Part shown: one piece after another, positions 1 to 64,000 of the stretch
Position numbering within the stretch: the first letter of the stretch is position 1
How the letters are laid out: each line of letters begins with the position of its first letter
Source of the DNA: an uncultured Bacillales bacterium
Lineage (GTDB): Bacteria > Bacillota > Bacilli > Tepidibacillales > Tepidibacillaceae
NCBI GenBank assembly: GCA_964551195.1
Contig: CAZKBI010000004.1
Span: 4,189 to 68,188, forward strand
Length of the DNA: 64,000 nt
Direction: 5' to 3'
Program-made: the position numbers and the translations under genes
The notes under the pieces: generated by a model
Database searches by the model: none
Told to the model about the DNA's origin: nothing
Seen by the model: only the letters and a program-made list of their open reading frames with translations

Positions 1-188
1 GTAATCATCTGCTCGATTCTTTTTTGATCGCCAGAGCTTACATAGCCACCCTTGCGTGCTTTTCGTTTTTGTTTCTGACTTTTATTGCTAAGAAGATGGC
101 TTCTGTAAGCACTACCTCTTTTAATTTTGCCTGTGGCAGTCTTTTTAAATCTTTTAGCTGACCCTTTATGTGTTTTCATTTTAGGCAT
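1..188 (-). CDS. rpmI: 50S ribosomal protein L35 (3' end cut by window edge)
   Basis: ATG at 188 follows a GGAGGAGG RBS. It translates to [47 protein letters not shown]..., typical of L35. It lies directly downstream of infC, and about 4 codons run off the window. Confidence 0.9.
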
Positions 189-213
189 TTATATGTCCTC
201 CTCCAAAATCAAT

Positions 214-726
214 TTATTTAGGCGCAACAATCATAATCATGCTTCTACCTTCAAGTCTAGGTCTTGATTCAACTATCCCTATTTCAGCTATCTCTTCTTC
301 CACACGCTTCAATAAATTCATGCCAATGTCCTGGTGTGTAATTTGACGCCCTCTGAATCTTACGGCAAATTTCACCTTGTCACCGGCTTTAAGAAATTTC
401 TGCGCATTTCTAAGTTTGGTCTGTAGGTCATGTTCATCAATCGTTGGACTAAACCTGATTTCTTTGGTACTTATGATTTTCTGATTCTTACGTGCTTCTT
501 TCTCTTTCTTCGTTTGCTCATATTTGAACTTACCGTAGTTCATAATACGACATACTGGTGGTTTTGCTTGTGGTGCAATATTGACTAGGTCTAAATCCTG
601 ATCCTCTGCAAGCTTTAAAGCTTCCTTAATCGGCATAATCCCAATCTGTTCACCGTCTGGTCCTATTACACGAACCTCACGAGCACGAATTTGCTCGTTA
701 ATATAATTCTCTTTGCTAATTGTCAT
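214..726 (-). CDS. infC: Translation initiation factor IF-3
   Basis: 170 aa; the N-terminus MTISKENYINEQIRAREVRVIGPDGEQ matches IF-3. Position follows the infC-rpmI operon order. Confidence 0.95.
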   Translation of the reverse strand: MTISKENYINEQIRAREVRVIGPDGEQIGIMPIKEALKLAEDQDLDLVNIAPQAKPPVCRIMNYGKFKYEQTKKEKEARKNQKIISTKEIRFSPTIDEHDLQTKLRNAQKFLKAGDKVKFAVRFRGRQITHQDIGMNLLKRVEEEIAEIGIVESRPRLEGRSMIMIVAPK

Positions 727-750
727 TCACCCCCGAATTAATTCCTAGTA

Positions 751-906
751 AAATAAAAAAGTGTGGACATATTACGCCCACACTCAATAATCAAAAGTTA
801 TATTAACCCAACGCCAGTAGCAGATAAGGTGAGAAGCGGGCGCTTCTGCTTTATTCAATATTTTATTTCACTTATGAAGTTTAACACGATAAATGTTAAC
901 TGTCAA
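751..906 (-). promoter_or_regulatory. infC operon promoter plus L20-type ribosomal-protein leader with attenuator terminator
   Basis: On the minus strand, TTGACA (906-901), a 17-nt spacer and TAAACT (883-878) lie just after the thrS stop. A GAAGCGCCCGCTTC hairpin follows, then a GTGTGGGCG...CCACAC stem (783-761) and a T-run (760-751) immediately before infC. This layout matches the L20-controlled infC leader of Bacilli; the assignment is from position and structure only. Confidence 0.55.
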
Positions 907-913
907 ACAAAAG

Positions 914-2818
914 TCACGATTTTGTTGCGATTTCTTGCAAGATATTCGTGATCAACTCTTTAGCTGGCTGTGTCCCTACATCACCCTGTTCCCTTTTGCG
1001 CACGGATATCACACGATCGTCTAATTCCTTATCACCTAGTACCAGCATATATGGTATCTTCTTTAGTTGCGCCTCGCGAATGCGATAACCGATCTTCTCA
1101 TTACGATCGTCTAATTCGACACGGATACCGGCTCCTTGCATCTGTTTAAATAACTCCTTGGCATACCCATTGTGTGGCTCAGCAATCGGTAGAATTACAG
1201 CCTGAACTGGCGCTAACCAAGTCGGAAAGGCACCAGCGTAATGTTCAATTAATAATGCCATAAAACGTTCCAAAGAACCATATACAACGCGGTGTATAAC
1301 TACCGGTGTATGACGCGAGTTGTCCTCGCCTATATAAGATAGGTCGAACTTTTCCGGCATTTGGAAATCAAGCTGAACCGTCCCCGCTTGCCAAGTGCGG
1401 CGTAGTGTATCGGACACATGGAAATCAATTTTAGGACCATAAAATGCGCCATCACCCTCATTAATTATATACTTAATTTTTTTGGTATCCAGGACATTCT
1501 TCAGTGCAGCAGTTGCCCGCTCCCAGAGCTCTTCTGAACCCATCGATTTTGCCGGACGAGTAGAAAGTTCAACATGATAAGTGAAACCAAATATTTTATA
1601 GAATTTATCGATTAAATCGATTACACCAGTTACCTCGCTCTCAATCTGGTCCGGACGACAAAAAATATGCGCATCATCCTGAGTAAAACTGCGTACCCGC
1701 AAGAGTCCGCTTAAGGCACCAGACATCTCGTGCCTGTGCACTAAGCCAAGCTCACCGTAGCGTATCGGTAAATCACGATAGCTATGCAGCTTAGTCTTGT
1801 AGGCTAACATGGAACCCGGACAGTTCATCGGTTTAATTGCGAATTCCGTATTATCAATTCTTGTAAAGTACATATTCTCATGATAATGCTCCCAGTGCCC
1901 TGACTGCTCCCAAAGCCGACGGTTTAGCATAATCGGTGTCTTAATTTCTTGGTAGCCTGCCTTCTGATGCTCATCACGCCATAGGTTTTCTAACTCGTTA
2001 CGAATCACCATCCCATTGGGATGATAAAAAGGCATGCCCGGAGCCTCTTCCGAGAAAGAAAATAAATCTAGTTCCTTGCCAAGTTTGCGATGATCACGTT
2101 TCTTCGCTTCCTCAAGAAAGTCCAAATACTCTTTTAACTCTGATTCCTTAAAGAAAGATGTTCCATAGATTCTTTGGAGCATTGGCCGATCAGAATCGCC
2201 ACGCCAATAAGCACCTGCAACACTTAATAATTTAAAGGCCTTAACTCCACTTGTTGACGGTAGATGCGGTCCACGGCAGAGGTCTACAAAATCACCCTGT
2301 CCATAAATCGAAATTTCAGCGTCCTCTGGTAGCTCCTTAATCAATTCTACTTTATAGCTCTCATCAGCATCTTCAAAAAGTTCTAGCGCCTCCTCGCGTG
2401 AAAGCACGCGCCTTTTGACTGGAACATTTTCATTTATAATCTTTTTCATCTCTTTTTCAATTTTCGTTAGATCCTCCGGCGTGAAAGATTCCGGATAGTC
2501 AATATCGTAATAGAAACCATCATCAATTGTTGGACCAATGCCAAACTTCGCCTCCGGATAAAGACGCGAAACTGCATGAGCCAATAAATGCGCAGAGCTA
2601 TGACGATAAATATCAAGTGCTTCCGGACTATCACTGGTGATAATCTCAAGTGCAGCGTCGTCAGTAATCGGCGTATAAATGTCAATTAAATGGTCGTCGA
2701 TTTTACCAGCTAATGCCCGTCTTCTTAACCCGGGACTGATTGAACCAGCGATCTCCTCAGTAGTAATTCCTTTGGCAAACTCCTTAATATCTCCATTCGG
2801 AAAAGTTATTTTAATCAT
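914..2818 (-). CDS. thrS: Threonine--tRNA ligase
   Basis: The product starts MIKITFPNGDIKEF (TGS domain) and carries a class II aaRS core. I moved the start to the ATG at 2818 (residue 33 of the track ORF), which follows a GGGGGAG RBS. The upstream 32 codons of the track ORF are the T-box terminator read as protein. Confidence 0.95.
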   Translation of the reverse strand: MIKITFPNGDIKEFAKGITTEEIAGSISPGLRRRALAGKIDDHLIDIYTPITDDAALEIITSDSPEALDIYRHSSAHLLAHAVSRLYPEAKFGIGPTIDDGFYYDIDYPESFTPEDLTKIEKEMKKIINENVPVKRRVLSREEALELFEDADESYKVELIKELPEDAEISIYGQGDFVDLCRGPHLPSTSGVKAFKLLSVAGAYWRGDSDRPMLQRIYGTSFFKESELKEYLDFLEEAKKRDHRKLGKELDLFSFSEEAPGMPFYHPNGMVIRNELENLWRDEHQKAGYQEIKTPIMLNRRLWEQSGHWEHYHENMYFTRIDNTEFAIKPMNCPGSMLAYKTKLHSYRDLPIRYGELGLVHRHEMSGALSGLLRVRSFTQDDAHIFCRPDQIESEVTGVIDLIDKFYKIFGFTYHVELSTRPAKSMGSEELWERATAALKNVLDTKKIKYIINEGDGAFYGPKIDFHVSDTLRRTWQAGTVQLDFQMPEKFDLSYIGEDNSRHTPVVIHRVVYGSLERFMALLIEHYAGAFPTWLAPVQAVILPIAEPHNGYAKELFKQMQGAGIRVELDDRNEKIGYRIREAQLKKIPYMLVLGDKELDDRVISVRKREQGDVGTQPAKELITNILQEIATKS

Positions 2819-2845
2819 TTTATTCTTTCTCCCCCTTAGCTTATT

Positions 2846-3100
2846 AAAAAACAAAAAACATGCATCAAATCCCCCATGGGACGATTGCATGTCGTGGTTC
2901 CACCCAAATTCCACCTATTGCTAGGCACTCATTGATGATGATAACGGTTACTAACCGGTAGTTGCTACTTCACTTCACAACAACTGCTCCTCGGTGGTAA
3001 GTAATCAGGCCCAGCTAAGAATCTTTCAGCTACTGATTCTCTCTCTTTTGCTAGCGTTTGTTACCCATGTCCTACTCATCGCATTTATTAACTCTCTATT
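2846..3100 (-). promoter_or_regulatory. T-box leader (threonine specifier) controlling thrS
   Basis: The minus strand has the conserved T-box sequence AATTTGGGTGGAACCACG (2910-2893), overlapping the 5' arm of a terminator hairpin CATGCAATCG...TGATGCATG (2891-2859) followed by TTTTTTGTTTTTT. Upstream are AGAGAGA/GA-type stem I elements and an ACC-A candidate Thr specifier near 2993-2998. Confidence 0.8.
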
Positions 3101-3107
3101 TGTAATA

Positions 3108-3136
3108 ATTATAAGGTTGCATCTTTAATTAGTCAA
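3108..3136 (-). promoter_or_regulatory. sigmaA-type promoter of the thrS T-box leader
   Basis: Minus strand: TTGACT (3136-3131), a 17-nt spacer, then TATAAT (3113-3108). Confidence 0.6.
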
Positions 3137-3137
3137 G

Positions 3138-4256
3138 TTACATTACGAAATCCTGATCCACCTGTTCACCTTCAGCAAAAATACGCAGAATTTCATAGCG
3201 CGTATTCCTTTGCGCCGGTATAAAACCTGCTAAACGAATTTGCTCCAACACTTGATTAGTATTCACCTTAAACTCTGTGCCAGCTGCGGCTACAACATTC
3301 TCTTCCATCATGGTACTACCGAAATCATTACAACCGTAGTGAAGCGATTGACGTCCAACCTCAGCCCCCATGGTTACCCAGGAAGATTGGATATTTGGAA
3401 TATTATCAAGGAATAACCGACTAATTGCTACCAGACGTAAATACTCTTCTGGCGTAACCTTTGAGTAAGCCTTCTTAGAAGCTAACTCCGTATTGTCAGG
3501 CTGGAATGTCCAAGGGATAAAGGCAAGAAAACCAGCTGTTTCATCCTGTGTTGTGCGTAAACGAGCTAAATGAAGAATTCTTTCATAGAGCGTTTCACCC
3601 AGACCGATTACCATCGTTCCGGTCGTACTTAAACCTAAGCTAATAGCAGTCTTCATAACATGCATCCATGTCTCCCAGGAGCCTTTCTTAAGACTAATTT
3701 CTAATCTAATCCGGTCATCAAGGATCTCCGCACCAGCGCCAGGCAATGAATCTAATCCAGCCTCATTGAGCTGACTAATTACCGATTCAAGTGGCTCTTT
3801 AGATTTCTCAACCATTTTCAGAATTTCTGCAGTTGAAAAGCTATGAATATGAACCCCGGGATAGTTTTCCTTAATTGTGCGCAGAAGTTTCAAATAGTAG
3901 CTTAGCGGTAATCCTGGATGCGTGCCACCTTGCATCAGAATCTCAGTTCCACCAACATCAACTAGCTCCTGCACCTTTTCCAAAATAGCCGGCGTCGAAA
4001 GCACATAGCCACCCACCTCGCCCGGCTTCTTATGAAAAGCACAGAAACTACAGCCCGTATCGCAGACATTAGAATAGTTTATATTTCGTCCAATCACAAA
4101 AGTCACCAGCGGTCCCGGATGTAACTCTTGCCTAATCTGATGTGCAACCTCACCTAATCGCTCAAGTGGCGCCTGCTCGTAAAGAAATAAGCCCTCTTCT
4201 TCAGAAAGCCGTTCTCCCTCAATTCTCTTCTGCAAAAGTTCTTCTACTCTTTCCAT
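3138..4256 (-). CDS. Radical SAM enzyme of the MqnC/MqnE/CofH family (futalosine-pathway type)
   Basis: 372 aa with the NINYSNVCDTGCSFCAF CxxxCxxC cluster. The overall pattern (GGTHP, LPGAGAEIL, IPWTFQP, NDFGSTMMEENV) is typical of MqnC/MqnE-like proteins. An AGGAGAG RBS precedes the start. Confidence 0.7.
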   Translation of the reverse strand: MERVEELLQKRIEGERLSEEEGLFLYEQAPLERLGEVAHQIRQELHPGPLVTFVIGRNINYSNVCDTGCSFCAFHKKPGEVGGYVLSTPAILEKVQELVDVGGTEILMQGGTHPGLPLSYYLKLLRTIKENYPGVHIHSFSTAEILKMVEKSKEPLESVISQLNEAGLDSLPGAGAEILDDRIRLEISLKKGSWETWMHVMKTAISLGLSTTGTMVIGLGETLYERILHLARLRTTQDETAGFLAFIPWTFQPDNTELASKKAYSKVTPEEYLRLVAISRLFLDNIPNIQSSWVTMGAEVGRQSLHYGCNDFGSTMMEENVVAAAGTEFKVNTNQVLEQIRLAGFIPAQRNTRYEILRIFAEGEQVDQDFVM

Positions 4257-4333
4257 ATTTCTCTCCTAAACCGATATTTTACACGTCTAACTTGTTCAAG
4301 CATCCAGCTTGTTCCTGCGCTTAGCTCAAGCGC

Positions 4334-5017
4334 TTATTCGATCCGCCAGTCTATCTCCTGCTCACCTAGTTCACGCAGTATTTCATTGGTTTGCGAAAAG
4401 TGGCGTGAACCGAAAAATCCACGATGGGCAGAGAGCGGACTAGGATGCGCTGCACTTAGTATGTAGTGATGAGAAGCGGAGATTTGCTTAGCTTTTGCCT
4501 GAGCATTGCGTCCCCACAGAATAAAAATAATCGGTTCCTGACGTTTATTAAGAACGTCAATTACCCGATCTGTAAACTGTTCCCAGCCAAGCTTCTTATG
4601 AGAATTGGGCTGCCCCTCGCGAACAGTTAATATTGTATTTAACAAAAGGACTCCTTGCTTTGCCCATTTGGTCAGGTTACCACTTATCGAAATCGGTAGA
4701 CCTAAATCCTGATTTAACTCGCGGAAGATGTTTCGTAGTGAAGGCGGTAAGGTCTCTCCTTCCTTAACGGAGAAAGCTAAACCATGTGCCTGTCCAACAC
4801 CATGATAGGGATCCTGCCCGATTATCACAAGGCGGGTCTCCTCATAGGATGTCAGATTCAGTGCAGTAAAGATTTCGCCTATTGCCGGATAAATTGTATG
4901 TCCCACATACTCCGCTTCTAGCTTAGCAGCTAACTCAATAAAGTACGTTTCAGTCAATTCACTTTTTAGAATCTCTGACCAATCATTTCGTGGCCAGTTT
5001 GCAAGCATTCTCTGCAT
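4334..5017 (-). CDS. ung: Uracil-DNA glycosylase
   Basis: Contains the family-1 UDG motifs GQDPYHG and HPSPLSA. Confidence 0.95.
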   Translation of the reverse strand: MQRMLANWPRNDWSEILKSELTETYFIELAAKLEAEYVGHTIYPAIGEIFTALNLTSYEETRLVIIGQDPYHGVGQAHGLAFSVKEGETLPPSLRNIFRELNQDLGLPISISGNLTKWAKQGVLLLNTILTVREGQPNSHKKLGWEQFTDRVIDVLNKRQEPIIFILWGRNAQAKAKQISASHHYILSAAHPSPLSAHRGFFGSRHFSQTNEILRELGEQEIDWRIE

Positions 5018-5030
5018 AGGTTTTCCTTCT

Positions 5031-5654
5031 TTACTTTCTTCTAGTCTTCAACTCATCCTTAATTTCTTCAATGCTCACATTCTCATGCGCCATCAGTACC
5101 AGTAGATGATAGACTAAGTCACTAATTTCATAGATTAATTCATCTTTATCGTCGCCCTTAGCAGCGATAATTATCTCGCTACTTTCTTCGCCAATCTTCT
5201 TCAGAATTTTATCAAGTCCAGTTGAGAGAAGATAGTTAGTATAGGAATCTTCACCAGGATTATTTCTGCGCTCCTCAATAATCGCATAAAGTTCTTGCAG
5301 AATATGAGTTGATTCGCTTTCATCGGCAATCACTGGGTTAAAAAAGCAAGAAAACTCGCCCGTATGACAAGCCACGCCTGTTTGTTTAACCTTAAGTAGC
5401 ACGGTATCAGCGTCACAGTCATAATATAAACCCTTGAGTTCCTGAATATTACCAGATGTTGCACCCTTCTTCCAGAGTTCTTGCCGACTACGACTATAAT
5501 AGTAGACCTCTTTCTCCTTAAGCGTTCTTTGGAGCGCTTCTGCATTCTGATAAGCAAGCATCAGCACTTCTCCTGTCCGATAATCTTGAGCGATCGCAGG
5601 CACTAAACCAGCCTCATTAAATTTAATTTTTCCAATCAATTCATCGTACTTCAT
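5031..5654 (-). CDS. hisIE: Bifunctional phosphoribosyl-AMP cyclohydrolase / phosphoribosyl-ATP pyrophosphatase
   Basis: 207 aa with an N-terminal HisI part (LVPAIAQD..., CHTGE.SCF) and a C-terminal HisE part. It is the last gene of the his operon. Confidence 0.9.
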   Translation of the reverse strand: MKYDELIGKIKFNEAGLVPAIAQDYRTGEVLMLAYQNAEALQRTLKEKEVYYYSRSRQELWKKGATSGNIQELKGLYYDCDADTVLLKVKQTGVACHTGEFSCFFNPVIADESESTHILQELYAIIEERRNNPGEDSYTNYLLSTGLDKILKKIGEESSEIIIAAKGDDKDELIYEISDLVYHLLVLMAHENVSIEEIKDELKTRRK

Positions 5655-5662
5655 ATGTCACC

Positions 5663-7156
5663 TCAGTTTCTGACCTTTACACCCTTAGACTTAAGATATT
5701 CTTTAAGATCCTTTATTTGAATCTCACCAGAATGAAAGACGGAAGCAGCAAGTAATCCACCAACCTTAGCTTCAGCAACAGCTTCATAGAAATGCTCCAG
5801 TTTACCGGCACCGCCAGAAGCAATTATCGGCACATTTACTGCAGATGTAATCTCTTTTAGTAGTTCAATATCATATCCGTCCCTCATGCCGTCACCATCA
5901 ATGCTATTAACAACAATCTCACCTGCTCCAAGTTCTACTGCTTTTCTTACCCACTCAATCGCATCCACACCAGTGTCCTCTTGGCCACCCTTGGCATAGA
6001 TATTCCAAGTACCATTTTCCTTACGTTTAACATCGATTGCCACGACAACTGTTCCAGACCCATATTCAACTGAGGCCGCAGTAATCAGTTCTGGGTTTTT
6101 TAGAGCTGCGGAGTTGATTGAAATTTTGTCAGCCCCAAGCACAAGTAAATCAGCAAAATCATTTAAATTAGCAACACCGCCGCCCACTGTAAAAGGTATA
6201 TCTACCTTTTCAGCAACCTTCCTAATAAATTCACGGGCTGGTGCGCGCCCCTCGATACTAGCTGTTATATCGTAGAAAACAAGTTCGTCGGCACCACTTT
6301 TGTTATAGAATTCAGCCAGAATTTCTGGACTATCAATATCCCTAATGTCTACAAATTGCTTGCCTTTAACGACGCGCCCATTACGGACATCCATACAAGG
6401 TATAATTCGAACATAATCAGTTAGGTCCACTTCATCTAGCGGATTTATCTTCTCTAGCGCTTGGGCTAAATCTATTTGCTGATTATATAAGGCCTTACCG
6501 ATAATACAGCCATACATTCCCGTTTCAGCCAGCTTAACAATATCTGAAAGCTCTGACACGCCGCCAGATGCGATTATCTTAAGTCCAGTCTGCTTTTGCA
6601 GAGTCTGATATATTTCAAAATTCGGCCCCTCTAACATGCCATCCTTCGAAATATCGGTATAAACAATTATCTCAAGGCCGATACTCTCCAATTCCTTACA
6701 AAATTCCAGAGAACCGACATTGCTTATAACCTCCCAACCATGAACAGCAACATAGCCATCTTTGGCATCAACACCGACAACAATCCGGTCGCTACCAAAT
6801 TCAGCAAGTAACTCGACAATTAAGTTTCTGTTCTCAATCGCAGCGGTTCCAAGAATGACACGTGCCACACCAAGTGAGAGCAGCTCGCGTGCCCGCTCAG
6901 CTGTCCTAATTCCACCACCAACCTGAACTGGTATCGAAATCCCACGCGTAATCTTCTCAATCGTATCGCGATTTACGGCAAAATCTCCTCGCGCTCCATC
7001 TAAATCAACAAGGTGCAAGTACTTAGCCCCCTGTCTTTCCCATTCAAGCGCCATCTTCAGCGGATCATCGGAATAGACTGTCTGCTGCGAATAATCGCCT
7101 TGGGTTAAACGAACACATTGATTGTCCTTTAGGTCAATTGCGGGTAATAGTAACAT
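5663..7156 (-). CDS. hisAF: Fused HisA (ProFAR isomerase) - HisF (IGP synthase cyclase subunit)
   Basis: 497 aa. Residues 1-236 are HisA-like ([17 protein letters not shown]). A short linker follows, and residues about 249-497 are HisF-like ([16 protein letters not shown] ... VFHSGEI). Confidence 0.9.
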
Positions 7157-7735
7157 CTATAACATTCCTTTGGATGATGAAACTTGATCAGAAACGATTC
7201 GGACGCCCTTGTCTAAAGCACGGGCAAAAGCTTTAAAACAAGCTTCAATCGCATGATGATCATTTTCAGCATAGCTTAAATTTATGTGCAAGGTGATGCG
7301 AGCCTCATTAACAAAAGCACGGAAAAACTCCTTGAAATTCTGTGTATCAATTTCACCAATTTTCTCAGCCTTAAAGTCAATATTATAGACGAGATATGGA
7401 CGATTGCTAATATCTACAGCAACATTGCAAAGTGCCTCGTCCATTGGTAGCGCAATATCTGAATAGCGCTGAATCCCTCTTTTGTCGCCAAGCGCCTGTA
7501 CAAAAGCCTGTCCCAGAACAATGCCGATATCCTCAACTGAGTGATGATCATCAACAAACGTATCGCCGCTGCAAGCAACCTTTAAGTCAAAATTACCGTG
7601 AAATGCAAATAGTGTCAGCATGTGGTCAAGAAAACCAACTCCTGTCTCTATCTCCGCTTGCCCTCTTCCATCAAGATTTAGTTCAAGCGTAATTGTCGTC
7701 TCAGCTGTCTTTCTTTCAATTTTAGCTTTTCTCAT
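7157..7735 (-). CDS. hisB: Imidazoleglycerol-phosphate dehydratase
   Basis: Contains IGPD motifs (RKTAETTITLELNLDG, HHSVEDIGI). I placed the start at the ATG at 7735; the track start at 7744 is a TTG. Confidence 0.9.
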   Translation of the reverse strand: MRKAKIERKTAETTITLELNLDGRGQAEIETGVGFLDHMLTLFAFHGNFDLKVACSGDTFVDDHHSVEDIGIVLGQAFVQALGDKRGIQRYSDIALPMDEALCNVAVDISNRPYLVYNIDFKAEKIGEIDTQNFKEFFRAFVNEARITLHINLSYAENDHHAIEACFKAFARALDKGVRIVSDQVSSSKGML

Positions 7736-8774
7736 TTCCCACAATCCTTTCTACAATTTCTATAAATGCATTATTATCAGCACAATCACCAACTGTAATT
7801 CGGTAGAAACCACTCATCTGTGAGCTATAGTCACGGATCTGAATTCCCTCCGCTCCAACCTTTTCTCCAAAGGCCGGAATCAGCGTATGCACAAAAACAA
7901 AATTGCCGTAGGACTTATAGGTGGTGAATCCAAGTTCTTTTAGACGCTCAGCAAGGCGGGTGCGCTCGCTTTTGACCGTTTCTGCATAGGTTAAAAGTTG
8001 GTCGCGATGTTTAACTCCTAAAATCGCCAGATATTGCGACAAATTGCTCGTATTATATGGCGTTCTAATACCATCAATAATACCTGCTAATTTCTTATTA
8101 GCAATCAGGTAGCCAATTCGCAAGCCAGCAAGGCCAAAAGCCTTAGAAAGTGTACGCAGAATAATGAGGTTATCATAATAATTTACCTGATCAATTATTG
8201 ACTCACCACAGAACTCATAATAGGCTTCATCAATCACGACCATGCAATCAACGCTCTCAATTAGCTTAATTAGGTCATTGCGTGGTGTTAGATAGCCACT
8301 AGGGTTGTTGGGATTAGCAATAAAAATGATGTCCGGCTTTAAATCCTGAGCCTCGGCAATTAGTTTATCGTAATCAAACGAGAAATCCGGCTCACTCTCA
8401 ATCCCCACAAACTTTCCGCCATAAATCTGTGTAAAGACAGAGTACATATGGAAAGTCGGCAGGAAGCTCATTACAGTTCCGCCTGGCTCAAGAAAGGTTT
8501 TGAGAACTGTCTCCAAAAGCTCGTTAGAACCATTGCCAATCACAATATTGTCCCAAGAATAGCCTACATATTCAGCTAGTTCTGCTCGTAACTCGTATGC
8601 CATGCTGTCAGGATAAAGATTAAGTTCATGGCTACTATCTAATAGAATGCCATCAGGAAATGCCAACTCAAGTAGCAGGTTCTTTCCTTCGTTCGCATCA
8701 AGTTTTATTTCACAGGGCGCCTGTTTTGGTACATAGCCCTTAAAGTCTTGTAAATCTTTTCTAACACACTTCAT
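7722..8774 (-). CDS. hisC: Histidinol-phosphate aminotransferase
   Basis: Class II aminotransferase with the LSKAFGLAGLRIGY PLP-lysine motif. The ATG at 8774 overlaps the hisD stop (ATGA). Confidence 0.9.
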   Translation of the reverse strand: MKCVRKDLQDFKGYVPKQAPCEIKLDANEGKNLLLELAFPDGILLDSSHELNLYPDSMAYELRAELAEYVGYSWDNIVIGNGSNELLETVLKTFLEPGGTVMSFLPTFHMYSVFTQIYGGKFVGIESEPDFSFDYDKLIAEAQDLKPDIIFIANPNNPSGYLTPRNDLIKLIESVDCMVVIDEAYYEFCGESIIDQVNYYDNLIILRTLSKAFGLAGLRIGYLIANKKLAGIIDGIRTPYNTSNLSQYLAILGVKHRDQLLTYAETVKSERTRLAERLKELGFTTYKSYGNFVFVHTLIPAFGEKVGAEGIQIRDYSSQMSGFYRITVGDCADNNAFIEIVERIVGNEKS

Positions 8775-10063
8775 CAATCTTCCTCCTCAAATCTAATTCT
8801 CACGGAATTTGCGTGACCAGTTAAGCCTTCATCCGTAGCGATTCTAATAATCGCTTCTTTCGCGGTAGCTAGTGCAGTCTTATTATAATAAATTAACGAA
8901 CTTTTTTTAATAAAATCATCAACAGAAAGCGGTGATGAAAAACGTGCTGTTGAACTCGTCGGCAGCGTATGGTTAGGACCAGCATAATAGTCGCCAACTG
9001 GCTCTGGTGTGTATTCTCCCAAGAAAATTGCACCGGCATTATCAATGCTCTTACTAAGCTCAAGTGGATCAACCGTCATTATCTCCAGGTGCTCTGGCGC
9101 GATTTGATTAGCAATTGCCACCGCACTATCAAGTGTGTCTGTTATAATAATCTGTCCATAATCAGCAAGCGATTGCGCGATGAAGTCTACGCGCTCAAGA
9201 AGCGCCGTCTGTTGTTTAAGCTCTTCCTTAACAGCACTTGCTAAGTCAGATGATGTTGTAATCAGAATCGCCGCAGCCAGAACATCATGTTCTGCCTGCG
9301 ATATTAAATCGGCAGCTACATAACGTGGATTAGCCGTTTCGTCGGCAATGATTAGGATCTCACTCGGTCCAGCAATCATGTCGATACCAACATATCCCGA
9401 AACTTGTTTTTTCGCCATCGCAACATAGATATTGCCAGGCCCAACTATTTTGTCAACACGAGGCACTGATTCACTGCCATAGGTTAAGGCAGCTATCGCC
9501 TGTGCACCACCTAATTTAAAAATACGATCAACACCAGCAAGCTTGGCCGCAACAAGAATTGCTGCTTTAATGCTACCATCTTTTGCTGGTGGGGTTACCA
9601 TAATTATCTCTTTAACTCCAGCAATTTTGGCTGGAACAACATTCATTAGAACGGTTGATGAATAGGCTGCAGTGCCGCCAGGGACATAGACTCCCACCTT
9701 AGCAATCGGCTTAACCAATTGCCCAACATAGGATCCATCGGCATTCTCTAATATATATGGTTCACGTAGCTGCGCCCGATGGAAACGAGCAATATTTTCT
9801 TTTGCCGCCTCTAAGGCTGCTAAAAGTTCTGGCTCAATCTCACGGTAAGCTCCGGCAATCTCTTCTGCCGTAACCTCCAATTCGGTAAGTTTGGCACCAT
9901 CAAATTTTTCGGTATAGTCAAAAAGCGCTTCATCGCCCTTATCCTTAACATTCTTCAGAATACAGCTGACAGTCTGATTTACTTCCTCATTCTCAAACTG
10001 GTTACGTGCAAGTAATCGCTCCAAGTAACTGTCATCTTTTGTCGCTTCAATTATTCTAATCAT
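8774..10063 (-). CDS. hisD: Histidinol dehydrogenase
   Basis: HisD pattern present (QAEHD, PEHLE, GDYYAGPNHTLPT). I placed the start at the ATG at 10063, after a GGTGAG RBS; the track start is a TTG. Confidence 0.9.
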   Translation of the reverse strand: MIRIIEATKDDSYLERLLARNQFENEEVNQTVSCILKNVKDKGDEALFDYTEKFDGAKLTELEVTAEEIAGAYREIEPELLAALEAAKENIARFHRAQLREPYILENADGSYVGQLVKPIAKVGVYVPGGTAAYSSTVLMNVVPAKIAGVKEIIMVTPPAKDGSIKAAILVAAKLAGVDRIFKLGGAQAIAALTYGSESVPRVDKIVGPGNIYVAMAKKQVSGYVGIDMIAGPSEILIIADETANPRYVAADLISQAEHDVLAAAILITTSSDLASAVKEELKQQTALLERVDFIAQSLADYGQIIITDTLDSAVAIANQIAPEHLEIMTVDPLELSKSIDNAGAIFLGEYTPEPVGDYYAGPNHTLPTSSTARFSSPLSVDDFIKKSSLIYYNKTALATAKEAIIRIATDEGLTGHANSVRIRFEEED

Positions 10064-10694
10064 TGCTCTCACCAATACTCTCGTTTAGGATATCTGTTAG
10101 TTGTTTGATTCGATTATGCTTAAAGCGATAACTTATTTTGTTGGAGATTAAGCGCACGCTTACGTCATACATATCCTCAATTACCTCAAGCCCATTCGCC
10201 CGCAAAGTATTACCCGTCTCCACTATATCGACGATCACATCGGAGAGACCAACTAGCGGCGCTAGCTCAACAGAACCACTTAAAAAAATAATCTCTGTTT
10301 TCTGATTTCTCTCTTCAAAATATTTTTTCGTCAGATGTGGATATTTCGTCGCAACTCTCAACACTTCATCTTTGTTGTAAAGTCGCTGTCCACTGCGACC
10401 GGCAATTGCTAACTGACAACGTCCAAAGCCAAAATCAAACAACTCATAAACCTCGCGGTCGTACTCGATAATCGAGTCACGCCCAACAATTCCTAGGTCA
10501 GTGATGCCATTTGCTACGTAGGTCACAACGTCAGCTGGTTTCACAAAAATATAGCTTATCCGCTGCTCTTCGTCGTTAAAAATTAATTTGCGGCTATTCA
10601 GATCGATTGGCTTGCCGAACTCCGCCGCAGCTAGAATTTTACTCGCTTGTTCAGCGATTCTCCCTTTGGAGAGTGCAATTGTTAGATATTCCAA
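10056..10694 (-). CDS. hisG: ATP phosphoribosyltransferase, short form
   Basis: 212 aa; LTIALSKGR aligns with the HisG N-terminus. The TTG start follows a GGGAGG RBS. The short form is consistent with the adjacent hisZ. Confidence 0.9.
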   Translation of the reverse strand: MEYLTIALSKGRIAEQASKILAAAEFGKPIDLNSRKLIFNDEEQRISYIFVKPADVVTYVANGITDLGIVGRDSIIEYDREVYELFDFGFGRCQLAIAGRSGQRLYNKDEVLRVATKYPHLTKKYFEERNQKTEIIFLSGSVELAPLVGLSDVIVDIVETGNTLRANGLEVIEDMYDVSVRLISNKISYRFKHNRIKQLTDILNESIGESND

Positions 10695-11653
10695 TTCGCG
10701 TCGCCTCCCTCTATCAGTGACCAGAGTAGTTTATCTAAATTGATAGAAAAACCGATTGCTGGTACACTTTTACCAAAAAGCGCGGTCAGCGAATCATAGC
10801 GACCACCACTTAAAATGTCATAGTTTGAATTGGGGAAATAACCCTTAAAGGTTACTCCGTCATAATAGTCAAGCTCGGTTATCATTGATAAATCAAGGTG
10901 AATATTATCAGTTGAACTATTCTGCGCAAAGGTTGTAGTCAAGGATTCAAGTTCTTTTAGAGCAGATCTCATTTCTTCGTTAAGACAGTGTTCCTTCGCG
11001 TCAACAAGTACAGTCTGTACATCGCCTTGCAAACTTAGAAGTGCTTTTAGCGCTTTGCTCGTCGCCGGTTCAAGTTCGATACTTGCAAAATATCTAGTAA
11101 GCTCTGGCTCATTTTTGCGTGCAAGCAGTTGTTTCAGTGTAGTAACCTGTTCCTGATCAGTAATCTCATTTAGCAGGCCACCTATGTACTTGCTGCTACC
11201 AAGTTCTAGTAAAAACCCTTGATTATATTTCTGTAAAAGCGTAAGCGCCAGCTCAATTACTTCGCGATCCGCGCTCAGTGATTCTTCGCCCAGATACTCG
11301 ATGCCCAGCTGCTTTCTCTCTTTAATGCTCATGTCGCGCCGGTTACGGTAAATGGTCGAATTGTAGAACAACTTTAACTTGCTCCCTACTTGCCAACGAG
11401 GAATCAAGCTTCTAAGAACGTTGATTGTCGTATCAGGCCGCAGAATCAGCACCTTGCCATTTCCACCGATTAATTTAACCAATTGTTTTTTGTTAATACC
11501 ACTGTTAACCGCGGTATAGCTATCATACTCTTCAAAAATGGGTGGCTCAATCTGTGTATAACCAGACAAGACAAATAGATCCTCCAACTCTTTTTTGAGA
11601 CGATATCTTAGTGCATTATATTCTAACTCATTTTTAATTGTTAAAAACTCCAT
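10682..11653 (-). CDS. hisZ: ATP phosphoribosyltransferase regulatory subunit (HisRS paralog)
   Basis: HisRS-like catalytic-core fold without an anticodon-binding domain, directly upstream of short hisG. The start is uncertain: ATG at 11653 or GTG at 11665. Confidence 0.8.
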   Translation of the reverse strand: MEFLTIKNELEYNALRYRLKKELEDLFVLSGYTQIEPPIFEEYDSYTAVNSGINKKQLVKLIGGNGKVLILRPDTTINVLRSLIPRWQVGSKLKLFYNSTIYRNRRDMSIKERKQLGIEYLGEESLSADREVIELALTLLQKYNQGFLLELGSSKYIGGLLNEITDQEQVTTLKQLLARKNEPELTRYFASIELEPATSKALKALLSLQGDVQTVLVDAKEHCLNEEMRSALKELESLTTTFAQNSSTDNIHLDLSMITELDYYDGVTFKGYFPNSNYDILSGGRYDSLTALFGKSVPAIGFSINLDKLLWSLIEGGDANWNI

Positions 11654-11687
11654 TTCTACACCCACTTTATTTGATTCTAGTCTGTTG

Positions 11688-13367
11688 TTACTTTTTATTT
11701 AGATCAAAGGAACTCTTTAAAGCAACGATACGATTAAATACTGGCTTCTCTTCAGTTGTTAATTTGCTATCTACTGCAAAGTATCCATGGCGGAAAAACT
11801 GAAAGCGGTCGCCTATTTTAGCGTTAATCATATTTGCCTCAATATAGCCTTGCTTAATCTCTATTGAATCATGGTTGAAGGAGTCTAAGATAGATTTCTC
11901 TTCAATCTCATGCTCCTCATCTTCCTCAATTACCTGATCAGTGACTATTTCACTATATAGACGGAACTCTGCTGGTATTGCACCACCGGCATCTAACCAA
12001 TGAATTGTGCCCTTAACCTTGCGTCCTGTAAACCCACTACCACTTTTGGTTTCTGGGTCGTAGGTGCAATGTAATTCAACAACTTCGCCCTTTTCATCCT
12101 TAATCACATCATTACATTTGATGAAATAGGCATTTCGTAAGCGAACCTCATTGCCCGGATAGAGGCGATAATATTTGCTTGGCGGATCCTCCATGAAATC
12201 TTCTCGTTCAATATAAATTTCACGAGAAAAGGGAATCTGACGACTTCCCATTTCAGGATTGTCGGGATTATTCTCAGCATCAAGCATCTCAATCTGTCCC
12301 TCTGGATAGTTGGTAATAACTACCTTCAGCGGGTCAAGCACGCTCATTGTCCGAGGAACAGTTAAACGCAGATCATCGCGAATAAAATGTTCGAGCATCC
12401 GCACATCAACCTCAGCATCATTTTTGGAAATACCAGTTTCGTGAACAAAATTATTTAAGGCATTAGGCGTAACACCTCGTCGTCTTAGTGCAGATATTGT
12501 ATAGATACGCGGGTCATCCCAACCGTCAACATAGCCATTATCGACAAGTAACTTGAGGTTTCTTTTGCCCATTATTGTATTGGAAATTGAGAGTTTACCG
12601 AACTCAATCTGTCGTGGCACATGTTCCATCTCACATTCAGCAACAACCCAGTCGTAAAGTGGACGATGGTCTTCAAATTCAATTGTACAGAGGGAATGAG
12701 TAATCCCCTCAATCGCATCCTCTAGCGGATGGGCGAAATCATACATCGGATAAATTACCCACTTGTCGCCGGTATTGTGATGCTCGGCATGTGCAATCCG
12801 ATACAGGACTGGATCACGCAGATAAAGATTGGGAGAGGACATATCGATTTTGGCGCGAAGTACTTTTTCGCCATCAGTAAACTTACCTTTGCGCATCTTT
12901 TCAAAAAGATCTAAATTTTCCTCAATTGAGCGGCTGCGATAAGGGCTCTCCACACCCGGCTTCGTATAACCACCACGATATTCGCGAATTGCCTCAGCAC
13001 TTAAATCGCAGACAAAGGCCTTGTCTTTCTTGATTAATAGCACTGCTCGATTGTACATCTCTTCAAAATAATCGGATGCAAAAAAGAGGTTGTCCCACTT
13101 GAAACCTAACCAAGCGACATCCTCCTTAATCGCTTCGACGTATTCATCATCCTCTTTTAGTGGATTGGTATCGTCAAAACGCAGGTTAGTTATGCCGTTA
13201 AACTGAGCAGCTAGCCCAAAGTTAATATTGATCGATTTAACGTGCCCAATGTGCAGATAACCATTCGGCTCAGGTGGAAAACGAGTGATAATCTGCTCGT
13301 GTTTCCCTGTTTCTAAATCCTCAATCATAATATTTCTAATAAAGTTAGAGCTTTGATTTGTTTCCAT
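11688..13367 (-). CDS. glnS: Glutamine--tRNA ligase
   Basis: 559 aa with class I motifs ([11 protein letters not shown] and a KMSKS-like MGKRN region) and a GlnRS-type C-terminal beta-barrel pattern. An AAAGGTGA RBS precedes the start. Confidence 0.9.
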
Positions 13368-13473
13368 CGTTTAATGTCACCTTTTCAGCAATACTTAATT
13401 AATAAACTATATCACAGAAAACAGCCATATTCCATATATAGAGCCAGATACTATCATAGTGAGAGGCTATTTT

Positions 13474-14388
13474 TTATTTTCGACGATTAGGTCCATTAAC
13501 TAAATAAGCATCAGTATAGTGACGAATTCTTTCCATAATTCGCTTGGCTTTAAGAACTTCTTCGCCACCTTTGCTTGAATACGCTAGGTGCGTTTCTAAA
13601 GCATCGTAATCCAGATTAGAACTATAAATTGTTGGTAAGCCTTTTACCATACGTGCTTGTAAGATTGCTCCTAGTATCTCGTCGCGCTCCCACTGAGAGA
13701 TTGACTCTGCCCCAATATCATCAAGGATGAGAACCTCGATATTCTTGAGCGCCTCAATCTTCTGGTGTAGGCTGTCATCTCCAATCGATTGTTTGATATC
13801 GCGGAAAAAATCTGGTAGGTAAACCATTAGCGTAGCAACATCTCGCTCCGCAAGTTTCCTTGCTAGAGCGACGAGCATATAACTTTTGCCAACACCGAGC
13901 GGCCCGTAGAGGTAAATACCGCGCTGCTTCTTCCCCTTTTCATAAACCGTAACAAATCGTAAGAGAGCTTCATACGCATCAAGTCTTCCGCCTGTCGGAT
14001 CGAAGTTATTAAAGGTGGCATCATAAAGGTCGTCGGGTATATGCTGACCTCTAAAAAGTCGATTCTTATAATCAGCATTCTCCTTCGTCTCCTGTTTGCT
14101 ACATTTATCAAGATAAGAGTAGAATTGCTTACTATATCTAATCGCAGTAAAGTGACCGGCAAAAAGGTTGGGGCACTCCATTATGCCAGGACAACTAAGA
14201 CAATTGTCTCTTTCCTCCATATATTGAAAGAGTGTCGCAAGAGCTGGACGCAAGCTCTCTTCAGGGATTTCCTGCTTGCTAATCATTGCGGCTAGTTCCT
14301 CATCTTGATAGATTCGCTGCAGCAAGCGCTCCTGTTCTTGCTCAATGCCAGGCATCATTTCACTAATAATATCTTTAAGGCTTTTCAT
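13474..14388 (-). CDS. dnaI: Primosomal protein DnaI (helicase loader)
   Basis: Has an N-terminal Cys-rich zinc module (CLSCPGIMECPN) and an AAA+ Walker A (GPLGVGKSYM) and Walker B (LILDDIG). Same neighbourhood as B. subtilis dnaB-dnaI. Confidence 0.85.
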   Translation of the reverse strand: MKSLKDIISEMMPGIEQEQERLLQRIYQDEELAAMISKQEIPEESLRPALATLFQYMEERDNCLSCPGIMECPNLFAGHFTAIRYSKQFYSYLDKCSKQETKENADYKNRLFRGQHIPDDLYDATFNNFDPTGGRLDAYEALLRFVTVYEKGKKQRGIYLYGPLGVGKSYMLVALARKLAERDVATLMVYLPDFFRDIKQSIGDDSLHQKIEALKNIEVLILDDIGAESISQWERDEILGAILQARMVKGLPTIYSSNLDYDALETHLAYSSKGGEEVLKAKRIMERIRHYTDAYLVNGPNRRK

Positions 14389-14408
14389 TTAATCCGCTCC
14401 TCACCTAA

Positions 14409-14837
14409 CTAAACTTTCTCATTTAAAAATTCCTTAACCCGCTCGTAAAAATATGGTTGAATATCTGGATAACTTAAGTTATTTGGTAGCCTATCATGTA
14501 GCTGACATTGCGCTATTTCTGATTCTGGTAATTCGCCCATGCGATGAACTTCAGCAAAAAAGAGCTGACCATAACCTATTTTACCATCTTCTAAGACGCT
14601 GTAACCGTTGACAGATAGTAGCTCACAATTAACCATTCCTGTTTCCTCGTGTAGTTCTCGTAGGGCAGCAGCGAAAGTTGTTTCATCGGATTCAAGGTGC
14701 CCCGCTGGAAGTGACCAGCTACTTTGCCCCTTTTCACGAACAAATATCCACTTACCAAGGTAACGAGCAAGGATAATAACATAGGTTACCTGCTCAATCT
14801 TGATTTCTTCTGCTGGATAGAACTCTACCTCGACCAT
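14409..14837 (-). CDS. NUDIX hydrolase
   Basis: Nudix box GHLESDETTFAAALRELHEETG. Confidence 0.85.
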   Translation of the reverse strand: MVEVEFYPAEEIKIEQVTYVIILARYLGKWIFVREKGQSSWSLPAGHLESDETTFAAALRELHEETGMVNCELLSVNGYSVLEDGKIGYGQLFFAEVHRMGELPESEIAQCQLHDRLPNNLSYPDIQPYFYERVKEFLNEKV

Positions 14838-14852
14838 CAGTTACACCTACCA

Positions 14853-15806
14853 TTATTCTGTCGATTCCTTTATAATGTTCGCCACACCAAAGGGAACATG
14901 AACAGAAGGAAATTGCGTCGCCACCCCTTCAATATGCCCTACTTGATCATCAAAAAAGATATGTGGCTTAAAAACCTTAAGAACACTATATTTGTCGATA
15001 CCTCCCAAGAAGAAGGCCTCATCCACCATAATATCCAAACGACGGAGCGTGGTAATCACTCGCTCATGTGCCGGTGCGTTGCGCGCGGTGGCAATCGCGA
15101 TTCTAATTTTCGGTTTATAGTTACTATCCTTGCTGTGTTTCTCTAGTTCGCGCTTTTGTAGGTTAGAAATCTCTTTAAAAAAACGTGCCAGCGGACCTGG
15201 CGGCAGTGGTGATGCCGCTAGGTCTCTCTCGTGTTTATTAAAACCTTCAAGTTTTTCTGTTTTAAAAATTGTTTCTGCTGAATCATCAGCAATTATTCCA
15301 TCAAAATCAAAAGCAATTCTCAGCTCTTGATCATCCTCATCATCAACATAGCTAGATGGATAGATTGTACCAGCAGGAAAACCGTGTTTAACAGCTTCCT
15401 TGACATCCCCAGTGTTACCAGATAGAAATAGCGAAGCGTTAAAAGAGTCCATATAAGGAAAAGGGTTGTTACCAGCTACAAAAACAGCACGTATAATTGG
15501 TAATCCATAATGTTCAATCGATTTAAAGACGCGCAAACCAGTATCCGGGTCATTGCGAGAAAGCAGAATAACCTCAACCGGTCGTGCTTCTGGGTCAATT
15601 CTTAAAAGCCTCGCAATCAATGGAAATGCAACCCCACGTTTAAGAGTCACATCTTCATTTTCTCGCTGATAGATGCGATATTCATTTTCACCCTGCTCAC
15701 GAAAAACTTGATCCGCTTCCGTTAAATCGAAAAGTGCACTGGAGGCAACAGCGATTACCAATTTGTTTGTAAGATTATACTTCATTTTCATTAACCACAC
15801 TTTCAT
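14853..15806 (-). CDS. 5'-nucleotidase family protein (cN-I-like, HAD-type C-terminal half)
   Basis: The pattern VIAVASSALFDL ... LLSRNDPDTGLRVF ... RIAFDFDG ... ATARNAPAHERVITTLR ... FFLGG ... HIFFDDQ matches my recollection of the bacterial 5'-nucleotidase family (Pfam 5_nucleotid). The start codon is uncertain (15806, 15791 or 15785). Confidence 0.7.
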   Translation of the reverse strand: MKVWLMKMKYNLTNKLVIAVASSALFDLTEADQVFREQGENEYRIYQRENEDVTLKRGVAFPLIARLLRIDPEARPVEVILLSRNDPDTGLRVFKSIEHYGLPIIRAVFVAGNNPFPYMDSFNASLFLSGNTGDVKEAVKHGFPAGTIYPSSYVDDEDDQELRIAFDFDGIIADDSAETIFKTEKLEGFNKHERDLAASPLPPGPLARFFKEISNLQKRELEKHSKDSNYKPKIRIAIATARNAPAHERVITTLRRLDIMVDEAFFLGGIDKYSVLKVFKPHIFFDDQVGHIEGVATQFPSVHVPFGVANIIKESTE

Positions 15807-15828
15807 TATTTATACTAGTTTGTTTGTG

Positions 15829-17256
15829 CTAGCTTAATCCCTTTAGCAGTCGTTCAATCTCTGCCAGGCGTTCTGGGTCTAATGGTTCTTCTGCCGTCTT
15901 ATCTGATCCTTTGTGATATCGCTCATCCTGTTGGACAATATAGTCTGGAAGTTGTCCACCTTTACCTCTCTGAGCTCTTTTATTTGCAGTTCCACTGCTC
16001 TTAGGCGTTTTGTCAGTCGACCAATCGAGATAAATTTGATGCTCCTTTTTAGCAGCATCCATAGCTTGCGCCGCTGTTGTTAATTTAAGTCGTTTCCAGT
16101 GGCCTGCAATCTTCTCAATAAGATTACGCGGCAGCTTATAATCATTCGTCAGCATGATGTATTCAAGTAAGACGTTCGTAACTGCTGGTAAAAGTTGATA
16201 CTCATATAATAAGCTATCAATAATTTTAAGATCAGCATTTGCAATCATTCCTTTGCCCTGATACTGCTGAATCAATTGAATTGGGGAGTAGTTTTCAAGG
16301 ACTTGCAGATGGCGCTCGGCTTTAGTGAGATTAATATCGGTCGAATCTGCAGCGCCTACAATCTTCTGATCTGACTCCCGAGCCCCTTCTTTAGACGAGA
16401 TTGTAAGCTTCTTGCCACTCGCTTGAAATTTCTCCAACGCACGTTCTCGTAGTAGTTTCTCGTCTATAATTCCATCGCCATTATAAATGTAATGATCGTT
16501 TAGTAGGGTTGCTAGTTCGAAATCTGTAAATTGATATAAAAAGGCTAACTCATTTAATTTGGCAATCAATTTATCATCTAAACTTCTTTCAACGCTATGT
16601 AGATTACTAACCAGTCCTTTAATGAGTTCGATGTCTAAGTAATTTTCCTGTAACTTAATCGCGGAATTTTTCAATTGGTCCGGTCGAAAATTAGATAAAT
16701 TATCTGATTTTGTTAGTGATTGAAGATCACCTTTTGTCATATGTCCAAAAACCTCATCGAATGATCTGGTAATATCTGACTGCAGTAGGTATTCCCCTTT
16801 CGCCCAATCATAGTTGTCGGCATACTTTTCCCTGATAGTGAGATAACTTTTCTCCCCTATTCGGTTATAAAGTAGGAGACTAAGCACATCACTACTGAAA
16901 AAACTAGTGCCACTTAAAGGCTCAAGCAAACCATATTCGAAAAGATATTTATCATCATCAACTTTTTTATAGCAGCGAGTTTGTAATAGACCTACCGCCT
17001 CTAAAGTGTGCCTAGCTTTAATTAGAGCGGGAAATGAAAGATTACTTGCAGTGACTAAATGCCGGTGTAATCTGGCATCTTTGATTGTAATATTAGTCGC
17101 TTTTGCACAATTATGTAAAGTAAGGTAAAGGTTGACGGCTTCAACACCAATAATTGGTTGATACAAGTCTAACAGAACTGAAAAATCAAATGTGAGGTGT
17201 GCTCCAGTAACTAAATAAGCATCTTGTGGCGTTATTTCCTTATAATCAGCAAGCAT
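15829..17256 (-). CDS. dnaB: Replication initiation and membrane attachment protein (Bacillus-type DnaB, DnaD-domain family; not the helicase)
   Basis: About 475 aa, located between nrdR and dnaI as in B. subtilis. Has a DnaB_2/DnaD-like C-terminal region (KLPRNLIEKIAGHWKR). I placed the start at the ATG at 17256, behind a GGAGGAGGA RBS; the track GTG start translates the RBS. Confidence 0.7.
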   Translation of the reverse strand: MLADYKEITPQDAYLVTGAHLTFDFSVLLDLYQPIIGVEAVNLYLTLHNCAKATNITIKDARLHRHLVTASNLSFPALIKARHTLEAVGLLQTRCYKKVDDDKYLFEYGLLEPLSGTSFFSSDVLSLLLYNRIGEKSYLTIREKYADNYDWAKGEYLLQSDITRSFDEVFGHMTKGDLQSLTKSDNLSNFRPDQLKNSAIKLQENYLDIELIKGLVSNLHSVERSLDDKLIAKLNELAFLYQFTDFELATLLNDHYIYNGDGIIDEKLLRERALEKFQASGKKLTISSKEGARESDQKIVGAADSTDINLTKAERHLQVLENYSPIQLIQQYQGKGMIANADLKIIDSLLYEYQLLPAVTNVLLEYIMLTNDYKLPRNLIEKIAGHWKRLKLTTAAQAMDAAKKEHQIYLDWSTDKTPKSSGTANKRAQRGKGGQLPDYIVQQDERYHKGSDKTAEEPLDPERLAEIERLLKGLS

Positions 17257-17389
17257 TAGACTTCCTCCTCCCTCACTCACCTATTTACGATTTTCTTCTT
17301 AATTGGCAAAATAGTGTATCTACATTTTACCACAGTAAAATAAGAAATGCCCTGCAATTTTGCAGGGCATCTAGTATTTTTACTTGCTC

Positions 17390-18907
17390 TTATTTCGCCT
17401 TAGCATAATACCACCAGTTAGCGATGTCATTATAAGGTGTAAGACTATTCTTGATACTAATCTGATATTGCGGTTTAGCAAGCAGGATTGTATCAAGTGT
17501 TAACAGTGGCACAATATAATGTTGTGCGCCAAAATGTGTTTGCCACTCTTGATATTTGACCATAGCCTGCTTAGATTCAATGATAGTCTTTGCTTCGTTT
17601 AAAAGTTTATCCGATATTTCATCATTTAAATGAATTACATTATAACCATTATTTAATACATCATTTCTGGCAAGCCATTTATAATTTTCTTTCGTCAGGT
17701 TGAGTTCGAAATTGTTGCTTGCCAGAAATAATTCGTATTCACCCTTGGAATAAAGTGCTGCAACAAAATCTTTGTTTGCGATCGGTTTCAACTTAAGAGT
17801 GACCCCATTTGCTGCAAAATCTGCAGCAATTTTTTCCGCAATGAGTTGATAGAGCGCAGTATCAGCGTAGGCTAACTCTAATGATAGATCGCTTCCACTT
17901 AAATTAGCTTTGCTATCGCGAGCGGATAGATAATTAAAGCTCTTCTGATATAGCCAGGAATCCTGATGCACAATAGATAGTGGACGCTCAGCGTGTCCCG
18001 CAAATTTATTGGTAATCAATTCATCAACTTTAATTACTGAAGCGAGTGATTCTCTTATCACTTTATCTGTTAGTTTGTCGGAGTTCATATTAAAGCCTAA
18101 ATAAATATAGTTGGCACCAGCTAGGTCGTAGACCTTGCTTTTAGCAAAAAGTTCATTCTTAACATCAGTCGGCGTTGCATAGAAAGCGCCAGCGTTTGCT
18201 TTGTCAGAAGATGTGCTTAAACTGATTCGATCAAGAAAAACTTGCTCGCCGTAGTTTTCGTTTCGCACTAGCTCTAGGCCATTCTCATTTACCACATCGA
18301 TACGAAATGGACCGCTCGCTAATGGCTGCCCTGAGCTACTTTTCTTGCTAGAAACAAGAGGTGCTGTCAGAAATTCTATGTCGTTATAACTTAGCTTTTC
18401 AAAATTAAAGGTAATAACATTAGTCTCTTCATCAAGTTCAATACCGGAAATGTGGTCTGCCTTTTTAGTTCTAAATTTATCTGTTCCTATAAGGTTAAAT
18501 GATAAATCTTTCCAAACGCCATGGTAGTTAGTTCCGCTATATTGTTCGAAGCTATAGAGAATGTCTTCATAAGTAATCGTGCTACCGTCTTCCCATTTAA
18601 CTCCTTCTTTTAACTTGAATTTAACTTGGTTGTTCTCAATGTTGGCTGTAAGTTCTTCTGCGAGATCTCCGACAATCTTAAAATTATCATTATATTTAAA
18701 AAGTCCACGATAGATTGCTGCTTGAAAATTATTAATGGGTAGTTCCTCACCCATGATTTGTAGCGGATCATAATAAATATTCTCTAGCATGAAGCTTAAC
18801 TCTCCACCCTCAAGAGGTGCTAAATCATCTGGCTCCTTCTCTGTCAGATTGCATCCAGTTAAGACTAATGCCAATACAAGTAAAATTAGTAGTATGGTTT
18901 TTTTCAA
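17390..18907 (-). CDS. Family-5 (peptide/nickel type) ABC substrate-binding lipoprotein, orphan
   Basis: Signal peptide with lipobox LVLTGC. Has the canonical SBP_bac_5 order (KFKLKEGVKWEDGSTITYEDILYSF near the N-terminus). No permease or ATPase genes are adjacent. Confidence 0.8.
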   Translation of the reverse strand: MKKTILLILLVLALVLTGCNLTEKEPDDLAPLEGGELSFMLENIYYDPLQIMGEELPINNFQAAIYRGLFKYNDNFKIVGDLAEELTANIENNQVKFKLKEGVKWEDGSTITYEDILYSFEQYSGTNYHGVWKDLSFNLIGTDKFRTKKADHISGIELDEETNVITFNFEKLSYNDIEFLTAPLVSSKKSSSGQPLASGPFRIDVVNENGLELVRNENYGEQVFLDRISLSTSSDKANAGAFYATPTDVKNELFAKSKVYDLAGANYIYLGFNMNSDKLTDKVIRESLASVIKVDELITNKFAGHAERPLSIVHQDSWLYQKSFNYLSARDSKANLSGSDLSLELAYADTALYQLIAEKIAADFAANGVTLKLKPIANKDFVAALYSKGEYELFLASNNFELNLTKENYKWLARNDVLNNGYNVIHLNDEISDKLLNEAKTIIESKQAMVKYQEWQTHFGAQHYIVPLLTLDTILLAKPQYQISIKNSLTPYNDIANWWYYAKAK

Positions 18908-18924
18908 AAGTTGATCCCCCTATG

Positions 18925-19377
18925 CTATTTATCAAACAAATTTGAAATTTCATCAATAAATACATTAATATCTTTAAATTGCCGATAGACTGAAGCAAAA
19001 CGAACATATGAAATCTCATCAACTTGATATAATCGCTCCATGACCATTTCGCCAATCTCTTTGCTCTCAACCTCAGAAACTAAGTCATTCCTCAGTTCGC
19101 GTTCAACTTCTTCAACGATGTTATCAAGTGTATCCATCGAAACCGGCCTTTTTTCGCACGCTCGAATTAGACCGCGCAAAATTTTGTCGCCAGAGAACTC
19201 CTCACGCGTGCCATCCTTTTTAATTACCAGAATAGGTGCCTTTTCAACCTCTTCATAGGTATTAAAGCGTTTAACGCAAGATTCGCACTCTCTTCTTCGC
19301 CTGATTGATTTACCATCCTTAACTGGACGAGAATCGATCACCCTAGTTCCCATGTAATTACAGTATGGACATCTCAT
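18925..19377 (-). CDS. nrdR: Transcriptional repressor NrdR
   Basis: [18 protein letters not shown] zinc ribbon plus an ATP-cone. I placed the start at the ATG at 19377; the track start is a TTG two codons upstream. Confidence 0.95.
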
Positions 19378-19416
19378 TTTCAACGCATCCTTTATAATAT
19401 TAAGTTATCACTATAT

Positions 19417-19445
19417 ATAATCTCTTAGAAAAAGAAAAAGGTCAA
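19417..19445 (-). promoter_or_regulatory. Candidate nrdR promoter
   Basis: Minus strand: TTGACC (19445-19440), a 17-nt spacer, then GATTAT (19422-19417). An NrdR-box-like sequence overlaps the -10. Confidence 0.4.
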
Positions 19446-19596
19446 GCAATTCTTAAGCGTGCCAATTGTACTTTGAAATCAAAATATTTACCTTGAATAT
19501 TATTTTTTTTATAATAACATTAGATTATAGTTTTACAATTGTACAAAATCATTTTGTAGTAGTTTTAGATACTCAGTTCATACTGGAGGAAAATAT

Positions 19597-21222
19597 GTGG
19601 ATACGATGACTATGGTATTCTTACTCATCGGCGGACTTGGTATGTTCCTATTCGGAATCAAGTATATGTCAGATGGCTTGCAAAAAGCAGCTGGTGATAA
19701 CCTCCGCAAGATTCTCGAACGGATGACTTCCAATCCGATCAAAGGTGCATTTGCCGGTATGCTTGTTACGGCAATGATTCAGAGTAGTACAGGTACAACT
19801 GTCTTAACAGTTGGCTTGGTTAATGCTGGCTTTTTAAACCTACGACAAGCAATCGGTATCATTATGGGTGCTAACGTTGGTACGACTATTACAAGCTTTA
19901 TTATTGGTTTTAATCTTACACAATATTCTTTGCCGATTGTTGCAGTTGGGGCATTTTTACTTTTCTTTTCCAAGAAAAAGAACATTAATAATATCGGAGA
20001 GGTAATCTTCGGCTTTGGTTTGCTTTTCTTTGGATTGAAAACGATGGGTGATGGCATGTACCCATTTAGGGAATCAGAAATGCTAATTGATTTAATGCAG
20101 AATTTTGCCGATAATCCGATTACTGGAGTTCTGATTGGAACCATCTTCACGGTAATTGTACAAAGTAGTTCAGCCACTATCGGAGTAATGCAGATGCTTG
20201 CCGATTCAGGAGTTATCACACTTCTACAGTCCTTGCCGATTTTATTCGGGGATAATATCGGAACAACAATTACAGCCATATTAGCAGCAACTGGGGCTGG
20301 AGTAGCAGCTAAACGAACCGCACTGAGCCATATGTTATTTAATATATTAGGTACGATTATCTTTATGTTCCTATTACAAATTGGCGTCTACCCGCTGATG
20401 ATTGAGTTTTTCGCTAGTAATCTTAATATTAAGATGCAAATAGCTGTAGCACATGGGATTTTCAACTTCTCTAACCTATTGATTCAGTTACCATTTGTCG
20501 GTGTACTGGCCTACGTAGTGACTAAACTTGTTCCTGGTGATATTCGGGAATTTGAATACGGAGTTAAATATATTGATAAACGCCTCCTAGACAACCCTTC
20601 ACTTGCATTAAGACAAGTAGTTCACGAATTGGCGCGGATGGGCGGAGTTGCAAGAGATGCTTTAGTAGATGCGGTTGATTATTTTTATACTGGCAATGAG
20701 GAAAAAGTTACGCATGCTGCGGCAGAAGAAGAAATTGTAAATGAGTTAGAGAAGAATATCTCGAAATATATTGTTGAAATCAGTCAACGTTCACTCTCTA
20801 CCAGACAATCCAAACAGGCATCAATTTACCTGCAAATTGCAAACGATATTGAACGAATTGGCGATCACGCCGACAACATTATTGAGCTTGGACAATTTTC
20901 TCATAAAAATATATTAGTATTTACTGACTTAGCAAATGAGGAATTACGAACAATGTTTGATTTAACTCTCTTAAGTTGCAAACAAATTTTTACAGCTTTA
21001 GAGAATCTTGACGCTGATCTAGCAAGGCAGGTCATTGAGAATGAGAAGGTTCTCGACAGTATGGAAGCTGAATACCGCAAGTCACACCTTAAACGATTGA
21101 ATACTGGTGAATGTGGTGGAGGCGCTGGCGTAGTATTTCTTGATATTATTGGTAACTTGGAGCGAATAAGTGACCACTGCTTTAATATTGCACAAGCAAT
21201 TAAAGAAGATGTTTATTCATAA
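19597..21222 (+). CDS. Na+/phosphate cotransporter family protein (NptA-like with PhoU-like C-terminal domain)
   Basis: 541 aa. Contains duplicated Na_Pi_cotrans repeats (QSSTGTT / QSSSATIG), and the C-terminal helical repeats carry ERIGDH / ERISDH PhoU-type motifs. The GTG start lies 6 nt after GGAGGA. Confidence 0.85.
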   Translation: MDTMTMVFLLIGGLGMFLFGIKYMSDGLQKAAGDNLRKILERMTSNPIKGAFAGMLVTAMIQSSTGTTVLTVGLVNAGFLNLRQAIGIIMGANVGTTITSFIIGFNLTQYSLPIVAVGAFLLFFSKKKNINNIGEVIFGFGLLFFGLKTMGDGMYPFRESEMLIDLMQNFADNPITGVLIGTIFTVIVQSSSATIGVMQMLADSGVITLLQSLPILFGDNIGTTITAILAATGAGVAAKRTALSHMLFNILGTIIFMFLLQIGVYPLMIEFFASNLNIKMQIAVAHGIFNFSNLLIQLPFVGVLAYVVTKLVPGDIREFEYGVKYIDKRLLDNPSLALRQVVHELARMGGVARDALVDAVDYFYTGNEEKVTHAAAEEEIVNELEKNISKYIVEISQRSLSTRQSKQASIYLQIANDIERIGDHADNIIELGQFSHKNILVFTDLANEELRTMFDLTLLSCKQIFTALENLDADLARQVIENEKVLDSMEAEYRKSHLKRLNTGECGGGAGVVFLDIIGNLERISDHCFNIAQAIKEDVYS

Positions 21223-21226
21223 ATAA

Positions 21227-21253
21227 AAGGAAGGATGCAAGGCATCCTTCCTT
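21227..21253. terminator. Bidirectional rho-independent terminator between convergent genes
   Basis: A perfect AAGGAAGGATGC/GCATCCTTCCTT stem flanked by an A-run and a T-run. Confidence 0.75.
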
Positions 21254-21271
21254 ATTTTAATTAAAGTTCTA

Positions 21272-21658
21272 TCAGCCGTAAATAGCTACTTTCGATTGTT
21301 CCACGGCAACTGGCGCCATCCCTCGTGCAACTTCTATCGCTTCGTATTCAGTAGCTTCCAGCTGCTTGGCTATATATTGTGCAGCAACGTTCGGATCAAT
21401 TATATCACCACAAGTATAAACATCGATGCTTGCATAACCATGCTCTGGAAAACTGTGAATTGTAAGATGCGATTCCGAAATAATTACAACACCACTAACG
21501 CCCATTGGTGCAAACTTATGAAATGCTACTTCCCTAATCTCTGCTCCTGCTTTTAAAGCTGCGTCTACCATAATGCTTTCGATTAACTTCAGATTGTTTA
21601 ATTTCTCAATATTGCAGTGCCATAATTCAGCGATAACATGACGTCCCATAGTATCCAT
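21272..21658 (-). CDS. speD: S-adenosylmethionine decarboxylase proenzyme (class 1A)
   Basis: GRHVIAELW and the self-cleavage site [13 protein letters not shown] are present. I placed the start at the ATG at 21658, after a GGGGGG RBS. Confidence 0.9.
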
Positions 21659-21798
21659 ATGAATACCCCCCATTTGTTAAAATTCATGCCCTCTCAAGCA
21701 CGCGGGACCTATTTCTACAACGGGGGAAAGTTAGTCCAAAGAGATCCTAACCCTTTAAGTAGATACCGGTTCCTAGTTAAAATAAATTACCAGCACTC

Positions 21799-21827
21799 AT
21801 TATAGTCTTTTTAATAAATGAATGCAA
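21799..21827 (-). promoter_or_regulatory. sigmaA-type promoter for speD
   Basis: Minus strand: TTGCAT (21827-21822), a 17-nt spacer, then TATAAT (21804-21799). This implies a leader of about 135 nt. Confidence 0.5.
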
Positions 21828-21851
21828 TACTTATTTTACTACTTTAAGACC

Positions 21852-22871
21852 TTATTTTCGTGCAACTGAATAAGCTTTAGAAATGTATTTTGCAACATCA
21901 ACAATACGGCAGGAATAGCCCCATTCGTTGTCGTACCAAGCGAGTACTTTAATCTGCTTCTCGCCAATAACCATTGTCGATAATCCATCAATTGTCGAGG
22001 AGTGCTCATCACCAACGAAATCCACTGACACTAATGGTTCCTCTGTATATCCTAGAATGCCCTTTAAAGAACTTTCACTTGCTGTTTTAAATACTTTATT
22101 TACCATATCAACATCGACCTTCTCCTTAACATTAACAACTAAGTCAACAAGTGAAACGTCAGGAGTTGGCACTCTGATTGCTAAGCCGTTCAATTTCCCG
22201 GCCAATTCCGGAAGAACAATTGATAGAGCTCTTGCAGCACCAGTCGAAGTAGGAATCATTGAGAGCGCTGCAGCTCGTGCTCGACGCGGATCCTTGTGCA
22301 TATTGTCGAGCAACTTTTGGTCGCTAGTATAGGAGTGAATTGTTGTCATCATTCCGTATTCAATTCCGAAATTATCATTTAAAACTTTCACAAAAGGGGC
22401 AAGACAGTTAGTAGTACAAGATGCATTGGAGATTATGTGATGCTTTTTGTAATCGTATTCATCTTCGTTAACTCCCATTACAATCGTAACATCTTCATCA
22501 ATTGCTGGCGCTGTAATCAATACCTTCTGTGCGCCTGAGATAAGATGTGCCGAGGCTTCTTCCTTGCTCCTAAATTTCCCGGTAGCTTCAATCACCACTT
22601 CGACATCTAAATCAGACCATGGCAACTTAGAGGCATCACGTTCAGAAATCAATAGAGTCTCCTTACCATTTACAATTAGACTATTATCGGTGTAGTCAAC
22701 CGGATATTCAAATTTCCCATGAACAGAATCGTATTTAAGCATATGTGCGAGCTGTTCAGGTGTGTAGCTTGCATTAACAGCAACAATATTAATATCATCC
22801 TCAGAAACCATTCGACGAAATACCATCCGCCCTATTCTCCCAAAACCATTAATTGCAACTCTAATTGACAT
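21852..22871 (-). CDS. gap: Glyceraldehyde-3-phosphate dehydrogenase
   Basis: INGFGRIGR Rossmann motif and SNASCTTNCLAP active site. It is adjacent to speD and coaE, like B. subtilis gapB. Confidence 0.9.
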   Translation of the reverse strand: MSIRVAINGFGRIGRMVFRRMVSEDDINIVAVNASYTPEQLAHMLKYDSVHGKFEYPVDYTDNSLIVNGKETLLISERDASKLPWSDLDVEVVIEATGKFRSKEEASAHLISGAQKVLITAPAIDEDVTIVMGVNEDEYDYKKHHIISNASCTTNCLAPFVKVLNDNFGIEYGMMTTIHSYTSDQKLLDNMHKDPRRARAAALSMIPTSTGAARALSIVLPELAGKLNGLAIRVPTPDVSLVDLVVNVKEKVDVDMVNKVFKTASESSLKGILGYTEEPLVSVDFVGDEHSSTIDGLSTMVIGEKQIKVLAWYDNEWGYSCRIVDVAKYISKAYSVARK

Positions 22872-22936
22872 CGATTGCTTCCTCCTTAAATTTATCTTTA
22901 ATTACAAGACGATTTATATTAACTATGGCATCGTCC

Positions 22937-23539
22937 CTATCGTATGTTCTCATCCTCCAAACGCTTAATAACACGGTCAACCTCAGTTTCAAGGGTTGGT
23001 AAATCATTATTATTATAGATAATAATATCGCCTCTGCGGATATTCCTGCGAATGCAACACTGGGCATGTATGCGATAGAGTGCCTCACGCTCAGATATCT
23101 GGTCTCTTTTCATTAAACGTTCAACTTGTTTATTTATATCAGTAAAAACAACGACTATTAAGTCGAACAACATTTCTGATTTTGTCTCAAAAAGTAAAGG
23201 AAATTCAACTAAGACTATCTGGTGTTCACGCTCAAGCTCTCGAGCGCGTCTCATTGTCTGTCTAATTATCGGAGCATGAGTAATTTTGTTAAGTTTTCTT
23301 CTTTTCCACCAGCTATGGAAGACAATGTCAGCAAGCTTTTTGCGATTAATTTCCTTGTTATCTAATAAAATTTCCTCGCCAAAGTAATCGACAATTTCCT
23401 TCCAGACTGGTGTCTCAGGCTTGATTATCTCCTCACGGTAGACTAGATCAGCACTAACGACTGGTATACCCCTATTTTCAAAAATCTCTGCAACTGTAGT
23501 TTTACCACTTGCAATTCCACCAGTTAAACCAATTAACAT
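22937..23539 (-). CDS. coaE: Dephospho-CoA kinase
   Basis: MLIGLTGGIASGKTT P-loop; 200 aa. Confidence 0.9.
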   Translation of the reverse strand: MLIGLTGGIASGKTTVAEIFENRGIPVVSADLVYREEIIKPETPVWKEIVDYFGEEILLDNKEINRKKLADIVFHSWWKRRKLNKITHAPIIRQTMRRARELEREHQIVLVEFPLLFETKSEMLFDLIVVVFTDINKQVERLMKRDQISEREALYRIHAQCCIRRNIRRGDIIIYNNNDLPTLETEVDRVIKRLEDENIR

Positions 23540-23557
23540 TTCATCAACTCCTAACAG

Positions 23558-24391
23558 CTATAATTTCTGACAGTTGGGACAAAAATGTGTTCCCCGCCCC
23601 GCTATTCTGATTTTTTCAATCGGTGTTCCGCATCGAAAACAAGGTTTGCCTGTCTGTCCATAAACAATTAAGTGTTCCTGCATCGAACCCTTACCATATA
23701 TCGTTTCAAAGGATTTAATCGTTGATCCACCATATTGAATCGCCTTATTTAAAACCTCACGCATCGCTCTCACAAGTTGCTCTATCTCCTGATCTGTTAA
23801 GCTATTTGCTGGTCGATTCGGATTTATCATGCTTTTTGCGAGCGAATCATCAACATAGATATTCCCTAAACCACTTACAATCTCTTGATTTAGAAGGACT
23901 TGTTTAATTGAGCCTCTCCTACGACTTAACTGTTCAGTGAATTCAGCTAAATCGAAATTGGGATCTATCGGCTCCTGTCCGAGTTTCGTTAATGGGAAAA
24001 AACTGCTAAGCTCGTGATTCCAGACTAGGTCCATCGTTCCAAACTTACGTACGTCATGATAGCGCAGCTGCGAGCCATCTGTGTTGGTAAAAACAATATG
24101 TGTATGTTTATCATAAATCTGCACAGCCTCAATTGGTGTTTTATATAAATACTTGCCTTCCATTCGCAAATGAGAGACCAAAGTAATGTCATCAAAAATA
24201 AATAAGAGGTATTTCCCCTTGCGGTCAATTGTTACTAATTCTTTACCCTCTAATAATAATTTAAATATATCAGTATCACTTGGTGTGCGGATTATTTTCG
24301 GATAAATTATTTCAATCTCCCCGATTATTTTACCCACAATCAATTCTTTAAGTGTATTTTTTACTATCTCAACCTCAGGTAATTCTGGCAC
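23558..24391 (-). CDS. mutM: Formamidopyrimidine-DNA glycosylase
   Basis: MPELPEVE N-terminus and a C-terminal zinc finger CFRCGTPI...HFCPNCQ. Confidence 0.95.
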   Translation of the reverse strand: MPELPEVEIVKNTLKELIVGKIIGEIEIIYPKIIRTPSDTDIFKLLLEGKELVTIDRKGKYLLFIFDDITLVSHLRMEGKYLYKTPIEAVQIYDKHTHIVFTNTDGSQLRYHDVRKFGTMDLVWNHELSSFFPLTKLGQEPIDPNFDLAEFTEQLSRRRGSIKQVLLNQEIVSGLGNIYVDDSLAKSMINPNRPANSLTDQEIEQLVRAMREVLNKAIQYGGSTIKSFETIYGKGSMQEHLIVYGQTGKPCFRCGTPIEKIRIAGRGTHFCPNCQKL

Positions 24392-24406
24392 TCTACTTCA
24401 ACCCCT

Positions 24407-27058
24407 TTAATTCGCGTCATACCAATTTTTACCCTCGCTCATATCAACCTTGATTGGAACTTTTAACTGGAGTGCACCCTCCATCTTCTCCCTTATTAAC
24501 TGGCGCATTTGTACAAGTTCATCAGGTGCAACCTCGTAGATCAACTCATCATGTACTTGCAATTTTAGACAACTTCTGAAACCAGCATCTTTGATTGCCT
24601 GCTCGATTCTGACCATTGCTATTTTAATAATGTCAGCTGCAGTCCCCTGAATAGGTGTATTAATTGCCGTCCTTTCAGCAAAGCTTCTTAAGTTAAAGTT
24701 CGAACTATTGATATCTGGTAAATAGCGCCGACGATTTGCAAGTGTACTGACATAGCCAAGTTTTTTGGCGCTTGCTATAGTATTATTCATATATTCCTTA
24801 ACCGCAGGATAAATTGCAAAATAACGATCAATAAAATCCTGCGCCTCTTTACGGGAAATATTAAGATTCTGCGATAAACCATAATCACTTATTCCATATA
24901 CTATACCGAAATTTACTGCCTTCGCTTGCCGGCGGTAAATCGGCGTTACTTCATCCTCTCTTAATCCAAATACTTCCATTGCTGTTGAAGTGTGAATGTC
25001 CATATCATTAGTAAAAGCCTCTATGAGAGTTTCATCATTGGCGATATGAGCAAGAACACGTAATTCTATCTGAGAATAGTCGGCAGCCATTATTGTCCAG
25101 CCCTCATTAGAGGGGATAAACACCTCTCTAATTTTCCGTCCTTCCTCTAAACGAATCGGAATATTCTGCAGATTAGGTTCAGTGCTACTAAGTCTTCCGG
25201 TTGTCGTAAGTGCCTGCTTAAAGGTCGTATAAACATGTTCTGTCTTTTGATCTACCACCTTTAGTAAGCCATCAATATAGGTAGATTGTAGCTTAGCCAG
25301 CTGCCGATATAAGAGAATTTTTTCAATAATCGGGTGATATGGATTCAATTTTTCTAAGACTTCCACATCAGTTGAATAGCCAGTTTTTGTTTTCTTAATC
25401 ACTGGTAACTCTAATCGCTCAAATAGAATTACGCTTAATTGCTTAGGTGAGTTTAAATTAAATTCTTCACCTGCTAACTCGTAAATATCTCTTACAAGAT
25501 TATCTAAACGCCGATCTAAATCCTTTCCGATCTCTTGCAGTTTTTTAACATCAATCTTAAAGCCACGCTTTTCCATGTTTGCTAATACCCGTGCCAGCGG
25601 AAGCTCGATTTCCTCAAGTAATACAAGCATCTCGTTCGCAACTAGAAGTTTTTCCAAGATAGGTAGTAGGCGGAAAATCGCTCTTGCCTGTCCACCTAGA
25701 TAGCTTGCCAGAATATCAACCTCTGGTAGCGCCCATTTTGCTCCCTTACCAAAAATTTGTTCCTCGCTGTCTAGATTTATTTCCGAATAATGACTGGCGA
25801 CCGCCGCAAGCTCGTAGGCACCAGTTGCTGGATCAAGCAGGTAATTACTAAGCATTAGGTCACCACAAACACCAGCAAGATTTACGCCTGATCGAAATAA
25901 GGCAATCTCATCGCTTTTGCTATCGAAACAATACTTAGGAGCTCTATTGTCAGCTAAGTAATTTATAAATTCAGGACTCGCCTTAGCATCATCTAAGCTC
26001 ATAAAAACGCACTCGTTTCCATCAGATATCGCAAGACCGGCAATCTCTTGCTTAGGCAATTTCTGTTTATTGAGACAGATTGCAAGGGCGCTGGGTTTTC
26101 TCTCTCTAAAATGTTTGTCCCATTTGCTTTTTTCAGTCTGTGGATAAATACTTACATTGACAGAAAAATTAACCTTGTCTGAGGTCTTCTCCACATCAGC
26201 GCAGCCGATTCTTTCCAGTAAGGATTTAAAACCATATTGTCTAAAGAATCGAGCAAGTTCTTCAGTATCAGTTTCACCAATCCGATAATGATCAAGTTGT
26301 AAATCCATCGGTACAGTTCGATCTATTGTCGCTAGCCATTTACTAAGAACTGCTGTCTCTTGATGCTCTGTTAGATTTTCTTTTAACTTTTTGCCCTTAA
26401 CATTCTCGATATTCGTAAATACATTCTCTAAAGTCCCATACTCATCTAATAGTTTAAGCGCAGTTATCTGGCCAACTCCAGGAACTCCTGGTATATTGTC
26501 AGAGCTATCGCCCATTAGACCCTTTAAATCTATCATTTGCGACGGTTTTAAATTGTATTCGACTAGTAAGGCAGCACTATCATATATGTCTACTTGAGTG
26601 ATACCTTTTCGCGTTATGTGGACTGTTGTGGTATCAGAGATTAGTTGAAATAAATCCTTATCTCCACTATAAATAATTGTTTCAATTCCATGCTTATCAG
26701 CATAATCGGAAACAGTTCCGATAATATCATCTGCTTCGTAACCCGGCTGCTCATAGTAGCTAATGCCAAGTTTGTCTAATAATTCCTTAATTAGCGGGAA
26801 CTGCTCGGTTAATTCATGTGGCGTTTTCATTCTTGTACTTTTATAATCTTCGTACTTCTCATTTCTAAATGTGAGTTTCCCCGCATCAAACGCTACTAAT
26901 AAGTATTCTGGGTTAATGTCTTGAAGAATCCTTAACATAATCTGTGTAAACCCGTATACAGAATTAGTATAAACACCTTTTTTATTCATTAAAAGCGGCA
27001 AGGCGTAAAAAGCGCGATTCGCCAAGCTATTGCCATCAATTAATACTAATTTCTCCAC
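24407..27058 (-). CDS. polA: DNA polymerase I
   Basis: 883 aa with a 5'-3' exonuclease N-terminus and family A polymerase motifs (DYSQIELRVLAH, QVHDELI). Confidence 0.97.
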   Translation of the reverse strand: MEKLVLIDGNSLANRAFYALPLLMNKKGVYTNSVYGFTQIMLRILQDINPEYLLVAFDAGKLTFRNEKYEDYKSTRMKTPHELTEQFPLIKELLDKLGISYYEQPGYEADDIIGTVSDYADKHGIETIIYSGDKDLFQLISDTTTVHITRKGITQVDIYDSAALLVEYNLKPSQMIDLKGLMGDSSDNIPGVPGVGQITALKLLDEYGTLENVFTNIENVKGKKLKENLTEHQETAVLSKWLATIDRTVPMDLQLDHYRIGETDTEELARFFRQYGFKSLLERIGCADVEKTSDKVNFSVNVSIYPQTEKSKWDKHFRERKPSALAICLNKQKLPKQEIAGLAISDGNECVFMSLDDAKASPEFINYLADNRAPKYCFDSKSDEIALFRSGVNLAGVCGDLMLSNYLLDPATGAYELAAVASHYSEINLDSEEQIFGKGAKWALPEVDILASYLGGQARAIFRLLPILEKLLVANEMLVLLEEIELPLARVLANMEKRGFKIDVKKLQEIGKDLDRRLDNLVRDIYELAGEEFNLNSPKQLSVILFERLELPVIKKTKTGYSTDVEVLEKLNPYHPIIEKILLYRQLAKLQSTYIDGLLKVVDQKTEHVYTTFKQALTTTGRLSSTEPNLQNIPIRLEEGRKIREVFIPSNEGWTIMAADYSQIELRVLAHIANDETLIEAFTNDMDIHTSTAMEVFGLREDEVTPIYRRQAKAVNFGIVYGISDYGLSQNLNISRKEAQDFIDRYFAIYPAVKEYMNNTIASAKKLGYVSTLANRRRYLPDINSSNFNLRSFAERTAINTPIQGTAADIIKIAMVRIEQAIKDAGFRSCLKLQVHDELIYEVAPDELVQMRQLIREKMEGALQLKVPIKVDMSEGKNWYDAN

Positions 27059-27131
27059 TATGCCACCCCATATTCCTAATGACTATTCCTTAATTAATCA
27101 TACCATAACAATCAGAATTTATTAGGTTAAA

Positions 27132-27165
27132 TATAAAAAAACAGCCCCCCAAAAGAGAGCTGTTT
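27132..27165 (-). terminator. Rho-independent terminator after the SPFH gene
   Basis: Minus strand: AAACAGC...GCTGTTT stem followed by a T-run. Confidence 0.5.
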
Positions 27166-27187
27166 AAATATTTCTGTTTATTTATAA

Positions 27188-28030
27188 TTATTTCCTCTGA
27201 AATGACTCAATGTCGATAAAAGGAGTTGCTCCACCTGTCACATTCGGTAGAATCCCGTCCCATTTCTTAATTGCTGCAATCTGTGCTTCAATCTGTCTCA
27301 ACTGAATTAGATCAGGAGAGATAACCTCTTTTTGTAATCTAAGAGCTTCTGCTTCCGCTTTAGCACTTTCAATCGTTTGCTTCGCCTCAATTTCAATTCT
27401 TTGCAAGTCTAGTTGTGCTTTTAAAGCCTGTTGCTCAGCAATTTGTTTCTGCTCAATTGCATTATTAAACTCTGTGCTAAAGAGGAATTCAGTAATATTA
27501 ATCTCATCAAGAATCATATTATAATTATTGAATCTCTCTTGTAAAGCTTCTTTAATTAACGCACTAACCTCAGCACGTCTTGTGATCAGTTGCTCTGCAG
27601 TAAATTGTGCAGCGACAGCTTTAACTGCTTCACCAATAGCCGGGTCAACTACTCTTTCATTATAGGTAAGTCCAACATTTTTAAACAGTTGAGGGACCTC
27701 TCCATTTATTAAATGATAGTTAACAACAATGTTTGTAGAAACAATCTGTAAATCACGCGATGCTGCTGTCTGTTCAGACTCTCGTTTCTGAACCCTAACC
27801 TCTACTTGTACAACTTCTTGAATGATTGGGATCTTAAAAAACAGACCCTCTGGAACCGAGTTAGGTTGTACCTCACCTAAATGGACAACTACACCAACAT
27901 GCCCAGGTTGAACAATAACGATAGAACCATAGGCAAGTAAAGCAATTACTAATAGAATTACGACGATAACAATCCATTTAACTGAACTTTTATCGAATTT
28001 AGGTTTCATATCTACTACTCTTCCATCCAT
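27188..28030 (-). CDS. SPFH/band-7 (prohibitin-like) membrane protein
   Basis: N-terminal TM segment, a PHB domain pattern, and a C-terminal Ala/Glu/Gln-rich coiled coil. An AAGGAGGA RBS precedes the ATG at 28030. Confidence 0.85.
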   Translation of the reverse strand: MDGRVVDMKPKFDKSSVKWIVIVVILLVIALLAYGSIVIVQPGHVGVVVHLGEVQPNSVPEGLFFKIPIIQEVVQVEVRVQKRESEQTAASRDLQIVSTNIVVNYHLINGEVPQLFKNVGLTYNERVVDPAIGEAVKAVAAQFTAEQLITRRAEVSALIKEALQERFNNYNMILDEINITEFLFSTEFNNAIEQKQIAEQQALKAQLDLQRIEIEAKQTIESAKAEAEALRLQKEVISPDLIQLRQIEAQIAAIKKWDGILPNVTGGATPFIDIESFQRK

Positions 28031-28234
28031 GTTTCTTCCTCCTTAATTTAGATTTCAGATTTATAAATAATAAGAGCGATTAAGCTCTCTATTTACATTA
28101 ATCCAATTTTATAACTATTATTTATTATACCATATTAAATATGCATGGCTATGTTATAAATTTAATTTCTAGTATGATAGAGTAATTTTTACGATAATGC
28201 TATAGTGATATATATCAAAATAAAGTGGAGATAT

Positions 28235-28630
28235 ATGATGAAAAAAAGAATTTGGTCGATTCGACTACTTATAACCTTAATAGCACTGATAATTGTATTA
28301 ATGATTGCGCTCTTGTTGAAAGATCAATTTATAGTCAATTATTTAAATACAAGCTTCATCATTAGCTTAATTTTTCTAATGTTCGCAGGTATCGCTTATA
28401 CGATAACCTATGGCTTCTGGGAAGTTTTTGGTAAAGGAGCCAAGTTCCTCTTCTCTACAAGGGATGATAAAAAGGATCGAGATCACTTTAAGCATGAAGA
28501 AAAATCAGATAGCAAAAATGAAACTGAACTTCTCCGTGAAGCAGCAAAAAAAGAACTGTTCATCTTCCTCCCGCTCACGGTTGGGTTGGCGCTTCTAATA
28601 ATATCAATTACTTTACTCTTCCTAATTTAA
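28235..28630 (+). CDS. Small multi-pass membrane protein (DUF3899-like, unassigned)
   Basis: Three hydrophobic segments and a charged loop. I placed the start at the ATG after a GGAG RBS; the track start is an upstream GTG. Confidence 0.5.
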   Translation: MMKKRIWSIRLLITLIALIIVLMIALLLKDQFIVNYLNTSFIISLIFLMFAGIAYTITYGFWEVFGKGAKFLFSTRDDKKDRDHFKHEEKSDSKNETELLREAAKKELFIFLPLTVGLALLIISITLLFLI

Positions 28631-28644
28631 GATTAGTAATAAAA

Positions 28645-28677
28645 AAGCTGGGGTCGCTTAGATTGTGACCTCAGCTT
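28645..28677. terminator. Bidirectional terminator (membrane gene / oppF convergent)
   Basis: An 11-bp stem AAGCTGGGGTC/GACCTCAGCTT flanked by an A-run and a T-run. Confidence 0.75.
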
Positions 28678-28686
28678 TTGATTTTC

Positions 28687-29661
28687 TTAATTATATAAGT
28701 GGCACGCTACGAAATGTCCTGGTTTTACCTCTTCAAACACTGGTCTGACCTCTTTACAGATTGGCATAGCCTTTGGACACCTTGGGGCGAATGGACAGCC
28801 ATCAGGTGGATTAATCGGACTAGCAACGTCACCTTCAAGGATAATCCGCTGACGTGCTCGCTCAATGTTAGGATCCGGGATGGGAATTGCCGATAATAGG
28901 GCTTCTGTATATGGATGTAGGGGATTTGTGCTTAACTCTACACTATCTGCTAATTCGACTATCTGGCCTAGATACATAACCGCTATTCGGTCACTTATGT
29001 GCTTAACCATTGATAAATCATGTGCTATGAATAGATAGGTTAGTCCTTTTTCCTTCTGCAAATCCTGTAACAGATTGACTATCTGCGCCTGGATTGAGAC
29101 ATCTAATGCCGATATCGGCTCATCGCAGATAATGAATTCAGGTTCAACCGCTAAGGCTCTTGCGATACCAATCCTCTGCCTCTGACCGCCGCTGAACTCG
29201 TGCGCAAAACGATTGGCATGCTCTTTATTAAGTCCTACAGTTTCTAGTAAATCATAAATACGCTCGGCACGTTCTTCCCCTTTGGACAGTTTGTGAATGT
29301 CAATGCCTTCGCCAACAATGTCGGTAATGGTCATTCGCGGATTAAGTGAAGCATAAGGGTCTTGAAAAATCATTTGCATAGAACGAGAAAAACTCTTCAT
29401 CTCTTTTTTGGAAAGATTCACAAGATTCTTACCCTTAAAGATTACTTCACCATCCGTTGGCTCGTATAGACGAATAATCGTCCTCCCCGTAGTTGACTTT
29501 CCGCATCCTGACTCACCAACCAGACCGAGGGTCTCTCCTCTTCTTATTGCAAAGCTAACATCATCAACTGCTTTAACATTACCAGCCGGTACCTTAAAAT
29601 ATTTTTTTAGATGCTTAACCTCCAGAATAATATCATTCTTATCATCAATATTATTTGTCAT
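28687..29661 (-). CDS. oppF: Oligopeptide ABC transporter ATP-binding protein
   Basis: Walker [10 protein letters not shown], signature FSGGQRQR, and a C-terminal oligopeptide-type extension. I placed the start at the ATG at 29661, after an AGGGGGTG RBS. Confidence 0.9.
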
Positions 29662-30676
29662 CTTTAGCACCCCCTATTTGAAATGGTAATCCCTCTTTAA
29701 GGGCGTACTCATGTTGTAGCCAACATTTTGTTTTATGTCCACCAGAAATCACAGTGGTTTCTGGATTTATCATAGTACAAATATCCATTGCAAAACTACA
29801 GCGCGGGTAAAACGCACAACCGCTCGGTGGATCAATCATATCTGGTGGTGTTCCGTCAATTGTCAAAAGACGCGTGCCCTTCGAATCAATTCGCGGCACT
29901 GACCTTAGTAAGGCCCAAGTATAAGGGTGTTGTGGATTATAAAATATATCATCCTTAGAACCAATTTCAACAATTTCACCAGCATACATAACAATTACAC
30001 GTTGTGCCATGTTAGCAACAACCCCTAAGTCGTGTGTGATTAGAATAATCGACGTGTTAAGCTTCGCTTGCAAATCCTTCATCAACTCCAGAATTTGAGC
30101 TTGAATCGTTACATCAAGTGCGGTTGTCGGCTCATCAGCTATAAGTAATCGTGGCTTGCTAGCAAGAGCGATTGCAATCATCGCGCGCTGGCGCATGCCT
30201 CCGCTAAACTCATGGGGATACTGCTTAATTCTAAGGTCTGGATTCGGAATCCCAACTAATTTAAGCATTTCAATCGCTTGCACCTTCGCTTCACTACGCG
30301 ATAAACCCTGGTGCTTAATTAAACCCTCAGTGATCTGGCTACCAATCGTCATAGTTGGATTTAGCGAAGTCATCGGGTCTTGAAAAATCATTCCAATCTT
30401 TGAACCTCGAATACTCTCCATCTGTTTATTAGTTAATTGTATTAGGTCTTTGTCATCAAAATGAATTTCTCCATTCTTATAAGCAGCCGGCGGAGCTGGA
30501 TTCAAGCGCATTATTGACTGCGCTGTAACACTTTTACCACTACCTGACTCACCAACAATTGCAATGGCCTCCCCCCTAGTCACATCGAATGAAATCCCAC
30601 GCACCGCTTGGACTTCACCCCCATACGTAAAAAAGGAGACTTCTAGTTCTTTTACACTTAAAATTTTCTCTGTCAT
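29651..30676 (-). CDS. oppD: Oligopeptide ABC transporter ATP-binding protein
   Basis: Walker A GESGSGKS and signature FSGGMRQR. Confidence 0.9.
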
Positions 30677-30687
30677 CTTGTCTCCCC

Positions 30688-31611
30688 CTATTTCCGTGAC
30701 CTTGGATCTAGAGCATCTCTTAATCCATCACCAAATACATTAAATGCAAACATTGTTATTGATATTAGAATAGCCGGGAAGACTAACCTCCACCAATAAC
30801 CCGTCAACATAACAGCAACACCATCATTAATCATTAAACCCCAACTAGTATCAGGCGGTGCTATACCTATACCAATAAAACTTAAAAAAGCCTCAGCGAA
30901 AATCGCGGATGGGATTGTTAAGGTTAAGTTAACAATAATTAATCCCAAAGTATTAGGAATCAGGTGTTTAGATAATAAACGTCTCGCACTTGCACCAAGT
31001 GTCCTAGCTGCCAGTACGAACTCCATTTCTTTGAGTTGCAATACCTGTCCCCTTACTAAACGAGCCATGCCGACCCAGCCGGTGGCCGCAATTGCTAATA
31101 CTATAGTTAGAATACCTTGTTTGTCGATTGCAACCATAATTAGAATAACAACAAGTAGATATGGTAGTGCATATAACACGTCAACGATACGCATCATTAT
31201 TTGGTCAACTCTACGGCTACTATAGCCAGAGACAGCACCATAAATAACACCAACTACTAAATCAATTGTCGCAGCAAAAAAACCAATCAATAGTGAAGTT
31301 CTTCCACCTTCCCAACTCCGAGCCCATATGTCACGACCTAGATGGTCGGTGCCAAACCAGTGCTCAAGAGAGGGACCAAGGTTCTGGTCAGATAAGTAAA
31401 TTTGCCTATAGCTAAATTCAGTCATATATGGTCCGAAAATTGACATCAAAACCATAAATATTATTAGATAAAAACCAATCATCGATAGTTTGTTTTCTCT
31501 TAACCTTCTAAAAGCATCTTTCAAGAGACTCGTACTAGGTCGACTAATAGTCTCAGCTTCTGCTTTGTCTGCATGATAAGGTTTAAACTTATCACGAGTT
31601 ATCCCTGTCAT
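30688..31611 (-). CDS. oppC: Oligopeptide ABC transporter permease
   Basis: BPD_transp_1 permease with an OppC-type N-terminus. I placed the start at the ATG at 31611, after an AAGGGGTGA RBS. Confidence 0.9.
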   Translation of the reverse strand: MTGITRDKFKPYHADKAEAETISRPSTSLLKDAFRRLRENKLSMIGFYLIIFMVLMSIFGPYMTEFSYRQIYLSDQNLGPSLEHWFGTDHLGRDIWARSWEGGRTSLLIGFFAATIDLVVGVIYGAVSGYSSRRVDQIMMRIVDVLYALPYLLVVILIMVAIDKQGILTIVLAIAATGWVGMARLVRGQVLQLKEMEFVLAARTLGASARRLLSKHLIPNTLGLIIVNLTLTIPSAIFAEAFLSFIGIGIAPPDTSWGLMINDGVAVMLTGYWWRLVFPAILISITMFAFNVFGDGLRDALDPRSRK

Positions 31612-31612
31612 A

Positions 31613-32542
31613 TTAGTCACCCCTTGTTCCCATTTTTATTCGTGGATCAATTATGCTATACAGAATATCAACTATAAAGTTAGCAATAATTAAAATCGCT
31701 CCAAAGAAAATAGTTGTACCCATTATGACTGGATAGTCACGTTGAGTAACACTACTTACGAAATATTTCCCTAAACCTGGAATAGCAAAAACCTGCTCAA
31801 TAACAAAGGTGCCTGTTAACAAACCTGCTATCAGTGGTCCAAGTATCGTTATTATTGGCATGATTGCATTTCTAACAGTATGTTTCCAAACAACTGCTAA
31901 ATTGCTTAAGCCCTTAGCCTTGGCTGTTCTAATATAGTCTTGACCAAGTACCTCTAGCATGTTTGAACGCATCAGACGCGCAACCACGGCCGTTGAGTGC
32001 ATGCCTAAGGCAATGGTTGGCAAGACAATACTTGCCAAGGAATCCCAACGTGCAATTGGAAACCAACCTAAATTAACTGCAAAAATAATAATCAATATTG
32101 GACCTAGTACAAGGTTAGGAATCGATACCCCTAAAACGGCAATTCCTGTGGCCGTATAGTCAATTATCGTGTTTCTCTTTAAAGCAGCAATAATTCCTAG
32201 GAGCAAACCAAATATCAGCGCAAAACCAAGTGCACCCGCTCCTAACGCTGCTGAAACAGGGAAGTGATCGGCTATAATTTCATTTACCGTTCTTGATTTG
32301 GAGAAATATGAGGGGCCAAGGTCACCTTGAATAAGGTTCCCAATATAGTTTACATACTGCTCTGGTACAGACTTATCTAAGCCATAATATTTCTCAAGAT
32401 TTGCCCTTATCTCCGGCGGCTGGTTGCGCTCCGAATTTAAAGGACTACCTGGAGCCAAATGCATTAATAAGAATGTGATTGTTATAATAACCCATAGTGT
32501 AATGACAAGCATTATCACTCTCTGTGTAATAAACCTTAACAA
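31613..32542 (-). CDS. oppB: Oligopeptide ABC transporter permease
   Basis: MLRFITQRVIMLVITLWVIITITFLLMHLAPGSP aligns from residue 1 with the OppB/DppB N-terminus. The TTG start follows a GGGGGTG RBS. Confidence 0.9.
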   Translation of the reverse strand: MLRFITQRVIMLVITLWVIITITFLLMHLAPGSPLNSERNQPPEIRANLEKYYGLDKSVPEQYVNYIGNLIQGDLGPSYFSKSRTVNEIIADHFPVSAALGAGALGFALIFGLLLGIIAALKRNTIIDYTATGIAVLGVSIPNLVLGPILIIIFAVNLGWFPIARWDSLASIVLPTIALGMHSTAVVARLMRSNMLEVLGQDYIRTAKAKGLSNLAVVWKHTVRNAIMPIITILGPLIAGLLTGTFVIEQVFAIPGLGKYFVSSVTQRDYPVIMGTTIFFGAILIIANFIVDILYSIIDPRIKMGTRGD

Positions 32543-32698
32543 AGACGAGCACCCCCATGAATATGTATGTGTTTATTATAATATATCATTTACTAAAAGA
32601 GATTTCATATAAGATATTTGTAAATATAGTTTTTACTATAACATTAAAAGCGAATAAAATACAGAATAATTTTTTTATATATTTTCAAATAGAAAAGA

Positions 32699-32718
32699 TG
32701 GCATACACAAGTATGCCA
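32699..32718 (-). terminator. Intra-operon hairpin (partial terminator/attenuator) between oppA and oppB
   Basis: Minus strand: an 8-bp TGGCATAC/GTATGCCA stem followed by a T-rich CTTTTCTATTT. This arrangement is common after the highly expressed binding-protein gene. Confidence 0.45.
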
Positions 32719-32747
32719 CCTTCTATAAATATTAACAAATTATCTTA

Positions 32748-34373
32748 TTACTTTAAAAGGTTACCATTATATTCGCGGAAATCAACGCTCATATCAGGAG
32801 ATGATCCTGGAGGAACAAAGCCAGTTGCTGGTAATTGTCCACCTTTTAGAATTTGATCAACAATCGCTTCACGATCAATTGCAAGTGATAGAGCTTTACG
32901 AATGTTTTCATTACCAAAGATTTCATCGTCATTTTGGAATATAACATAGTAAACACCTAAAATTGGTACTGACGTAGCTTCACCTGATTGTAGTAATTCA
33001 TATGTTAGTTCAGTAGGTGCTTGATCTTCGTGAATTTGGTTATTTTTGAATAATTGATAAGCTGTGTTATCATCATTAACCATAATCCATTTAATTGAGT
33101 TTAATTTAACCTCATCTTTATTCCAATAATTTTCGTTTTTAACAACTACAACTTCATCATCATGTTTCCAGCTTTCAAATTTGAAAGGACCGTTTCCGAC
33201 AAAGCTTGCTGCATTTGCAGCCCATTTATCATTGCCTTTTACAACTTTCTCGTTTACTGGGTAGAAACTACCAAATGCAGTAAGCTGTAAGAAATAAGGT
33301 GTTTGTGCTTCAAGTTCTACTTTAAGAGTTTTAGCATCAACTGCTGTTACTCCAACTTCATCTGCAGTTCCTTCGCCAGCATTGTATTTTTCACCGTTTT
33401 TCAGTACATACAATTGATAAGCATACTCTGCTGCATTAGCAGGGTCTAGAACACGCTTCCATGCAAATTCAAAGTCGTTTGCAGTAACAGGATCACCGTT
33501 AGTCCAGAAAATATCATCTTTAAGTTTGAAAGTATAAGTTAATTCATCTTCTGAAACCGTCCAACTTTCAGCCATTCCTGATCCTGGTGTTACTTCACTA
33601 TCCTTATCCAATCTTGTTAAACCTTCTTGAAGGTGACGAAGAATTTCAAAAGAAGTAGTGTCGGTAGCTAGAGCAGAATCTAAGCTAGGTGGTTCAGTAC
33701 GAGCATTAAGTAATAAATTATTCTTATATGCTGGGTCAGAAATAGATGCCCAAGTGTAGTCTCTGCTTCCTTCCCCATGAAGAACTAAACCTTTAACATA
33801 TTCTTGCTGTACTCTTACTTCTGTATAGAAGTAAATTGGTGCGACTCCAGCCTCTTTCAATAGAATCTTTTCAGCTTTGGATAAGTACTCTAAACGCTTT
33901 TCCTGATCGCCAGTTGCTTTTGCATCTGCTAGCAATTTATCGTATTCTGCGTTGCTGTAATTACCTCTGTTATTTCCGCCGCCTGTAAGGAGAACGTCAA
34001 GGAATGTGATTGGGTCCATGAAGTCCCCTAACCATCCCAAACGAGCCATTTGGAAATCGCCTTCAGATAAAGTGTCAAGATAAGCGTTCCACTCCATGTT
34101 GCCAAGTTCAACCTCAATGCCTAACTCATCAGCCCACATTGCTTGAAGTGCTTCAGCAATTTTCTGATGAGCATCATTTGTGTTGTAGATATACTTCACT
34201 GTTGGAAGTTCATCAAGACCTAATTCTTTTAAACCAGCATTTAATGCCTGCATTGCTTCGCTTTCATCGCCGTTTGCACCTGGCTTATCATCGCCATTAC
34301 AACCAACAAGGCCAAGACTTACAACCATAACTAATGCTAGTGCTAGAATTAGCATTTTACGACCTGTTTTCAT
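32748..34373 (-). CDS. oppA: Oligopeptide-binding lipoprotein, apparently circularly permuted family-5 SBP
   Basis: Signal peptide with lipobox LVGC (Cys25). All family-5 segments are present, but the segment that is normally C-terminal comes first (see finding). Confidence 0.85.
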   Translation of the reverse strand: MKTGRKMLILALALVMVVSLGLVGCNGDDKPGANGDESEAMQALNAGLKELGLDELPTVKYIYNTNDAHQKIAEALQAMWADELGIEVELGNMEWNAYLDTLSEGDFQMARLGWLGDFMDPITFLDVLLTGGGNNRGNYSNAEYDKLLADAKATGDQEKRLEYLSKAEKILLKEAGVAPIYFYTEVRVQQEYVKGLVLHGEGSRDYTWASISDPAYKNNLLLNARTEPPSLDSALATDTTSFEILRHLQEGLTRLDKDSEVTPGSGMAESWTVSEDELTYTFKLKDDIFWTNGDPVTANDFEFAWKRVLDPANAAEYAYQLYVLKNGEKYNAGEGTADEVGVTAVDAKTLKVELEAQTPYFLQLTAFGSFYPVNEKVVKGNDKWAANAASFVGNGPFKFESWKHDDEVVVVKNENYWNKDEVKLNSIKWIMVNDDNTAYQLFKNNQIHEDQAPTELTYELLQSGEATSVPILGVYYVIFQNDDEIFGNENIRKALSLAIDREAIVDQILKGGQLPATGFVPPGSSPDMSVDFREYNGNLLK

Positions 34374-34549
34374 AAATATATACCCCCCTATATTTTTTGA
34401 TTTTTATAATAAAGTTGCTAGGCAACCATTATAAACCTTTTAGTAAAATAACTTATACGACAGTTTAAGTACATAAGTACTTGTATTTTTTAATAATATC
34501 ATATTTTAAAAAATTTTGCTATATTTATTCAATAATTATACAGCAATCC

Positions 34550-35107
34550 TTATAATAACTTAGTATACTTCCCAGCTTCTAGTTCAAACAAATCATTACC
34601 ATAGATATCGTTTGCTACTAAAGCCGTAAAATCCTCGACCTCTAATCTTAAAATCGCTTCGGCCCCCAACTCAGGATAAGCAACCGTCTCAGCAGACTTA
34701 ATACTCTTAGAAATTAGTGCTGCCGCACCACCAACTGCTACAAAGTAGATTGCTTTATGCTTAATAATCGCCTCCCGCACTCTTCTGCCACGTTGTCCTT
34801 TACCAATCGTTCCACGCAGACCCTGTTCCAACAAAAGTGGCGTATACTGGTCAATACGGCTACTAGTCGTAGGTCCCGCAGAACCAATAACTTCCCCTGG
34901 CTTGGCCGGACTTGGCCCCATATAGTAGATTATTTGGTCCTGCAAATCAAATGGTAATTGCTCGCCTTTTGATATCTGCTCCATCAATCTTTGGTGCGCT
35001 GCATCTCGGGCAACATAAATGGTGCCTGTGATTGATACTTCATCACCTGCTCGCAACTTTGTAATCTCATTTTCAATTAATGGTGCTTCTATTCGATGTG
35101 TTGCCAT
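34550..35107 (-). CDS. Class I (Fe-S) fumarate hydratase / tartrate dehydratase, beta subunit
   Basis: 185 aa Fumerase_C-type sequence (GTIYVARDAAHQRL, GPTTSSRID, AVGGAAAL). Confidence 0.85.
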   Translation of the reverse strand: MATHRIEAPLIENEITKLRAGDEVSITGTIYVARDAAHQRLMEQISKGEQLPFDLQDQIIYYMGPSPAKPGEVIGSAGPTTSSRIDQYTPLLLEQGLRGTIGKGQRGRRVREAIIKHKAIYFVAVGGAAALISKSIKSAETVAYPELGAEAILRLEVEDFTALVANDIYGNDLFELEAGKYTKLL

Positions 35108-35117
35108 CTCTTGCTCC

Positions 35118-35960
35118 TTATAAAACTATTTCTTTATGTCTGCTTGCATGGCAGCCCAGATTAACCGAAACTGGCAAACTGGCAATATGCATCGGATATA
35201 TCTCAACGTTTACTGCTAGCGCTGTTACTGTCCCACCAAGACCCTGTGGACCAACACCGCTGCTATTTATCTCAGTTAGTAAATCTTTCTCCAATTTCTC
35301 AATATCGGGCAATCGATTATGCTCGCCGACCCTGCGAAACTGCGCTTCCTTCGCTAGCATGGCAGCTTTCTCAAAAGTACCACCAATTCCAACGCCGATA
35401 ACCAACGGTGGACATGGATTACCACCCGCCGCAATTACCGTTTCCAGAACAAACTGTTTAACACCGTTAATCCCATCTGCCGGTGTTAGCATTTTGCTAG
35501 CGGACATATTCTCACTGCCGCCACCTTTTGCCAGGAAACGAATTCGGAGTCTATCGCCAGAGACAATTGAGTAATGAATTACTGCTGGCGTATTATCATC
35601 AGTATTGGTCCTCTCAAAAGGGTGGTCAACAATTGATTTACGTAGATAACCCTCCTGATAGCCAATGCGCACACCTTCGTTAATTGCACTCTCTAAATCG
35701 CCACCAACTATCCGCAGATCCTGACCAAGCTCAATAAAAAAAACAGCATAGCCAGTATCTTGGCAAATTGGTACTTGATTCGCGCGCGCAATTTCTTGAT
35801 TTTCGATTAGTTGTTTAATTATATTTCGACCTATTGGTGATTGTTCTTCCTTTTCAGCATGAACAATGGCTGTGCAAACATCACTGTTTAATAAATAATT
35901 TGCCTCTTTCACCATTTCTGAGACAGCAAGCGAAATTGCCCTAACATCGATTTCTCTCAT
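35118..35960 (-). CDS. Class I (Fe-S) fumarate hydratase / tartrate dehydratase, alpha subunit
   Basis: Fumerase N-type sequence (CQDTGYAVFF, GGGSENMS, CPPLVIGVGIGG). I placed the start at the ATG at 35960, after a GGAGG RBS. Confidence 0.85.
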   Translation of the reverse strand: MREIDVRAISLAVSEMVKEANYLLNSDVCTAIVHAEKEEQSPIGRNIIKQLIENQEIARANQVPICQDTGYAVFFIELGQDLRIVGGDLESAINEGVRIGYQEGYLRKSIVDHPFERTNTDDNTPAVIHYSIVSGDRLRIRFLAKGGGSENMSASKMLTPADGINGVKQFVLETVIAAGGNPCPPLVIGVGIGGTFEKAAMLAKEAQFRRVGEHNRLPDIEKLEKDLLTEINSSGVGPQGLGGTVTALAVNVEIYPMHIASLPVSVNLGCHASRHKEIVL

Positions 35961-35996
35961 TTGATCAGCCTCCATCACCAAGTAGTTTCTTTATCC

Positions 35997-37292
35997 TTAC
36001 ATATTATTAATTAGCTCTGTCCCAAACTCCGAGCACTTTAGCTCAGTCGCACCATCCATCATTCGAGCGAAATCGTAGGTAACTTTTTTGCTAGAAATCG
36101 TTTTTTCCATCGCGGAAATTATTAAATCGGCTGCTTCATCCCAACCCAGATAGCGTAGCATCATCTCACCCGACAGAATTACCGAAGATGGATTAACCTT
36201 ATCCAATCCTGCATATTTGGGTGCAGTTCCGTGTGTCGCCTCAAAAATAGCTATTCCCGTATCATAATTGATGTTTGCTCCTGGCGCTATACCGATTCCA
36301 CCAATCTGTGCCGCGAGAGCATCAGAAATATAGTCGCCATTAAGATTCGTTGTCGCAATAACATCGTATGCTTTAGGCCGCAACAGAATCTGTTGCAAAA
36401 AGGCATCGGCGATTATATCCTTGATAATGATTTTCCCCGCCGCTATTGCGTCTGCCTGCACTTGATTTGCTACCTCGATCCCGCGCTCCTCAGCTATCCG
36501 ATCGTGCTGATTCCAAGTAAAAACATCGTCGCCATACTCCGCCTCCAAAAAGTCATAGCCCCATTGTTTAAAGGCACCTTCAGTGTATTTCATAATATTA
36601 CCTTTATGGACAAGCGTTACGGATTCACGTTTGTTCGCAATTGCATAATCAATAGCTGAACGAACTAAACGCTCTGTTCCCTCTTTCGAGATTGGCTTGA
36701 TTCCAATGGAAGATGTTTCGGGAAAGCGAATATTCTGAACATCTAGTTCTTCTTGTAAGAACTTAATAATTCTGATTGCTCCCTCTGAGCCAGCCTCCCA
36801 TTCAATTCCCGCATATATATCCTCTGTATTTTCACGGAAAATCACCATATCTACATATTCTGGGTGTTTGACTGGCGAAGGTACGCCATTAAACCATTTA
36901 ACTGGACGCACACAGGCATAAAGATCCAGTTCCTGTCTTAAGGTTACATTTAAAGAACGGAAGCCACCACCAATCGGTGTTGTCAGAGGTCCCTTGATGC
37001 TAACGAGGTATTTTCTTAGTGCCGTTAAAGTATCTTCAGGCAGCCATTCTCCCCACATGTCAAATGCTTTCTCGCCTGTATAGATTTCATACCAAGCTAT
37101 TTTTTTGTTACCGTTATAGGCCTTTTCAACTGCCGCATCGAGAACGCCTTTAGCTGCAGCCCAAATATCTGGTCCAGTTCCATCACCTTCAATAAAGGGA
37201 ACAACTGGATTGTCAGGCACTTGTAGTTTCCCGTCTCTAACTGTGATTTTCTCGCCCGTCAGTGGTAATTCATACTTTTCAAAAATACTCAT
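35997..37292 (-). CDS. icd: NADP-dependent isocitrate dehydrogenase
   Basis: 431 aa prokaryotic dimeric IDH pattern ([34 protein letters not shown]). Confidence 0.95.
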
Positions 37293-37325
37293 CTATATCC
37301 TCCTAATTATCTTATCTGTTTGTAC

Positions 37326-38438
37326 TTATCTATTGGAAACCGGAATGTACTTGCGGTCTTCTGGCCCAGTGTATTGGGCTCGCGGTCTAATCAATCGATT
37401 ATTTTCATATTGCTCCATAATGTGCGCCGTCCAACCAGCCATACGGCTAATTATAAAGATTGGCGTGAACAGGTCCTTAGAAATCCCTAAATAATTGTAG
37501 AGGGTTGCAGAATAAAAATCGACATTAGGAAGTAACCCCTTCTGCTCATAAACATACTCTGCAATTTCGCATGATAAGTTATAACACTCCATGTCATTAT
37601 TCTGCTTGGCAATCTTGCGCGCAACCTCTTTTAAATGGACTGTGCGTGGGTCACCATTTTTGTATACGCGGTGACCTATCCCCATAATTTTTTCGTTATT
37701 GTTTAATTTATTATCAATGTAGGACTTTATATTAGAACAATCGCCTATCTCTTCCAGCATCAACATAACCTGCTCATTTGCTCCCCCATGCAAGCTACCT
37801 TTTAAGGCTCCCATGGCGGCGATAACACCTGAATGCATATCAGATAGTGTTGATACAGTAACACGCGCAGTAAAGGTAGAGGCATTTAACTCATGATCGG
37901 CATGCAGAATCAGGGCCTGATCGAAAGCTCTTTCAGTTAGCTCATCCGGTTCTTTCCCCGATAACATGTATAAAAAATTAGCAGCATAGCTGAGTTCTGG
38001 TCTCGCTTTAATCGGTTCTAAATTATTGCGAACTCTAAAGAGTGTAGCAACTATTGGTGCAATTTGTGCCATCAGGAATGTTGCTTTTTTCAAATTTGCA
38101 GCTTGCGAGAAGTCGTTAACCTCAGTATTATAGAGTGCCGAAATTGAAATTATAACTCGCATAACGTCAATAAAGTCAGTGTTCTTTGGTAATAACTTCA
38201 TTAGCGTGATGATATTTTCTGAGAGGTTGCTATGTTTTTTTAATTCTTCTTTGAAAACTGCATATTCAGCCGCTGTTGGTAATTCACCATACCAGAGCAG
38301 ATAAATTGTCTCCTCAAACTTTGCGTTTACAGCAAGGTCATCCAGTCGATAGCCTCTATATCTAATCATTTCATCATCAATTAAGGTAATCGCTGATTTT
38401 GCTGCAATTATTCCATCTAAACCTTTTGTTTTATCCAT
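37326..38438 (-). CDS. citZ: Citrate synthase
   Basis: 370 aa type II citrate synthase (HADHELNASTF, GHRVYK, active-site His/Asp pattern). It lies upstream of icd as in Bacillus citZ-icd. Confidence 0.9.
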   Translation of the reverse strand: MDKTKGLDGIIAAKSAITLIDDEMIRYRGYRLDDLAVNAKFEETIYLLWYGELPTAAEYAVFKEELKKHSNLSENIITLMKLLPKNTDFIDVMRVIISISALYNTEVNDFSQAANLKKATFLMAQIAPIVATLFRVRNNLEPIKARPELSYAANFLYMLSGKEPDELTERAFDQALILHADHELNASTFTARVTVSTLSDMHSGVIAAMGALKGSLHGGANEQVMLMLEEIGDCSNIKSYIDNKLNNNEKIMGIGHRVYKNGDPRTVHLKEVARKIAKQNNDMECYNLSCEIAEYVYEQKGLLPNVDFYSATLYNYLGISKDLFTPIFIISRMAGWTAHIMEQYENNRLIRPRAQYTGPEDRKYIPVSNR

Positions 38439-38525
38439 AATCAGTTCCTCTTTCTTTTCGCAATAGTTATCAATAAGTATAATCTTTCTTTACGCCTCTT
38501 CTATTCTATTATATTTAAACTGAAT

Positions 38526-38541
38526 TGTGAATAACTATTCA
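38526..38541. promoter_or_regulatory. Palindromic operator candidate upstream of citZ
   Basis: TGTGAATAACTATTCA contains a perfect TGAATA-N2-TATTCA dyad, about 95 nt upstream of the citZ ATG. It overlaps a possible -35 (TTCACA on the minus strand, 17 nt before TAGAAT at 38508-38503). Confidence 0.3.
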
Positions 38542-38549
38542 TTCTGATT

Positions 38550-39299
38550 TTACCAGCTCTTGTTGCTAACAATCTCACCATCAGCTAATTCTGTTAACTC
38601 TATCTTATTGATTAAAATGAATCTATCGCGCTCAACTTGAATCAAGTTCTCATCAGACATTCGACGCAGATAACGACAGACTACCTCCTTAGTTGAACCA
38701 ACTGTTGAAGCAATCTCCTCCAGTGTCATATCTCTTGGAATACAGCTTTCATCTGATGATTCAAACTCACTTACCAATAGGCGTGCCAAGCGACTTCCAA
38801 GCGAGGAAGAAGAAAAATCCTCAATAATATGCCTTACCTCAAGTGACCTCTCATTCAGTTTACAGCACATCTGCCATAAGGCTTCTTTATTATTTCTAAA
38901 TAAGGGCAATATATTGGCTCTGTGCCACCGATAAATTGTTGAGGGCCTAAAAGCAACTAGGGTTGCTGGTGTTGGTCTTTGAGCAAAAACAGCGTGCCCC
39001 AAGAAAACATCCCCAACATTAAATTTCTTCATAATAACGCTTCTGCCATTAATAAGCTCTTTTTTTGCATATAAAAGACCATCACTCAATATAAAAATAT
39101 AAGGAAAATCGCCACCATTAAAGTGAAGGTATTCACCTTTTTCTAAAAATACCTTCTCGGCTTCTGCAATTAAAGTATCTCTCTCCTCGACAGTGAAAGA
39201 AGAAAATAAAGAGTTTTCTTCCATGAATCTAGCTAGAAATTGCATGTAGTCAACACACCTTTTTTTAAAAGTAAGCAGTTGTCTAATGTTACATTCCAT
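38550..39299 (-). CDS. Crp/Fnr-family transcriptional regulator (paralog 1)
   Basis: cNMP-binding-like beta-roll plus a C-terminal HTH (TLEEIASTVGSTKEVVCRYLRRMSDENLIQV). The start may instead be the internal ATG at 39245 (MQFLARF...), which aligns better with paralog 2. Confidence 0.75.
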   Translation of the reverse strand: MECNIRQLLTFKKRCVDYMQFLARFMEENSLFSSFTVEERDTLIAEAEKVFLEKGEYLHFNGGDFPYIFILSDGLLYAKKELINGRSVIMKKFNVGDVFLGHAVFAQRPTPATLVAFRPSTIYRWHRANILPLFRNNKEALWQMCCKLNERSLEVRHIIEDFSSSSLGSRLARLLVSEFESSDESCIPRDMTLEEIASTVGSTKEVVCRYLRRMSDENLIQVERDRFILINKIELTELADGEIVSNKSW

Positions 39300-39429
39300 T
39301 ATATTCGATTATCACCTTTAATTAAAGAATGATTTATTTTACTTTCTTTTAACCTGGGTTAATTGTTCACATACTATTATCTGTTATGTTGATAATGAGT
39401 AATTATAATAATATAAGGAGGTTTCGAAA

Positions 39430-40299
39430 ATGAATCAATTGCTTTCAAAGAACACACGAATGATTGTACTTATTGTTGTCTTAATTGCTGCTTTACTAAT
39501 GATCGCTGTACTACCTTTTACTACGCCCGCTGCCTTAGATAAAATTCAGGTAGAGCAAGGTAAAAGAATCGACCAGTTTCAGCAAGAAGATGCTACTAAG
39601 GCTTCATTAATTTCTACCACACAAAAGCTTGTAGGGTTCTTCTTCCCACTATGGACAGCTCTAACAATGTTTGCAGGAATGGTAATACTTGTAGTTGCTA
39701 AAGCATTCTACCAGGGGGCAAGGTGGGCTAGATCCTTAATCCTTCTATGTCTTGCAATACCTTCTTCTGGTGGCGCATACATGACTGTTCCATACCTAAA
39801 CTTTGCTAAAGTTGGTATCCCTAACGGCCTCTTTTTTGCGGCTGTCGGACTAGTCGCCTACTTTGTAGTAGTGCTTGCAACTAAAGCATCTGTGAAACAG
39901 AAGTTAATTGACGCTTGGGTATTCTTGATTCTGGGTGTTAGTGCTGCTGAAGCATTCGCAAACGGACATGCCGCTGAGCGGATTGTTGAAGGACACATCC
40001 AAAGACCATTTTACGCTGAAGGCATCTTTATCCTATTCCCAACTATGGTGATAGGCTGGATTGCAACTATTCTATTGTTCCTATCAATCTATTTTATTGC
40101 TCAACGCCACATTGCTGGTCTATACATGGCACTAGTTAGTGGACTCGGAATTATGATAATGGGATTTGCTACACAAACAGTAAGAACTGCTACTTATGAC
40201 TATCTGTATCAAGGTTTAATGGGATTAGCAATTCTCGTAACATTCTTGATTCCAGTTGTTAAAGCAAGAATTCTCGAAAAAGATGAACTTACCCTATAG
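39430..40299 (+). CDS. Multi-pass membrane protein of unknown function
   Basis: 289 aa with about 7 hydrophobic segments and a good AGGAGG RBS. I recognise no family motif. Confidence 0.5.
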   Translation: MNQLLSKNTRMIVLIVVLIAALLMIAVLPFTTPAALDKIQVEQGKRIDQFQQEDATKASLISTTQKLVGFFFPLWTALTMFAGMVILVVAKAFYQGARWARSLILLCLAIPSSGGAYMTVPYLNFAKVGIPNGLFFAAVGLVAYFVVVLATKASVKQKLIDAWVFLILGVSAAEAFANGHAAERIVEGHIQRPFYAEGIFILFPTMVIGWIATILLFLSIYFIAQRHIAGLYMALVSGLGIMIMGFATQTVRTATYDYLYQGLMGLAILVTFLIPVVKARILEKDELTL

Positions 40300-40323
40300 T
40301 TATAATCAATAAAAGGTGAGGAT

Positions 40324-40354
40324 AAGCCCGATAAGACGATCTCTTAGCGGGCTT
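40324..40354. terminator. Hairpin between convergent genes
   Basis: AAGCCCG ... CGGGCTT stem with a 17-nt loop; the flanking T-runs are modest. Confidence 0.4.
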
Positions 40355-40394
40355 CCTTATGTTTAAATTAAATTTTATAATAACTTATAATAGC

Positions 40395-41096
40395 TTAATC
40401 CCAGCTTCTTTTGGTTATTGCCTCACCATCAGCCATTTTACTTAATTCAATTTTATTAATTAAAATAAATTTAGTACGGTCAACCTGAATTAAATTTTCA
40501 TCTGAAAGACGATATAATAACCTACATACAACTTCCCTTGTCGAGCCAATCTTCGCAGCCATGTCATCAAGTGTCATATTTCGTGGGATTGATTCAGTAT
40601 CTAGCTTGTCAAACTGTTCAACCAATAACCGCGCTAGTCGATTTACAACCGGATTAAACACGATCTCCTCCATCGCCAGATTAGCTTCAATCGTGCGTTG
40701 ACTTAATTGAACGCAGAGATCCCATAGTGCCTCTTTATTATTCTTAATTATCGGTAGAATAACATCACGATGCCATTGATATACAGTCGTAGGTTTGATA
40801 GCAATCATCGTTGATGGTGTTGGATTATCACGAAACATTGCATGTCCCCAGAATGTATCCCCTTCACCGAAAGTCTTTAATGTAAAGTTTCTACCTTCTG
40901 CCGAGTCCTTGTTTGCATTAATTAACCCATCAGCAATAATAATTACATAGGGATAGCGGTTGCCACTTAAACTTACTGTCGTACCTTTTGCTATATCTAC
41001 CTTGGTCGCACATTCCAACAATTGTTTTTTCTCTTCCCCTTTAAATTGACGGAAGATTAGCTTATCAGCAATTAAATTTTCTAATTCCTTATACAT
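40395..41096 (-). CDS. Crp/Fnr-family transcriptional regulator (paralog 2)
   Basis: 233 aa with the same architecture as paralog 1. Shared blocks include KNNKEALW, IPR.MTL..., GST.EVVCR.L.R.SDENLIQV.R..FILINKIEL and ADGE. Confidence 0.75.
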   Translation of the reverse strand: MYKELENLIADKLIFRQFKGEEKKQLLECATKVDIAKGTTVSLSGNRYPYVIIIADGLINANKDSAEGRNFTLKTFGEGDTFWGHAMFRDNPTPSTMIAIKPTTVYQWHRDVILPIIKNNKEALWDLCVQLSQRTIEANLAMEEIVFNPVVNRLARLLVEQFDKLDTESIPRNMTLDDMAAKIGSTREVVCRLLYRLSDENLIQVDRTKFILINKIELSKMADGEAITKRSWD

Positions 41097-41183
41097 AAAT
41101 CTTTATACACCTCCTAGCTACTTAAATTATCACGCCAACCAATTTGCCTTTAGTCAATTGTATCACACCTTAAGCCAAATCCA

Positions 41184-41199
41184 TGTAAATGTTTTCACA
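41184..41199. promoter_or_regulatory. CRP-like site TGTAA-N6-TCACA upstream of Crp/Fnr paralog 2
   Basis: TGTAAATGTTTTCACA lies 88-103 nt upstream of the ATG at 41096. It has one mismatch to the TGTGA-N6-TCACA class of Crp-family operators. Confidence 0.3.
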
Positions 41200-41208
41200 T
41201 GCTCGACA

Positions 41209-41637
41209 CTAATTCTGTAGTTTATAAAGATCTATAATTTTCTGGTGATAGACAGGTAGCACTTTATCAATTCGTTGTAATTTAAAATCACAATCAACAT
41301 AAACGTGCTTGGTCTCTCCCTCAGCTAATAGCGTTTGATCTGCTATTCTTATCACCTGGTAGCGGAAATCAGTCCTTATACCTGTATGCTTGGCAATAGC
41401 TACACGAATTATTAAATCATCATCATATTGTGCAGGCACAAGATACTGACAATTCACATCAACTACAGGCATCAATAAGCCAGTCGCTTCCATATCTTTG
41501 TATGTCATACCTATGCTTTTAATCATCTCTGTGCGCGCTATCTCAAACCAGACAAAATAGTTCGAATGATAGACTACGCCCATCTGGTCTGTCTCTTTAT
41601 AACGAACGCGCAAGTTTGTTGTGAACCATTTCTCCAT
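41209..41637 (-). CDS. Acyl-CoA thioesterase, YbgC/4HBT (hotdog) family
   Basis: Contains RVRYKETDQMGVVYHSNY, the typical catalytic Asp region. I placed the start at the ATG at 41637, which removes the overlap with the malic enzyme gene. Confidence 0.8.
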   Translation of the reverse strand: MEKWFTTNLRVRYKETDQMGVVYHSNYFVWFEIARTEMIKSIGMTYKDMEATGLLMPVVDVNCQYLVPAQYDDDLIIRVAIAKHTGIRTDFRYQVIRIADQTLLAEGETKHVYVDCDFKLQRIDKVLPVYHQKIIDLYKLQN

Positions 41638-41641
41638 AGTT

Positions 41642-42838
41642 CTAATCCCTACTTTCGTTAATATCTCTCGCCACACCACTTTTTCGTGCGGCAGCGGCTA
41701 CCGCATAGGCAACTGCTTGTACAACTCGCACGTCAAAAGGATTCGGTATAATATATTCTGAATTTAACTCGTCTTTGCTTATTAATCCAGCGATTGCTTC
41801 CGCTGCCGCCAGTTTCATCTCTTCGTTGATATCGCTAGCTCGTACATCTAAAGCCCCGCGAAATATGCCAGGAAAAGCTAGCACGTTGTTTACTTGATTA
41901 GGATAATCGGAGCGCCCAGTAGCAATTACCCCTACCCCCGCTTTTTGTGCAAGTTCTGGTAATATCTCAGGAACAGGATTGGCTAAGGCAAAAATAATTG
42001 GACGCTCACCCATTTCCGCGACTAGTTCAGCAGTCAGCGCACCTGCAACCGAGACACCGATAAACACATCCGCACCTTTTAAAGCGTCCGCTAAAGAGCC
42101 GCTTAAAAGGTCACGATTAGTTAGCACTGCTAACTCTTCTTTCATTGGAGTCATATTGCTTGCTCTACCCTGATAGATAATTCCCGTTGAATCACACATA
42201 ATAACGTCGCGAACACCGAAACGCAGTAGGAGTTTAATAATTGCCGTTCCAGAAGCGCCAGCCCCATTACTAACGACCTTGATTTGATCAAAACTCTTGC
42301 CCACAAGTCTTAGGGCATTGATTAGCCCAGCTAAGACGACGATTGCTGTACCGTGCTGGTCATCATGAAAGACCGGAATACTTAGTTTCTCTTTTAGCCT
42401 TCGTTCTATTTCAAAGCAATTAGGGGCTGCTATATCCTCTAAATTGATTCCGCCAAAGCTTGGTTCAATAAGCTTAACAGTCCTAATAATATCTTCAATA
42501 TCATTGCTTCGGATACAAATTGGGAATGCATCAACATTGGCGAATTTCTTGAACAAAGCCGCCTTACCCTCCATTACTGGCAAAGAGGCATCAGCGCCAA
42601 TATCACCTAAGCCTAGCACTGCTGAGCCATCCGTTACAACTGCTACCATATTGCCCTTTGCTGTATAATCATAAATACTTTCGGGGTTATCAGCTATCGC
42701 TAGACTCGGCGCAGCAACACCTGGCGAATAAGCTAAGCTAAGGTCTTTCGCTGTATTTAGTTCAACCTTGCTCTGTACCTCGATTTTTCCCTGCTTTTCT
42801 TTATGCATTCTTAGCGATTCTTGATATAGCTTATCCAA
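41642..42838 (-). CDS. NAD(P)-dependent malic enzyme (short, YtsJ/MaeB-N type)
   Basis: 398 aa with the pattern LSLAYSPGVA, FHDDQHGTAIV, GAGASG. It is adjacent to dnaE, like B. subtilis ytsJ. Confidence 0.9.
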   Translation of the reverse strand: MDKLYQESLRMHKEKQGKIEVQSKVELNTAKDLSLAYSPGVAAPSLAIADNPESIYDYTAKGNMVAVVTDGSAVLGLGDIGADASLPVMEGKAALFKKFANVDAFPICIRSNDIEDIIRTVKLIEPSFGGINLEDIAAPNCFEIERRLKEKLSIPVFHDDQHGTAIVVLAGLINALRLVGKSFDQIKVVSNGAGASGTAIIKLLLRFGVRDVIMCDSTGIIYQGRASNMTPMKEELAVLTNRDLLSGSLADALKGADVFIGVSVAGALTAELVAEMGERPIIFALANPVPEILPELAQKAGVGVIATGRSDYPNQVNNVLAFPGIFRGALDVRASDINEEMKLAAAEAIAGLISKDELNSEYIIPNPFDVRVVQAVAYAVAAAARKSGVARDINESRD

Positions 42839-42872
42839 CTCGTCAACTCCATTTTATCAAATTATTAACCAA

Positions 42873-45800
42873 TTATTTATTAGGTAGAATTACCTCATCT
42901 AATAGCACCATCTTATTTACAATTATCTTGGTGATATCTTCATTATGGCTGATACTTCCCTCAACAAGTATGCCTAAGTCAAGCGCTAACTTTGCTTTAT
43001 AACGGTCAAAAGACTGCGGGAAAAAGATTAACTCTACTTCATCTGCAAGTATTTCTAACCGAACGAAGGCCATCTGCTCTTTTTTCTTTGTAAGAATCTG
43101 CTTAATGTCTGTCACCATACCGCCTAATCTTACAGTGGTTCTCTCATCCAGATGCTCAAGCTCATCGTACTCATGAGTATTATAGCGATCAAGCACGTCC
43201 TTATATGAAGATAATGGATGACCTGATAAATATAAGCCAATTGCTTCTTTCTCCTTTTTCAATAAATCAATAAGAGGAAATTCTCTTACATCAATCCAAT
43301 CAAATTCATTATTAACCTCGTTGGTGAGGTCCTCAAACAGATATATTTGTAAGTCATCCTCTAGTTTTCGTTTCTGGTTAATCCTATCAAGAAGGTCATC
43401 AAGGTTCCCCATTAATTTGGCGCGATGAATACCAAAAGAATCGAAAGCGCCACTTAAAATCAGTGATTCCATAACCTTACGTGTACAGAGTTTAGGATCA
43501 GATTTCATGCAGAAATCAAGAATGGTCATGCAGTCACTTGTATTTTCGCGCTCTGCAAGGATGACGTCAATTACACTATCACCAATGTTTTTGATGCCCG
43601 CAAGCCCAATGCGAATACTATCTTTCTCAATCGAAAAAGAGGCTTGACTCTTCTTAATATCAGGTAGAAGAATTTCAATTCCATTACGCCGTGCTTCTTC
43701 AATATATTCAGCAACTTTTTTTGTATTTCCCATCGATTCAGAAATTAAAGCTGTCATAAATTCAACCGGATAATTAGCTTTTAAATAAGCTGTCTGATAG
43801 GCAATCACACTGTAGGCAACAGCATGAGAACGGTTAAAACCATAATTTGCAAAACGAACAATCATATCATAGACCTCATTAGCAATAGCCTCTTCATAGC
43901 CTTTCATTATTGCACCAGCTACAAAATGCTCTCGCTCAAGTTCCAGGATTTCGCGGTCTTTTTTGCTAACGGCACGGCGAAGTAAATCCGCCTCACCGAG
44001 GCTAAATCCAGCCATTGTTGAAGCTATCTGCATAATTTGCTCCTGATAAACGATTATGCCGTAGGTATCAGCTAAAATCTGTTCCAAGTTTTCATGCGGG
44101 TACTCGATTATCTTTCGTCCGTGTTTAGCAGCAATAAAGTCGGGTATAAAATCCATCGGACCAGGACGATATAGTGCAACAACCGCAACTATATCCTCAA
44201 AATTCGAGGGCTCCAACTCCTTTAATACTTTATTAATACCCGCTGACTCTAGCTGAAAGACACCCTTAGTGTCCCCTTTCGCCAGCAATTTATAGGTGGC
44301 AAGGTCATTTTCTGGGATTTCAGCCAGAATAATCTGCTCACCCTTATTTGCTTCTATTAGCTTAATCGCTTTTTCAATTATTGTCAGGTTTTTTAGTCCA
44401 AGAAAATCCATCTTCAGAATACCAATTTCTTCTAGTATACCCATTGAGTATTGTGAAAGTGATAGATTATCAATGCCCCGCTGTAATGGCGTATACTCAG
44501 TCAAAGCTTTATCAGCGATTATCACTCCAGCCGCATGTGTCGAATGGTGACGAGGCATCCCCTCAATCTTCATAGCAATATCGAGCAACTGGCGTATCTC
44601 CTCATCACTATTGTAACTGTCCTGCAAATCCTTAACATCGGCTAAAGCGCGCTCAATAGTAATTCCCACCAGCCCCGGTACAGCTTTGGCAATCCGATCG
44701 ACCTTATAATACTGAATTCCCATCACACGCCCGACATCACGTATCGCAGCTTTAGCAGCAAAAGTTCCAAAGGTAATAATCTGTGATACATGATCATAAC
44801 CATACTTCTCTGATACGTATTGAATGACCTCATCTCGACGCTCATAGTTGAAATCAATATCAATATCTGGCATATTTATTCTTTCCGGATTTAAAAACCG
44901 CTCGAACAAAAGTCCAAATTTAATCGGGTCCACATCAGTTATTCCTAAGCAATAGGCAATGATGCTACCTGCTGCCGAGCCACGACCTGGTCCCGTCATA
45001 ATACCCTCTTTATGTGCATATTTCATGAAATCCCAAACAATCAGAAAATAATCAGCAAAACCCATATTTTCTATTACCGAAAGCTCGTAATTCAGACGTT
45101 CCAGTTGCTCAGCTGTGGGCTCAGCATACCTCTTTTCTGCTCCCTTAGTTGCTAGTGCACGCAAATAATCGATTGCGGCGACACCTTCTGGCAAGGGAAA
45201 GCTAGGCAAAAGCGACTGCCCGAGCTCGATTGCAAGCTGGCAGCGATCAGCAATTATCTGTGTGTTATCAACTGCAGCTTGCTGATGGGCAAATTTTCTA
45301 CGCATATAGGCTTCATCAGTCAGGAAGAATTGGTCTGTACCGAACTGCATCCGATCAGGATCGTCAAGTCTTGTACCAGTCCCAATTGTAATTAAGACAT
45401 CCTGAATTAAGGAATCGGCCTGTTCTATGTAATGAACATCGTTAGTTGCTACTAAGGGAATTCCCGTCTCTTCACTCAACTTGATAATCTCTGGCATTAC
45501 TCGCGCTTCTTCCGGAAGTCCATGATCTTGGATTTCAAGAAAGAAATTATTCTCTCCAAATATACTGCGGTAACTGAGCGCAGATTTTCTGGCAGCTTCG
45601 TAATCACCTGCCAGTAACCAATCATTCACTTCCCCAGAAAGGCAAGCGCTAAGAGCAATAATTCCCTCACTATATTTTTCAAGTGTTTCCTTATCAACGC
45701 GTGGCCGATAGTAGAAACCCTCAAGATGTCCAATCGAAACAATTTTCATTAAATTTCGATAGCCCTGTTCGTTCTCAGCAAGTAAAACCAAATGATAAGT

Positions 45801-46055
45801 CTTCATCTCTTGACGAGGTACCCGCTCTGTACGATGACCAGGAGTGACATAGATTTCACAGCCTATTATCGGTTTGATCCCGTTTTTTAAACATTCCTGA
45901 TAAAAGGGAATCGTACCATACATACTGCCGTGGTCAGTTATTGCTAGCGCTCTCATACCTAAATCCTTAGCCGCCGCTACAATGTTGGTAACTCTCGCCG
46001 CACCATCAAGCAGGCTATATTCGGTATGCACATGTAAATGAGTAAAACCGGACAT
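42873..46055 (-). CDS. dnaE: DNA polymerase III alpha subunit (DnaE type)
   Basis: 1060 aa with a PHP domain N-terminus (FTHLHVHTEYSLLDG) and the pol III alpha core. Confidence 0.97.
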   Translation of the reverse strand: MSGFTHLHVHTEYSLLDGAARVTNIVAAAKDLGMRALAITDHGSMYGTIPFYQECLKNGIKPIIGCEIYVTPGHRTERVPRQEMKTYHLVLLAENEQGYRNLMKIVSIGHLEGFYYRPRVDKETLEKYSEGIIALSACLSGEVNDWLLAGDYEAARKSALSYRSIFGENNFFLEIQDHGLPEEARVMPEIIKLSEETGIPLVATNDVHYIEQADSLIQDVLITIGTGTRLDDPDRMQFGTDQFFLTDEAYMRRKFAHQQAAVDNTQIIADRCQLAIELGQSLLPSFPLPEGVAAIDYLRALATKGAEKRYAEPTAEQLERLNYELSVIENMGFADYFLIVWDFMKYAHKEGIMTGPGRGSAAGSIIAYCLGITDVDPIKFGLLFERFLNPERINMPDIDIDFNYERRDEVIQYVSEKYGYDHVSQIITFGTFAAKAAIRDVGRVMGIQYYKVDRIAKAVPGLVGITIERALADVKDLQDSYNSDEEIRQLLDIAMKIEGMPRHHSTHAAGVIIADKALTEYTPLQRGIDNLSLSQYSMGILEEIGILKMDFLGLKNLTIIEKAIKLIEANKGEQIILAEIPENDLATYKLLAKGDTKGVFQLESAGINKVLKELEPSNFEDIVAVVALYRPGPMDFIPDFIAAKHGRKIIEYPHENLEQILADTYGIIVYQEQIMQIASTMAGFSLGEADLLRRAVSKKDREILELEREHFVAGAIMKGYEEAIANEVYDMIVRFANYGFNRSHAVAYSVIAYQTAYLKANYPVEFMTALISESMGNTKKVAEYIEEARRNGIEILLPDIKKSQASFSIEKDSIRIGLAGIKNIGDSVIDVILAERENTSDCMTILDFCMKSDPKLCTRKVMESLILSGAFDSFGIHRAKLMGNLDDLLDRINQKRKLEDDLQIYLFEDLTNEVNNEFDWIDVREFPLIDLLKKEKEAIGLYLSGHPLSSYKDVLDRYNTHEYDELEHLDERTTVRLGGMVTDIKQILTKKKEQMAFVRLEILADEVELIFFPQSFDRYKAKLALDLGILVEGSISHNEDITKIIVNKMVLLDEVILPNK

Positions 46056-46077
46056 AGATTATTCTCCCCTAATTTAA

Positions 46078-46764
46078 TTAGATTGTCATGATCCTGTTAG
46101 TTGATAAAACTTCACCTACAAGATCCCTTTTGCCAAGTTCTTCAACAAAAATATCCGGATCCTGCATAATTGTTGGAAAGGTATTATAGTGAATTGGAAT
46201 TGTTTTCTTGGCCTTAATTAAAGAGGCGGCAATTAAGGCGTCTTCAATCCCCATTGTAAAATTATCACCAATTGGTAGTAAAGCAATATCAAGTTGCTCC
46301 TTCTCAAGAAGTCGCATATCGCTATATAGTGCAGTATCACCAGCGTGGTAGATTTTCTTGCCATCCATTTCAATTAGCACGCCACTAGGCATGCCCATAT
46401 AGGTAATCTCTCTAGTAAAATTGTTAATCAGCGAGGAACCGTGGAAAGCCGGCAGTGCTTTAAGTCTGCCGAAAGGAAACTGAAAACTTCCACCAATATG
46501 TAAGGCATGAGTATTTAGATTTTCCCAGCTTAAATGCATAGCTAATTCATACGGTGCAATCACCAGGACGTCGTGATTACGGGCAATTTCAACTGTGTCG
46601 CCTAGATGATCACCGTGCCCATGTGTAACATAAATATAATCAGCCTTAATCTCTTTAGCTGTTGCCTTAGTATGTGGGTTGTCAGTAATAAAGGGGTCAA
46701 TAATTAATGAATAATGCTCGCCAATTAGTTGGACGCAACTATGACCATAATACTTAATATCCAT
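46078..46764 (-). CDS. Metallo-beta-lactamase-fold hydrolase (UPF0173/YtkL-like)
   Basis: HGHGDH motif. I placed the start at the ATG at 46764; the track GTG lies inside the GAGGTGA RBS. Confidence 0.8.
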   Translation of the reverse strand: MDIKYYGHSCVQLIGEHYSLIIDPFITDNPHTKATAKEIKADYIYVTHGHGDHLGDTVEIARNHDVLVIAPYELAMHLSWENLNTHALHIGGSFQFPFGRLKALPAFHGSSLINNFTREITYMGMPSGVLIEMDGKKIYHAGDTALYSDMRLLEKEQLDIALLPIGDNFTMGIEDALIAASLIKAKKTIPIHYNTFPTIMQDPDIFVEELGKRDLVGEVLSTNRIMTI

Positions 46765-46780
46765 TAAAATCACCTCATAA

Positions 46781-47143
46781 TTATTCTTCTTCCGCTATAC
46801 TTCCTTTCGGAGCTAAATCTTGAATTGGTTCATTTAGAATTTTGTAAATATCAGAAAGCATCACGGTAAATAGACGTTCTACTTCAAAAAGACGTTTAAT
46901 CTCTTCATCTTCCAATAGTGCAGCATAATCAGCATTGATTGCCTCTAGTTCTTCTTGGGGTATTTCTTCCCCCGCTTCTTTTCTTCCGTACATTTCCATT
47001 TGTTTTATTTGATAATCTCGAATTTTCTTATACTGCTCTGGGTTGTTGTTAATCTTATTCGTTAGTTCCTTAAAAGTAATGTAACTTTCCTCTTTTACTA
47101 ATGTCGCAGCAAATTCATGTGCCTTATCATAAATATTGGCCAT
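46781..47143 (-). CDS. YlbF/YmcA/YheA-family (UPF0342-like) protein
   Basis: 120 aa helical protein. The N-terminus NIYDKAHEFAATLVKEESYITFKE resembles YheA-type proteins. Confidence 0.6.
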   Translation of the reverse strand: MANIYDKAHEFAATLVKEESYITFKELTNKINNNPEQYKKIRDYQIKQMEMYGRKEAGEEIPQEELEAINADYAALLEDEEIKRLFEVERLFTVMLSDIYKILNEPIQDLAPKGSIAEEE

Positions 47144-47195
47144 TAGAATCCCTCCTGTATAATCTATTTCTTTTATTATACCTTAATTGAGCTTA

Positions 47196-47234
47196 ATAAA
47201 AAAATAAAAGATAGAAGAGTTTCCTCTTCTATCT
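47196..47234 (-). terminator. Strong rho-independent terminator ending the Tad-like operon
   Basis: Minus strand: an 11-bp stem AGATAGAAGAG/CTCTTCTATCT (47234-47209) overlaps the TAG stop and is followed by TTTTATTTTTTT. Confidence 0.8.
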
Positions 47235-47720
47235 TAAAATCGACTTCCATTCATGCGCAGCAACCACAATCACATCTGAAACCGACCTCGTTAAACTGTA
47301 GTCGGGACGACCGGCATTGATTGTCACGATTACAGTCGGCTCTCTAATAAATATCTCAAAGCCAATGTTGGGTTTGCTTAAAAAGTATGGATAAACCGTG
47401 TTTAGATCATCAAAATACTCAACCGTATAATCAATCTGCTCCAACCAATAATAGTTGCGTAGTGGTAACAAATTATTACTAAGACTCATGTTCTCTTTCA
47501 GAATCCTACGGGCGGCTAAATCACCTTCCTGCTGGTTAAATACCAAATAACCATTCTTATAGTGTTCTGATAAGGTAAATTGTGCTGCCGCTGCTGCTGA
47601 CTCTTCGGCAATATACTTTAATAGATGAAGCTGTTCTTGGTGCTTATTATAATCGGCTTGAAAAGTTGTAAAAATTGCGAAAACGATAAATAAAGAAAAA
47701 CCAATAATATAAGACTTCAT
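47229..47720 (-). CDS. TadE-like / pseudopilin-like protein with N-terminal hydrophobic anchor
   Basis: 163 aa. The N-terminus MKSYIIGFSLFIVFAIFTTF is paralogous to that of the preceding gene. Its ATG overlaps the upstream stop (TAATG). The call rests on position after the pilin-like ORF. Confidence 0.45.
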   Translation of the reverse strand: MKSYIIGFSLFIVFAIFTTFQADYNKHQEQLHLLKYIAEESAAAAAQFTLSEHYKNGYLVFNQQEGDLAARRILKENMSLSNNLLPLRNYYWLEQIDYTVEYFDDLNTVYPYFLSKPNIGFEIFIREPTVIVTINAGRPDYSLTRSVSDVIVVAAHEWKSILR

Positions 47721-48130
47721 TAAGGCAGCAACTCACTGGGTACTTCGCCGCTAATGATATATTCGTAACTATTCGCCTGATCACTGATTCCGTAAAATAT
47801 ATTTGCAGCAATAACCTTATCAATCGGTATACCAACTTCAAAATAGATCATTTCTCTTTCATCAAAGTAATCTAAACGATATTTAGGAGTCCTTGTTGCT
47901 TCGATTCTTATATCAGATGGTTCAACTTTTAGCTTAGACGTTATTTGCATCCTTATCTCATCTAAATTTGATTGTTTAAAGTAACCGTCAGTTCTAGCTT
48001 TTTGTGCGGCATTATAGACAATATTATTAGTGGTCTGGATTTTATAATGATTAACCTGGTTAATTGACCATTGTAAAGGGAAAAAAATTAATACTAGGAA
48101 AACTGCAAAGCCAACTATATATTCTTTCAT
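47720..48130 (-). CDS. TadE-like / pseudopilin-like protein with N-terminal hydrophobic anchor
   Basis: 136 aa with N-terminus MKEYIVGFAVFLVLIFFPLQ. The size and position are typical of minor-pilin genes in Gram-positive Tad loci. Confidence 0.45.
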   Translation of the reverse strand: MKEYIVGFAVFLVLIFFPLQWSINQVNHYKIQTTNNIVYNAAQKARTDGYFKQSNLDEIRMQITSKLKVEPSDIRIEATRTPKYRLDYFDEREMIYFEVGIPIDKVIAANIFYGISDQANSYEYIISGEVPSELLP

Positions 48131-48145
48131 TACATCATCCTCATT

Positions 48146-48304
48146 TTATTCAGGGACGGTTATATTCTGAATCTCATTAAGCATTTTTCCAGCTATTGCA
48201 TCAGCTCCTGATTTTAAGCTGTTTGAATCAGCACCGAGTACGAGTGTATTAGCAATAAATACTCCTAAAAGTACAAGCGCAACAGTAACTATTAATTGTT
48301 TCAT
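48146..48304 (-). CDS. Unannotated 52-aa pilin-like / small hydrophobic protein (candidate Flp-type subunit)
   Basis: Below the ORF-track size cutoff. The ATG at 48304 lies 8 nt after AGGTGA and the stop is TAA at 48146-48148. The product is MKQLIVTVALVLLGVFIANTLVLGADSNSLKSGADAIAGKMLNEIQNITVPE. It occupies the slot where Tad loci carry flp, between tadC and tadE. Confidence 0.45.
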   Translation of the reverse strand: MKQLIVTVALVLLGVFIANTLVLGADSNSLKSGADAIAGKMLNEIQNITVPE

Positions 48305-48323
48305 TTATTTTATCACCTCTCAT

Positions 48324-49208
48324 CTAACTAATATAAAACTGAATATTATTAATCGCATCGATATAGTAAACAATAATCACAAAATTCAACATAATCACAA
48401 CACTCGTTGCAATCACACTAAAATAAATTAAGTTGCTTCTATTTTCATTAGCGATTATCCGATTCGTCTCACGCTCCTTTCTAATGACTTGAAGTAACAA
48501 GTCGATTTGAGTTACTAGCTCCTTAGTGGTTAAGTCATCCAGTCTACCTAAAACTGTAGCCAGTTCATGCGACACGCGTGTATCTATTGCATCCGCAAAT
48601 AAATTAATCGCTTCATTCATCTGGCCCAAATTCCATAATGAAATCATCTTACCCATAACCGCTTTAGTCTGATTAGCTGATTTATAAAGTGAATTCATTA
48701 TATAATCTGAACTGTACTCTTTGTAATTGCTAGTAACCGCAAGATTCTTTAAGTGTAATGTTAGTTTATATAATTCGAAATCAATACTTCTTTTACGTTT
48801 GTTTTCATAGAGCATTAGTATATATTTATATAGAGTTTTTCTGCCAAGAATTGTTTCTCGAGGGAAGAATACAAAATATAGGAAAATTGCAAAGATAAAC
48901 AGCATTTTTAAAGTTGAGCCACTACTTGTGCCTAACATTAACAATCCTAGTGTGATGGCAACAATTAACAAAATGTTATGAATAAGTAGATAATAGTTTG
49001 TATTAATTCTGATCTTAACCAATTTACTACCTGCATCAACATTGTCAGAAGTTAGTAATTTCTGATATCTATCTTTAATAACCGAAACAGCGTGTCTTGA
49101 ATTATCCACTGCTAACCGCTTTCTACCAAGGTAGCGCGAATTGAGAATTAAAACGGATAATAAGGACAGAATTGTAATTATGATTGAATAAATAATGTTT
49201 ATACTCAT
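48324..49208 (-). CDS. TadC-like platform protein (T2SS-F family, divergent)
   Basis: 294 aa with N-terminal, central and C-terminal TM segments around a helical cytoplasmic domain. It is the second of two tandem genes of this type after the ATPase. Confidence 0.55.
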   Translation of the reverse strand: MSINIIYSIIITILSLLSVLILNSRYLGRKRLAVDNSRHAVSVIKDRYQKLLTSDNVDAGSKLVKIRINTNYYLLIHNILLIVAITLGLLMLGTSSGSTLKMLFIFAIFLYFVFFPRETILGRKTLYKYILMLYENKRKRSIDFELYKLTLHLKNLAVTSNYKEYSSDYIMNSLYKSANQTKAVMGKMISLWNLGQMNEAINLFADAIDTRVSHELATVLGRLDDLTTKELVTQIDLLLQVIRKERETNRIIANENRSNLIYFSVIATSVVIMLNFVIIVYYIDAINNIQFYIS

Positions 49209-49215
49209 TTTATAT

Positions 49216-50196
49216 TTAAAAATCTCTTTTCTCTTTTTTTAGAAATACATAAATCCCACTGTTTATTACCATAAATATAAGAATCAATAGAAAAAATTTT
49301 AAACCAAGGCTGTTGAAGAATTGATATTCAATATATTTCGAAAAACCCAAACCTATTACCCCAACCATTGCATATACGCTTATCAAGTAAACTGCAGGCG
49401 TAACGTATTTAATCATAAATAGAGCTTCATTATTCTGTTGGCGATCCTTCTCATAAATACTGTTCATTGTTTTTGATTCTTCTAAAATATCTTCAAGTGC
49501 CTGAAAAATATTTTCTCCGTAAACCAAGCTATATTTTAAATTTTCTGATAATATCTCTGACAAGTTCGTTTTTAAGGCATAATTGAAATTATTAACTGAA
49601 TCTATTATTTCAGCATCTGAATCGGCTTGTTTTATTGCCAGACTTAATTTAAGTAACGCTTTCTGTGAGTGAGGTGACTTTGTCAAGCGAGGAATCGTTT
49701 GGTCAATCGCCTCATACATATTACAATGATTAATTCGATATTGACTTATCAGTTCAATTAATAATTGCTCCAGTTCATTGCTCCCCGCTGATCTAATCGT
49801 CTGTAATCTAAGCAATAGAATAAAATATGGTATAGCCCCAAATATAATAGAAATGAATATAATCATAAGAATACTAATGCCGGCTTGATAGAGAAATAAT
49901 GCTGTAGATAAGGCAATTGCAATTGAAAAGAACAGTATTATGTATAGATTTCTTTTTCTGCTAATACCATAACTTGTCTCTGCTAGTAGCAAAAACCTGC
50001 CGTAGTAGTTGTTCCTAAATGTTTTTTTACCACTAGATTGAAGTAGCTTATATCTGTTATAAATATTCATTTTGTTATAAAGCTGATGTAAAAATGGAAG
50101 ACAGGCCAGGATAAATCCAATTAATAAAAACAAAGAAAATCCGATATATACAAGCACACTTATAATTTCGTTCACCTTAATTACTCCTTCTTTCAT
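49216..50196 (-). CDS. TadB-like platform protein (T2SS-F family, divergent)
   Basis: 326 aa with the same topology. Its start overlaps the stop of the upstream ATPase (ATGA). Confidence 0.55.
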   Translation of the reverse strand: MKEGVIKVNEIISVLVYIGFSLFLLIGFILACLPFLHQLYNKMNIYNRYKLLQSSGKKTFRNNYYGRFLLLAETSYGISRKRNLYIILFFSIAIALSTALFLYQAGISILMIIFISIIFGAIPYFILLLRLQTIRSAGSNELEQLLIELISQYRINHCNMYEAIDQTIPRLTKSPHSQKALLKLSLAIKQADSDAEIIDSVNNFNYALKTNLSEILSENLKYSLVYGENIFQALEDILEESKTMNSIYEKDRQQNNEALFMIKYVTPAVYLISVYAMVGVIGLGFSKYIEYQFFNSLGLKFFLLILIFMVINSGIYVFLKKEKRDF

Positions 50197-51620
50197 CGAC
50201 CATAAAACGGCCTAGTAATATTTTCTCCGACCATCGGATTTTTCTGCGCCAATCTGGCAAGTTCATTCTTGAAAGTCAAAAACGCAGCACTCTCTTCTTG
50301 CATAGCAATCTCCTCTTTATCAATACCAATGTCATATTTGTAATGCCAATCGTCTGTTTGGTAATTATACTTAACAATCTGATGGACGGTAATTTGTCTA
50401 GCAGCAGTATCGTAACGTAATTCATATACGCCCTTCAATCGTTTTTTCGAACGGTCCTGTAATTGGATAAATTCATACAAATAATGATATCCCTTGGCTA
50501 GCTTAACCATCGTAGATTGCAAGTCGCCACCAAATTTTGCAATAATTTCATTGGCAGCATCGTATACAAAATCTGCAGCATCTGTAGAATGAAATGTGCT
50601 TTTAACCCTACGGGTACCCTTTGTAGTTATTTTTAACGCTAAATTTAGAGCGACCGCATCACGCGCTTCAGCAAGTATGAAATAATCAGCATCCGAACGC
50701 ATCAGGGACTTTGTAATCTCATTAAGTCTTTCACCGTCGGCAATGATTTGTATTATGGGCGCATCCGGCATTATTTGATGAAGTGGGATCTCTGGATCAG
50801 TCTCAATTAGGACACCCTCCAAACTTCTATCCTCATAACTTTGCCAAGTCTCAAGAAACGTCGTTTTTCCACTCCTCACCGGCCCTATAAAGTTAACATT
50901 ATAACCAATCTTGATTTTAGCTTTAAGTAAGGGAATTATTTCCTCGGGAATAGTTCCCCGTCTTGCCTGCTCCTCAAAAGTTAAATGTTCAATAATATAT
51001 TTTCGAAATATAATTGTTGGTTCCTTTGCATCTTCAAAAATAGTAATACGTGTGCCATCTAGCATGTATACCTCAGCGTATTTATTGCTTAAATGAATCT
51101 CCGGATTGCGTAATAGGAGTGCTTTCCTCAATTGCTTTAAACGCTCCGCAGTTATTCGTTGTTGTTGGAGTTGCATCTTTCCATTTATTAAAAAAAATAT
51201 TTTTTCGCCAATGATTTTGGCAGAGCTACTTTCTTTTAAAATCTTCCATGGGGCAATAGCCGCTAAACCCCAGTTTTCATGAAATATTGCTGTAGTAAGA
51301 TTTTCATACCAAGATGGATACCAGGCGTTCTGTAAATTTCGTTTTTTTAAGTAAATTTCTATTTTAGAAATAAAATAATTCGACTCCGCCGAATAACCAA
51401 TAATTGCCCGCTTTTGATAATGTAACAATTGATCGGCTGTAGAATTATCCTTCCCCGATTCCATATCCCAACCCTCTAAAAAATTCTTGCTAACTTCTTT
51501 ACAGAGTTTCTGAAAACTTAACAGCTTCTGACTGTTGCTTAAGTTCTTTTCAACCTCTTCTTGCTTTGCTTCAGCCTCTTCTAAATATTTATTTAAAGAA
51601 AAACGAGTTTCTATCATCAC
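50193..51620 (-). CDS. Divergent CpaF/VirB11-like secretion ATPase (second ATPase of the locus)
   Basis: 475 aa. Has Walker A GPVRSGKTT, an Asp-box-like LIETDPEI, and a Walker B-like ADYFILAEARD. TTKGTRRVKSTFHS replaces the canonical His box. It sits in the canonical tadA position (tadZ-tadA-tadB-tadC). Confidence 0.65.
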   Translation of the reverse strand: MMIETRFSLNKYLEEAEAKQEEVEKNLSNSQKLLSFQKLCKEVSKNFLEGWDMESGKDNSTADQLLHYQKRAIIGYSAESNYFISKIEIYLKKRNLQNAWYPSWYENLTTAIFHENWGLAAIAPWKILKESSSAKIIGEKIFFLINGKMQLQQQRITAERLKQLRKALLLRNPEIHLSNKYAEVYMLDGTRITIFEDAKEPTIIFRKYIIEHLTFEEQARRGTIPEEIIPLLKAKIKIGYNVNFIGPVRSGKTTFLETWQSYEDRSLEGVLIETDPEIPLHQIMPDAPIIQIIADGERLNEITKSLMRSDADYFILAEARDAVALNLALKITTKGTRRVKSTFHSTDAADFVYDAANEIIAKFGGDLQSTMVKLAKGYHYLYEFIQLQDRSKKRLKGVYELRYDTAARQITVHQIVKYNYQTDDWHYKYDIGIDKEEIAMQEESAAFLTFKNELARLAQKNPMVGENITRPFYGR

Positions 51621-52780
51621 ATTCCACCTAGACTGTTCATCTTGCGTCTAATTAATCCTTCCCTTGTTTCAAGACGATAGGGTAGTTTTATTTGCATAGA
51701 AATAATCTTACATAAATAATCAATTTGGTTATTATAATTTTTTAGACCATAATGTAGTAGTGTTTTTTGTTCTATCTCTGCTTTCCATCCATAAAAGTCC
51801 GCATGGGGAACCACGGTTGCTAGGATTGTCCCGTACAAACTGCCTAATTGCTGACTAGTATACATAAAATCAGAGTGTATATATTTATTAACTACCAACA
51901 TGAATTGTTTAACATCAATGCCTAAGCCGTTTAGCACCTGAGATTCAATTCTTTTATACTTTTTGCGTACCGCCTCTTGCTGAGTTACGACTAAATATCT
52001 GGTTTTAGCTAGTTGAATTGAAGCTATGGCCAAGCCAGAATCAATCTCGCCCCCAGCATCAATCAACACCAGGTCAAACTTGTTAGCTGCCATTTTTATT
52101 AAGTCTTTTATGTGCTTGGGATGAAACAGCTTGGCATCCGGAGAATATTTTACCCCAGGCAAGATGTATAGGCTCTCGACTTCTTTTATACAGGCATTCA
52201 CTAATTCATCTTCTTCCAAAATATTGTTGAATAATTTAATTTTCAGGTTATCAATACCTGTTTCTAGGTCATTCTTCACATACTCCATACTCGGATTACT
52301 GTTTAGACAGAGTAACCCAACACTTACATCAGTGTGCTTAGCAAGCATTTCAGCGACGCTATGAGACAACATCGTCGTTCCAACTTTGTTATCTGCACCA
52401 AAAAAAGTTATTACATTATCCAATTCATTTGCTTCAGAGGACCTTATTTTTAAAATTTTATCAACTATTTTCTCTTCGGTAAGCTTGCTGGAGATTAATT
52501 CAATCCCACTTAACCGACAGATGACTTTCATATTATTCAGTATATTAATATCGTAATCATAAGAATAGATAAAAAATACTTTGCTCTTTTTATTATTCAT
52601 ATTTTTATTTCCCGCAACTGTTGCTTGAACTTTTTCATAACTAATCATTTTTTCAGATATTACAATAATTTCCGCGTCTTCATGACCACTGATTACATCT
52701 GTCTCTTCCACTTCAATATTGCTCATTGTCCGTAATATATTAGCTACTTTACTATTTTCCGCTATGATCAGAATTTTCAT
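51617..52780 (-). CDS. TadZ/CpaE-like protein (atypical receiver domain + degenerate ParA/MinD ATPase domain)
   Basis: 387 aa. The N-terminal receiver-like fold lacks the acidic pocket (IIAEN, IIVISEKM). The central region FFGADNKVGTTMLSHSVAEMLA is a deviant P-loop, followed by a ParA-like LVLIDAGG block. Confidence 0.6.
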   Translation of the reverse strand: MKILIIAENSKVANILRTMSNIEVEETDVISGHEDAEIIVISEKMISYEKVQATVAGNKNMNNKKSKVFFIYSYDYDINILNNMKVICRLSGIELISSKLTEEKIVDKILKIRSSEANELDNVITFFGADNKVGTTMLSHSVAEMLAKHTDVSVGLLCLNSNPSMEYVKNDLETGIDNLKIKLFNNILEEDELVNACIKEVESLYILPGVKYSPDAKLFHPKHIKDLIKMAANKFDLVLIDAGGEIDSGLAIASIQLAKTRYLVVTQQEAVRKKYKRIESQVLNGLGIDVKQFMLVVNKYIHSDFMYTSQQLGSLYGTILATVVPHADFYGWKAEIEQKTLLHYGLKNYNNQIDYLCKIISMQIKLPYRLETREGLIRRKMNSLGGM

Positions 52781-53451
52781 TATTCAACCCCCTCTACATA
52801 TAAAATAATAATTTTATCCCCAACCCTAACAATCTCAGTTAATTGTGCTATTTCATCTAAATCTAAAACTACAGAAACTTCGGCAATTATTCCTGTGCCA
52901 TCCATTCGATCTCTTTTACCCGTGCTGACTATTTCCCGATTCATACTATCTTTCACATATGCAACCTCAGTTTCAAAAAGGACTCCGCTTGTGCTTTCTT
53001 GTTGACCAAATCTATAAAGATACACTTTATCCTGTCTTCGCAAGGTATTAGGCATCGAATAGATCCAATCACTCGGTATTCTAATAATATATTGATCTAC
53101 TGCTAATTTGACCTCAGTTGTAGAGAAGTATCTAGGATGGAGTAAGCTTCCTTGCGGTATATAGGAAATCGATTCCAATCCAACAATTTCACTAATATCG
53201 TCAATAGCACCAGTAAAAATCTTGCTTTTTTCAAAACTCTGGTAAGTAAGTAACGACTCTTCAATTAGTACTCCCCGATCGATATCTTGGTTTAACACCA
53301 ATCTCTCCTCATACAGAAAATGCTCGCGTCCAGCTGTTTCCCAGAACCAAATAAGAGTTAACACTATCACGATTAGAACTAGACCAAGTGCTGGTATGAG
53401 ATAACTTAAAAAACTTCTTAACTTGCTTCTAATATTATTTAATTCCCGCAA
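52780..53451 (-). CDS. CpaB/RcpC-like protein (N-terminal TM + SAF domain)
   Basis: 223 aa with one TM segment, then a SAF-like segment (VLNQDIDRGVLIEESLL...IVGLESISYIPQGSLLHPRYF). The TTG start follows a GAAGGTGA RBS. Confidence 0.6.
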   Translation of the reverse strand: MRELNNIRSKLRSFLSYLIPALGLVLIVIVLTLIWFWETAGREHFLYEERLVLNQDIDRGVLIEESLLTYQSFEKSKIFTGAIDDISEIVGLESISYIPQGSLLHPRYFSTTEVKLAVDQYIIRIPSDWIYSMPNTLRRQDKVYLYRFGQQESTSGVLFETEVAYVKDSMNREIVSTGKRDRMDGTGIIAEVSVVLDLDEIAQLTEIVRVGDKIIILYVEGVE

Positions 53452-53455
53452 AAAA

Positions 53456-55156
53456 TCACCTTCTTAAGAAACTAGATTTATATTCTTTACGTGAGCTATT
53501 AACTTTAGCTCTATCCATCACAATCAGATCTGCAGCTATTCCGCTTAAAGCACCTTTAAGTAGCTCACCAACATTAGTATATTCATAGAGAATATCTCCG
53601 TTAAAAGTTGCACGATGGATATGTGATAGTTCGATGTTTGGACAGAAATGAATTGGTGCAAAATCAAATAATTTCAATAATTCTCGCTTGGGCACACTTT
53701 CTGTCCAGTTATTTAATATTAGTTTAACCTTTACACCCTCTTTCACTAACTCACACAACTTGGATAAGCGACGTAAATTCTGTGCAATATTAATTAATAT
53801 TGGATCTATAACCACTAGTAAACAATCTACATTCTTTAAAGCATTTTCAATTGCCGGGTGCTCTATGTAATTTCCAACGTCGATTAATGAAATACTATTC
53901 TTGCGTGATGAGTAAAGAAGATTCAACATCATCATGTCATCCCAGTTCTCCTCCTTTATTAAGGGCCGTCGGGGATCTACGAGAGTCCACGTAATCCCTT
54001 TAGCTGAGTACATTTTATTTTTTAATAGTGGTTTTCCTTCATACAGTTCATGGACCGTACTATAAAAGCCTTGTTCCTCCTTGATTAGATTCCCTAGTCT
54101 TTCTACACCAAGATAATCAAAGAGATATGGACTAAAAGGTATTTCAACAACATTAGGAACTATACTTAATTCACTAATATATTTTGCTAAGTTAATTGTT
54201 ATAAAAGTTGAGCCGGCACACTTTGAAAGTGAGCAGATCATGACCTGCGATATATTTTCTACCAAACTGAACTGATCCATTTCTGGATTTGCAATAATTT
54301 CTTCTTTAGTCGATTTATCGTTTAGCAGCTTTGTGTGGTCATGGTAATAAGTATTTGCAATTTCTAGCTCTCTTTGTACATCTGCGACATTCTGATAGCG
54401 GGTTTCTGGATCATACATAAGTGATTTATTTACGATCGAATATATTATGATTGGTAGGTCATTACGAAGGTGTTGAAGGGGTTTTCGTACACTGTAGTAG
54501 TGCTTTCCTCCACTAAATAGATAATAGAGTAAGGCACCAAGAGAATAAATATCAGATCGATGATCAGTATCTCTTAACCCAAGTTGTTCTGGTGCAGCAT
54601 ACCTCACTGTCCCTAATTGTGCTGTATCAAGTTCTCCTTCCAGAATATAATCCTTGGCAATTCCGAAATCGATTAATTTAATGTTATCTTGGTCGTCTAT
54701 TAAAACATGCTCAGGTTTGAGATCTCGATAGATAACAGGTGCTGGTAACTCATTATGTAAATAATTGAACACCTCACATAACTGCATTGCATATTTTATA
54801 ATCTTTATCTCAGAAAGAACTTGTCCACTCTCTACAATCTCTTGTAAACTGTTACCCTCGATATAATCCATAACTAAATAGGAACGCCTAATATCTTTTT
54901 CGTAATAGTAGTCAATAATTTTCGGCAGGTATGGGTGTTCAAGTTTTGCTAAGAGTTTAGCCTCTCTAATAAAATTGTCCCCCTCCATTCGCTTATTCTC
55001 TACCTCTTTAATAGCCCAACACTTGCCTTCTATTCTCAAATCTTCGGCATAATACACTATTCCCATAGCACCATGGCCAATTATGGAGGTTATTTTATAT
55101 CTTTTATTAAAGATCTCACCAATTGTTAGTACACCTCGATTATCAATAACCATCAC
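53456..55156 (-). CDS. Hanks-type Ser/Thr protein kinase fused to a degenerate ParA/TadZ-like domain
   Basis: Residues about 15-270 form the kinase: GHGAMG Gly-loop, AIK lysine, YRDLKPEH catalytic loop, DFG, and APE in GTVRYAAPE. Residues about 303-545 are ParA/MinD-like: VMICSLSKCAGSTFITINLA, SLIDVG, CLLVVIDP, KLILNNW. Confidence 0.8.
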   Translation of the reverse strand: MMVIDNRGVLTIGEIFNKRYKITSIIGHGAMGIVYYAEDLRIEGKCWAIKEVENKRMEGDNFIREAKLLAKLEHPYLPKIIDYYYEKDIRRSYLVMDYIEGNSLQEIVESGQVLSEIKIIKYAMQLCEVFNYLHNELPAPVIYRDLKPEHVLIDDQDNIKLIDFGIAKDYILEGELDTAQLGTVRYAAPEQLGLRDTDHRSDIYSLGALLYYLFSGGKHYYSVRKPLQHLRNDLPIIIYSIVNKSLMYDPETRYQNVADVQRELEIANTYYHDHTKLLNDKSTKEEIIANPEMDQFSLVENISQVMICSLSKCAGSTFITINLAKYISELSIVPNVVEIPFSPYLFDYLGVERLGNLIKEEQGFYSTVHELYEGKPLLKNKMYSAKGITWTLVDPRRPLIKEENWDDMMMLNLLYSSRKNSISLIDVGNYIEHPAIENALKNVDCLLVVIDPILINIAQNLRRLSKLCELVKEGVKVKLILNNWTESVPKRELLKLFDFAPIHFCPNIELSHIHRATFNGDILYEYTNVGELLKGALSGIAADLIVMDRAKVNSSRKEYKSSFLRR

Positions 55157-55160
55157 CCCC

Positions 55161-56282
55161 TTAACTTATTAAAGTTCTAACTCGATACTCAGTTGTCGCA
55201 AGTTTAATCCTGTCCCCCTCTCCTATTGGATACAACTTATTTGCATCTAATTCAACCCCATTTAGAAAAGAACCATTCTTTGAATCTAAATCCTTAATTA
55301 AATAACCATTAATATCTCTAATTATTTCGAGATGCACTCTTGAAATTACATTGGAATCTTCATAATGATTTACTATGTTTTTGTTTCTTCCAATGATGAA
55401 ATTTGGCTGATCTAAATCTATTCTTTCCGTCTGTCCATCGTGATCTTTTTCTAAATAAAACAAAGGAACAGCCTTTAGCAGATGACGAGTCTCGGCTAGT
55501 TTTTCTTCCTTATCTTCATCTTCGCTAACATTAATTAAAAGGTCTTTTCCAACATAGCTACTAATCGTTTCATGTCTACCCTTCGAAAAAGAAATTCGCG
55601 GCCAATTAAAGATCCTGTTCCTTTTTTCGTTATCACTTACTCTATTGTTCTCTGCTTTATCCGATGTTACAATCGTCTCTTTCCCGTCTACACTTGATTC
55701 ACCGTGGTTTTTACTGTCAACTCTTCTATAAAGTTCTTCTATCGTAAATTCGCAACTATCAAAATAATCTATAACATTATTATAAAAATTTAGTTCTACC
55801 CCATGACTCTCTTTAAAAATATCGATAAACAATTGTTTAAATTCATTCGCCATACTGGCTTCTTTATTAAGCTCTTTTAATGGCAAGTAGATTAAGTGTG
55901 GTTTATTTTTGTCGATATCAATATAAATTAGCGGTAATTTCATTATGTATTTATTAACATCTAATAAGTACTTGCTACTATTTCTTATTACATTGATTAT
56001 TTCTAGATAAACTCCTCGCATCAGGTCCCCACCATATTGCTCCGTCATTAAGTAATTATTTAATAATTTATAGCCTCTCACATCATAATAGAACTTAATA
56101 TTTAAATTGAATTCTTCAAGTACTAAAGGCACATGTCCTAACAAACTATTTGCGCTCAACATTTCTGCTTGAACTCCTATTATCTCTTCAGCTCTTAGCC
56201 CTTCCGCCCTATCAATCACCAGGCTATTATAATCCCCGTTTAAATAATTTATGCGCAGGTTATATACTTCTCCGACCAACAA
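55161..56282 (-). CDS. FHA-domain protein with uncharacterised N-terminal domain
   Basis: The C-terminal roughly 90 aa form an FHA domain (FIIGRN ... ISRVHLEI ... DLDSKNGSFLNG). I could not assign the N-terminal roughly 200 aa. The TTG start (56282 or 56279) follows an AGGGGGAG RBS embedded in the 3' end of cpaF. Confidence 0.8.
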   Translation of the reverse strand: MLVGEVYNLRINYLNGDYNSLVIDRAEGLRAEEIIGVQAEMLSANSLLGHVPLVLEEFNLNIKFYYDVRGYKLLNNYLMTEQYGGDLMRGVYLEIINVIRNSSKYLLDVNKYIMKLPLIYIDIDKNKPHLIYLPLKELNKEASMANEFKQLFIDIFKESHGVELNFYNNVIDYFDSCEFTIEELYRRVDSKNHGESSVDGKETIVTSDKAENNRVSDNEKRNRIFNWPRISFSKGRHETISSYVGKDLLINVSEDEDKEEKLAETRHLLKAVPLFYLEKDHDGQTERIDLDQPNFIIGRNKNIVNHYEDSNVISRVHLEIIRDINGYLIKDLDSKNGSFLNGVELDANKLYPIGEGDRIKLATTEYRVRTLIS

Positions 56283-57504
56283 AAGCTCCCCCTAACCCCG
56301 CTTGCTTTAGCTTGTCTATCCCTAGAAGGCTGTTGCCAGTTGCTTGCAGCTCACCAAAGAGTCCACCCTGCTCATCTAATCCAGTCTCAACGAAACGATA
56401 TAGTCTATTTAATTGAATTTCATTATTAACCATTCCAGTAATCTCGCTTATTTCAATTATTCGACGCGTGTTATCCCTTAATTTCGCCAAATGAATAATT
56501 ATGTCTATCGCCGAACTAATTTGTTTGCGAATGGCAACAATCGGAATATTAGCTCCCCTTAGAACCATTACCTCTAACCTACTCAGCATATCCTCGGCAC
56601 TGTTCCCGTGGCCTGTAGAGATAGAGCCATCATGGCCTGTATTCATTGCTTGTAGCATATCTAATGCTTCATGGCCCCGCACTTCTCCAACAACGATGCG
56701 ATTGGGTCGCATTCTAAGGGAGGCTCTAATTAAATCGCTGATTGTTATCTCGCCCTTGCCCTCAGTATTCGCATTGCGAATCTCTAGCCTGACAAGATTC
56801 TCAATATTCGTTATTTGTAGCTCTGCAGAATCTTCAATTGTAATAATTCTTTCTTTATCTGGGATAAAATTTGACAGCACATTTAAGAAGGTCGTTTTGC
56901 CAGAGCCTGTTCCACCGCTGATAAAAATATTGTATTTTGCCTTTACCAGCAGATCTAGAAAAATGGCAGCTTCTTCTGACAATGTATTATTTTCAATTAA
57001 ATGGTCAATTGTAAGTGGGTTCTTAGGGAATTTACGAATTGTCATTGTTGGACCATCCAATGCGAGGGGAGGAAGGACGATATTTACTCGGGACCCGTCC
57101 TTCATTCTTGCATCTACAATAGGGGAGGATTGGTTTACTACTCTATTTACCTTAGAAACAATCATCTGAATTATATCTTCTAGCCGTTCTTTACTTTCAA
57201 ACTCTACTCTTGTTTTTTTTATTTCACCATTCTTTTCAACAAAAACTTGATTATACCCGTTAACCATTATCTCGGTTATCTCATCTTTTTCAATTAAGGG
57301 CTGTAGAACATCATATCCTCTAAACGAATTAAAAATGCTATCCGCTAAATCGATTTTCTCCTTTGTCGATAGGACAATTGCGGTTGCGTATTCGAACACT
57401 TTCTCTTCAATATATAGACGAATCTCTTCATCAGTAACTAGGTATAAATCATTTATCTGCTCACGTATCTGATTTCTTAATAACTTGCTTCTTTCAACAT
57501 TCAT
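56260..57504 (-). CDS. CpaF/TadA-family type IV pilus/secretion ATPase (canonical)
   Basis: 414 aa with Walker A GGTGSGKTT, Asp box IITIEDSAEL, Walker B RIVVGEVRG, and His box MNTGHDGSISTGH. Confidence 0.9.
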   Translation of the reverse strand: MNVERSKLLRNQIREQINDLYLVTDEEIRLYIEEKVFEYATAIVLSTKEKIDLADSIFNSFRGYDVLQPLIEKDEITEIMVNGYNQVFVEKNGEIKKTRVEFESKERLEDIIQMIVSKVNRVVNQSSPIVDARMKDGSRVNIVLPPLALDGPTMTIRKFPKNPLTIDHLIENNTLSEEAAIFLDLLVKAKYNIFISGGTGSGKTTFLNVLSNFIPDKERIITIEDSAELQITNIENLVRLEIRNANTEGKGEITISDLIRASLRMRPNRIVVGEVRGHEALDMLQAMNTGHDGSISTGHGNSAEDMLSRLEVMVLRGANIPIVAIRKQISSAIDIIIHLAKLRDNTRRIIEISEITGMVNNEIQLNRLYRFVETGLDEQGGLFGELQATGNSLLGIDKLKQAGLGGAFVGRRSI

Positions 57505-57652
57505 TTCCCTATTCCTATCTACATAAATCTAATTACAAATTATAGTTTTATTGTAAAACTTTGACATCGTTCTACTATAATAAATCATAAATTAATATTT
57601 GTCACTAGATAAAAACAACTTATTTCAAATAAATATTATCCGCTAATGGACA

Positions 57653-57686
57653 ACAAAAAACGACACGGCAGCTAGCTACCGTGTCG
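57653..57686 (-). terminator. Rho-independent terminator upstream of the Tad-like operon (ends the preceding gene)
   Basis: Minus strand: CGACACGG...CCGTGTCG stem (57686-57661) followed by TTTTTTG. Confidence 0.75.
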
Positions 57687-57711
57687 ATAAAATATTGTCG
57701 AATTAATGTTG

Positions 57712-58023
57712 TCAAGATGGTAGATTACAAATTACGATTGTAAGGATTGAACTTATTAATAAAAAAAAGATTGCAACAGCAATAAATAAGGTGGAAACAT
57801 TTAAAATAGCAAGATTTTTAATCTCACCCTTTCCTTCTCTGAAAAATTTAATTAACACCATTGTTAAGCCAACAATTAAAAAAATGATTGAAATATAAAA
57901 CAAGATATTTACGAAACCTACTACCGGCACATTAAAATACCATGCATAAAGACGTAGACTAACAAATATTACGCCTGTTAATAAAATAACTTTAAGAACG
58001 AATATGAATAAATTTCGCTTCAT
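57712..58023 (-). CDS. Small membrane protein, unknown function
   Basis: 103 aa with three hydrophobic segments; no motif recognised. Confidence 0.4.
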   Translation of the reverse strand: MKRNLFIFVLKVILLTGVIFVSLRLYAWYFNVPVVGFVNILFYISIIFLIVGLTMVLIKFFREGKGEIKNLAILNVSTLFIAVAIFFLLISSILTIVICNLPS

Positions 58024-58183
58024 CTTTTATCCACCTCAAGCTTTAACTCTATTTTGCCAACAGCAGTATAAATGCACCATCTATCATAATTATAAACCGT
58101 AATACCTGAAGACAGCTCCATTAAATATGTATTCTTTATAACAATTTCCGAGTGGCCTCTCTGGAAGCCCATTGCTAAATCTT

Positions 58184-58894
58184 TTATTGAGCTTTTATTA
58201 GCTCATATAGCTCCTCCGTCTTGGCAGCTTCCTCATAGTTGATAATATAAAAATCTTCTTGATCACGTAGTAGGAGAAAAGGACCCTGATCCGACACCAA
58301 AAATAGTTTTCCCTGTCCATACTCCTCAAGTTTAAAATTTCCTTTTAATGTATTACCAGCACTATAACCATTTGTTCTTGTAATTATTCGTGGGATTTGC
58401 TCAATTAATTGAATGTCCTGTAACTCATTTAAAGGGATAGTTGTTCCATACATTCCGCTAATTATAATTTCCTGTGAATCAACGACAACCTCTGTCACAC
58501 CACCACCAAATAAAACAAGGCCAAAAACAAATACGCCAATTACTAATAGGATTACCACAACAATTATTGCGTTTTTGCGCTGATTTTCTTTGTTCAGATT
58601 GAAACGTTGTGCGTAAAATATCATAAATACGCTATATATAATTATCATAACAAAAACAACCAACGCTGAAGTATTATAACCTGCGTAAGCAAAGAGGAAT
58701 GCAACTAGGGAAATAGCAGCCATTATAAACATGCTATTACTCATGAAATTACGCAATCCTTCAATATCTACCTCTTGTTTTTTCTCTTTCGACATCGTGT
58801 TATAACCAGCTATTAGCCAGTCCCATTTAAAATACTTTAAAGCCCCACCTAATAAGACAAACATAAAAATAAACGCAAGTATTAAGTACATCAT
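58184..58894 (-). CDS. Membrane protein, DUF3784-like N-terminus with PH-like C-terminal domain
   Basis: The WLIAGYNTMSKEKKQEVD motif is typical of DUF3784. It has four TM segments and a soluble C-terminal beta-rich domain. Confidence 0.5.
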   Translation of the reverse strand: MMYLILAFIFMFVLLGGALKYFKWDWLIAGYNTMSKEKKQEVDIEGLRNFMSNSMFIMAAISLVAFLFAYAGYNTSALVVFVMIIIYSVFMIFYAQRFNLNKENQRKNAIIVVVILLVIGVFVFGLVLFGGGVTEVVVDSQEIIISGMYGTTIPLNELQDIQLIEQIPRIITRTNGYSAGNTLKGNFKLEEYGQGKLFLVSDQGPFLLLRDQEDFYIINYEEAAKTEELYELIKAQ

Positions 58895-58907
58895 GCCTTA
58901 ACCCCTT

Positions 58908-59630
58908 TTAAGCAAAAATTCCGCTTTTGCTTTTAATATCCTTCTTCAAATCCTCAATAGAACCTTGTTGATCAATGTGATACTGCTTTTGACCGTTGCG
59001 ATCGAGCAAATAGTCCTCAACCAAATAGGTGCGAATGCCTAGTTCACTAGCAACCATATCCTCCTGCATGTCGTTACCAATCATAATTGTTTCTTCTGGC
59101 TCTAACTCCAGCTTGCCTAGAATTTCGCGATAGTACTGCACATGCGGTTTACTGTAATGCGAGTTCTCATAGGAAGTAATAAGTGCGAACTCAATATCAT
59201 CTATATTTACCCAGCGCAGTCGCTCAACGACTGCAAGCATTGGAAAAAGTGGATTAGTCGCAATAACAACTTTGCGCCCCTGATTTATAACTGTTTCAAC
59301 AATATCGCGCGTTAAATCTGACGATTGCACATGTTTCTGTAGCAAGGGAAACTGAGTTAAATAAAATTCTTCTAAGACCGTCATTATATCAGTAAGCTCT
59401 AGTTGTGTCTGTTCTAGAAAATTCTCCATGAAAACCTCTTGGTTCGTGAAACGACCATCGACGCTGCGTACCACGGCCTCTGTGCTCGCAAGCAGACTTT
59501 TCATGAAAAGTTCTTTGGGAAAATAATCTGCTACATAATCTGCTAATGAGACCATATAATCCTTAATAAATTCCTCTGTATTTGCAGGAATCAGTGTACC
59601 ATCTAAATCAAATAATACTACCTTACCCAT
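58908..59630 (-). CDS. HAD-superfamily hydrolase
   Basis: VVLFDLDGTL motif I and GNDMQEDM motif IV. I placed the start at the ATG at 59630, 6 nt after GGAGGG. Confidence 0.8.
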   Translation of the reverse strand: MGKVVLFDLDGTLIPANTEEFIKDYMVSLADYVADYFPKELFMKSLLASTEAVVRSVDGRFTNQEVFMENFLEQTQLELTDIMTVLEEFYLTQFPLLQKHVQSSDLTRDIVETVINQGRKVVIATNPLFPMLAVVERLRWVNIDDIEFALITSYENSHYSKPHVQYYREILGKLELEPEETIMIGNDMQEDMVASELGIRTYLVEDYLLDRNGQKQYHIDQQGSIEDLKKDIKSKSGIFA

Positions 59631-59644
59631 TGACATCCCTCCTA

Positions 59645-60487
59645 TTATTCCTCTTTTAATAAAGTATCCGTCCGATAAGATATACAATTACAATCTGTTT
59701 CCGTCATAGAGTTTGACTTAACTGCGTCAATTAGAATTCTTCCGATCAACTCTGCCTCCTGATAGAAAATATCACTTAGATCCTGATGAGTCCAATCACG
59801 GATAATCCCCTCGGCATAATTTACTACCATATAAATGCCAGCATAACACGCACCAATCTCTCGTGCTAAATAGACCTCTGGGGTGATGCTCTGGCCTACA
59901 ACGTCGCCATGCCAACCCTTAAACATCTGGACTTCAGCACGTGATTCAAAATGCCTACCATCCGTATTAACATATGTACCACGACCAAAAACGTGACGTT
60001 TAGTCCCAGCAACCGCCTCTTTTGCAGCTGCAACTAGGTCTCTGCTGCCAACCGGACAGATCGGTTCTCGCATTGTCAACAGATAGGGACTGCCTAAGCC
60101 AACATCCTGCCGCATTGAGAAATCGATATAATCATCAACTACAACTAGATCACGTAGCTCTAACAACTTATTAATACTGCCTACTCCGCCCTCAGCCAAA
60201 ATTCGCTTAACACCAGCTTCACGCAGCACCCAGAATAATTGCCTAGAAGCATCTGCCCTGCTAATACCAGCGGCTGGTCGCCAACCATGCATGCGAACGG
60301 TGAGTGCTTTTTTGCCGGCGATCGAAAGTAGTCTGAAAACCGGGCTCTCACCATACGGTGTTTCATAAACTAAGTCACGCTCAATAATTTCGACATCTGG
60401 TAGCCCTAATGCCTCAGGAAAATCGATTGAAAAAGTACTAGAGCCACCAATTATCGCGTAATCTGCTTGTGGAATTTCGATCATCAT
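59645..60487 (-). CDS. MTAP-family purine/methylthioadenosine nucleoside phosphorylase
   Basis: PNP_UDP_1 pattern: AIIGGSS, ETPYGESP, RMHGW, GDVVGQSITPEVYLAREIGACYAGI. Confidence 0.7.
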   Translation of the reverse strand: MMIEIPQADYAIIGGSSTFSIDFPEALGLPDVEIIERDLVYETPYGESPVFRLLSIAGKKALTVRMHGWRPAAGISRADASRQLFWVLREAGVKRILAEGGVGSINKLLELRDLVVVDDYIDFSMRQDVGLGSPYLLTMREPICPVGSRDLVAAAKEAVAGTKRHVFGRGTYVNTDGRHFESRAEVQMFKGWHGDVVGQSITPEVYLAREIGACYAGIYMVVNYAEGIIRDWTHQDLSDIFYQEAELIGRILIDAVKSNSMTETDCNCISYRTDTLLKEE

Positions 60488-60495
60488 ACTACCCC

Positions 60496-60963
60496 CTATT
60501 CCTTAATCGGTCTGAAATCAAGCTGCCTTAATGCCTCATAAAGTACAACGGCTGCTGCATTTGAGAGATTGAGCGACCTGCTTGTTTTGCGCATTGGTAG
60601 CTTAATTGTCTTCAACCAATTCGCCTCAAGTAATTGCAGTGGCAAGCCTGCCGTCTCCCTACCAAACACTATGAAATCCTCATCCTGATAGGATACGTCT
60701 GAATACCTTTGATCGGTTTTGGTAGTTGCGTAAAAAAACCTTGCCTCAGGATATACTTCATATAACTCATTTATTGTATCATAGACCTGAACTTCAACTT
60801 CATTCCAATAGTCTAATCCAGCGCGTTTTAACATTTTATCCTCAAGCGAAAATCCGAGTGGTTTTATTAGATGTAGGCGCGCACCAGTCGCCGCGCAGCT
60901 CCGAGCAATATTACCTGTGTTCGCCGGAATTTCCGGCTCATATAAGACAATATTTATCGCCAT
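60496..60963 (-). CDS. trmL: tRNA (cytidine/uridine-2'-O-)-methyltransferase TrmL (SpoU family)
   Basis: 155 aa with the motifs LYEPEIPANTGNIARSC and SLNLSNAAAVVLYEALRQ. Confidence 0.85.
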   Translation of the reverse strand: MAINIVLYEPEIPANTGNIARSCAATGARLHLIKPLGFSLEDKMLKRAGLDYWNEVEVQVYDTINELYEVYPEARFFYATTKTDQRYSDVSYQDEDFIVFGRETAGLPLQLLEANWLKTIKLPMRKTSRSLNLSNAAAVVLYEALRQLDFRPIKE

Positions 60964-60966
60964 CAG

Positions 60967-61506
60967 TTATGCTTGCTCCTCCCTAGTTAGAAATCCCTCC
61001 AGCTCTAGGAGATAGCGTTTGCAATCTAATCCTCCGCCATAACCAACAAGGGAGCCACTAGCGCCGATTACGCGGTGACAAGGTATAATAATTGAAAGTG
61101 GATTCTGATGATTAGCTCCACCTACAGCACGCACGGCTTTCGGGCTGCCGACCTGCTCAGCTATATCTCGATAGCAACGGGCTTCGCCATAGGGAATCGT
61201 CATTAGAGCATCCCACACTGCCAGTTGAAAATCCGTTCCATATATATCTAACCTTAAATCAAATTCCTTTCGTTCACCCGCTAAATACTCCCTTAACTGC
61301 TGCTTTGCTTCATCCAGTTGATCAGTAGCTTCACATAATTCTCCCACTCCAACTGTTTTGTTAGCCCAGACAGTAAGTTTTTTTAGAGCTGAACCATTAT
61401 CAGCAAAACTCAACCAACATAATCCATCAACCGTTTTTGCTAGGATAATTTCCCCCAGTTCCGCTTCCATAGTTGAATAGTATATCTTTTTGTCTTTTTT
61501 ACACAT
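60967..61506 (-). CDS. ogt: Methylated-DNA--protein-cysteine methyltransferase
   Basis: IIPCHRVIG active site. I placed the start at the ATG at 61506, after a GGAGG RBS; the track start extends into queG. Confidence 0.9.
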   Translation of the reverse strand: MCKKDKKIYYSTMEAELGEIILAKTVDGLCWLSFADNGSALKKLTVWANKTVGVGELCEATDQLDEAKQQLREYLAGERKEFDLRLDIYGTDFQLAVWDALMTIPYGEARCYRDIAEQVGSPKAVRAVGGANHQNPLSIIIPCHRVIGASGSLVGYGGGLDCKRYLLELEGFLTREEQA

Positions 61507-61531
61507 ATTTTTAACCTCCATGTTCCGGCCA

Positions 61532-62575
61532 CTATTTAACTGTAAGTTGTTTTTTCGCCCAACTCGCAGCCTTCCTAATCTCTTCACGCCCATCCTCAGT
61601 TAATTTTTCAATCTGGGTTAAGGCGGATATCTCATCTAAATTGGCTAGAGCAATTATAGCGTTTCTTTGCAAGGTACTTTTGCCTCGCCAGCCAGCTGCT
61701 GTCTTTCTCCATTTTTCTGCGAATTGACGATTGGTCATCTCCAAGATTCCTAACAAAAGTGGTCTCGCCTGAGCCGCAAGTGGTTGGAAATCAACCGTTA
61801 GATTCGGCTTAGCACCGTGATTTCTCGGGCAGACCTCTTGACAAGTATCACAGCCATAAATACGTGTTCCCAAGACTTCATAATGCATTGAATCTAGCTT
61901 CTTTTGCTGGGTTATCTCCGACAAACAGCGCTGTGAGTTAATAGCTCGATTCTCCAGAATAGCTTGGTTTGGACAGGCATCAATACAGATCCGACATTCA
62001 CCACATTGTTCAGCTATTGGTTGATCTACCTCCAGTTTCACCGTTGTCAGTAATTCTCCAAGAAAAACATAGGAACCATATTCCGGTGTGATTAGTAAAG
62101 AATTTCTACCAATCCAACCGATACCCGCGCGTTCAGCAAGGGCTTTTTCTAGGAGTCCAGTGCGGTCAACGTAATTTTGTGACTCTGCCCCAGGAACAAG
62201 CTTACTGATCAAATTTGCTAGTAGCTCAAGCTTCTCTCCCACTATGTAGTGATAATCCCGCCCCCATGCTGAACGAGAAACCTCTCCGCGAGCTGGACTT
62301 ATATCGCTAGTTTTCCCAACTGATGCTGGTAATTGTGATGGATAGGCAATTGCGATAGAAATTACTGTTGCTGCTTGAGGCATCAATATGCGCGGGTCTA
62401 TTCTATAAACAAGGTCTTTGGACTCAAAATCCGATTGATGGCCGCAAGCTTGTCGATGTTCCAGAACTATTCCTAGCTTCGTAAATGGTTCTACATCAGT
62501 AAAACCGATCTTACTAATCCCAATCTCCATTGCATATTCAATAATCGCAGTTTTAAGCTCCTGTTCCTTCATCAC
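61532..62575 (-). CDS. queG: Epoxyqueuosine reductase
   Basis: 4Fe-4S motifs CGECRICIDACP and CDTCQEVCP, with a HEAT-like C-terminus. Confidence 0.9.
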   Translation of the reverse strand: MMKEQELKTAIIEYAMEIGISKIGFTDVEPFTKLGIVLEHRQACGHQSDFESKDLVYRIDPRILMPQAATVISIAIAYPSQLPASVGKTSDISPARGEVSRSAWGRDYHYIVGEKLELLANLISKLVPGAESQNYVDRTGLLEKALAERAGIGWIGRNSLLITPEYGSYVFLGELLTTVKLEVDQPIAEQCGECRICIDACPNQAILENRAINSQRCLSEITQQKKLDSMHYEVLGTRIYGCDTCQEVCPRNHGAKPNLTVDFQPLAAQARPLLLGILEMTNRQFAEKWRKTAAGWRGKSTLQRNAIIALANLDEISALTQIEKLTEDGREEIRKAASWAKKQLTVK

Positions 62576-62584
62576 AAAACCCCT

Positions 62585-63181
62585 CTAATTAAGTTTATCC
62601 TTAAGAATCTGTGACATTAATTTATAATTTGGGTCAGTTTCTGCTTTCTCACTAATTGTTTCCGATAAAAGTTTCATTTGTTCTTGCGTCAGATTCAGAA
62701 CCACTTCTTCGTCTGGCTTTCTCTTGGCGCGTACCTTCTTACTTGCGCCAGCAATTGCTCCCACCGCCAAACTATCCGCAAGATTATTCATCACATCTGT
62801 GGAATGTCCTTTGACCTTGATCCACTCGACCTCACGTTCACGCTCCAAAACCATTAGTTCATTCCAGAGATCCTGATTTTCCACTGGTTTATTCTTAGCT
62901 GTCCGCCAACCATTAAGCTGCCACTTAGTTAACCAGCCTTGTGTAAAACCGTTAATTAGGTAGGCTGAATCTGAATGCAGCTTAATTCTGCTGCCAGGCT
63001 CAGTCTGTTTCAGAGCTTCAATTGCCGCTCGCATCTCCATCCGATTATTAGTCGTATCACTCTCCGCGCCCGCAAAAGTTCGTCCATCAACGAAGGCCAC
63101 ACCCCAACCGCCTTCTTGACCGCCAGCAGCCTGATTGTGTGAACATGCACCATCTGTATAAACTTCATATAATTTTGTCAT
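62585..63181 (-). CDS. rnhA: Ribonuclease HI with C-terminal extension
   Basis: VYTDGAC, NNRMEM, HSDS and the KVKGH...N..AD RNase H catalytic pattern. The start is probably the ATG at 63181, after GGAG. Confidence 0.85.
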   Translation of the reverse strand: MTKLYEVYTDGACSHNQAAGGQEGGWGVAFVDGRTFAGAESDTTNNRMEMRAAIEALKQTEPGSRIKLHSDSAYLINGFTQGWLTKWQLNGWRTAKNKPVENQDLWNELMVLEREREVEWIKVKGHSTDVMNNLADSLAVGAIAGASKKVRAKRKPDEEVVLNLTQEQMKLLSETISEKAETDPNYKLMSQILKDKLN

Positions 63182-63278
63182 AATGGTCTCCATATCCTAT
63201 TCTTATTTATATTAGTATATCCTTTTTTATTTAAAATGATTAGTATATCTTTATTATAAACACAAAGTGCCTAAATAA

Positions 63279-63317
63279 ACAAAAAATCCTTAAGTCCGCA
63301 GTAGGCATCTTAAGAAT
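63279..63317 (-). terminator. Terminator of the tRNA array
   Basis: Minus strand: a 9-bp stem ATTCTTAAG/CTTAAGGAT (one G-U pair) followed by TTTTTTG. Confidence 0.6.
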
Positions 63318-63355
63318 CCTTCAATTTTATTACTATTTTCTATGGCACATATTCG

Positions 63356-63441
63356 TGGTGCCGATGGCCGGACTCGAACCGGCATGGAAATTATCCGTCG
63401 CATTTTGAGTGCGGTGCGTCTGCCAGTTCCGCCACATCGGC
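63356..63441 (-). tRNA. tRNA-Leu (anticodon CAA)
   Basis: The reverse complement folds as a cloverleaf: acceptor GCCGATG/CATCGGC, loop CT-CAA-AA, long variable arm, GGTTCGAGTCC T-arm, encoded CCA. Confidence 0.9.
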
Positions 63442-63460
63442 AAAGTGTTTTTATAACAAA

Positions 63461-63537
63461 TGGCGCGCCCTGCAGGATTCGAACCTGCGACCTTCTGATT
63501 CGTAGTCAGACACTCTATCCAGCTGAGCTAAGGGCGC
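63461..63537 (-). tRNA. tRNA-Arg (anticodon ACG)
   Basis: GCGCCCTTAGCTCAGCTGGATAGAGT...; anticodon loop CT-ACG-AA; GGTTCGAATCC T-arm; encoded CCA. Confidence 0.9.
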
Positions 63538-63545
63538 AAAGTAAA

Positions 63546-63634
63546 TGGTGCCGAGAACCGGAATCGAACCGGTACGGTAGTCACCTACCGCAGGATTTTA
63601 AGTCCTGTGCGTCTGCCAATTCCGCCACCCCGGC
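63546..63634 (-). tRNA. tRNA-Leu (anticodon UAA)
   Basis: GCCGGGGTGGCGGAATTGGCAGACGC...; loop CT-TAA-AA; long variable arm; encoded CCA. Confidence 0.9.
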
Positions 63635-63646
63635 ACATTATTTTAT

Positions 63647-63721
63647 TGGAGGCGGCAACCGGATTTGAACCGGTGAATAAAGGTTTTGCAGACCTTCGCC
63701 TTACCACTTGGCTATGCCGCC
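63647..63721 (-). tRNA. tRNA-Cys (anticodon GCA)
   Basis: GGCGGCATAGCCAAGTGGTAAGGC...; loop CT-GCA-AA; encoded CCA. Confidence 0.9.
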
Positions 63722-63755
63722 ATTAGATAGATATTGATACGGCACTCAAAAAAAT

Positions 63756-63830
63756 TGGAGCGGACGAGGAGATTCGAACTCCCGACCCTCGCCTTGGCAA
63801 GGCGATGCTCTACCACTGAGCCACGTCCGC
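63756..63830 (-). tRNA. tRNA-Gly (anticodon GCC)
   Basis: GCGGACGTGGCTCAGTGGTAGAGC...; loop TT-GCC-AA; encoded CCA. Confidence 0.9.
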
Positions 63831-63844
63831 ATATTAAATTAAAA

Positions 63845-63918
63845 TGGCAGGGGTGGTAGGAATCGAACCCACACTAACGGTTTTGGAGACCGCTGTTCTG
63901 CCATTGAACCACACCCCT
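63845..63918 (-). tRNA. tRNA-Trp (anticodon CCA)
   Basis: AGGGGTGTGGTTCAATGGCAGAAC...; loop CT-CCA-AA; encoded CCA. Confidence 0.9.
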
Positions 63919-63922
63919 AAAA

Positions 63923-64000
63923 TGGTGGTGGGGGCAGGATTTGAACCTGCGAAGCTTCCGCAGCGGATTTACAGTCCGCCCCATTTGACCACTTTGGTAC
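63923..64000 (-). tRNA. tRNA-Tyr (anticodon GUA), 5' end cut by window edge
   Basis: The 3' part ...GGCGGACTGTAAATCCGC has loop CT-GTA-AA, a long variable arm, GGTTCAAATCC and CCACCA. About 7 nt of the 5' acceptor lie outside the window. Confidence 0.85.

What the first reader, a model, noticed from the sequence alone, without database searches (positions are those of the whole stretch)
32748..34373. OppA appears circularly permuted: the normally C-terminal segment (about 170 aa) follows the lipobox directly
After the signal peptide and Cys25, residues about 40-211 align with the last roughly 160 residues of canonical OppA, such as B. subtilis OppA. These residues read MQALNAGLKELGLDELPTVKYIYNTNDAHQKIAEALQAMWADELGIEVELGNMEWNAYLDTL..GDFQMARLGWLGDFMDPITFLD...NAEYDKLL...EKRLEYLSKAEKILLKEAGVAPIYFYTEVRVQ. 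The B. subtilis C-terminus reads ...LEKGLKEMGL...KLSYNTDDAHAKIAQAVQEMWKKNLGVDVELDNSEWNVYIDKL...MGWLGDFNDPINFLE...AEGIFIDEMPVAPIYFYTDTWVQ.... Only after about residue 212 (nt about 33720-33745) does the usual N-terminal module start: LLLNARTEPPSLDSALATDTTSFEILRHLQEGLTRLD...AESWTVSEDELTYTFKLKDDIFWTNGDPVTANDFEFAWKRVLDP. The protein then ends (...LPATGFVPPGSSPDMSVDFREYNGNLLK) where canonical proteins continue into the segment now found at the front. The other family-5 SBP in this window (17390-18907) has the normal order. The ORF is intact and heads a complete oppBCDF operon, so it is probably functional. I do not recall a natural circular permutation in a cluster C binding protein being described.
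Basis: seen in the sequence. Interest (0 to 1): 0.6.

Follow-up and report, generated by a model that had tools for sequence, protein, structure and literature searches.

The report
Naturally circularly permuted OppA lipoprotein
The peptide-capturing lipoprotein of this bacterium's only Opp transporter has its two sequence halves in swapped order; the swap is real, inherited and kept by selection, and similar swaps turn out to have arisen repeatedly in this protein family without, as far as I could find, being described.

Summary
In the 541-aa ORF at 32748-34373 (-), a lipoprotein signal peptide (Cys25) and a 10-residue tether come first. Residues 36-210 then match the last ~175 residues of B. 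subtilis DppE/OppA. An 8-residue joint follows, and residues 219-541 match canonical residues ~23-343. Nothing is missing or duplicated.

It is not an assembly artefact. Four other assemblies or genomes (71-91% identical; two genera with 1.0-1.5 Mb genomes) carry the same order at the same fumAB|oppA|oppBCDF site. dN/dS is 0.08-0.17 in both modules, and 38 of 39 family-invariant residues are kept. AlphaFold2 scores the permuted protein and its canonical ortholog identically (pLDDT 92.2, pTM 0.87).

The nearest relatives (about 64-72% identical, Vulcanibacillus-like) are canonical and sit at the same locus. The permutation therefore arose once, locally, most likely by duplication, in-frame fusion and truncation.

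It is not unique. I found at least four further independent permuted lineages in Bacillota, including cultured Mahella australiensis, and about six cut-site classes in metagenomic relatives.

The searchable literature describes natural permutation only for a cluster B sugar-binding protein (T. pallidum MglB-2).

Verdict: real, functional, a new variant of a known kind.

The parts
34383..34389 (-). Ribosome-binding site AGGGGGG, 9 nt before the ATG
   Evidence: Read directly from the sequence.
34299..34373 (-). Lipoprotein signal peptide, residues 1-25 (MKTGRKMLILALALVMVVSLGLVGC), with lipobox L-V-G-C25
   Evidence: The stretch SLGLVGC is shared with the signal peptide of the canonical ortholog P0008. 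pLDDT is below 50.
34269..34298 (-). Flexible tether, residues 26-35 (NGDDKPGANG), between the lipid anchor and the fold
   Evidence: Predicted disordered (pLDDT below 50 for residues 18-34). Length and sequence vary among the orthologs.
33744..34268 (-). Module C, residues 36-210. It equals canonical DppE 345-519: most of the C-lobe (domain III) plus the C-terminal strands that return to domain I. It holds the R111/W114/D117 motif (ARLGWLGD).
   Evidence: E about 1e-40 to 1e-47; HMM positions 366-542.
33720..33743 (-). Inner joint, residues 211-218 (SISDPAYK). It links the old C-terminus (...DYTWA) to the old mature N-terminus (NNLLLNARTEPPS...).
   Evidence: The basal ortholog P0007 still shows the whole canonical C-end (DYSWAYLED, against DYTWAYIEK*) followed by EAAGNN. 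pLDDT is 94-98.
32751..33719 (-). Module N, residues 219-541. It equals canonical DppE 23-343: domain I, domain II and the first ~70 residues of domain III. It ends ...DFREYNGNLLK.
   Evidence: E 1e-92; HMM positions 39-364.
32748..32750 (-). Stop codon TAA, followed in frame by a second TAA. It lies in what is a 6-residue loop in canonical proteins.
   Evidence: canonical ...DFREYNGELIED|VAAAKGYLEAGLKEL.
32689..32726 (-). Stem-loop followed by a U-rich tract between oppA and oppB; a likely partial terminator that sets an excess of SBP over translocator
   Evidence: dG -21 kcal/mol, z -4.2, 0 of 200 shuffles fold as well. The mechanism is described for ABC operons in PMC9045158 (listed; abstract only read).
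28687..32542 (-). oppB (31613-32542), oppC (30688-31620), oppD (29651-30676) and oppF (28687-29670): the cognate translocator
   Evidence: The gene order matches the orthologous loci, whose products carry BPD_transp_1, OppC_N, ABC_tran and oligo_HPY.

Best explanation
The gene encodes a functional, lipid-anchored oligopeptide-binding protein (OppA/DppE type, cluster C, Pfam SBP_bac_5). Its chain order is a natural circular permutation of the canonical one.

Anatomy (shown). The order is signal peptide with Cys25 lipid anchor, a short tether, canonical residues ~345-520, an 8-residue joint between the old termini, then canonical residues ~23-343. The new termini lie in a surface loop of the C-lobe, between a short helix (DFREY) and a long helix (xAxxxLxxGLKEL).

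Function (inferred). All elements of the fold and the conserved binding-cleft motif are present, so the protein should close on peptides like any OppA. It should deliver them to OppBCDF, encoded directly downstream. It is the only close OppA homolog in this 1.04-Mb, ~97% complete genome.

Distribution (shown). The permutation arose once, at this locus, in the common ancestor of two small-genome genera related to Vulcanibacillus and Tepidibacillus. It has been maintained by purifying selection since.

Origin (inferred). The most likely route is permutation by duplication: tandem duplication of oppA or of its mature coding part, in-frame fusion, loss of the first N-module, and truncation of the last C-module. 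Each of these intermediate states exists elsewhere in the family.

Consequence (inferred). The membrane tether now leaves from the C-lobe instead of the N-lobe.
For: - Permutation: two offset diagonals against solved OppA/DppE with the break at 343|345, and HMM coordinates [36-212:366-542][214-541:39-364].
- Not an artefact: the same order occurs in P0002-P0007 from NCBI, ENA and Logan assemblies. It also occurs in genomes G001-G004, where the joint is contiguous at 71-91% identity with no stops.
- Orthology: the synteny citZ-icd-fumA-fumB | oppA | oppBCDF-DUF3899 is shared by the permuted loci. The same site holds canonical oppA in Vulcanibacillus and in the sister lineages.
- Single local origin: the permuted proteins form one clade in the N-module tree (81/81), the C-module tree (97/90) and the concatenated tree (SH-aLRT 92). 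The clade is nested among canonical proteins and sister to P0008/P0010/P0012.
- Function: dN/dS is 0.08-0.17 in each module, with dS up to more than 1.4. 38 of 39 invariant and 60 of 64 near-invariant canonical residues are kept, including R111, W114 and D117.
- Fold: AF2 gives pLDDT 92.2 and pTM 0.87, identical to the canonical ortholog P0008, and the joint scores 94-98. After rotation, 505 positions align at 68% identity with 97.6% secondary-structure agreement.
- Only copy: tblastn of both modules on the genome finds only this gene; completeness is 96.9%.
- Route: a tandem oppA pair sits at this very locus in V. modesticaldus. An in-frame abutting pair in G024 has a second copy without a signal peptide, separated from the first by two stop codons. 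In-frame fused tandem units exist (P0438, P0449). The Mahella protein carries the boundary helix at both ends.
Against:
- No model coordinates were available, so the three-dimensional equivalence rests on pTM, pLDDT and secondary structure, not on a permutation-aware superposition. Foldseek aligns only the N-module (TMq 0.50-0.56, about 330 columns), as expected for a sequential aligner.
- The AF2 alignment covered the canonical relatives as separate N and C fragments. Only six rows link the two modules.
- No intermediate (N-C-N-C fusion or relic) was found in this lineage: the flanks of the permuted genes hold no module remnants. The V. modesticaldus tandem pair is a separate, lineage-specific duplication. 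The route of origin is therefore inferred by analogy.
- The score against the NCBIfam OppA equivalog model is far below its cut-off (297 against 947 bits), so substrate specificity is not established.
Confidence: 0.85

Rival explanations
1. Assembly or binning artefact: a chimeric contig joined the 3' part of one oppA copy to the 5' part of another.
For: The genome is a metagenome-assembled draft of 44 contigs. Tandem oppA arrays that could mislead an assembler are common in relatives. Reads could not be checked.
Against: The same order occurs in independently assembled contigs from different samples and pipelines, at 71-91% identity. The open frame is complete, with a signal peptide fused directly to module C and a clean joint. 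dN/dS is 0.08-0.17 across orthologs. Base composition shows no break at the joint.
Confidence: 0.01
2. A decaying remnant: two tandem paralogs collapsed by deletions into a non-functional fusion, and the transporter uses another SBP such as the orphan at 17390-18907.
For: No direct functional data exist. A second, canonical family-5 SBP without its own permease lies in the window.
Against: The two modules are exactly complementary. Purifying selection acts on both modules over dS greater than 1. 38 of 39 invariant residues are kept. AF2 confidence equals that of the canonical ortholog. The gene keeps a strong RBS, a lipobox and the first position in the operon in every ortholog.
Confidence: 0.04
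3. The permuted gene was not made locally. It belongs to an old permuted lineage (such as the Mahella/Caldanaerobius type) and arrived by horizontal transfer, replacing the resident oppA.
For: P0001 aligns collinearly over its full length with the permuted Mahella australiensis protein at 40% identity. Permuted forms are widespread.
Against: Both modules are 61-73% identical to the canonical genes at the same syntenic site and nest among them in every tree. The Mahella group branches elsewhere and is cut about 20 residues later.
Confidence: 0.04
4. The origin was fission followed by fusion: the gene split into two ORFs that later rejoined in reverse order, or module C was cut and pasted into the tether in a single event. 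Duplication and truncation were not involved.
For: No duplicated relic or overlap is left in this lineage. The tether pieces before module C and before module N add up to about the canonical tether length, which fits an insertion of module C into the tether.
Against: A split SBP would need both halves to be exported and to assemble, and no split form was seen among the relatives examined. The intermediates of the duplication route exist in the family: tandem pairs, in-frame abutting pairs, fused tandem units, and an overlap of the boundary helix in Mahella.
Confidence: 0.2

Closest known systems
B. subtilis OppA and DppE (PDB 8are/8arn, 8ay0/8azb); canonical cluster C (SBP_bac_5) lipoproteins of Opp/Dpp ABC importers
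   Same: 41-47% identity to DppE in each module. All fold elements are present, with the lipoprotein signal peptide and the GWLGD binding-cleft motif. The gene is first in an oppBCDF operon.
   Different: The chain order is rotated: canonical 345-520 comes before canonical 23-343. The old termini are joined by 8 residues, and the new termini and lipid tether lie in the C-lobe. No PDB chain is collinear with it (the best Foldseek alignment is 355 columns).
Canonical positional orthologs: Vulcanibacillus sp. MAG P0008, V. modesticaldus BHF71_06470/06475 (P0009/P0011), and P0010/P0012
   Same: The same locus (fumAB | oppA | oppBCDF | DUF3899...). The N-module is 68-73% and the C-module 61-65% identical. 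The signal peptide is homologous.
   Different: They have the canonical order, and V. modesticaldus has a tandem pair. The residue K366, invariant in canonical proteins and lying just after the cut, is lost in 5 of 6 permuted proteins.
Treponema pallidum Tp0684 (MglB-2), 'Cluster Bc' (Brautigam et al. 2016, PMC4990184)
   Same: It is a natural circular permutant of an ABC-importer binding lipoprotein. It is conserved in a clade and still binds its ligand. Its authors also raise membrane tethering as a possible reason.
   Different: It belongs to a different structural cluster (B, sugar-binding, type I fold) and has a different cut. It is not homologous at the sequence level. Its origin was not traced to canonical orthologs at the same locus.
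Other permuted SBP_bac_5 lineages found here: Mahella australiensis CP002360.1 (P0262), Caldanaerobius (P0310), Lachnospiraceae (P0123-6), Faecousia (P0122), and P0244
   Same: The same family and the same kind of rearrangement. Most are lipoproteins, and several head oppBCDF operons.
   Different: They have independent origins (the tree needs 6 changes) and other cut sites: HMM ~305-312, ~378-392 and ~460-474, against ~365 here. P0244 carries an added Cu_amine_oxidN1 domain and has no transporter genes nearby.
Engineered circular permutants of binding proteins used for biosensors and folding studies (for example PMC6335823, PMC9815098)
   Same: They show that bilobed binding proteins tolerate new termini and joined old termini (titles and abstracts only).
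   Different: They are man-made, mostly from clusters B, D and F, and are not lipid-anchored or coupled to a transporter.

Membership tests
Cluster C / Pfam PF00496 (SBP_bac_5) OppA-DppE type binding proteins | Significant match to the family model | tested here: met
   PF00496 scores 299 bits against a cut-off of 32.4, in two stretches. DppE E 1e-135 and OppA E 1e-131.
Cluster C / Pfam PF00496 (SBP_bac_5) OppA-DppE type binding proteins | Complete set of fold elements and conserved residues | tested here: met
   After rotation, 505 positions align to the canonical ortholog, with 97.6% secondary-structure agreement between the AF2 models. 38 of 39 invariant and 60 of 64 near-invariant residues are kept.
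Cluster C / Pfam PF00496 (SBP_bac_5) OppA-DppE type binding proteins | Canonical N-to-C chain order, as in all solved structures | tested here: not met
   The order is rotated. No PDB chain is collinear. This is the point of the finding: it is a homolog with a variant topology.
Cluster C / Pfam PF00496 (SBP_bac_5) OppA-DppE type binding proteins | Gram-positive type lipoprotein signal peptide | tested here: met
   The sequence MKTGRKMLILALALVMVVSLGLVG-C25 was read directly and is homologous to canonical signal peptides.
Cluster C / Pfam PF00496 (SBP_bac_5) OppA-DppE type binding proteins | Encoded with an Opp-type translocator (two permeases, two ATPases) | tested here: met
   OppB and OppC have NCBIfam matches. 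ORFs with the lengths of oppD and oppF follow, and the gene order matches annotated orthologous loci.
Cluster C / Pfam PF00496 (SBP_bac_5) OppA-DppE type binding proteins | Binds oligopeptides and delivers them to OppBCDF | not testable with these tools
   Inferred only, from the conserved R111/W114/D117 motif, selection and operon context.
NCBIfam OppA equivalog (NF011684) | Whole-protein score above the curated cut-off | tested here: not met
   296.9 bits against a cut-off of 947. PGAP names the permuted relatives only 'ABC transporter substrate-binding protein'.
Natural circular permutants (same elements, rotated order) | Two offset diagonals that together cover the canonical protein once, without loss or duplication | tested here: met
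   36-210 aligns to 345-519 and 219-541 to 23-343 of DppE.
Natural circular permutants (same elements, rotated order) | Heritable: orthologs share the order and evolve under constraint | tested here: met
Natural circular permutants (same elements, rotated order) | Three-dimensional superposition on the canonical fold under a permutation-aware alignment | tested here: inconclusive
   No coordinates were returned. Indirect support comes from pTM 0.87, equal to the canonical model, and from secondary structure. Foldseek is sequential and covers only the N-module.
T. pallidum MglB-2 'Cluster Bc' permuted sugar-binding proteins | Cluster B (type I) fold and homology to MglB | tested here: not met
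   All sequence and structure matches are to cluster C proteins. It is analogous in kind only.

The most novel reading that the evidence does not exclude
Cluster C binding proteins are a natural hot-spot of circular permutation, with dozens of independent events at a handful of permissive loops. In tethered forms, the permutation would be selected because it moves the membrane anchor, or a fused sensor or kinase domain, from the N-lobe to the C-lobe. That would change how the protein stands on its translocator or signalling partner. The young, syntenic pair of permuted and canonical oppA genes described here would be the cleanest natural system in which to test this.
Probability: 0.25. Interest if true: 0.75.

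Novelty: new variant of a known kind. Interest (0 to 1): 0.55.

Why it matters
1. It gives a dated, traceable example of how a large three-domain protein is rewired in nature. Permuted and canonical orthologs sit at the same chromosomal site and are still ~70% identical, so ancestral states and intermediates can be rebuilt and tested.

2. In the only solved complex of a cluster C lipoprotein with its translocator (M. tuberculosis DppABCD, PMC10954201), the protein stands on the translocator through its hinge and N-lobe, and DppB holds the N-terminal loop with the lipid anchor. A protein tethered through the C-lobe is a natural test of whether that geometry is required.

3. The natural cut sites mark positions where the fold tolerates new termini, which is useful for designing biosensors and domain insertions. 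They are HMM ~150-163, ~204, ~305-312, ~363-392 and ~460-474.

4. Annotation pipelines under-name these proteins and domain models split them, so family censuses and specificity predictions miss them.

Tried and rejected
- **Read support.** Independent assemblies stand in for that check.
- **Relics.** tblastn of the canonical SP, N and C modules on the flanks of five permuted loci found nothing at E below 1. No footprint of the deleted copies remains.
- **Two-paralog test.** I asked whether module C descends from one tandem paralog and module N from the other. The V. modesticaldus pair are each other's sisters in both trees, so the test is uninformative and that pair is not the ancestor.
- **False leads.** Loci L014-L018, L050 and L057 showed module C before module N in the same frame, but they are tandem arrays of canonical genes. 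P0257 ('partial', Brockia) looks like an ORF-call extension. All were set aside.
- **Foldseek.** It is a sequential aligner and cannot show the permuted superposition. I used secondary-structure comparison after rotation instead.
- **Duplicated 'NG..E' motif.** The tether of P0001, P0003 and P0007 resembles the canonical ...NGELIED boundary. The motif is too short and the region too low in complexity to count as evidence.
- **Base composition.** No discontinuity appears across the gene.
Full report
**1. The observation**

The ORF at 32748-34373 (minus strand) encodes 541 residues, beginning MKTGRKMLILALALVMVVSLGLVG-C25. phmmer against all PDB sequences gives two strong, offset alignments to B. 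subtilis DppE (8ay0). Residues 219-541 align to DppE 23-343 (E 1e-92), and residues 36-210 align to DppE 345-519 (E 1e-40). B. subtilis OppA (8are), Listeria OppA, MppA and Salmonella OppA show the same pattern. The last residue of the ORF aligns to DppE 343, and the first folded residue after the tether aligns to DppE 345. The two modules therefore cover the canonical protein once, with no loss and no duplication. Pfam PF00496 matches in two stretches, while the other family-5 protein of the window (17390-18907) matches in one collinear stretch.

**2. It is not an artefact**

A search of 5.8 billion proteins found six clusters (P0002-P0007) that align to the whole query in one piece. They are 69-100% identical by module and come from NCBI, ENA and Logan assemblies. 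From P0008 onward, hits cover only ~60% of the query. My module-by-module BLAST shows that P0001-P0007 have order C-N and all 114 others have order N-C.

In whole genomes, the joint (query residues 140-300) is contiguous and free of stops in four other genomes:
- three of the same genus (85-91% identical, 1.0-1.1 Mb);
- one of a second genus (71% identical, 1.5 Mb).

All other genera of the family give separate hits for the two halves. Base composition is even across the gene.

**3. Orthology and origin**

The permuted genes lie in the same neighbourhood: citrate synthase, isocitrate dehydrogenase and fumarase alpha/beta upstream, then oppA, oppBCDF and DUF3899 downstream. This holds in the NCBI MAG and in the ENA and Logan contigs, where each contig reaches as far as its length allows. 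The same site holds canonical genes in relatives:
- a single canonical oppA in a Vulcanibacillus MAG and in the sister lineages P0010 and P0012;
- a tandem pair of canonical oppA genes in V. modesticaldus.

Separate trees of the two modules agree. The permuted proteins form one clade (N-module 81/81; C-module 97/90), sister to canonical P0008/P0010/P0012. The V. modesticaldus pair is a separate duplication. A concatenated tree gives the same picture. The permutation thus arose once, in place, before the two small-genome genera split.

The junctions are telling:
- The signal peptide (…SLGLVGC) is homologous to canonical signal peptides.
- The protein ends …DFREYNGNLLK*, where canonical proteins continue …DFREYNGELIED-VAAAKGYLEAGLKEL….
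- The fold starts …ESEAMQALNAGLKEL….
- At the inner joint, the basal ortholog P0007 reads DYSWAYLED-EAAGNN-LILNARTEPPS. That is the complete canonical C-end (DYTWAYIEK*) followed by a few tether residues and the canonical mature N-terminus.

No relic of the lost copies remains in the flanks.

**4. Function**

- Selection: pairwise dN/dS among the permuted orthologs is 0.08-0.17 in each module, with dS up to more than 1.4.
- Conserved residues: of the residues invariant in 65 canonical relatives, P0001 keeps 38 of 39. It keeps 60 of 64 nearly invariant residues, including R111, W114 and D117 in ARLGWLGD. From my memory of Salmonella OppA (Arg413, Trp416, Asp419), this is the motif that holds the peptide termini.
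- The one exception: the lost invariant is the lysine (K366 of P0008) in the helix just after the cut. It is replaced in 5 of 6 permuted proteins.
- Structure prediction: AlphaFold2 on an alignment of the permuted proteins plus N and C fragments of 67 canonical genes gives pLDDT 92.2 and pTM 0.87. Only residues 1-34 are disordered, and the joint scores 94-98. The canonical ortholog P0008 gives the same numbers.
- Rotation test: when the permuted chain is rotated back, 505 positions align at 68% identity, and the DSSP states of the two models agree at 97.6%. The cut lies in a six-residue loop between a short helix and a long helix.
- Foldseek against PDB finds DppE and OppA first, but aligns only ~330 columns (TMq 0.50-0.56). 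No solved chain is collinear with this protein.
- Gene context: the gene has a strong RBS. It is the only close OppA homolog in a ~97% complete 1.04-Mb genome. A stable hairpin with a U-tract follows it, ahead of oppB. This is the arrangement reported to set SBP excess in ABC operons (PMC9045158; abstract).

**5. How it probably arose**

This part is inference. The classical route is duplication, in-frame fusion and truncation at both ends. Each intermediate state exists in the family, though none was found in this lineage:
- a tandem pair at this locus;
- an in-frame abutting pair in which the second copy has lost its signal peptide and only two stop codons separate the units (G024);
- proteins with two to four fused complete units (P0449, P0438);
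- a permutant that still carries the boundary helix at both ends, degenerate at the N-end (Mahella, …EPTYEELVAKLPTIKF… and …QEEAKKLLIEGIKELGLDK*).

A cut-and-paste of module C into the tether, or fission followed by fusion, cannot be excluded.

**6. It is not unique**

Among 80 loci from GTDB species representatives I found two more single-ORF permutants with different cuts. One is from Faecousia (P0122, cut at OppA ~290|293). The other is from a Lachnospiraceae MAG (P0123, cut ~20 residues after ours). P0123 has permuted relatives at 68-95% identity and canonical relatives at 70-77%, the same pattern as in the window's clade.

A genome of the window's own family encodes P0244. It consists of a signal peptide, a Cu_amine_oxidN1 domain, module C and module N, and it has no transporter genes nearby. 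Mahella australiensis (complete genome, where the gene heads oppBCDF), Caldanaerobius and others form a further group. On a tree of rotated sequences, the permuted state needs six changes.

A search of 1.84 billion cluster representatives with P0122, classed by coordinates on a canonical HMM, shows that over a third of the nearest 150 clusters are permuted. Single-unit, apparently full-length proteins (most with a lipobox) fall into these cut classes:

| Cut class (HMM position) | Clusters |
|---|---|
| ~150-163 | 2 |
| ~204 | 1 |
| ~305-312 | 10 |
| ~363-376 | 2 |
| ~378-385 | 3 |
| ~460-474 | 16 |

Permuted units also occur fused behind Ser/Thr kinase domains and at the end of proteins of about 3,300 residues. 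Notes from this scan report further permuted family-5 proteins in Actinomycetota, Chloroflexota and Asgard archaea. I did not check those claims.

**7. What is known**

Seven full-text searches found no description of a natural permutation in OppA, DppA or other cluster C proteins. The one described natural permutant of an ABC binding protein is T. pallidum MglB-2, cluster B, named 'Cluster Bc'. Its authors also wondered about tethering (PMC4990184). The library holds open-access papers and preprints only, so an earlier description in a subscription journal cannot be ruled out.

**8. Mechanistic consequence (inferred)**

In M. tuberculosis DppABCD, the lipoprotein stands on the translocator through its hinge and N-lobe, and DppB holds its N-terminal loop and lipid (PMC10954201). 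Here a ~10-residue tether leaves from the C-lobe. Either docking differs, or the new N-terminus lies on the membrane-facing side. Without coordinates I could not measure this.

**9. Verdict**

The gene is a real, functional, inherited circular permutant of OppA: a new variant of a known kind. Its particular value is the young age and clean synteny of the event. Its uniqueness is lowered by the finding that such permutations recur across the family.

Noticed in passing
whole genome G000 (window = C4:4189-68188): The genome is only 1.04 Mb in 44 contigs, yet it is rated 96.9% complete and 0.01% contaminated. Three genomes of the same genus are 1.0-1.1 Mb and one of a sister genus is 1.5 Mb, while other genera of the family have 1.9-3.5 Mb. 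This is a strongly reduced Bacillales lineage, and the permuted OppA is confined to these small-genome genera.
   Followed up: partly
L088 (G024:C3:437000-447000), reverse strand about 2817-6017: This is a tandem array of canonical oppA genes. The middle copy has no signal peptide and starts in frame only ~20 nt after the upstream gene. Two stop codons separate the units, and reading through them would give 1067 aa. It looks like a near-fusion state on the duplication route to permutation, or a decaying copy.
   Followed up: partly
L087:3013-5148 (-), protein P0244: This 711-aa secreted protein consists of a Cu_amine_oxidN1 domain followed by a permuted SBP_bac_5 unit. No transporter genes appeared among the same-strand ORFs checked in the 8.5-kb stretch, and a sensor-kinase-like ORF lies upstream. 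Its nearest relatives (41-48% identical) are canonical.
   Followed up: partly
proteins P0476, P0479 (also P0408, P0453, P0364, P0365, P0438): Metagenomic relatives include Ser/Thr protein kinases fused to a permuted SBP_bac_5 unit (cut near HMM 465). Proteins of about 3,300 aa end in a permuted unit, and one 2,704-aa protein has four in-frame complete units.
   Followed up: partly
window 34251-34253 (-), residue M41 of P0001 (= K366 of canonical P0008): This lysine is invariant in 65 canonical relatives and sits in the helix just after the cut. It is the only invariant residue lost in the window's protein and is replaced in 5 of 6 permuted orthologs (M, V, V, G, Y). This suggests its role depended on the chain continuity that the permutation removed.
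   Followed up: no
window 32689-32726 (-): A stable hairpin (dG -21 kcal/mol, z -4.2) with a U-rich tail lies between oppA and oppB. It is probably a partial terminator that gives an excess of binding protein.
   Followed up: partly
database names of P0260, P0262, P0310, P0124: NCBI names the permuted proteins only 'ABC transporter substrate-binding protein', while their canonical relatives are named 'peptide ABC transporter substrate-binding protein'. The permutation seems to defeat the naming models: the window's protein scores 297 bits against a cut-off of 947 for the OppA model.
   Followed up: no
window 17390-18907 (-): A second, canonical family-5 lipoprotein (505 aa) lies here with no permease genes beside it. 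It sits between a DnaD/DnaB-like gene and nrdR. It is too distant from the OppA at 32748-34373 to be found by tblastn at E 1e-3.
   Followed up: no

Follow-up and report, generated by a model that had tools for sequence, protein, structure and literature searches.

The closest described relatives of the locus analysed here are the Tad/Flp loci of monoderm bacteria, such as the tad locus of Bifidobacterium breve and those of Eubacterium rectale and Paenibacillus sp. SI8 (L003). They share with our locus the order (CpaB)-TadZ-ATPase-two polytopic membrane proteins-small hydrophobic subunit-minor subunits, which in L003 reads TadZ-CpaF-TadB-TadC-Flp-TadE, as well as the lack of a secretin, an ATPase of the CpaF branch, and a ParA-type TadZ with an atypical P-loop. 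To our knowledge, the Tad systems studied to date have one bifunctional CpaF. A link between FHA domains and Tad motors has precedents: KilF of Myxococcus xanthus is an FHA-CpaF fusion whose clusters contain more FHA proteins (PMC8460266), and class III CpaF orthologues, mostly betaproteobacterial, bear an N-terminal FHA domain (PMC12019362). The statement of an earlier note on this DNA that such a link occurs in no characterised Tad system was therefore too strong. Precedents exist for each part of the locus, but the combination itself is not described; as the note had claimed, a literature search found no paper describing a Tad-like architecture with a kinase, an FHA protein, and two ATPases. 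Judged from its predicted proteins, the operon encodes a relative, very divergent and so far unannotated, of the Gram-positive Tad pilus machine, into which a kinase, a reader of phosphothreonine, and another motor are built.

The window, i.e., the whole stretch of 64,000 nucleotides that was analysed, contains 11 consecutive ORFs on the minus strand (g1 to g11, 47229-57504), which form one operon; the earlier count was twelve, although the accompanying gene list also had 11 names. The tight packing described before was confirmed, with overlaps of 23 nt (g1/g2), 1 nt at 52780 (g4/g5) and 47720 (g10/g11), and 4 nt at 51617-51620 (g5/g6) and 50193-50196 (g6/g7), and gaps of 4-19 nt at the remaining junctions. 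Both bracketing terminators were also found, again on the minus strand: the intrinsic terminator of the upstream gene (57686-57661, an 11-pair stem with 7 G-C pairs followed by TTTTTTGTTG) sets the 5′ boundary, and that of the operon (47235-47208, a 12-pair stem followed by TTATTTTTTT) overlaps the stop codon of g11. As nearly all genes of the window lie on the minus strand, co-direction by itself is weak evidence for an operon, and the assignment is based on gene spacing and terminators. The AT-rich leader (57505-57660, minus strand) contains a putative promoter with two sigma-70-like hexamer pairs (57605-57577 and 57567-57539), which are consensus matches only, such hexamers not being enriched (54 found versus 50 expected in shuffled sequence); no Rfam family was found in it. 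The GC content of 0.31-0.375 within the block versus 0.38-0.45 in the flanks with dnaE and queG agrees with the higher AT content reported earlier. The related metagenome contigs L001/L002 show synteny over the whole block and both flanks (queG...dnaE), and the low GC content is therefore no sign of recent insertion.

The earlier assignments of g4, g5, and g6 were supported by profile and structure matches. The product of g4 (52780-53451) is a CpaB/RcpC-like protein with a single N-terminal transmembrane helix (residues 18-36) and a SAF domain (5.9e-4). Of 13 family members, 11 have a SAF match (best 7e-8) and 8 a ChapFlgA match; g4 matched FlgA (3frn) at 4e-5 and, below the cutoff, TIGR03177 (cpaB) at 2e-4. 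The TadZ-like protein g5 (51617-52780) consists of an N-terminal domain and a ParA/MinD domain with the atypical P-loop FFGADxKVGTT, the GK[ST] lysine being absent from the family alignment. Its family profile matched PDB 3ea0 at 2e-11 and MinD (1hyq) at 2.7e-6. The protein encoded by g6 (50193-51620, 475 aa) is a divergent secretion ATPase of the archaeal-GspE2/CpaF branch, which scored just over the Pfam cutoff for T2SSE (7e-6) and matched PDB 2oap at 8.4e-10 and CpaF at 5e-5. Its catalytic motifs are intact: Walker A (G..GK), the Asp-box (E273/E277), Walker B (E318/R320), and the His-box (H344) do not vary even at 20% identity. Unlike the core ATPase of monoderm Tad loci, g6 is only ~23-25% identical to CpaF, here that of the canonical locus L003.

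The platform, pilin, and TadE assignments are weaker than those of CpaF, FHA, kinase, SAF, TadZ, and g6. The earlier note called TadB, TadC, pilin, and TadE recognisable, but g7 to g11 gave no direct profile match, and the platform proteins, unlike those of monoderm Tad loci, were missed by the T2SSF profile. The polytopic membrane protein g7 (49216-50196), in the TadB position, can be linked to T2SSF-type platform proteins only through transitive homology: Pfam matches were found neither in the protein itself nor in its homologues (0/67 and 0/25), but its family aligned with g7 of the metagenome locus L006 (hhalign probability 98.8%, E 7.7e-17, 280 columns), which exceeds the T2SSF gathering cutoff (26.5 versus 25.2 bits). 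An AF2 model of g7 was all-helical (pLDDT 79) and had no Foldseek match; an exhaustive search retrieved 430 cluster representatives. The second polytopic protein, g8 (48324-49208), in the TadC position, had no Pfam or NCBIfam match (E ≤ 0.1). Its transmembrane pattern (3-21/74-92/97-115/265-283) resembles that of the canonical TadC of L003 (3-21/89-107/111-129/268-286), and alignment with g7 reached an hhalign probability of only 13% (E 2e-3). The family to which g8 belongs is unassigned.

The small proteins g9, g10, and g11 have an N-terminal hydrophobic helix in common and, in contrast to the subunits of monoderm Tad loci, have no G/XXXXEY prepilin signal; no Flp1_like, TadE, or DUF5702 domain was detected among the operon products, either. 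g9 (48146-48304, 52 aa) is hydrophobic, Flp-sized, and leaderless, without a Pfam match (E ≤ 0.05) or an in-frame start farther upstream; members of its family occur in one or two copies of 46-57 aa, begin with MK and a helix, and likewise lack the motif. g10 (47720-48130) belongs to an orphan family (0 of 99 homologues with a Pfam domain) and is pilin-shaped in its AF2 model (pLDDT 86.5, pTM 0.72), with helices 2-48 and 53-67 and three strands, but this model had no significant Foldseek match in the PDB. The similarity of g10 to g11 (47229-47720, transmembrane helix 4-22) is confined to the N-terminal 20 residues (hhalign 80.7%), and neither protein had a Pfam match (E ≤ 0.1). Profile searches with g8 to g11 gave no match to pilin, pseudopilin, or platform families. 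In agreement with the earlier note, scans of ten products against Pfam and NCBIfam (E ≤ 0.1) and of g9 against Pfam only (E ≤ 0.05) revealed no domain of a PP2C phosphatase, a prepilin peptidase, or a secretin.

These properties show that the block encodes a cytoplasmic-membrane machine on the Tad (type IVc/archaeal-type) plan. With neither a prepilin signal nor its peptidase present, a filament is putative only. Instead of a pilus, the machine might be a short pseudopilus or piston exporter or a wall-spanning assembly device for envelope proteins, with kinase/FHA-gated secretion of, e.g., SLH-anchored proteins or wall hydrolases. We consider this unlikely, though less so than the other alternatives. 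It would fit the leaderless small proteins and the lack of an A24 peptidase within 10 kb on either side of 54 species loci (tblastn, one query), a further difference from monoderm Tad loci. Also, many loci of Clostridia and Paenibacillus have an SLH-domain protein after the core, and Paenibacillus FSL H7-0331 has an NlpC/P60 plus SleB-type hydrolase there. Type II secretion is an example of protein export by the same chassis. However, SLH proteins, hydrolases, and obvious substrate genes are missing from the window operon, and the g9 family matches the mature Flp subunit in size and shape. As to filament versus pseudopilus, the present data fit either.

In the proximal part, the earlier assignments of CpaF, FHA, and a kinase-ParA fusion all held. 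g1 (56260-57504, 414 aa) is a canonical CpaF/TadA-type hexameric ATPase (T2SSE 1.3e-56 in Pfam, TIGR03819 2e-87 in NCBIfam) that matched PDB CpaF 8rkd at 3.8e-102 over residues 24-391 and lacks an N-terminal FHA domain and an N-terminal disordered region. The TseJ-like protein g2 (55161-56282, 373 aa) has an N-terminal DUF6382 (1.1e-17) and, C-terminally, an FHA domain (4.2e-13), whose phosphothreonine-binding residues GR, SxxH, and NG are invariant (8 homologues). It is soluble, with no predicted transmembrane segment, whereas homologues in Vulcanibacillus, L006, and L011 have a transmembrane hairpin as described for TsfJ. g3 (53456-55156) encodes a cytoplasmic Hanks Ser/Thr kinase (residues 1-~290, Pkinase 4.7e-44) followed by a TadZ-type ParA/MinD domain (residues ~300-566), the second such domain of the operon, in the place of a kinase sensor domain. 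The C-terminal profile matched PDB 3ea0 at 4.7e-5 and the ParA domain of g5 with an hhalign probability of 96.3% (E 1.7e-9); its P-loop is degenerate (LSxxAG[AS]TF, no Lys).

The survey covered 54 species loci, with the window, L001/L002, and L006 counted apart. The real unit is the SAF-to-pilin-like core (g4-g11), a large unannotated family widespread in Bacillota. The kinase fusion leads this core in ~22 of the 54 loci, as is usual for cores in Bacillales, and belongs with it, because in 17 of the loci it does so without CpaF or FHA. Most surveyed species have the core without CpaF and FHA, which were found only together and only with the kinase, in five species loci, the window, and three metagenome loci (L001/L002, L006). 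CpaF plus FHA is thus an optional add-on to a kinase-led core, and the proximal ATPase-FHA-kinase module drawn earlier has to be divided. Coupling of kinase and machine recurs in modules of the window type (L008-L013), in Paenibacillus type 2 modules (16 species loci), in a third variant (L064), and at the canonical Tad locus L003, which has the kinase and a DUF6382-FHA gene at its sides.

Such a distribution could also mean that two separate things lie side by side, a self-powered g4-g11 core and a CpaF-FHA-kinase cassette for regulation and motor function that serves a canonical Tad pilus or a T7SS encoded elsewhere in the genome. The identity of g1 with the CpaF of L003 is 58%, far above the value for g6, and in Paenibacillus sp. 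SI8 the canonical Tad locus itself is flanked by the kinase and a DUF6382-FHA gene. DUF6382-FHA is the architecture of TseJ/TsfJ of T7SSe/f, Tad loci adjoin T7SSg/h (PMC11217815), and the kinase fusion also occurs as an orphan at times (L065, L066), so that adjacency to the core is not obligatory. We nevertheless judge this explanation to be still less probable than the exporter. The genes overlap or lie 4 nt apart within one terminator pair around all 11, the order CpaF-FHA-kinase-core is retained down to 64-65% CpaF identity (L006, L013), the kinase carries a ParA domain homologous to core protein g5 and directly leads cores that have no CpaF, and the window has no EssC-sized ORF, the largest being dnaE (1060 aa).

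The catalytic loop of g3 reads YRDLKPEH, and this Asn-to-His exchange, by which the kinase could be weak or a scaffold only, occurs only in the window and its closest relatives (L008, L009, L010/L002). A pseudokinase scaffold in this clade with phospho-independent FHA binding, i.e., a structural module and no switch, would accord with the missing phosphatase and with the EssC FHA domains of T7SSb, which bind the EssB pseudokinase phospho-independently (PMC11217815), but is the least probable alternative, as Lys, helix C Glu, RD Asp, DFG, and APE are conserved, more distant homologues retain Asn, and the phosphothreonine pocket of g2, unlike those of EssC (PMC11217815), is fully conserved.

We slightly favour, as a whole, a kinase-gated two-motor machine on the Tad plan. 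The kinase would be tethered to the machine by its ParA-like domain; as ParA/MinD proteins function as dimers, a heterodimer of this domain with g5 is the obvious candidate. The kinase would phosphorylate itself or a component of the machine on threonine, g2 would read this mark through its FHA domain, and DUF6382 would recruit or release CpaF. In this scheme g6 would be the resident motor and g1 a phospho-gated second motor, whose recruitment we infer, the two serving, e.g., extension and retraction or two working modes. Because the small proteins carry no leader and the search of the neighbourhood gave no prepilin peptidase, the fibre or pseudopilus would be built from unprocessed subunits. 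In favour of the two-motor machine are the operon structure, the domain identities, the gene order as in L003, the g7-T2SSF link, the TadC-like topology of g8, the pilin shape of g10, the helix common to g9-g11, the recurrent kinase coupling, the occurrence of CpaF and FHA only jointly and with the kinase, the conserved FHA and kinase residues, among them activation-loop threonines, and the FHA-CpaF precedents (PMC12019362, PMC8460266). Counted against it are the failure of g8-g11 to match pilin, pseudopilin, or platform families by profile or fold, the missing prepilin signal and peptidase, the His exchange, the many cores without CpaF/FHA, the orphan kinases, and, with regard to reversibility, the missing phosphatase. 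The phospho-switch itself is a reasonable inference.

Compared with monoderm Tad loci, the operon is extended by an additional ATPase gene, a kinase gene, and an FHA gene. As in the PpkA-Fha1-PppA module of the Pseudomonas aeruginosa T6SS, a Hanks kinase and an FHA scaffold are encoded with a secretion machine, and in T6SS phosphothreonine-dependent recruitment has been proposed as the assembly trigger. PpkA, however, spans the membrane as a receptor kinase with a periplasmic domain, and the PP2C phosphatase PppA belongs to its module, whereas g3 is cytoplasmic without a sensor domain, a phosphatase is absent, and the chassis is unrelated. In T7SSe/f (TseJ/TsfJ, TseD kinase), kinases also accompany FHA proteins, and g2 has the architecture of TseJ; these kinases are membrane proteins with extracellular domains, unlike g3, and in the window the partner ATPase is CpaF instead of an FtsK-type protein, with no WXG100 or YukD-like domain among the operon products. 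Two paralogous hexameric ATPases for one platform, as proposed here, are known from type IVa pili (PilB for extension, PilT for retraction), but g1 and g6 are both CpaF-branch paralogues, and their division of labour is hypothetical. The Kil Tad-like system and the class III proteins share with the window operon the coupling of FHA to a Tad motor (PMC8460266, PMC12019362), and the authors of the Kil study, in which "kinase" is not mentioned, also suggest that phospho-signalling feeds into contact-dependent assembly (PMC8460266). In these diderm systems with a secretin, FHA is fused to the N-terminus of a single ATPase, whereas the window has a separate DUF6382-FHA protein after CpaF, an in-operon kinase fused to a TadZ-like domain, and two ATPases. 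We know of no kinase gene in the Kil or class III FHA-CpaF clusters. In Sulfolobus, the archaellum, an archaeal-type type IV filament, likewise receives phospho-Ser/Thr and FHA input, through ArnA (FHA), ArnB, and Ser/Thr kinases; there, the Arn proteins act at the level of expression and their genes are never part of the filament locus (PMC4858521), whereas the kinase/FHA module of the window lies inside the operon.

ORF calling identified 11 consecutive minus-strand ORFs at 47229-57504, here named g1 (first) to g11 (last). The earlier note had counted twelve; its own list also names eleven. The gene junctions were as it had described them, with overlaps of 23 nt between g1 and g2, of 1 nt between g4 and g5 and between g10 and g11, and of 4 nt between g5 and g6 and between g6 and g7, and the remaining intergenic gaps measured 4-19 nt. 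Two hairpins are accompanied by T-tracts, a strong one upstream of g1 (57686-57661) and another at 47235-47208 that covers the stop codon of g11. The GC content was 0.31-0.375 within the block compared to 0.38-0.45 in the flanks. ORFs, junctions, terminators, and GC content confirm the block as observed in the earlier note. Since the minus strand codes for nearly the entire window, the operon call is based on spacing and terminators and not on orientation. Upstream of g1, hexamers resembling promoters occurred at the frequency expected by chance, and an Rfam search revealed no RNA family, riboswitch, or leader RNA in the locus or upstream of g1. Recent horizontal acquisition as the source of the low GC content was rejected, as synteny extends across the operon and its flanks in close relatives with 62-84% protein identity, which indicates a resident locus rather than a recent island.

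Two small genes for membrane proteins are located on the minus strand between the upstream terminator and a HAD-hydrolase gene, one encoding a 103-aa protein (57712-58023) and the other a 236-aa DUF3784 protein (58184-58894). Both are AT-rich like the operon and syntenic in the related metagenome contig L001; a link to the operon was not detected. A 222-aa plus-strand ORF (56501-57169) lies antisense and entirely within g1; in the opposite frame of a conserved gene, such an ORF has most likely arisen by chance. At the window ends, a ribosomal protein L20 leader is present at 749-857 on the minus strand and a cluster of seven tRNA genes at 63359-64000, also on the minus strand, the last tRNA being cut by the edge.

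The operon encodes two secretion ATPases. g1 is a canonical CpaF/TadA protein (T2SSE, 1.3e-56; TIGR03819, 2e-87), whose best solved relative in the PDB was Caulobacter CpaF (3.8e-102, residues 24-391). g6 is a second, divergent member of the CpaF/TadA-type hexameric ATPases, for which the T2SSE match (7e-6) barely passed the Pfam cutoff; its best solved relative was the archaeal GspE2 (2oap, 8.4e-10), followed by CpaF (5e-5). The Walker A motif, the Asp-box glutamates, the Walker B Glu/Arg, and the His-box of g6 do not vary in its homologues, even at 20% identity, suggesting that g6 is probably active.

Two further Tad features were recognized in g4 and g5. The g4 protein possesses one transmembrane helix (residues 18-36) followed by a SAF domain, as in CpaB/RcpC. 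The SAF match of g4 itself was slightly under the cutoff (5.9e-4, 20.8 bits versus 21), as was the match to TIGR03177 cpaB (2e-4), and FlgA (3frn) was matched with 4e-5; within the g4 family, SAF was detected in 11 of 13 members (best 7e-8) and ChapFlgA in 8 of 13. g5 consists of an N-terminal domain and a ParA/MinD domain with an atypical Walker A motif, and its gene is located upstream of the ATPase gene g6, features typical of TadZ/CpaE. The g5 family profile matched the ParA-family protein 3ea0 (2e-11) and MinD (2.7e-6) in the PDB, and its P-loop FFGADxKVGTT is devoid of the GK[ST] lysine. PF13614 (AAA_31), which is on record for the TadZ protein of the canonical Tad locus of Paenibacillus sp. 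SI8 (L003), was not matched by g5.

The polytopic membrane proteins g7 and g8, which occupy the TadB and TadC positions, showed no direct match to T2SSF or another family in Pfam or NCBIfam. T2SSF was likewise absent from g7 homologues in two Pfam scans (0 of 25 and 0 of 67), profile searches of the PDB gave no match to g7, and Foldseek with an AF2 model of g7 (pLDDT 79) returned only GPCR-like noise. When g7 was compared by hhalign with an alignment of two TadB/TadC sequences, the probability was 0.6%. A direct assignment of g7 to T2SSF was rejected. The g7 family did match the g7 protein of L006 (hhalign 98.8%, E 7.7e-17, 280 columns), a locus of the same architecture that is intermediate in that its second ATPase and platform protein are nearer to canonical Tad. 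Since the L006 protein itself scores above the T2SSF gathering threshold (26.5 versus 25.2 bits, E 7e-6), g7 is classified as a putative platform protein, by transitive homology only. In the case of g8, the similarity to g7 was marginal (hhalign 13%, E 2e-3) and the transmembrane pattern nearly coincided with that of the canonical TadC protein in L003; only position and topology point to g8 as a candidate TadC counterpart.

The 52-aa protein g9 belongs to a conserved family of 46-57 aa, often encoded in two tandem copies, with an N-terminus formed by MK and a hydrophobic helix. Neither a leader nor a G/XXXXEY motif nor an in-frame start further upstream was found for g9, so that the Flp class III signal is absent, and there was no Flp1_like match; by contrast, the Flp protein of L003 carries ...EEGLG/TLEI. 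g10 and g11 begin like g9, with MKxYIxGF, and hhalign related the three proteins only via their N-terminal helix of ~20-26 residues. Major and minor pilins share a relatedness of the same kind. TadE (PF07811) was not matched by g10 or g11, and no Pfam domain was detected in any of 99 g10 homologues. An AF2 model of g10 (58-sequence alignment; pLDDT 86.5, pTM 0.72) predicted a 47-residue N-terminal helix, a second helix, and a three-stranded sheet, a pilin-like shape. Foldseek gave nothing significant for g10 (best E 0.18), CagV/VirB8 appearing at a probability of 0.03-0.04. A VirB8/T4SS reading of g10 was dropped because VirB4 and VirD4 are absent and adjacency to a TrbL_4 gene is limited to two Ruminiclostridium loci, in which a TrbL_4 protein and a group II intron-type reverse transcriptase precede the g4-g11 genes (L021:3173-8025 and L042:1775-5823). 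An A24 domain, as in the TadV/CpaA prepilin peptidases, was absent from the scanned products of the operon, and tblastn, of limited sensitivity with the L003 A24 protein as its only query, found nothing in the 64-kb window or the other loci that this search covered.

A scan of species-representative genomes with the g6 profile retrieved 54 loci, onto which all window products were mapped. The near-universal unit was g4-g5-g6-g7-g8-g9-g10-g11, with one or two copies of g9, and we refer to it as the core. Pfam detects at most a weak ATPase and a weak SAF match in it and none in the other six core proteins, and an exhaustive HMMER profile search yielded 430 cluster representatives (50% identity clusters) of the g7 family at E <= 1e-3. 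The core represents a large family without annotation in the libraries searched. It occurs in uncultured Bacillales MAGs, the closest named relatives (g6 identity 75-84%), followed by Vulcanibacillus modesticaldus (66%) and Tepidibacillus; Paenibacillus has two types of the core, with 55% and 25-28% g6 identity, and in Clostridia (41-51%) it occurs in Ruminiclostridium papyrosolvens, R. sufflavum, Family XIII/Anaerovoracaceae, and Oscillospiraceae. In one Anaerovoracaceae MAG a ComEA-like gene (SLBB+HHH) precedes the core (L029:7950-8600); a link to competence pili was dropped, since ComEA is a neighbour in this locus only.

In many Clostridia and Paenibacillus loci a gene for an SLH-domain protein is located 3′ of the core, and in Paenibacillus FSL H7-0331 it is replaced by a gene for an NlpC/P60 + SleB-type wall hydrolase (SLH and wall-hydrolase genes at L035:14803-16056, L018:14688-16040, and L015:14504-16873, with homologues elsewhere). 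Such neighbours in other species would agree with a machine that is not a pilus but an exporter or a pseudopilus, but the window operon encodes neither an SLH protein nor a wall hydrolase, and we consider this function unlikely.

Upstream of the core, four states were distinguished. The combination of CpaF, DUF6382-FHA protein, and kinase fusion seen in the window was also found in the related metagenome contigs L001 and L002, in L006, and in five species loci (L008-L011 and the Vulcanibacillus locus L013). The kinase fusion alone was present in L012 and 16 Paenibacillus loci. In three UBA Firmicutes MAGs, the ParA-like domain was found on a protein that lacks a kinase (L034:184-1581, L035:6473-8008, and L046:6550-8016); in these, the TadZ-type ParA domain of g3 is joined to an unrelated N-terminal region of ~250 aa, for which no confident Pfam domain was found, as shown for L035. 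At least 12 loci with enough upstream sequence for judgement had none of these genes. Across the surveyed loci, FHA protein and CpaF were always paired and occurred solely alongside the kinase. We regard it as distinctly improbable that this CpaF-FHA-kinase cassette serves a different Tad or T7SS locus in trans.

Full-length homologues of the kinase fusion show 45-76% identity in metagenomes and ~30% in many species of Paenibacillus; two species carry the kinase as an orphan. The kinase family also heads two further module types. The first, still more divergent, was found in Paenibacillus sp. FSL P2-0322 (L064; CP150243.1, 10001-20519) in the order kinase, SAF protein, two short ParA-like proteins, a 611-aa ATPase, a 694-aa membrane protein, and four small proteins with an N-terminal helix. 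The 611-aa ATPase is membrane anchored and matched the g6 profile with 2.5e-11; among the L064 gene calls, Pfam matches were limited to the kinase and SAF domains. In the second (L003; GCA_040812295.1, 10001-21602), a kinase::ParA-like homologue and a DUF6382-FHA gene bracket a canonical Tad locus with TadZ, CpaF, two T2SSF proteins, Flp1_like, TadE, DUF5702, and an A24 peptidase. This DUF6382-FHA gene (482 aa) at the end of the Tad locus runs past the end of the sequence examined, and it is possibly followed by T7SSg.

The g3 protein contains a Hanks kinase domain (Pkinase, 4.7e-44). A sensor domain or a confident transmembrane segment was not found by Pfam or a simple hydropathy scan; the single borderline peak (residues 439-457) lies within the ParA-like domain and is read as a buried strand, not a membrane helix. 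The C-terminal 270 residues had no Pfam match. A profile of this region (15 sequences) matched the ParA-family ATPase 3ea0 (4.7e-5), and hhalign aligned it with the ParA domain of g5 (96.3%, E 1.7e-9, 223 columns); both matches show that the "ParA-like" call of the earlier note was right. The P-loop LSxxAG[AS]TF lacks the lysine, and the Walker B Asp and an NK/NR motif are retained; we classify g3 as a kinase fused to a TadZ-type pseudo-ATPase domain. The kinase domain retains the Gly-rich loop, the VAIK Lys, the helix-C Glu, the RD Asp, DFG, APE, and the activation-loop threonines. Its catalytic loop reads YRDLKPEH (54680-54700 region) where HRDLKPxN is expected; this Asn-to-His change would suit a pseudokinase scaffold, a role we regard as very improbable, and the His (YRDLKPxH) occurs only in the window and its three nearest relatives, ~20 more distant homologues all having Asn. 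A role in anti-phage defence was rejected because a ParA domain is fused to the kinase and the Tad-like neighbours are conserved; among all products, PADLOC matches were confined to the generic kinase domain (PD-T4-6, mad6).

The presumed reader of the kinase mark, g2, combines DUF6382, for which no sequence relatives were found in the PDB, with an FHA domain (4.2e-13). The phosphothreonine-pocket residues GR, SxxH, and NG are invariant in eight homologues (IGRN, ISR[VE]H, SKNG[ST]xLN). In the window, g2 (55161-56282) has no transmembrane segment. The DUF6382-FHA homologues of Vulcanibacillus (L013:4959-6275), L006 (4967-6301), and L011 (618-1886) have a two-helix membrane hairpin in the linker, like TsfJ of T7SSf. 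This hairpin is lost in the window clade, which resembles the soluble TseJ.

Taken together, the domains and their conservation would fit the following mechanism. Through its ParA-like domain, the g3 kinase may be tethered to either the TadZ-like protein or the platform, and it would mark a threonine. The FHA domain of g2 would read this mark, and its DUF6382 domain would recruit or release CpaF. The machine would then have g6 as a resident motor and g1 as a gated second motor, and its small subunits would be used without leader cleavage. We lean slightly towards this composite mechanism of tether, mark, FHA reading, second motor, and unprocessed subunits, and hold any single step of the phospho-relay with much less confidence. 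As a more far-reaching suggestion, which we rate as possible rather than probable, g4-g11 may form a distinct class of type IV filament-like machine of Bacillota with leaderless, peptidase-independent subunits. In Bacillales, a kinase fused to a TadZ-type docking domain would use an FHA adaptor to swap or add a second motor, the canonical CpaF, on one platform, so that phosphorylation would control a Tad machine with two motors.

Adhesion, colonisation, and predation are important functions of Tad pili. To our knowledge, little is understood of how the machine itself is regulated, and the Tad systems studied so far have one bifunctional motor. If the model is true, Ser/Thr phosphorylation can gate Tad-type machines after translation by a kinase that forms a physical component of the machine, the same platform can recruit a second motor, and a filament or pseudopilus may form from subunits without the need of a prepilin peptidase. 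Core members are present in the cultured, tractable genera Paenibacillus, Ruminiclostridium, and Vulcanibacillus.

In the literature, we found no description of a Hanks kinase inside a Tad-type operon, of a kinase::TadZ-type fusion, of two CpaF-branch ATPases in one Tad-like operon, or of a leaderless subunit set or the g4-g11 core family; open-access papers only were covered, so that a missing description is not proof of absence. The coupling of FHA domains to Tad systems is not new. In KilF of Myxococcus, an FHA domain is fused to CpaF, and the kil clusters encode several FHA proteins; an analogy to T6SS was already made by the authors of that study (PMC8460266). A class of mostly betaproteobacterial CpaF orthologues carries an N-terminal FHA domain (PMC12019362). 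The earlier note's interpretation of the block as a phospho-regulated Tad/Flp-like system was supported in part only. ATPase, TadZ, and CpaB features are present, the platform pair and the pseudopilins are candidates, the Flp prepilin signal is absent, and no peptidase was found in the operon products or by tblastn; the system is therefore filed as Tad-like and not as a Tad system. The likeness to the threonine phosphorylation pathway of T6SS is an analogy only, as the PpkA/Fha/PppA pathway comprises a transmembrane sensor kinase and a PP2C phosphatase, whereas g3 differs in the former respect and no PP2C domain was found in the operon products. Tad loci adjoining T7SSg/h have been noted in Paenibacillus and Acetivibrio, the adjacency being left unexplained, and DUF6382-FHA proteins have been described as TseJ/TsfJ of T7SSe/f (PMC11217815). 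Loci of T7SSe/f include an EssC-type ATPase and a WXG100 protein; the window differs in this context, as it has no ORF of EssC size (its largest comprises 1060 aa) and the operon neighbours are Tad-like, but g2 matches the DUF6382 and FHA architecture of TseJ/TsfJ.

Follow-up and report, generated by a model that had tools for sequence, protein, structure and literature searches.

The window, a 64,000-nt stretch of DNA from an uncultured Bacillales bacterium (GCA_964551195.1, CAZKBI010000004.1), carries an 11-gene operon that is, as judged from its gene content, a divergent Tad-like system, and within it a gene that fuses a Ser/Thr kinase to a TadZ-like domain. The operon has a hairpin at either boundary, all of its genes lie on the minus strand, and its packing is tight (1-23 nt overlaps or 4-nt gaps), which suggests translational coupling. 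On the upstream side, the strong terminator-like hairpin of the neighboring gene (57661-57686) precedes two sigma-70-like promoter matches (57539..57605, minus strand) ahead of the first operon gene, which reach only 10/12 of the consensus and are no more numerous than expected from shuffled sequence.

The first operon gene (56260..57504) encodes a canonical secretion ATPase of the CpaF/TadA type with 414 aa, hereafter ATPase 1 (Pfam T2SSE, E=1.3e-56; 293 bits against the TadA family model TIGR03819, under its cut-off of 373), and overlaps by 23 nt with a gene for a 373-aa protein (55161..56282) composed of a DUF6382 (E=1.1e-17) and an FHA domain (E=4.2e-13). The FHA domain keeps the phosphothreonine-binding residues GR, SRVH (SxxH), and NG, and the protein is presumed to be a phosphothreonine reader. 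Its stop codon lies 4-7 nt ahead of the start of the kinase gene. A type VII secretion (T7SS) locus, a candidate prompted by the DUF6382-FHA protein, was rejected, as 0 of the 10 operon products scanned with Pfam and NCBIfam match T7SS families.

Downstream of the fusion gene, a CpaB/RcpC-like SAF protein of 223 aa (52780..53451; SAF, E=5.9e-4; TIGR03177 pilus_cpaB, E=2.1e-4) has an N-terminal transmembrane helix at residues about 16-36. It is followed by a second TadZ-like paralog of 387 aa (51617..52780), whose N-terminal region, by eye, is proposed to be receiver-like. The original prediction had pointed to this ParA-like ORF with GADNKVGTT, two genes downstream of the kinase, and its matches to MinD models (E about 2e-5) and to MinD chains in the PDB (E=1.6e-4) support that assignment. 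The next gene (50193..51620) encodes a divergent T2SSE-family ATPase of 475 aa, ATPase 2 (E=7e-6), with an intact Walker A (GPVRSGKTT) and matches to ComGA, FlaI and PilT that are all weak.

The remaining gene products are candidate platform and pilin components, assigned by position and hydrophobicity with no Pfam match. Two polytopic membrane proteins are candidates for a TadB-like (326 aa; 49216..50196) and a TadC-like platform (294 aa; 48324..49208); the former, with its hydrophobic segments, occupies the same place in all related loci, and its ortholog in locus L009 is a weak T2SSF match, while the latter is identified by hydrophobicity and conserved position. A pilin-like ORF of 52 aa with a hydrophobic N-terminus (48146..48304) has a counterpart of 45-52 aa in the corresponding slot of L001, L006, L007, L017, and L018. 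Two proteins of 136 and 163 aa (47229..48130), neither with a Pfam match, have hydrophobic N-termini and a conserved position and are minor-pilin/TadE-like candidates. No prepilin peptidase was found in the operon, which ends at a terminator-like hairpin with a 12-bp stem followed by a T-run (47208..47235, minus strand).

The fusion ORF itself spans 53456-55156, the coordinates originally given, lies on the minus strand, and measures 566 aa from a GTG. The true start is likely the ATG at 55153, giving probably 565 aa, because an SD-like AAGGGGG lies ahead of this ATG and the database twin P0001 is called at 565 aa. The protein is organized as a Hanks kinase domain (residues about 20-270; 54347..55099), a linker that is little conserved and varies in length in the alignment (residues about 271-302; 54251..54346), a TadZ-like domain with an atypical ParA/MinD fold (residues about 303-544; 53525..54250), and a basic C-terminal tail, KSSFLRR (53459..53479), that may be a membrane-targeting sequence.

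The Kinase Domain and Its Catalytic Loop

The case that the N-terminal part of the fusion is a Hanks-type Ser/Thr kinase domain is strong, with a Pfam Pkinase match over residues 20-225 at E=4.7e-44 (151.2 bits, cut-off 31.7). The kinase signatures originally predicted are all present on the minus strand at mapped positions: GHGAMG (residues 27-32; 55061-55078), AIK including K50 (55007-55015), DFG (residues 163-165; 54662-54670), and APE (residues 188-190; 54587-54595). The alphaC Glu is E65, the HRD Asp (read here as YRD) is D145 and the DFG Asp is D163. In an alignment of 27 relatives, E65, R144, D145, K147, D163-G165, P189/E190, and R253 are invariant, and K50 and the Asp of DIYSLG are invariant or nearly so. 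The activation loop carries a conserved D-T-x-x-[LIM]-G-T in which D177 is invariant and T178 and T183 occur in at least 90% of these relatives, a pattern that would suit the hydrophobic preference of FHA domains at pT+3.

Hydropathy and profile searches agree with the earlier statement that the protein lacks a transmembrane segment and PASTA domain. Its top Kyte-Doolittle 19-mer scores 1.63 and maps to VVIDP, a strand buried in the C-terminal domain, the Pfam scan returned no PASTA repeats, and the PknB_PASTA model NF033483 matches the kinase part only (175 bits vs a cut-off of 450).

The catalytic loop reads YRDLKPEH (residues 143-150; 54707..54730, minus strand), with His150 at the position of the usual metal-binding Asn. 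The predicted Asn-to-His exchange is therefore present, but it is restricted to the clade of the window: Asn occupies this position in 126 of the 135 kinases collected, His is found only in the window, in P0001-P0006 and in one unrelated kinase, and the His150 clade comprises the window and relatives at ≥62% identity, every more distant fusion protein having Asn. In textbook kinase chemistry this Asn is important, and Asn171 of PKA binds the second Mg ion; His is nonetheless able to ligate divalent metals, and CASK is an active kinase though it has no catalytic-loop Asn, both of which speak against reading the protein as a pseudokinase. Probably, His150 changes the use of metal or lowers activity and does not abolish the predicted activity.

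Were the protein a pseudokinase scaffold, if only in the His150 clade, it would transfer no phosphate and would act in the machine as a structural part or interaction module, like the pseudokinase domain of EssB/YukC in T7SSb. The replaced metal-binding Asn would fit such a role, as would the phosphatase search, in which no PP2C phosphatase was found in the operon or among the genes directly flanking the syntenic locus L001, and EssB is a precedent in Gram-positive secretion machines (cited in PMC11217815). We consider this unlikely, given that the VAIK Lys, HRD Asp, DFG Asp, alphaC Glu, catalytic-loop Lys, and APE are all conserved family-wide, that the His is uniform within its clade and not variable, and that the adjoining FHA reader is retained with its phosphothreonine-binding residues intact. 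The original prediction had named an inactive pseudokinase that does not interact with the other locus products as one of the outcomes that would count against it; in our sequence tests, the Lys/Asp/Asp triad is invariant over the 27 relatives.

A C-Terminal Domain With the ParA/MinD Fold

The C-terminal half has no match in Pfam, including CbiA and AAA_31, and only a weak one to the BcsQ model (E=0.011, residues 304-486), while a single-sequence phmmer search against the PDB returned only a spurious SH3-like match, so that profiles were needed. A sequence profile of the domain reaches the PDB entry 3ea0 at E=4e-6 with the whole domain covered. An AlphaFold2 model built on a 24-sequence alignment (pLDDT 85.3, pTM 0.85, with low pLDDT for the first residues on the linker side) also finds 3ea0 as its best Foldseek match (E=2e-10, TM 0.68/0.75, 21% identity); FlhG, MinD and Soj, and also BcsQ, rank next, with all matches at E 2e-10 to 1e-7 and TM 0.6-0.78. 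Model, structure search and profile thus agree on 3ea0, in line with the fold that the original prediction had proposed, and the C-terminal half is confidently modeled as a ParA/MinD/TadZ fold. A relationship to the 387-aa paralog of the same operon is detected by hhalign against the family of the fusion C-terminal domain (probability 86.5%, E=4.5e-6), a link that covers the C-terminal half of the domain only and requires profile-profile comparison, BLASTP of the domain against this ORF giving no match.

The P-loop-like motif LSKCAGSTF (residues 310-318; 54203..54229, minus strand) has Ser at the position of the P-loop Lys, and SKCAGST aligns with KGGDGGS of 3ea0 and SPSIG(K/M)TF of Wzc. The original prediction described this P-loop as decayed; the absence of Lys stands, but it is no private decay of this protein, the Lys-less P-loop being the norm of the family. 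At the Lys position, Ser or Ala occurs in 96 of 100 representatives in which the motif was found, and the residues seen family-wide are S, A, T or C, with K in 0/100. In the 27-relative alignment G315, D426 and N482 do not vary and at least 90% of the sequences have D451; D426 (in LIDVG), D451 and N482 sit at the expected strand ends of the ParA/MinD-type model.

Across the family of the C-terminal domain, the last 20 residues have a mean net charge of +4.7, and tails that are basic and hydrophobic recur. The excess of these tails in hydrophobic moment is marginal (0.605 vs 0.567 in shuffles), a signal too weak to support an amphipathic membrane anchor, and the tail of the window's own protein is very short.

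Distribution of the Family and Conserved Gene Order

To delimit the family we relied on exhaustive searching, which yielded 207 cluster representatives of the C-terminal domain at E<=1e-3; a word-indexed homology search gave 0 matches with the C-terminal half and 2 with the profile, reflecting a limitation of the index and not an absence of homologs. Among 90 relatives Pfam recognizes Pkinase in 13, CbiA in 10 and AAA_31 in two. Kinase motifs occur in 16 of 149 representatives (about 11%), while most representatives carry a receiver-like N-terminal domain, the layout of TadZ, so that, as read from the sequences, the kinase occupies the place of the receiver domain in about 11% of the family. 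In the model of one kinase-less relative, P0271, a linker connects a (beta-alpha)5 N-domain to a ParA-like domain, and the only PDB entry that aligns with both of its domains is TadZ of E. rectale, 3fkq (427 columns). In a neighbor-joining tree of 163 domain sequences the kinase-bearing members are spread over 15 clades, a method too crude for counting fusion events.

Hosts of the fusion family include uncultured Bacillales/Bacillaceae, Tepidibacillus, and Paenibacillus. The domain combination had originally been called unfamiliar; it is recurrent in Bacillales and so not unique, but literature searches returned no relevant account of a kinase joined to TadZ/CpaE or of TadZ/CpaE phosphorylated on Thr. 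A GTDB genome scan returned 0 loci with the whole protein as query and seven with a narrower alignment.

The link between the kinase and a Tad-like machine, which the original prediction had drawn from this locus, is backed by a gene order conserved in several lineages. The lineages of P0005, P0008, and P0013, at 34-64% full-length identity, share the order of ATPase, DUF6382-FHA protein, fusion, SAF protein, TadZ-like protein, ATPase and platform genes. A tad-type gene order around the fusion is kept in L001, L005, L007, L009, and L012; in L001, L009, and L012 the DUF6382-FHA gene is also directly upstream, and in L005 and L007 the fusion stands at the head of the same core gene set. In Paenibacillus sp. 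SI8 the fusion adjoins a classical Tad locus whose final gene encodes a DUF6382-FHA protein. Altogether, fusion loci lie in or beside Tad-like gene sets in 6/7 distinct loci examined, and in these six the fusion always takes the slot held in related operons by the kinase-less TadZ-like protein.

This distribution bears on whether the protein is instead a general cytoplasmic signaling kinase that its ParA-like domain places at the membrane, pole or nucleoid, apart from any pilus machine, with the Tad-like neighborhood explicable as co-regulation or history. ParA/MinD-fold proteins do position varied cargos, a Paenibacillus subgroup at about 28% identity (P0024) encodes a fusion that adjoins no Tad genes, and the fusion loci L005, L007, and L016 lack both ATPase 1 and the FHA protein. 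The consistent Tad association and TadZ-like slot point the other way, however, as do the paralogy between the C-terminal domain and the TadZ-like protein of the same operon and the tight gene spacing, with the translational coupling that it suggests, and we regard a kinase unconnected to the machine as improbable.

A Proposed Place for the Kinase Within a Tad-Like Machine

We consider it reasonably probable that the fusion is a cytoplasmic Ser/Thr kinase docked on a Tad-like machine, where it would work with the FHA reader in the control of pilus assembly. By homology and genomic context we infer that the kinase is tethered to the assembly platform, as the original prediction had proposed; moreover, because the kinase is fused to a scaffold-type domain of the kind that ordinarily encircles the pilus motor, it would appear to be built into the machine that it regulates. 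The TadZ-like domain would then be the sensor or anchor module of a Hanks-type Ser/Thr kinase and would dock it on the pilus machine from the cytoplasmic side, and the fusion may sit among, or replace, the ring of TadZ/CpaE subunits around the motor ATPase. Nucleotide-dependent dimerization of the TadZ-like domain could pair two kinase domains for trans-autophosphorylation. The adjacent FHA protein could read the resulting phosphothreonines, whether these lie on the kinase or on a component of the machine, and may in turn couple to the canonical ATPase and gate pilus assembly or the choice of motor.

It is very improbable that the C-terminal domain has an enzymatic activity of its own, as a functioning ATPase or a relative of the BY-type tyrosine kinases, which would make the protein a dual kinase. 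In favor of such an activity, the P-loop region resembles the Walker A of Wzc, Etk, and CapB in local profile comparisons (E=1.4e-4 at best), and the Walker-B-like D426 and the invariant N482 at the NK/NR adenine-recognition position make nucleotide binding plausible. Against it, the P-loop Lys is missing in every member in which the motif was found, the tail (KEYKSSFLRR) has no tyrosine cluster, a combination on which we rejected a Wzc/CapB-type BY-kinase identity, and the similarity to Wzc covers about 57 residues only, the whole-domain matches being 3ea0, MinD, and FlhG.

A bolder extension of the docked-kinase reading, which we regard as doubtful, makes the fusion an assembly-state sensor in a Gram-positive Tad-like motor. 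Dimerization of the TadZ-like domains, dependent on nucleotide and set in a ring around the ATPase, would turn the kinase on, and its phosphothreonines would recruit the DUF6382-FHA adaptor and the canonical CpaF-like ATPase, such that the two ATPases might be swapped by a eukaryote-like phospho-switch, for example between extension and retraction or between assembly and secretion. In the clade of the window, the His-for-Asn loop might in addition retune the kinase to another metal or to Mg-independence.

Post-translational on/off control of pilus and secretion motors is poorly understood beyond a few Gram-negative models, and the role of TadZ/CpaE in Tad pili past localization is still being worked out. 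The locus described here presents a natural chimera, with a Ser/Thr kinase at the place of the TadZ receiver, encoded next to two motor ATPases and an FHA reader, and this chimera leads to the testable hypothesis that Bacillales Tad-like machines are governed from within by threonine phosphorylation. The conserved natural Asn-to-His variant of the catalytic loop also offers material for studies of metal dependence, and the family defined here comprises about 200 Lys-less ParA-like domains that have no Pfam model.

Comparison With Known Systems

By both structure and profile, the C-terminal domain is most like 3ea0, a ParA-family ATPase of Chlorobium tepidum that may be a TadZ-type domain and whose P-loop (KGGDGGS) likewise has no Lys. 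The solved chain of 3ea0 differs in comprising one domain only (about 245 aa) and no kinase, and in having generic MinD/CpaE-like, AAA_31, and CbiA matches in NCBIfam and Pfam, sub-threshold or at superfamily level, that the fusion domain does not share. MinD, FlhG and FleN have the common fold, with Foldseek E values near 1e-9 to 1e-10, and a C-terminal membrane-targeting helix, but they are active, partner-stimulated ATPases with both lysines in their deviant Walker A, and they are not kinase-fused.

With TadZ/CpaE, the protein that localizes Tad pili and rings their motor (TadZ of E. rectale, PDB 3fkq; CpaE of Caulobacter), the fusion shares a basic C-terminal tail and an atypical ATPase-type domain whose Walker A is variant, its kinase-less relatives share the two-domain layout of a receiver-like and a ParA-like domain, and its gene lies in an operon with CpaB-like and CpaF-like genes and with candidate genes for TadB/C-like proteins and small pilins. 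In E. rectale, TadZ binds ATP to dimerize despite its deviant P-loop motif (summarized in PMC13170226), CpaE dimers ring CpaF in situ (PMC13170226), and CpaE is predicted to bind the membrane by a C-terminal amphipathic helix (PMC13170226). The fusion differs from these proteins in that it has a complete Hanks kinase in place of the receiver-like N-domain, that its P-loop is SKCAGST and not KGG-type, with no AAA_31 or CbiA match, that the sequence profile of its C-terminal domain does not reach TadZ 3fkq, and that its operon has a separate TadZ-like paralog besides.

DUF6382-FHA proteins also accompany Ser/Thr kinases in T7SS variants of Bacillota, in sets of kinase, DUF6382-FHA protein and PPM phosphatase (TseD, TseJ, TseF; PMC11217815); some of these variants adjoin Tad genes, and one, TsfV, carries a TadZ-like receiver domain (PMC11217815). 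The likeness lies in the same DUF6382 and FHA architecture, encoded beside a Ser/Thr kinase within a secretion locus of Bacillota, whereas the kinases of those variants are membrane-anchored, have other C-terminal domains and belong to loci with EssC and WXG100 genes. The Kil system of Myxococcus is a Tad-like machine with FHA-domain proteins for which control by a signaling cascade has been proposed (PMC8460266), but this Gram-negative, secretin-bearing system joins its FHA domain directly to the ATPase and has no described fusion to a kinase (PMC8460266). The PpkA/Fha1/PppA module of the type VI secretion system (T6SS) likewise combines a Hanks kinase and an FHA protein in the operon of an ATPase-driven envelope machine, and its logic, cited in PMC8460266 and PMC11217815, makes assembly dependent on phosphothreonine. 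While PpkA is a transmembrane sensor kinase with a PP2C phosphatase, the fusion has no transmembrane segment or extracellular domain, no accompanying phosphatase was found, and its kinase is joined to the predicted scaffold domain of the machine.

Domain architecture and kinase activity

The minus-strand gene at 53456..55156 encodes a Hanks kinase fused to a TadZ-like C-terminal domain and lies in a Tad-like pilus operon; we hold both this architecture and its association with the machine with high confidence. The ORF spans 566 aa if the GTG start is used, but the start is more likely the ATG at 55153, one codon after the GTG and preceded by AAGGGGG, and the near-identical database protein P0001 is called at 565 aa. 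The motifs of the original prediction were all recovered: GHGAMG (residues 27-32), AIK including K50, YRDLKPEH (143-150), DFG (163-165) and APE (188-190) in the kinase half, and LSKCAGSTF (310-318) beyond it. Pfam Pkinase covers residues 20-225 (E=4.7e-44, 151 bits, cut-off 31.7), and the PASTA-kinase equivalog covers the kinase part alone, at 175 bits against a cut-off of 450. As had been proposed, the protein has no PASTA match and no hydrophobic segment fit for a TM helix, its Kyte-Doolittle maximum (19-mer, 1.63) coinciding with a strand buried inside the C-terminal domain.

Across 27 aligned full-length relatives (26-76% identity), E65 (alphaC Glu), R144-D145, K147, P148, D163-F-G, P189-E190, the alphaF Asp and R253 show no or almost no variation, and the activation-loop motif D-T-x-x-[LIM]-G-T is conserved. 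The kinase is predicted to be active by the usual Lys/Asp/Asp criterion, and among all the kinase features tested it departs from expectation only at the catalytic-loop Asn. His150 indeed occupies this metal-binding position and is shared by its clade, comprising the protein in the window, P0001 and the database relatives P0002-P0006 (62-76% identity), so it is neither an error nor a singleton. All fusion proteins more distant than this clade, including that of a Tepidibacillus decaturensis MAG, keep the Asn, as do 126 of the 135 kinases collected, in which His occurs outside the clade only once. That protein, P0084, is an unrelated membrane-anchored database kinase with DLG replacing DFG; it has His independently, so replacement of this Asn by His turns up sporadically among bacterial Hanks kinases. 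Most of the collected bacterial kinases have Tyr where the HRD motif has His, which is unremarkable. In PKA the equivalent residue, Asn171, binds the second Mg ion; CASK has no such Asn and is unusual among kinases in being Mg-independent. The His150 substitution probably changes metal use or turnover; that the kinase half is instead a pseudokinase serving as a structural module is unlikely given the otherwise complete set of conserved residues.

Operon and related loci

The fusion is gene 3 of 11 closely packed minus-strand genes, which are spaced by overlaps of 1-23 nt or gaps of 4 nt and bounded by terminator-like hairpins at both ends (57686-57661 and 47235-47208). Gene 1 (56260-57504) encodes a canonical CpaF/TadA-like ATPase (T2SSE, E=1.3e-56) and gene 2 a DUF6382+FHA protein that retains the pThr-binding residues GR, SxxH and NG in its FHA domain. 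Downstream of the fusion are a CpaB-like SAF protein with one TM helix (gene 4), a TadZ-like paralog of 387 aa (gene 5), a highly divergent T2SSE ATPase with an intact Walker A (gene 6, 50193-51620, E=7e-6), two polytopic membrane proteins (genes 7 and 8), a pilin-like ORF of 52 aa beginning MKQLIVTVALVLLGVFIANTLVLG... (gene 9, 48146-48304) and two proteins with hydrophobic N-termini (genes 10 and 11). Related loci have a gene for 45-52 aa at the position of the pilin-like ORF, which lacks the Flp G/xxxxEY processing motif; the operon contains no prepilin peptidase. A single operon thus carries two secretion ATPases, one canonical and CpaF-like and one divergent, and the CpaF-like ATPase was found solely in loci that also have the DUF6382-FHA gene.

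Between 47000 and 59000, G+C is 0.31-0.37 across most of the operon versus 0.38-0.45 in flanking housekeeping genes, a difference consistent with acquisition by transfer, although related MAGs have the locus in synteny. A 222-aa ORF antisense to the CpaF-like ATPase gene (56501-57169, plus strand) is almost certainly a shadow ORF. An L20-leader RNA element (749-857, minus strand) and a seven-tRNA array at the end of the window (63359-64000, minus strand), overlapped by an apparent ORF (63342-63668, plus strand), are ordinary chromosomal features.

Genome matches to the fusion come from uncultured Bacillales and Bacillaceae MAGs and Tepidibacillus, and named protein matches from Paenibacillus. 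The entire arrangement and its flanking genes are syntenic in relatives at 64-75% identity, and the trio of ATPase, DUF6382-FHA protein and fusion precedes the same core in two further lineages (L012 and L009, 34-45% identity), whose fusions retain the canonical catalytic-loop Asn. In L005 (Paenibacillus) and L007 the fusion comes first in the same core, without the upstream ATPase/DUF6382-FHA pair, and in Paenibacillus sp. SI8 it adjoins a classical Tad locus (AAA_31 TadZ, T2SSE, two T2SSF, Flp1_like, A24 peptidase) that closes with a DUF6382-FHA gene. In three loci a kinase-less relative takes the fusion's place at the head of the core, and all three lack an FHA gene. The alternative, that the ParA-like domain positions the kinase without involvement of the pilus machine, would suit the Paenibacillus subgroup P0024, where no Tad genes lie near the fusion; beside the recurrent linkage in the other loci, we regard this as improbable.

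In two of the kinase-less loci the first core gene is receiver-like. The core directly follows a relaxase and a type IV coupling protein in L006:1242-11509 (P0121) and a full Gram-positive-type conjugation T4SS (coupling protein, TrbL-like, TraC-like, VirB4-like) in L017:1-17159 (P0128), which suggests that conjugative elements of Bacillota carry a Tad-like pilus module.

The C-terminal domain

A Pfam scan of the C-terminal half gave no match, and BcsQ matched residues 304-486 weakly (E=0.011). Searched exhaustively with HMMER, a set of 1.84 billion cluster representatives yielded 207 relatives at E<=1e-3, of which 89 reach E<=1e-10. A word-indexed protein search missed essentially all of them, even a near-identical full-length protein (reported 100% identity), and its negatives should not be taken as absence for low-complexity or AT-rich-encoded domains such as this. 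The AlphaFold2 model (24-sequence alignment, pLDDT 85.3, pTM 0.85) has the ParA/MinD fold that had been anticipated: the best Foldseek match in the PDB is a Chlorobium tepidum ParA-family ATPase (3ea0; E=2e-10, TM 0.68/0.75, 21% identity), followed by FlhG, several MinD structures, Soj, FleN and BcsQ. Independently of the model, the sequence profile matches 3ea0 over the whole domain (E=4e-6).

The P-loop had been read as decayed. The Lys is indeed absent, Ser316 occupying its position (AGSTF versus IG(K/M)TF in Wzc and GGSCI in 3ea0), but this is no local decay: among the 100 of 149 family representatives with a detectable motif, the position holds Ser in 70, Ala in 26, Thr in 3, Cys in 1 and Lys in none, so the Lys-less P-loop, also seen in 3ea0, is a family trait. 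G315, D426 (LIDVG, Walker-B position) and N482 (NK/NR-type position) are invariant among the 27 relatives, and at least 90% of sequences have D451, which suggests that nucleotide binding is retained. The same profile matches Wzc-type BY-kinases locally, in the Walker A region, yet with Lys missing from every member where the motif was located, an enzymatically active or BY-kinase-like domain is very improbable.

Kinases are a minority in this family: Pkinase is found in 13 of 90 scanned relatives and kinase motifs in 16 of 149, while 10 of the 90 reach CbiA and two AAA_31. Most members have 390-460 aa and carry the domain at about residues 140-390. The model of one kinase-less relative, P0271 (42 sequences, pLDDT 83.5), begins with a (beta-alpha)5 receiver-like domain (1-90); a disordered linker leads on to the ParA-like domain, and a short helix forms the C-terminus. 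The sole PDB entry aligning with it across both domains (427 columns) is 3fkq, so the family shows the TadZ layout; this E. rectale protein is described as TadZ (PMC13170226). Judged by this model, the Hanks kinase occupies the place of the atypical receiver domain.

The second TadZ-like ORF of the operon (387 aa, GADNKVGTT) was likewise borne out, matching MinD models (E ~2e-5) and PDB MinD chains (E=1.6e-4). By hhalign it is a remote paralog of the fusion's C-terminal domain (probability 86.5%, E=4.5e-6, Walker-B region to tail). Both paralogs (tails at 53459-53479 and 51617-51670, minus strand) and most of the ~150 relatives end in strongly basic tails that include a few hydrophobic residues, such as KSSFLRR, SWLNRWIKR and PSFLSRFKRLG. 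The last 20 residues carry a mean net charge of +4.7, and the hydrophobic moment is barely higher than in shuffles (0.605 versus 0.567). The tail resembles the membrane-targeting helix of MinD and CpaE, and a role in membrane targeting is suggested.

Proposed mechanism and comparison with known systems

TadZ is described as binding ATP through a deviant Walker A and dimerising; in situ, CpaE dimers ring the CpaF motor, and a C-terminal amphipathic helix of CpaE is predicted to contact the membrane (PMC13170226). Ser/Thr kinases and PPM phosphatases accompany DUF6382-FHA proteins in Bacillota T7SS variants (PMC11217815), and the Tad-like Kil machine of Myxococcus is decorated with FHA proteins (PMC8460266). 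We favor, as the probable overall picture, a kinase docked by its TadZ-like domain and working with an FHA reader on the pilus machine. Docking would be at the motor or platform, and dimerisation of the TadZ-like domain would juxtapose the kinase domains for trans-autophosphorylation. More tentatively, with the chances somewhat short of even, the FHA protein would read a pThr from the conserved activation-loop motif or from a machine component, and the signal would gate assembly or determine which of the two ATPases is used.

The literature searched contains no account of a kinase fused to TadZ/CpaE, nor of TadZ/CpaE being phosphorylated on Thr, and databases name the fusion proteins only 'serine/threonine protein kinase'. 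A TadZ-like scaffold and kinase-FHA control of envelope machines are each known, and the fusion is a variant on both. The fusion is real, recurrent and testable, on grounds of sequence, predicted structure and genomic context. It falls outside the PASTA kinases, outside the canonical ParA/MinD ATPases because the P-loop Lys is missing, and outside TadZ proper because it lacks a receiver domain and matches no curated model. Of the known systems compared, it would work most like a TadZ/CpaE subunit bearing a PpkA-like signalling head.
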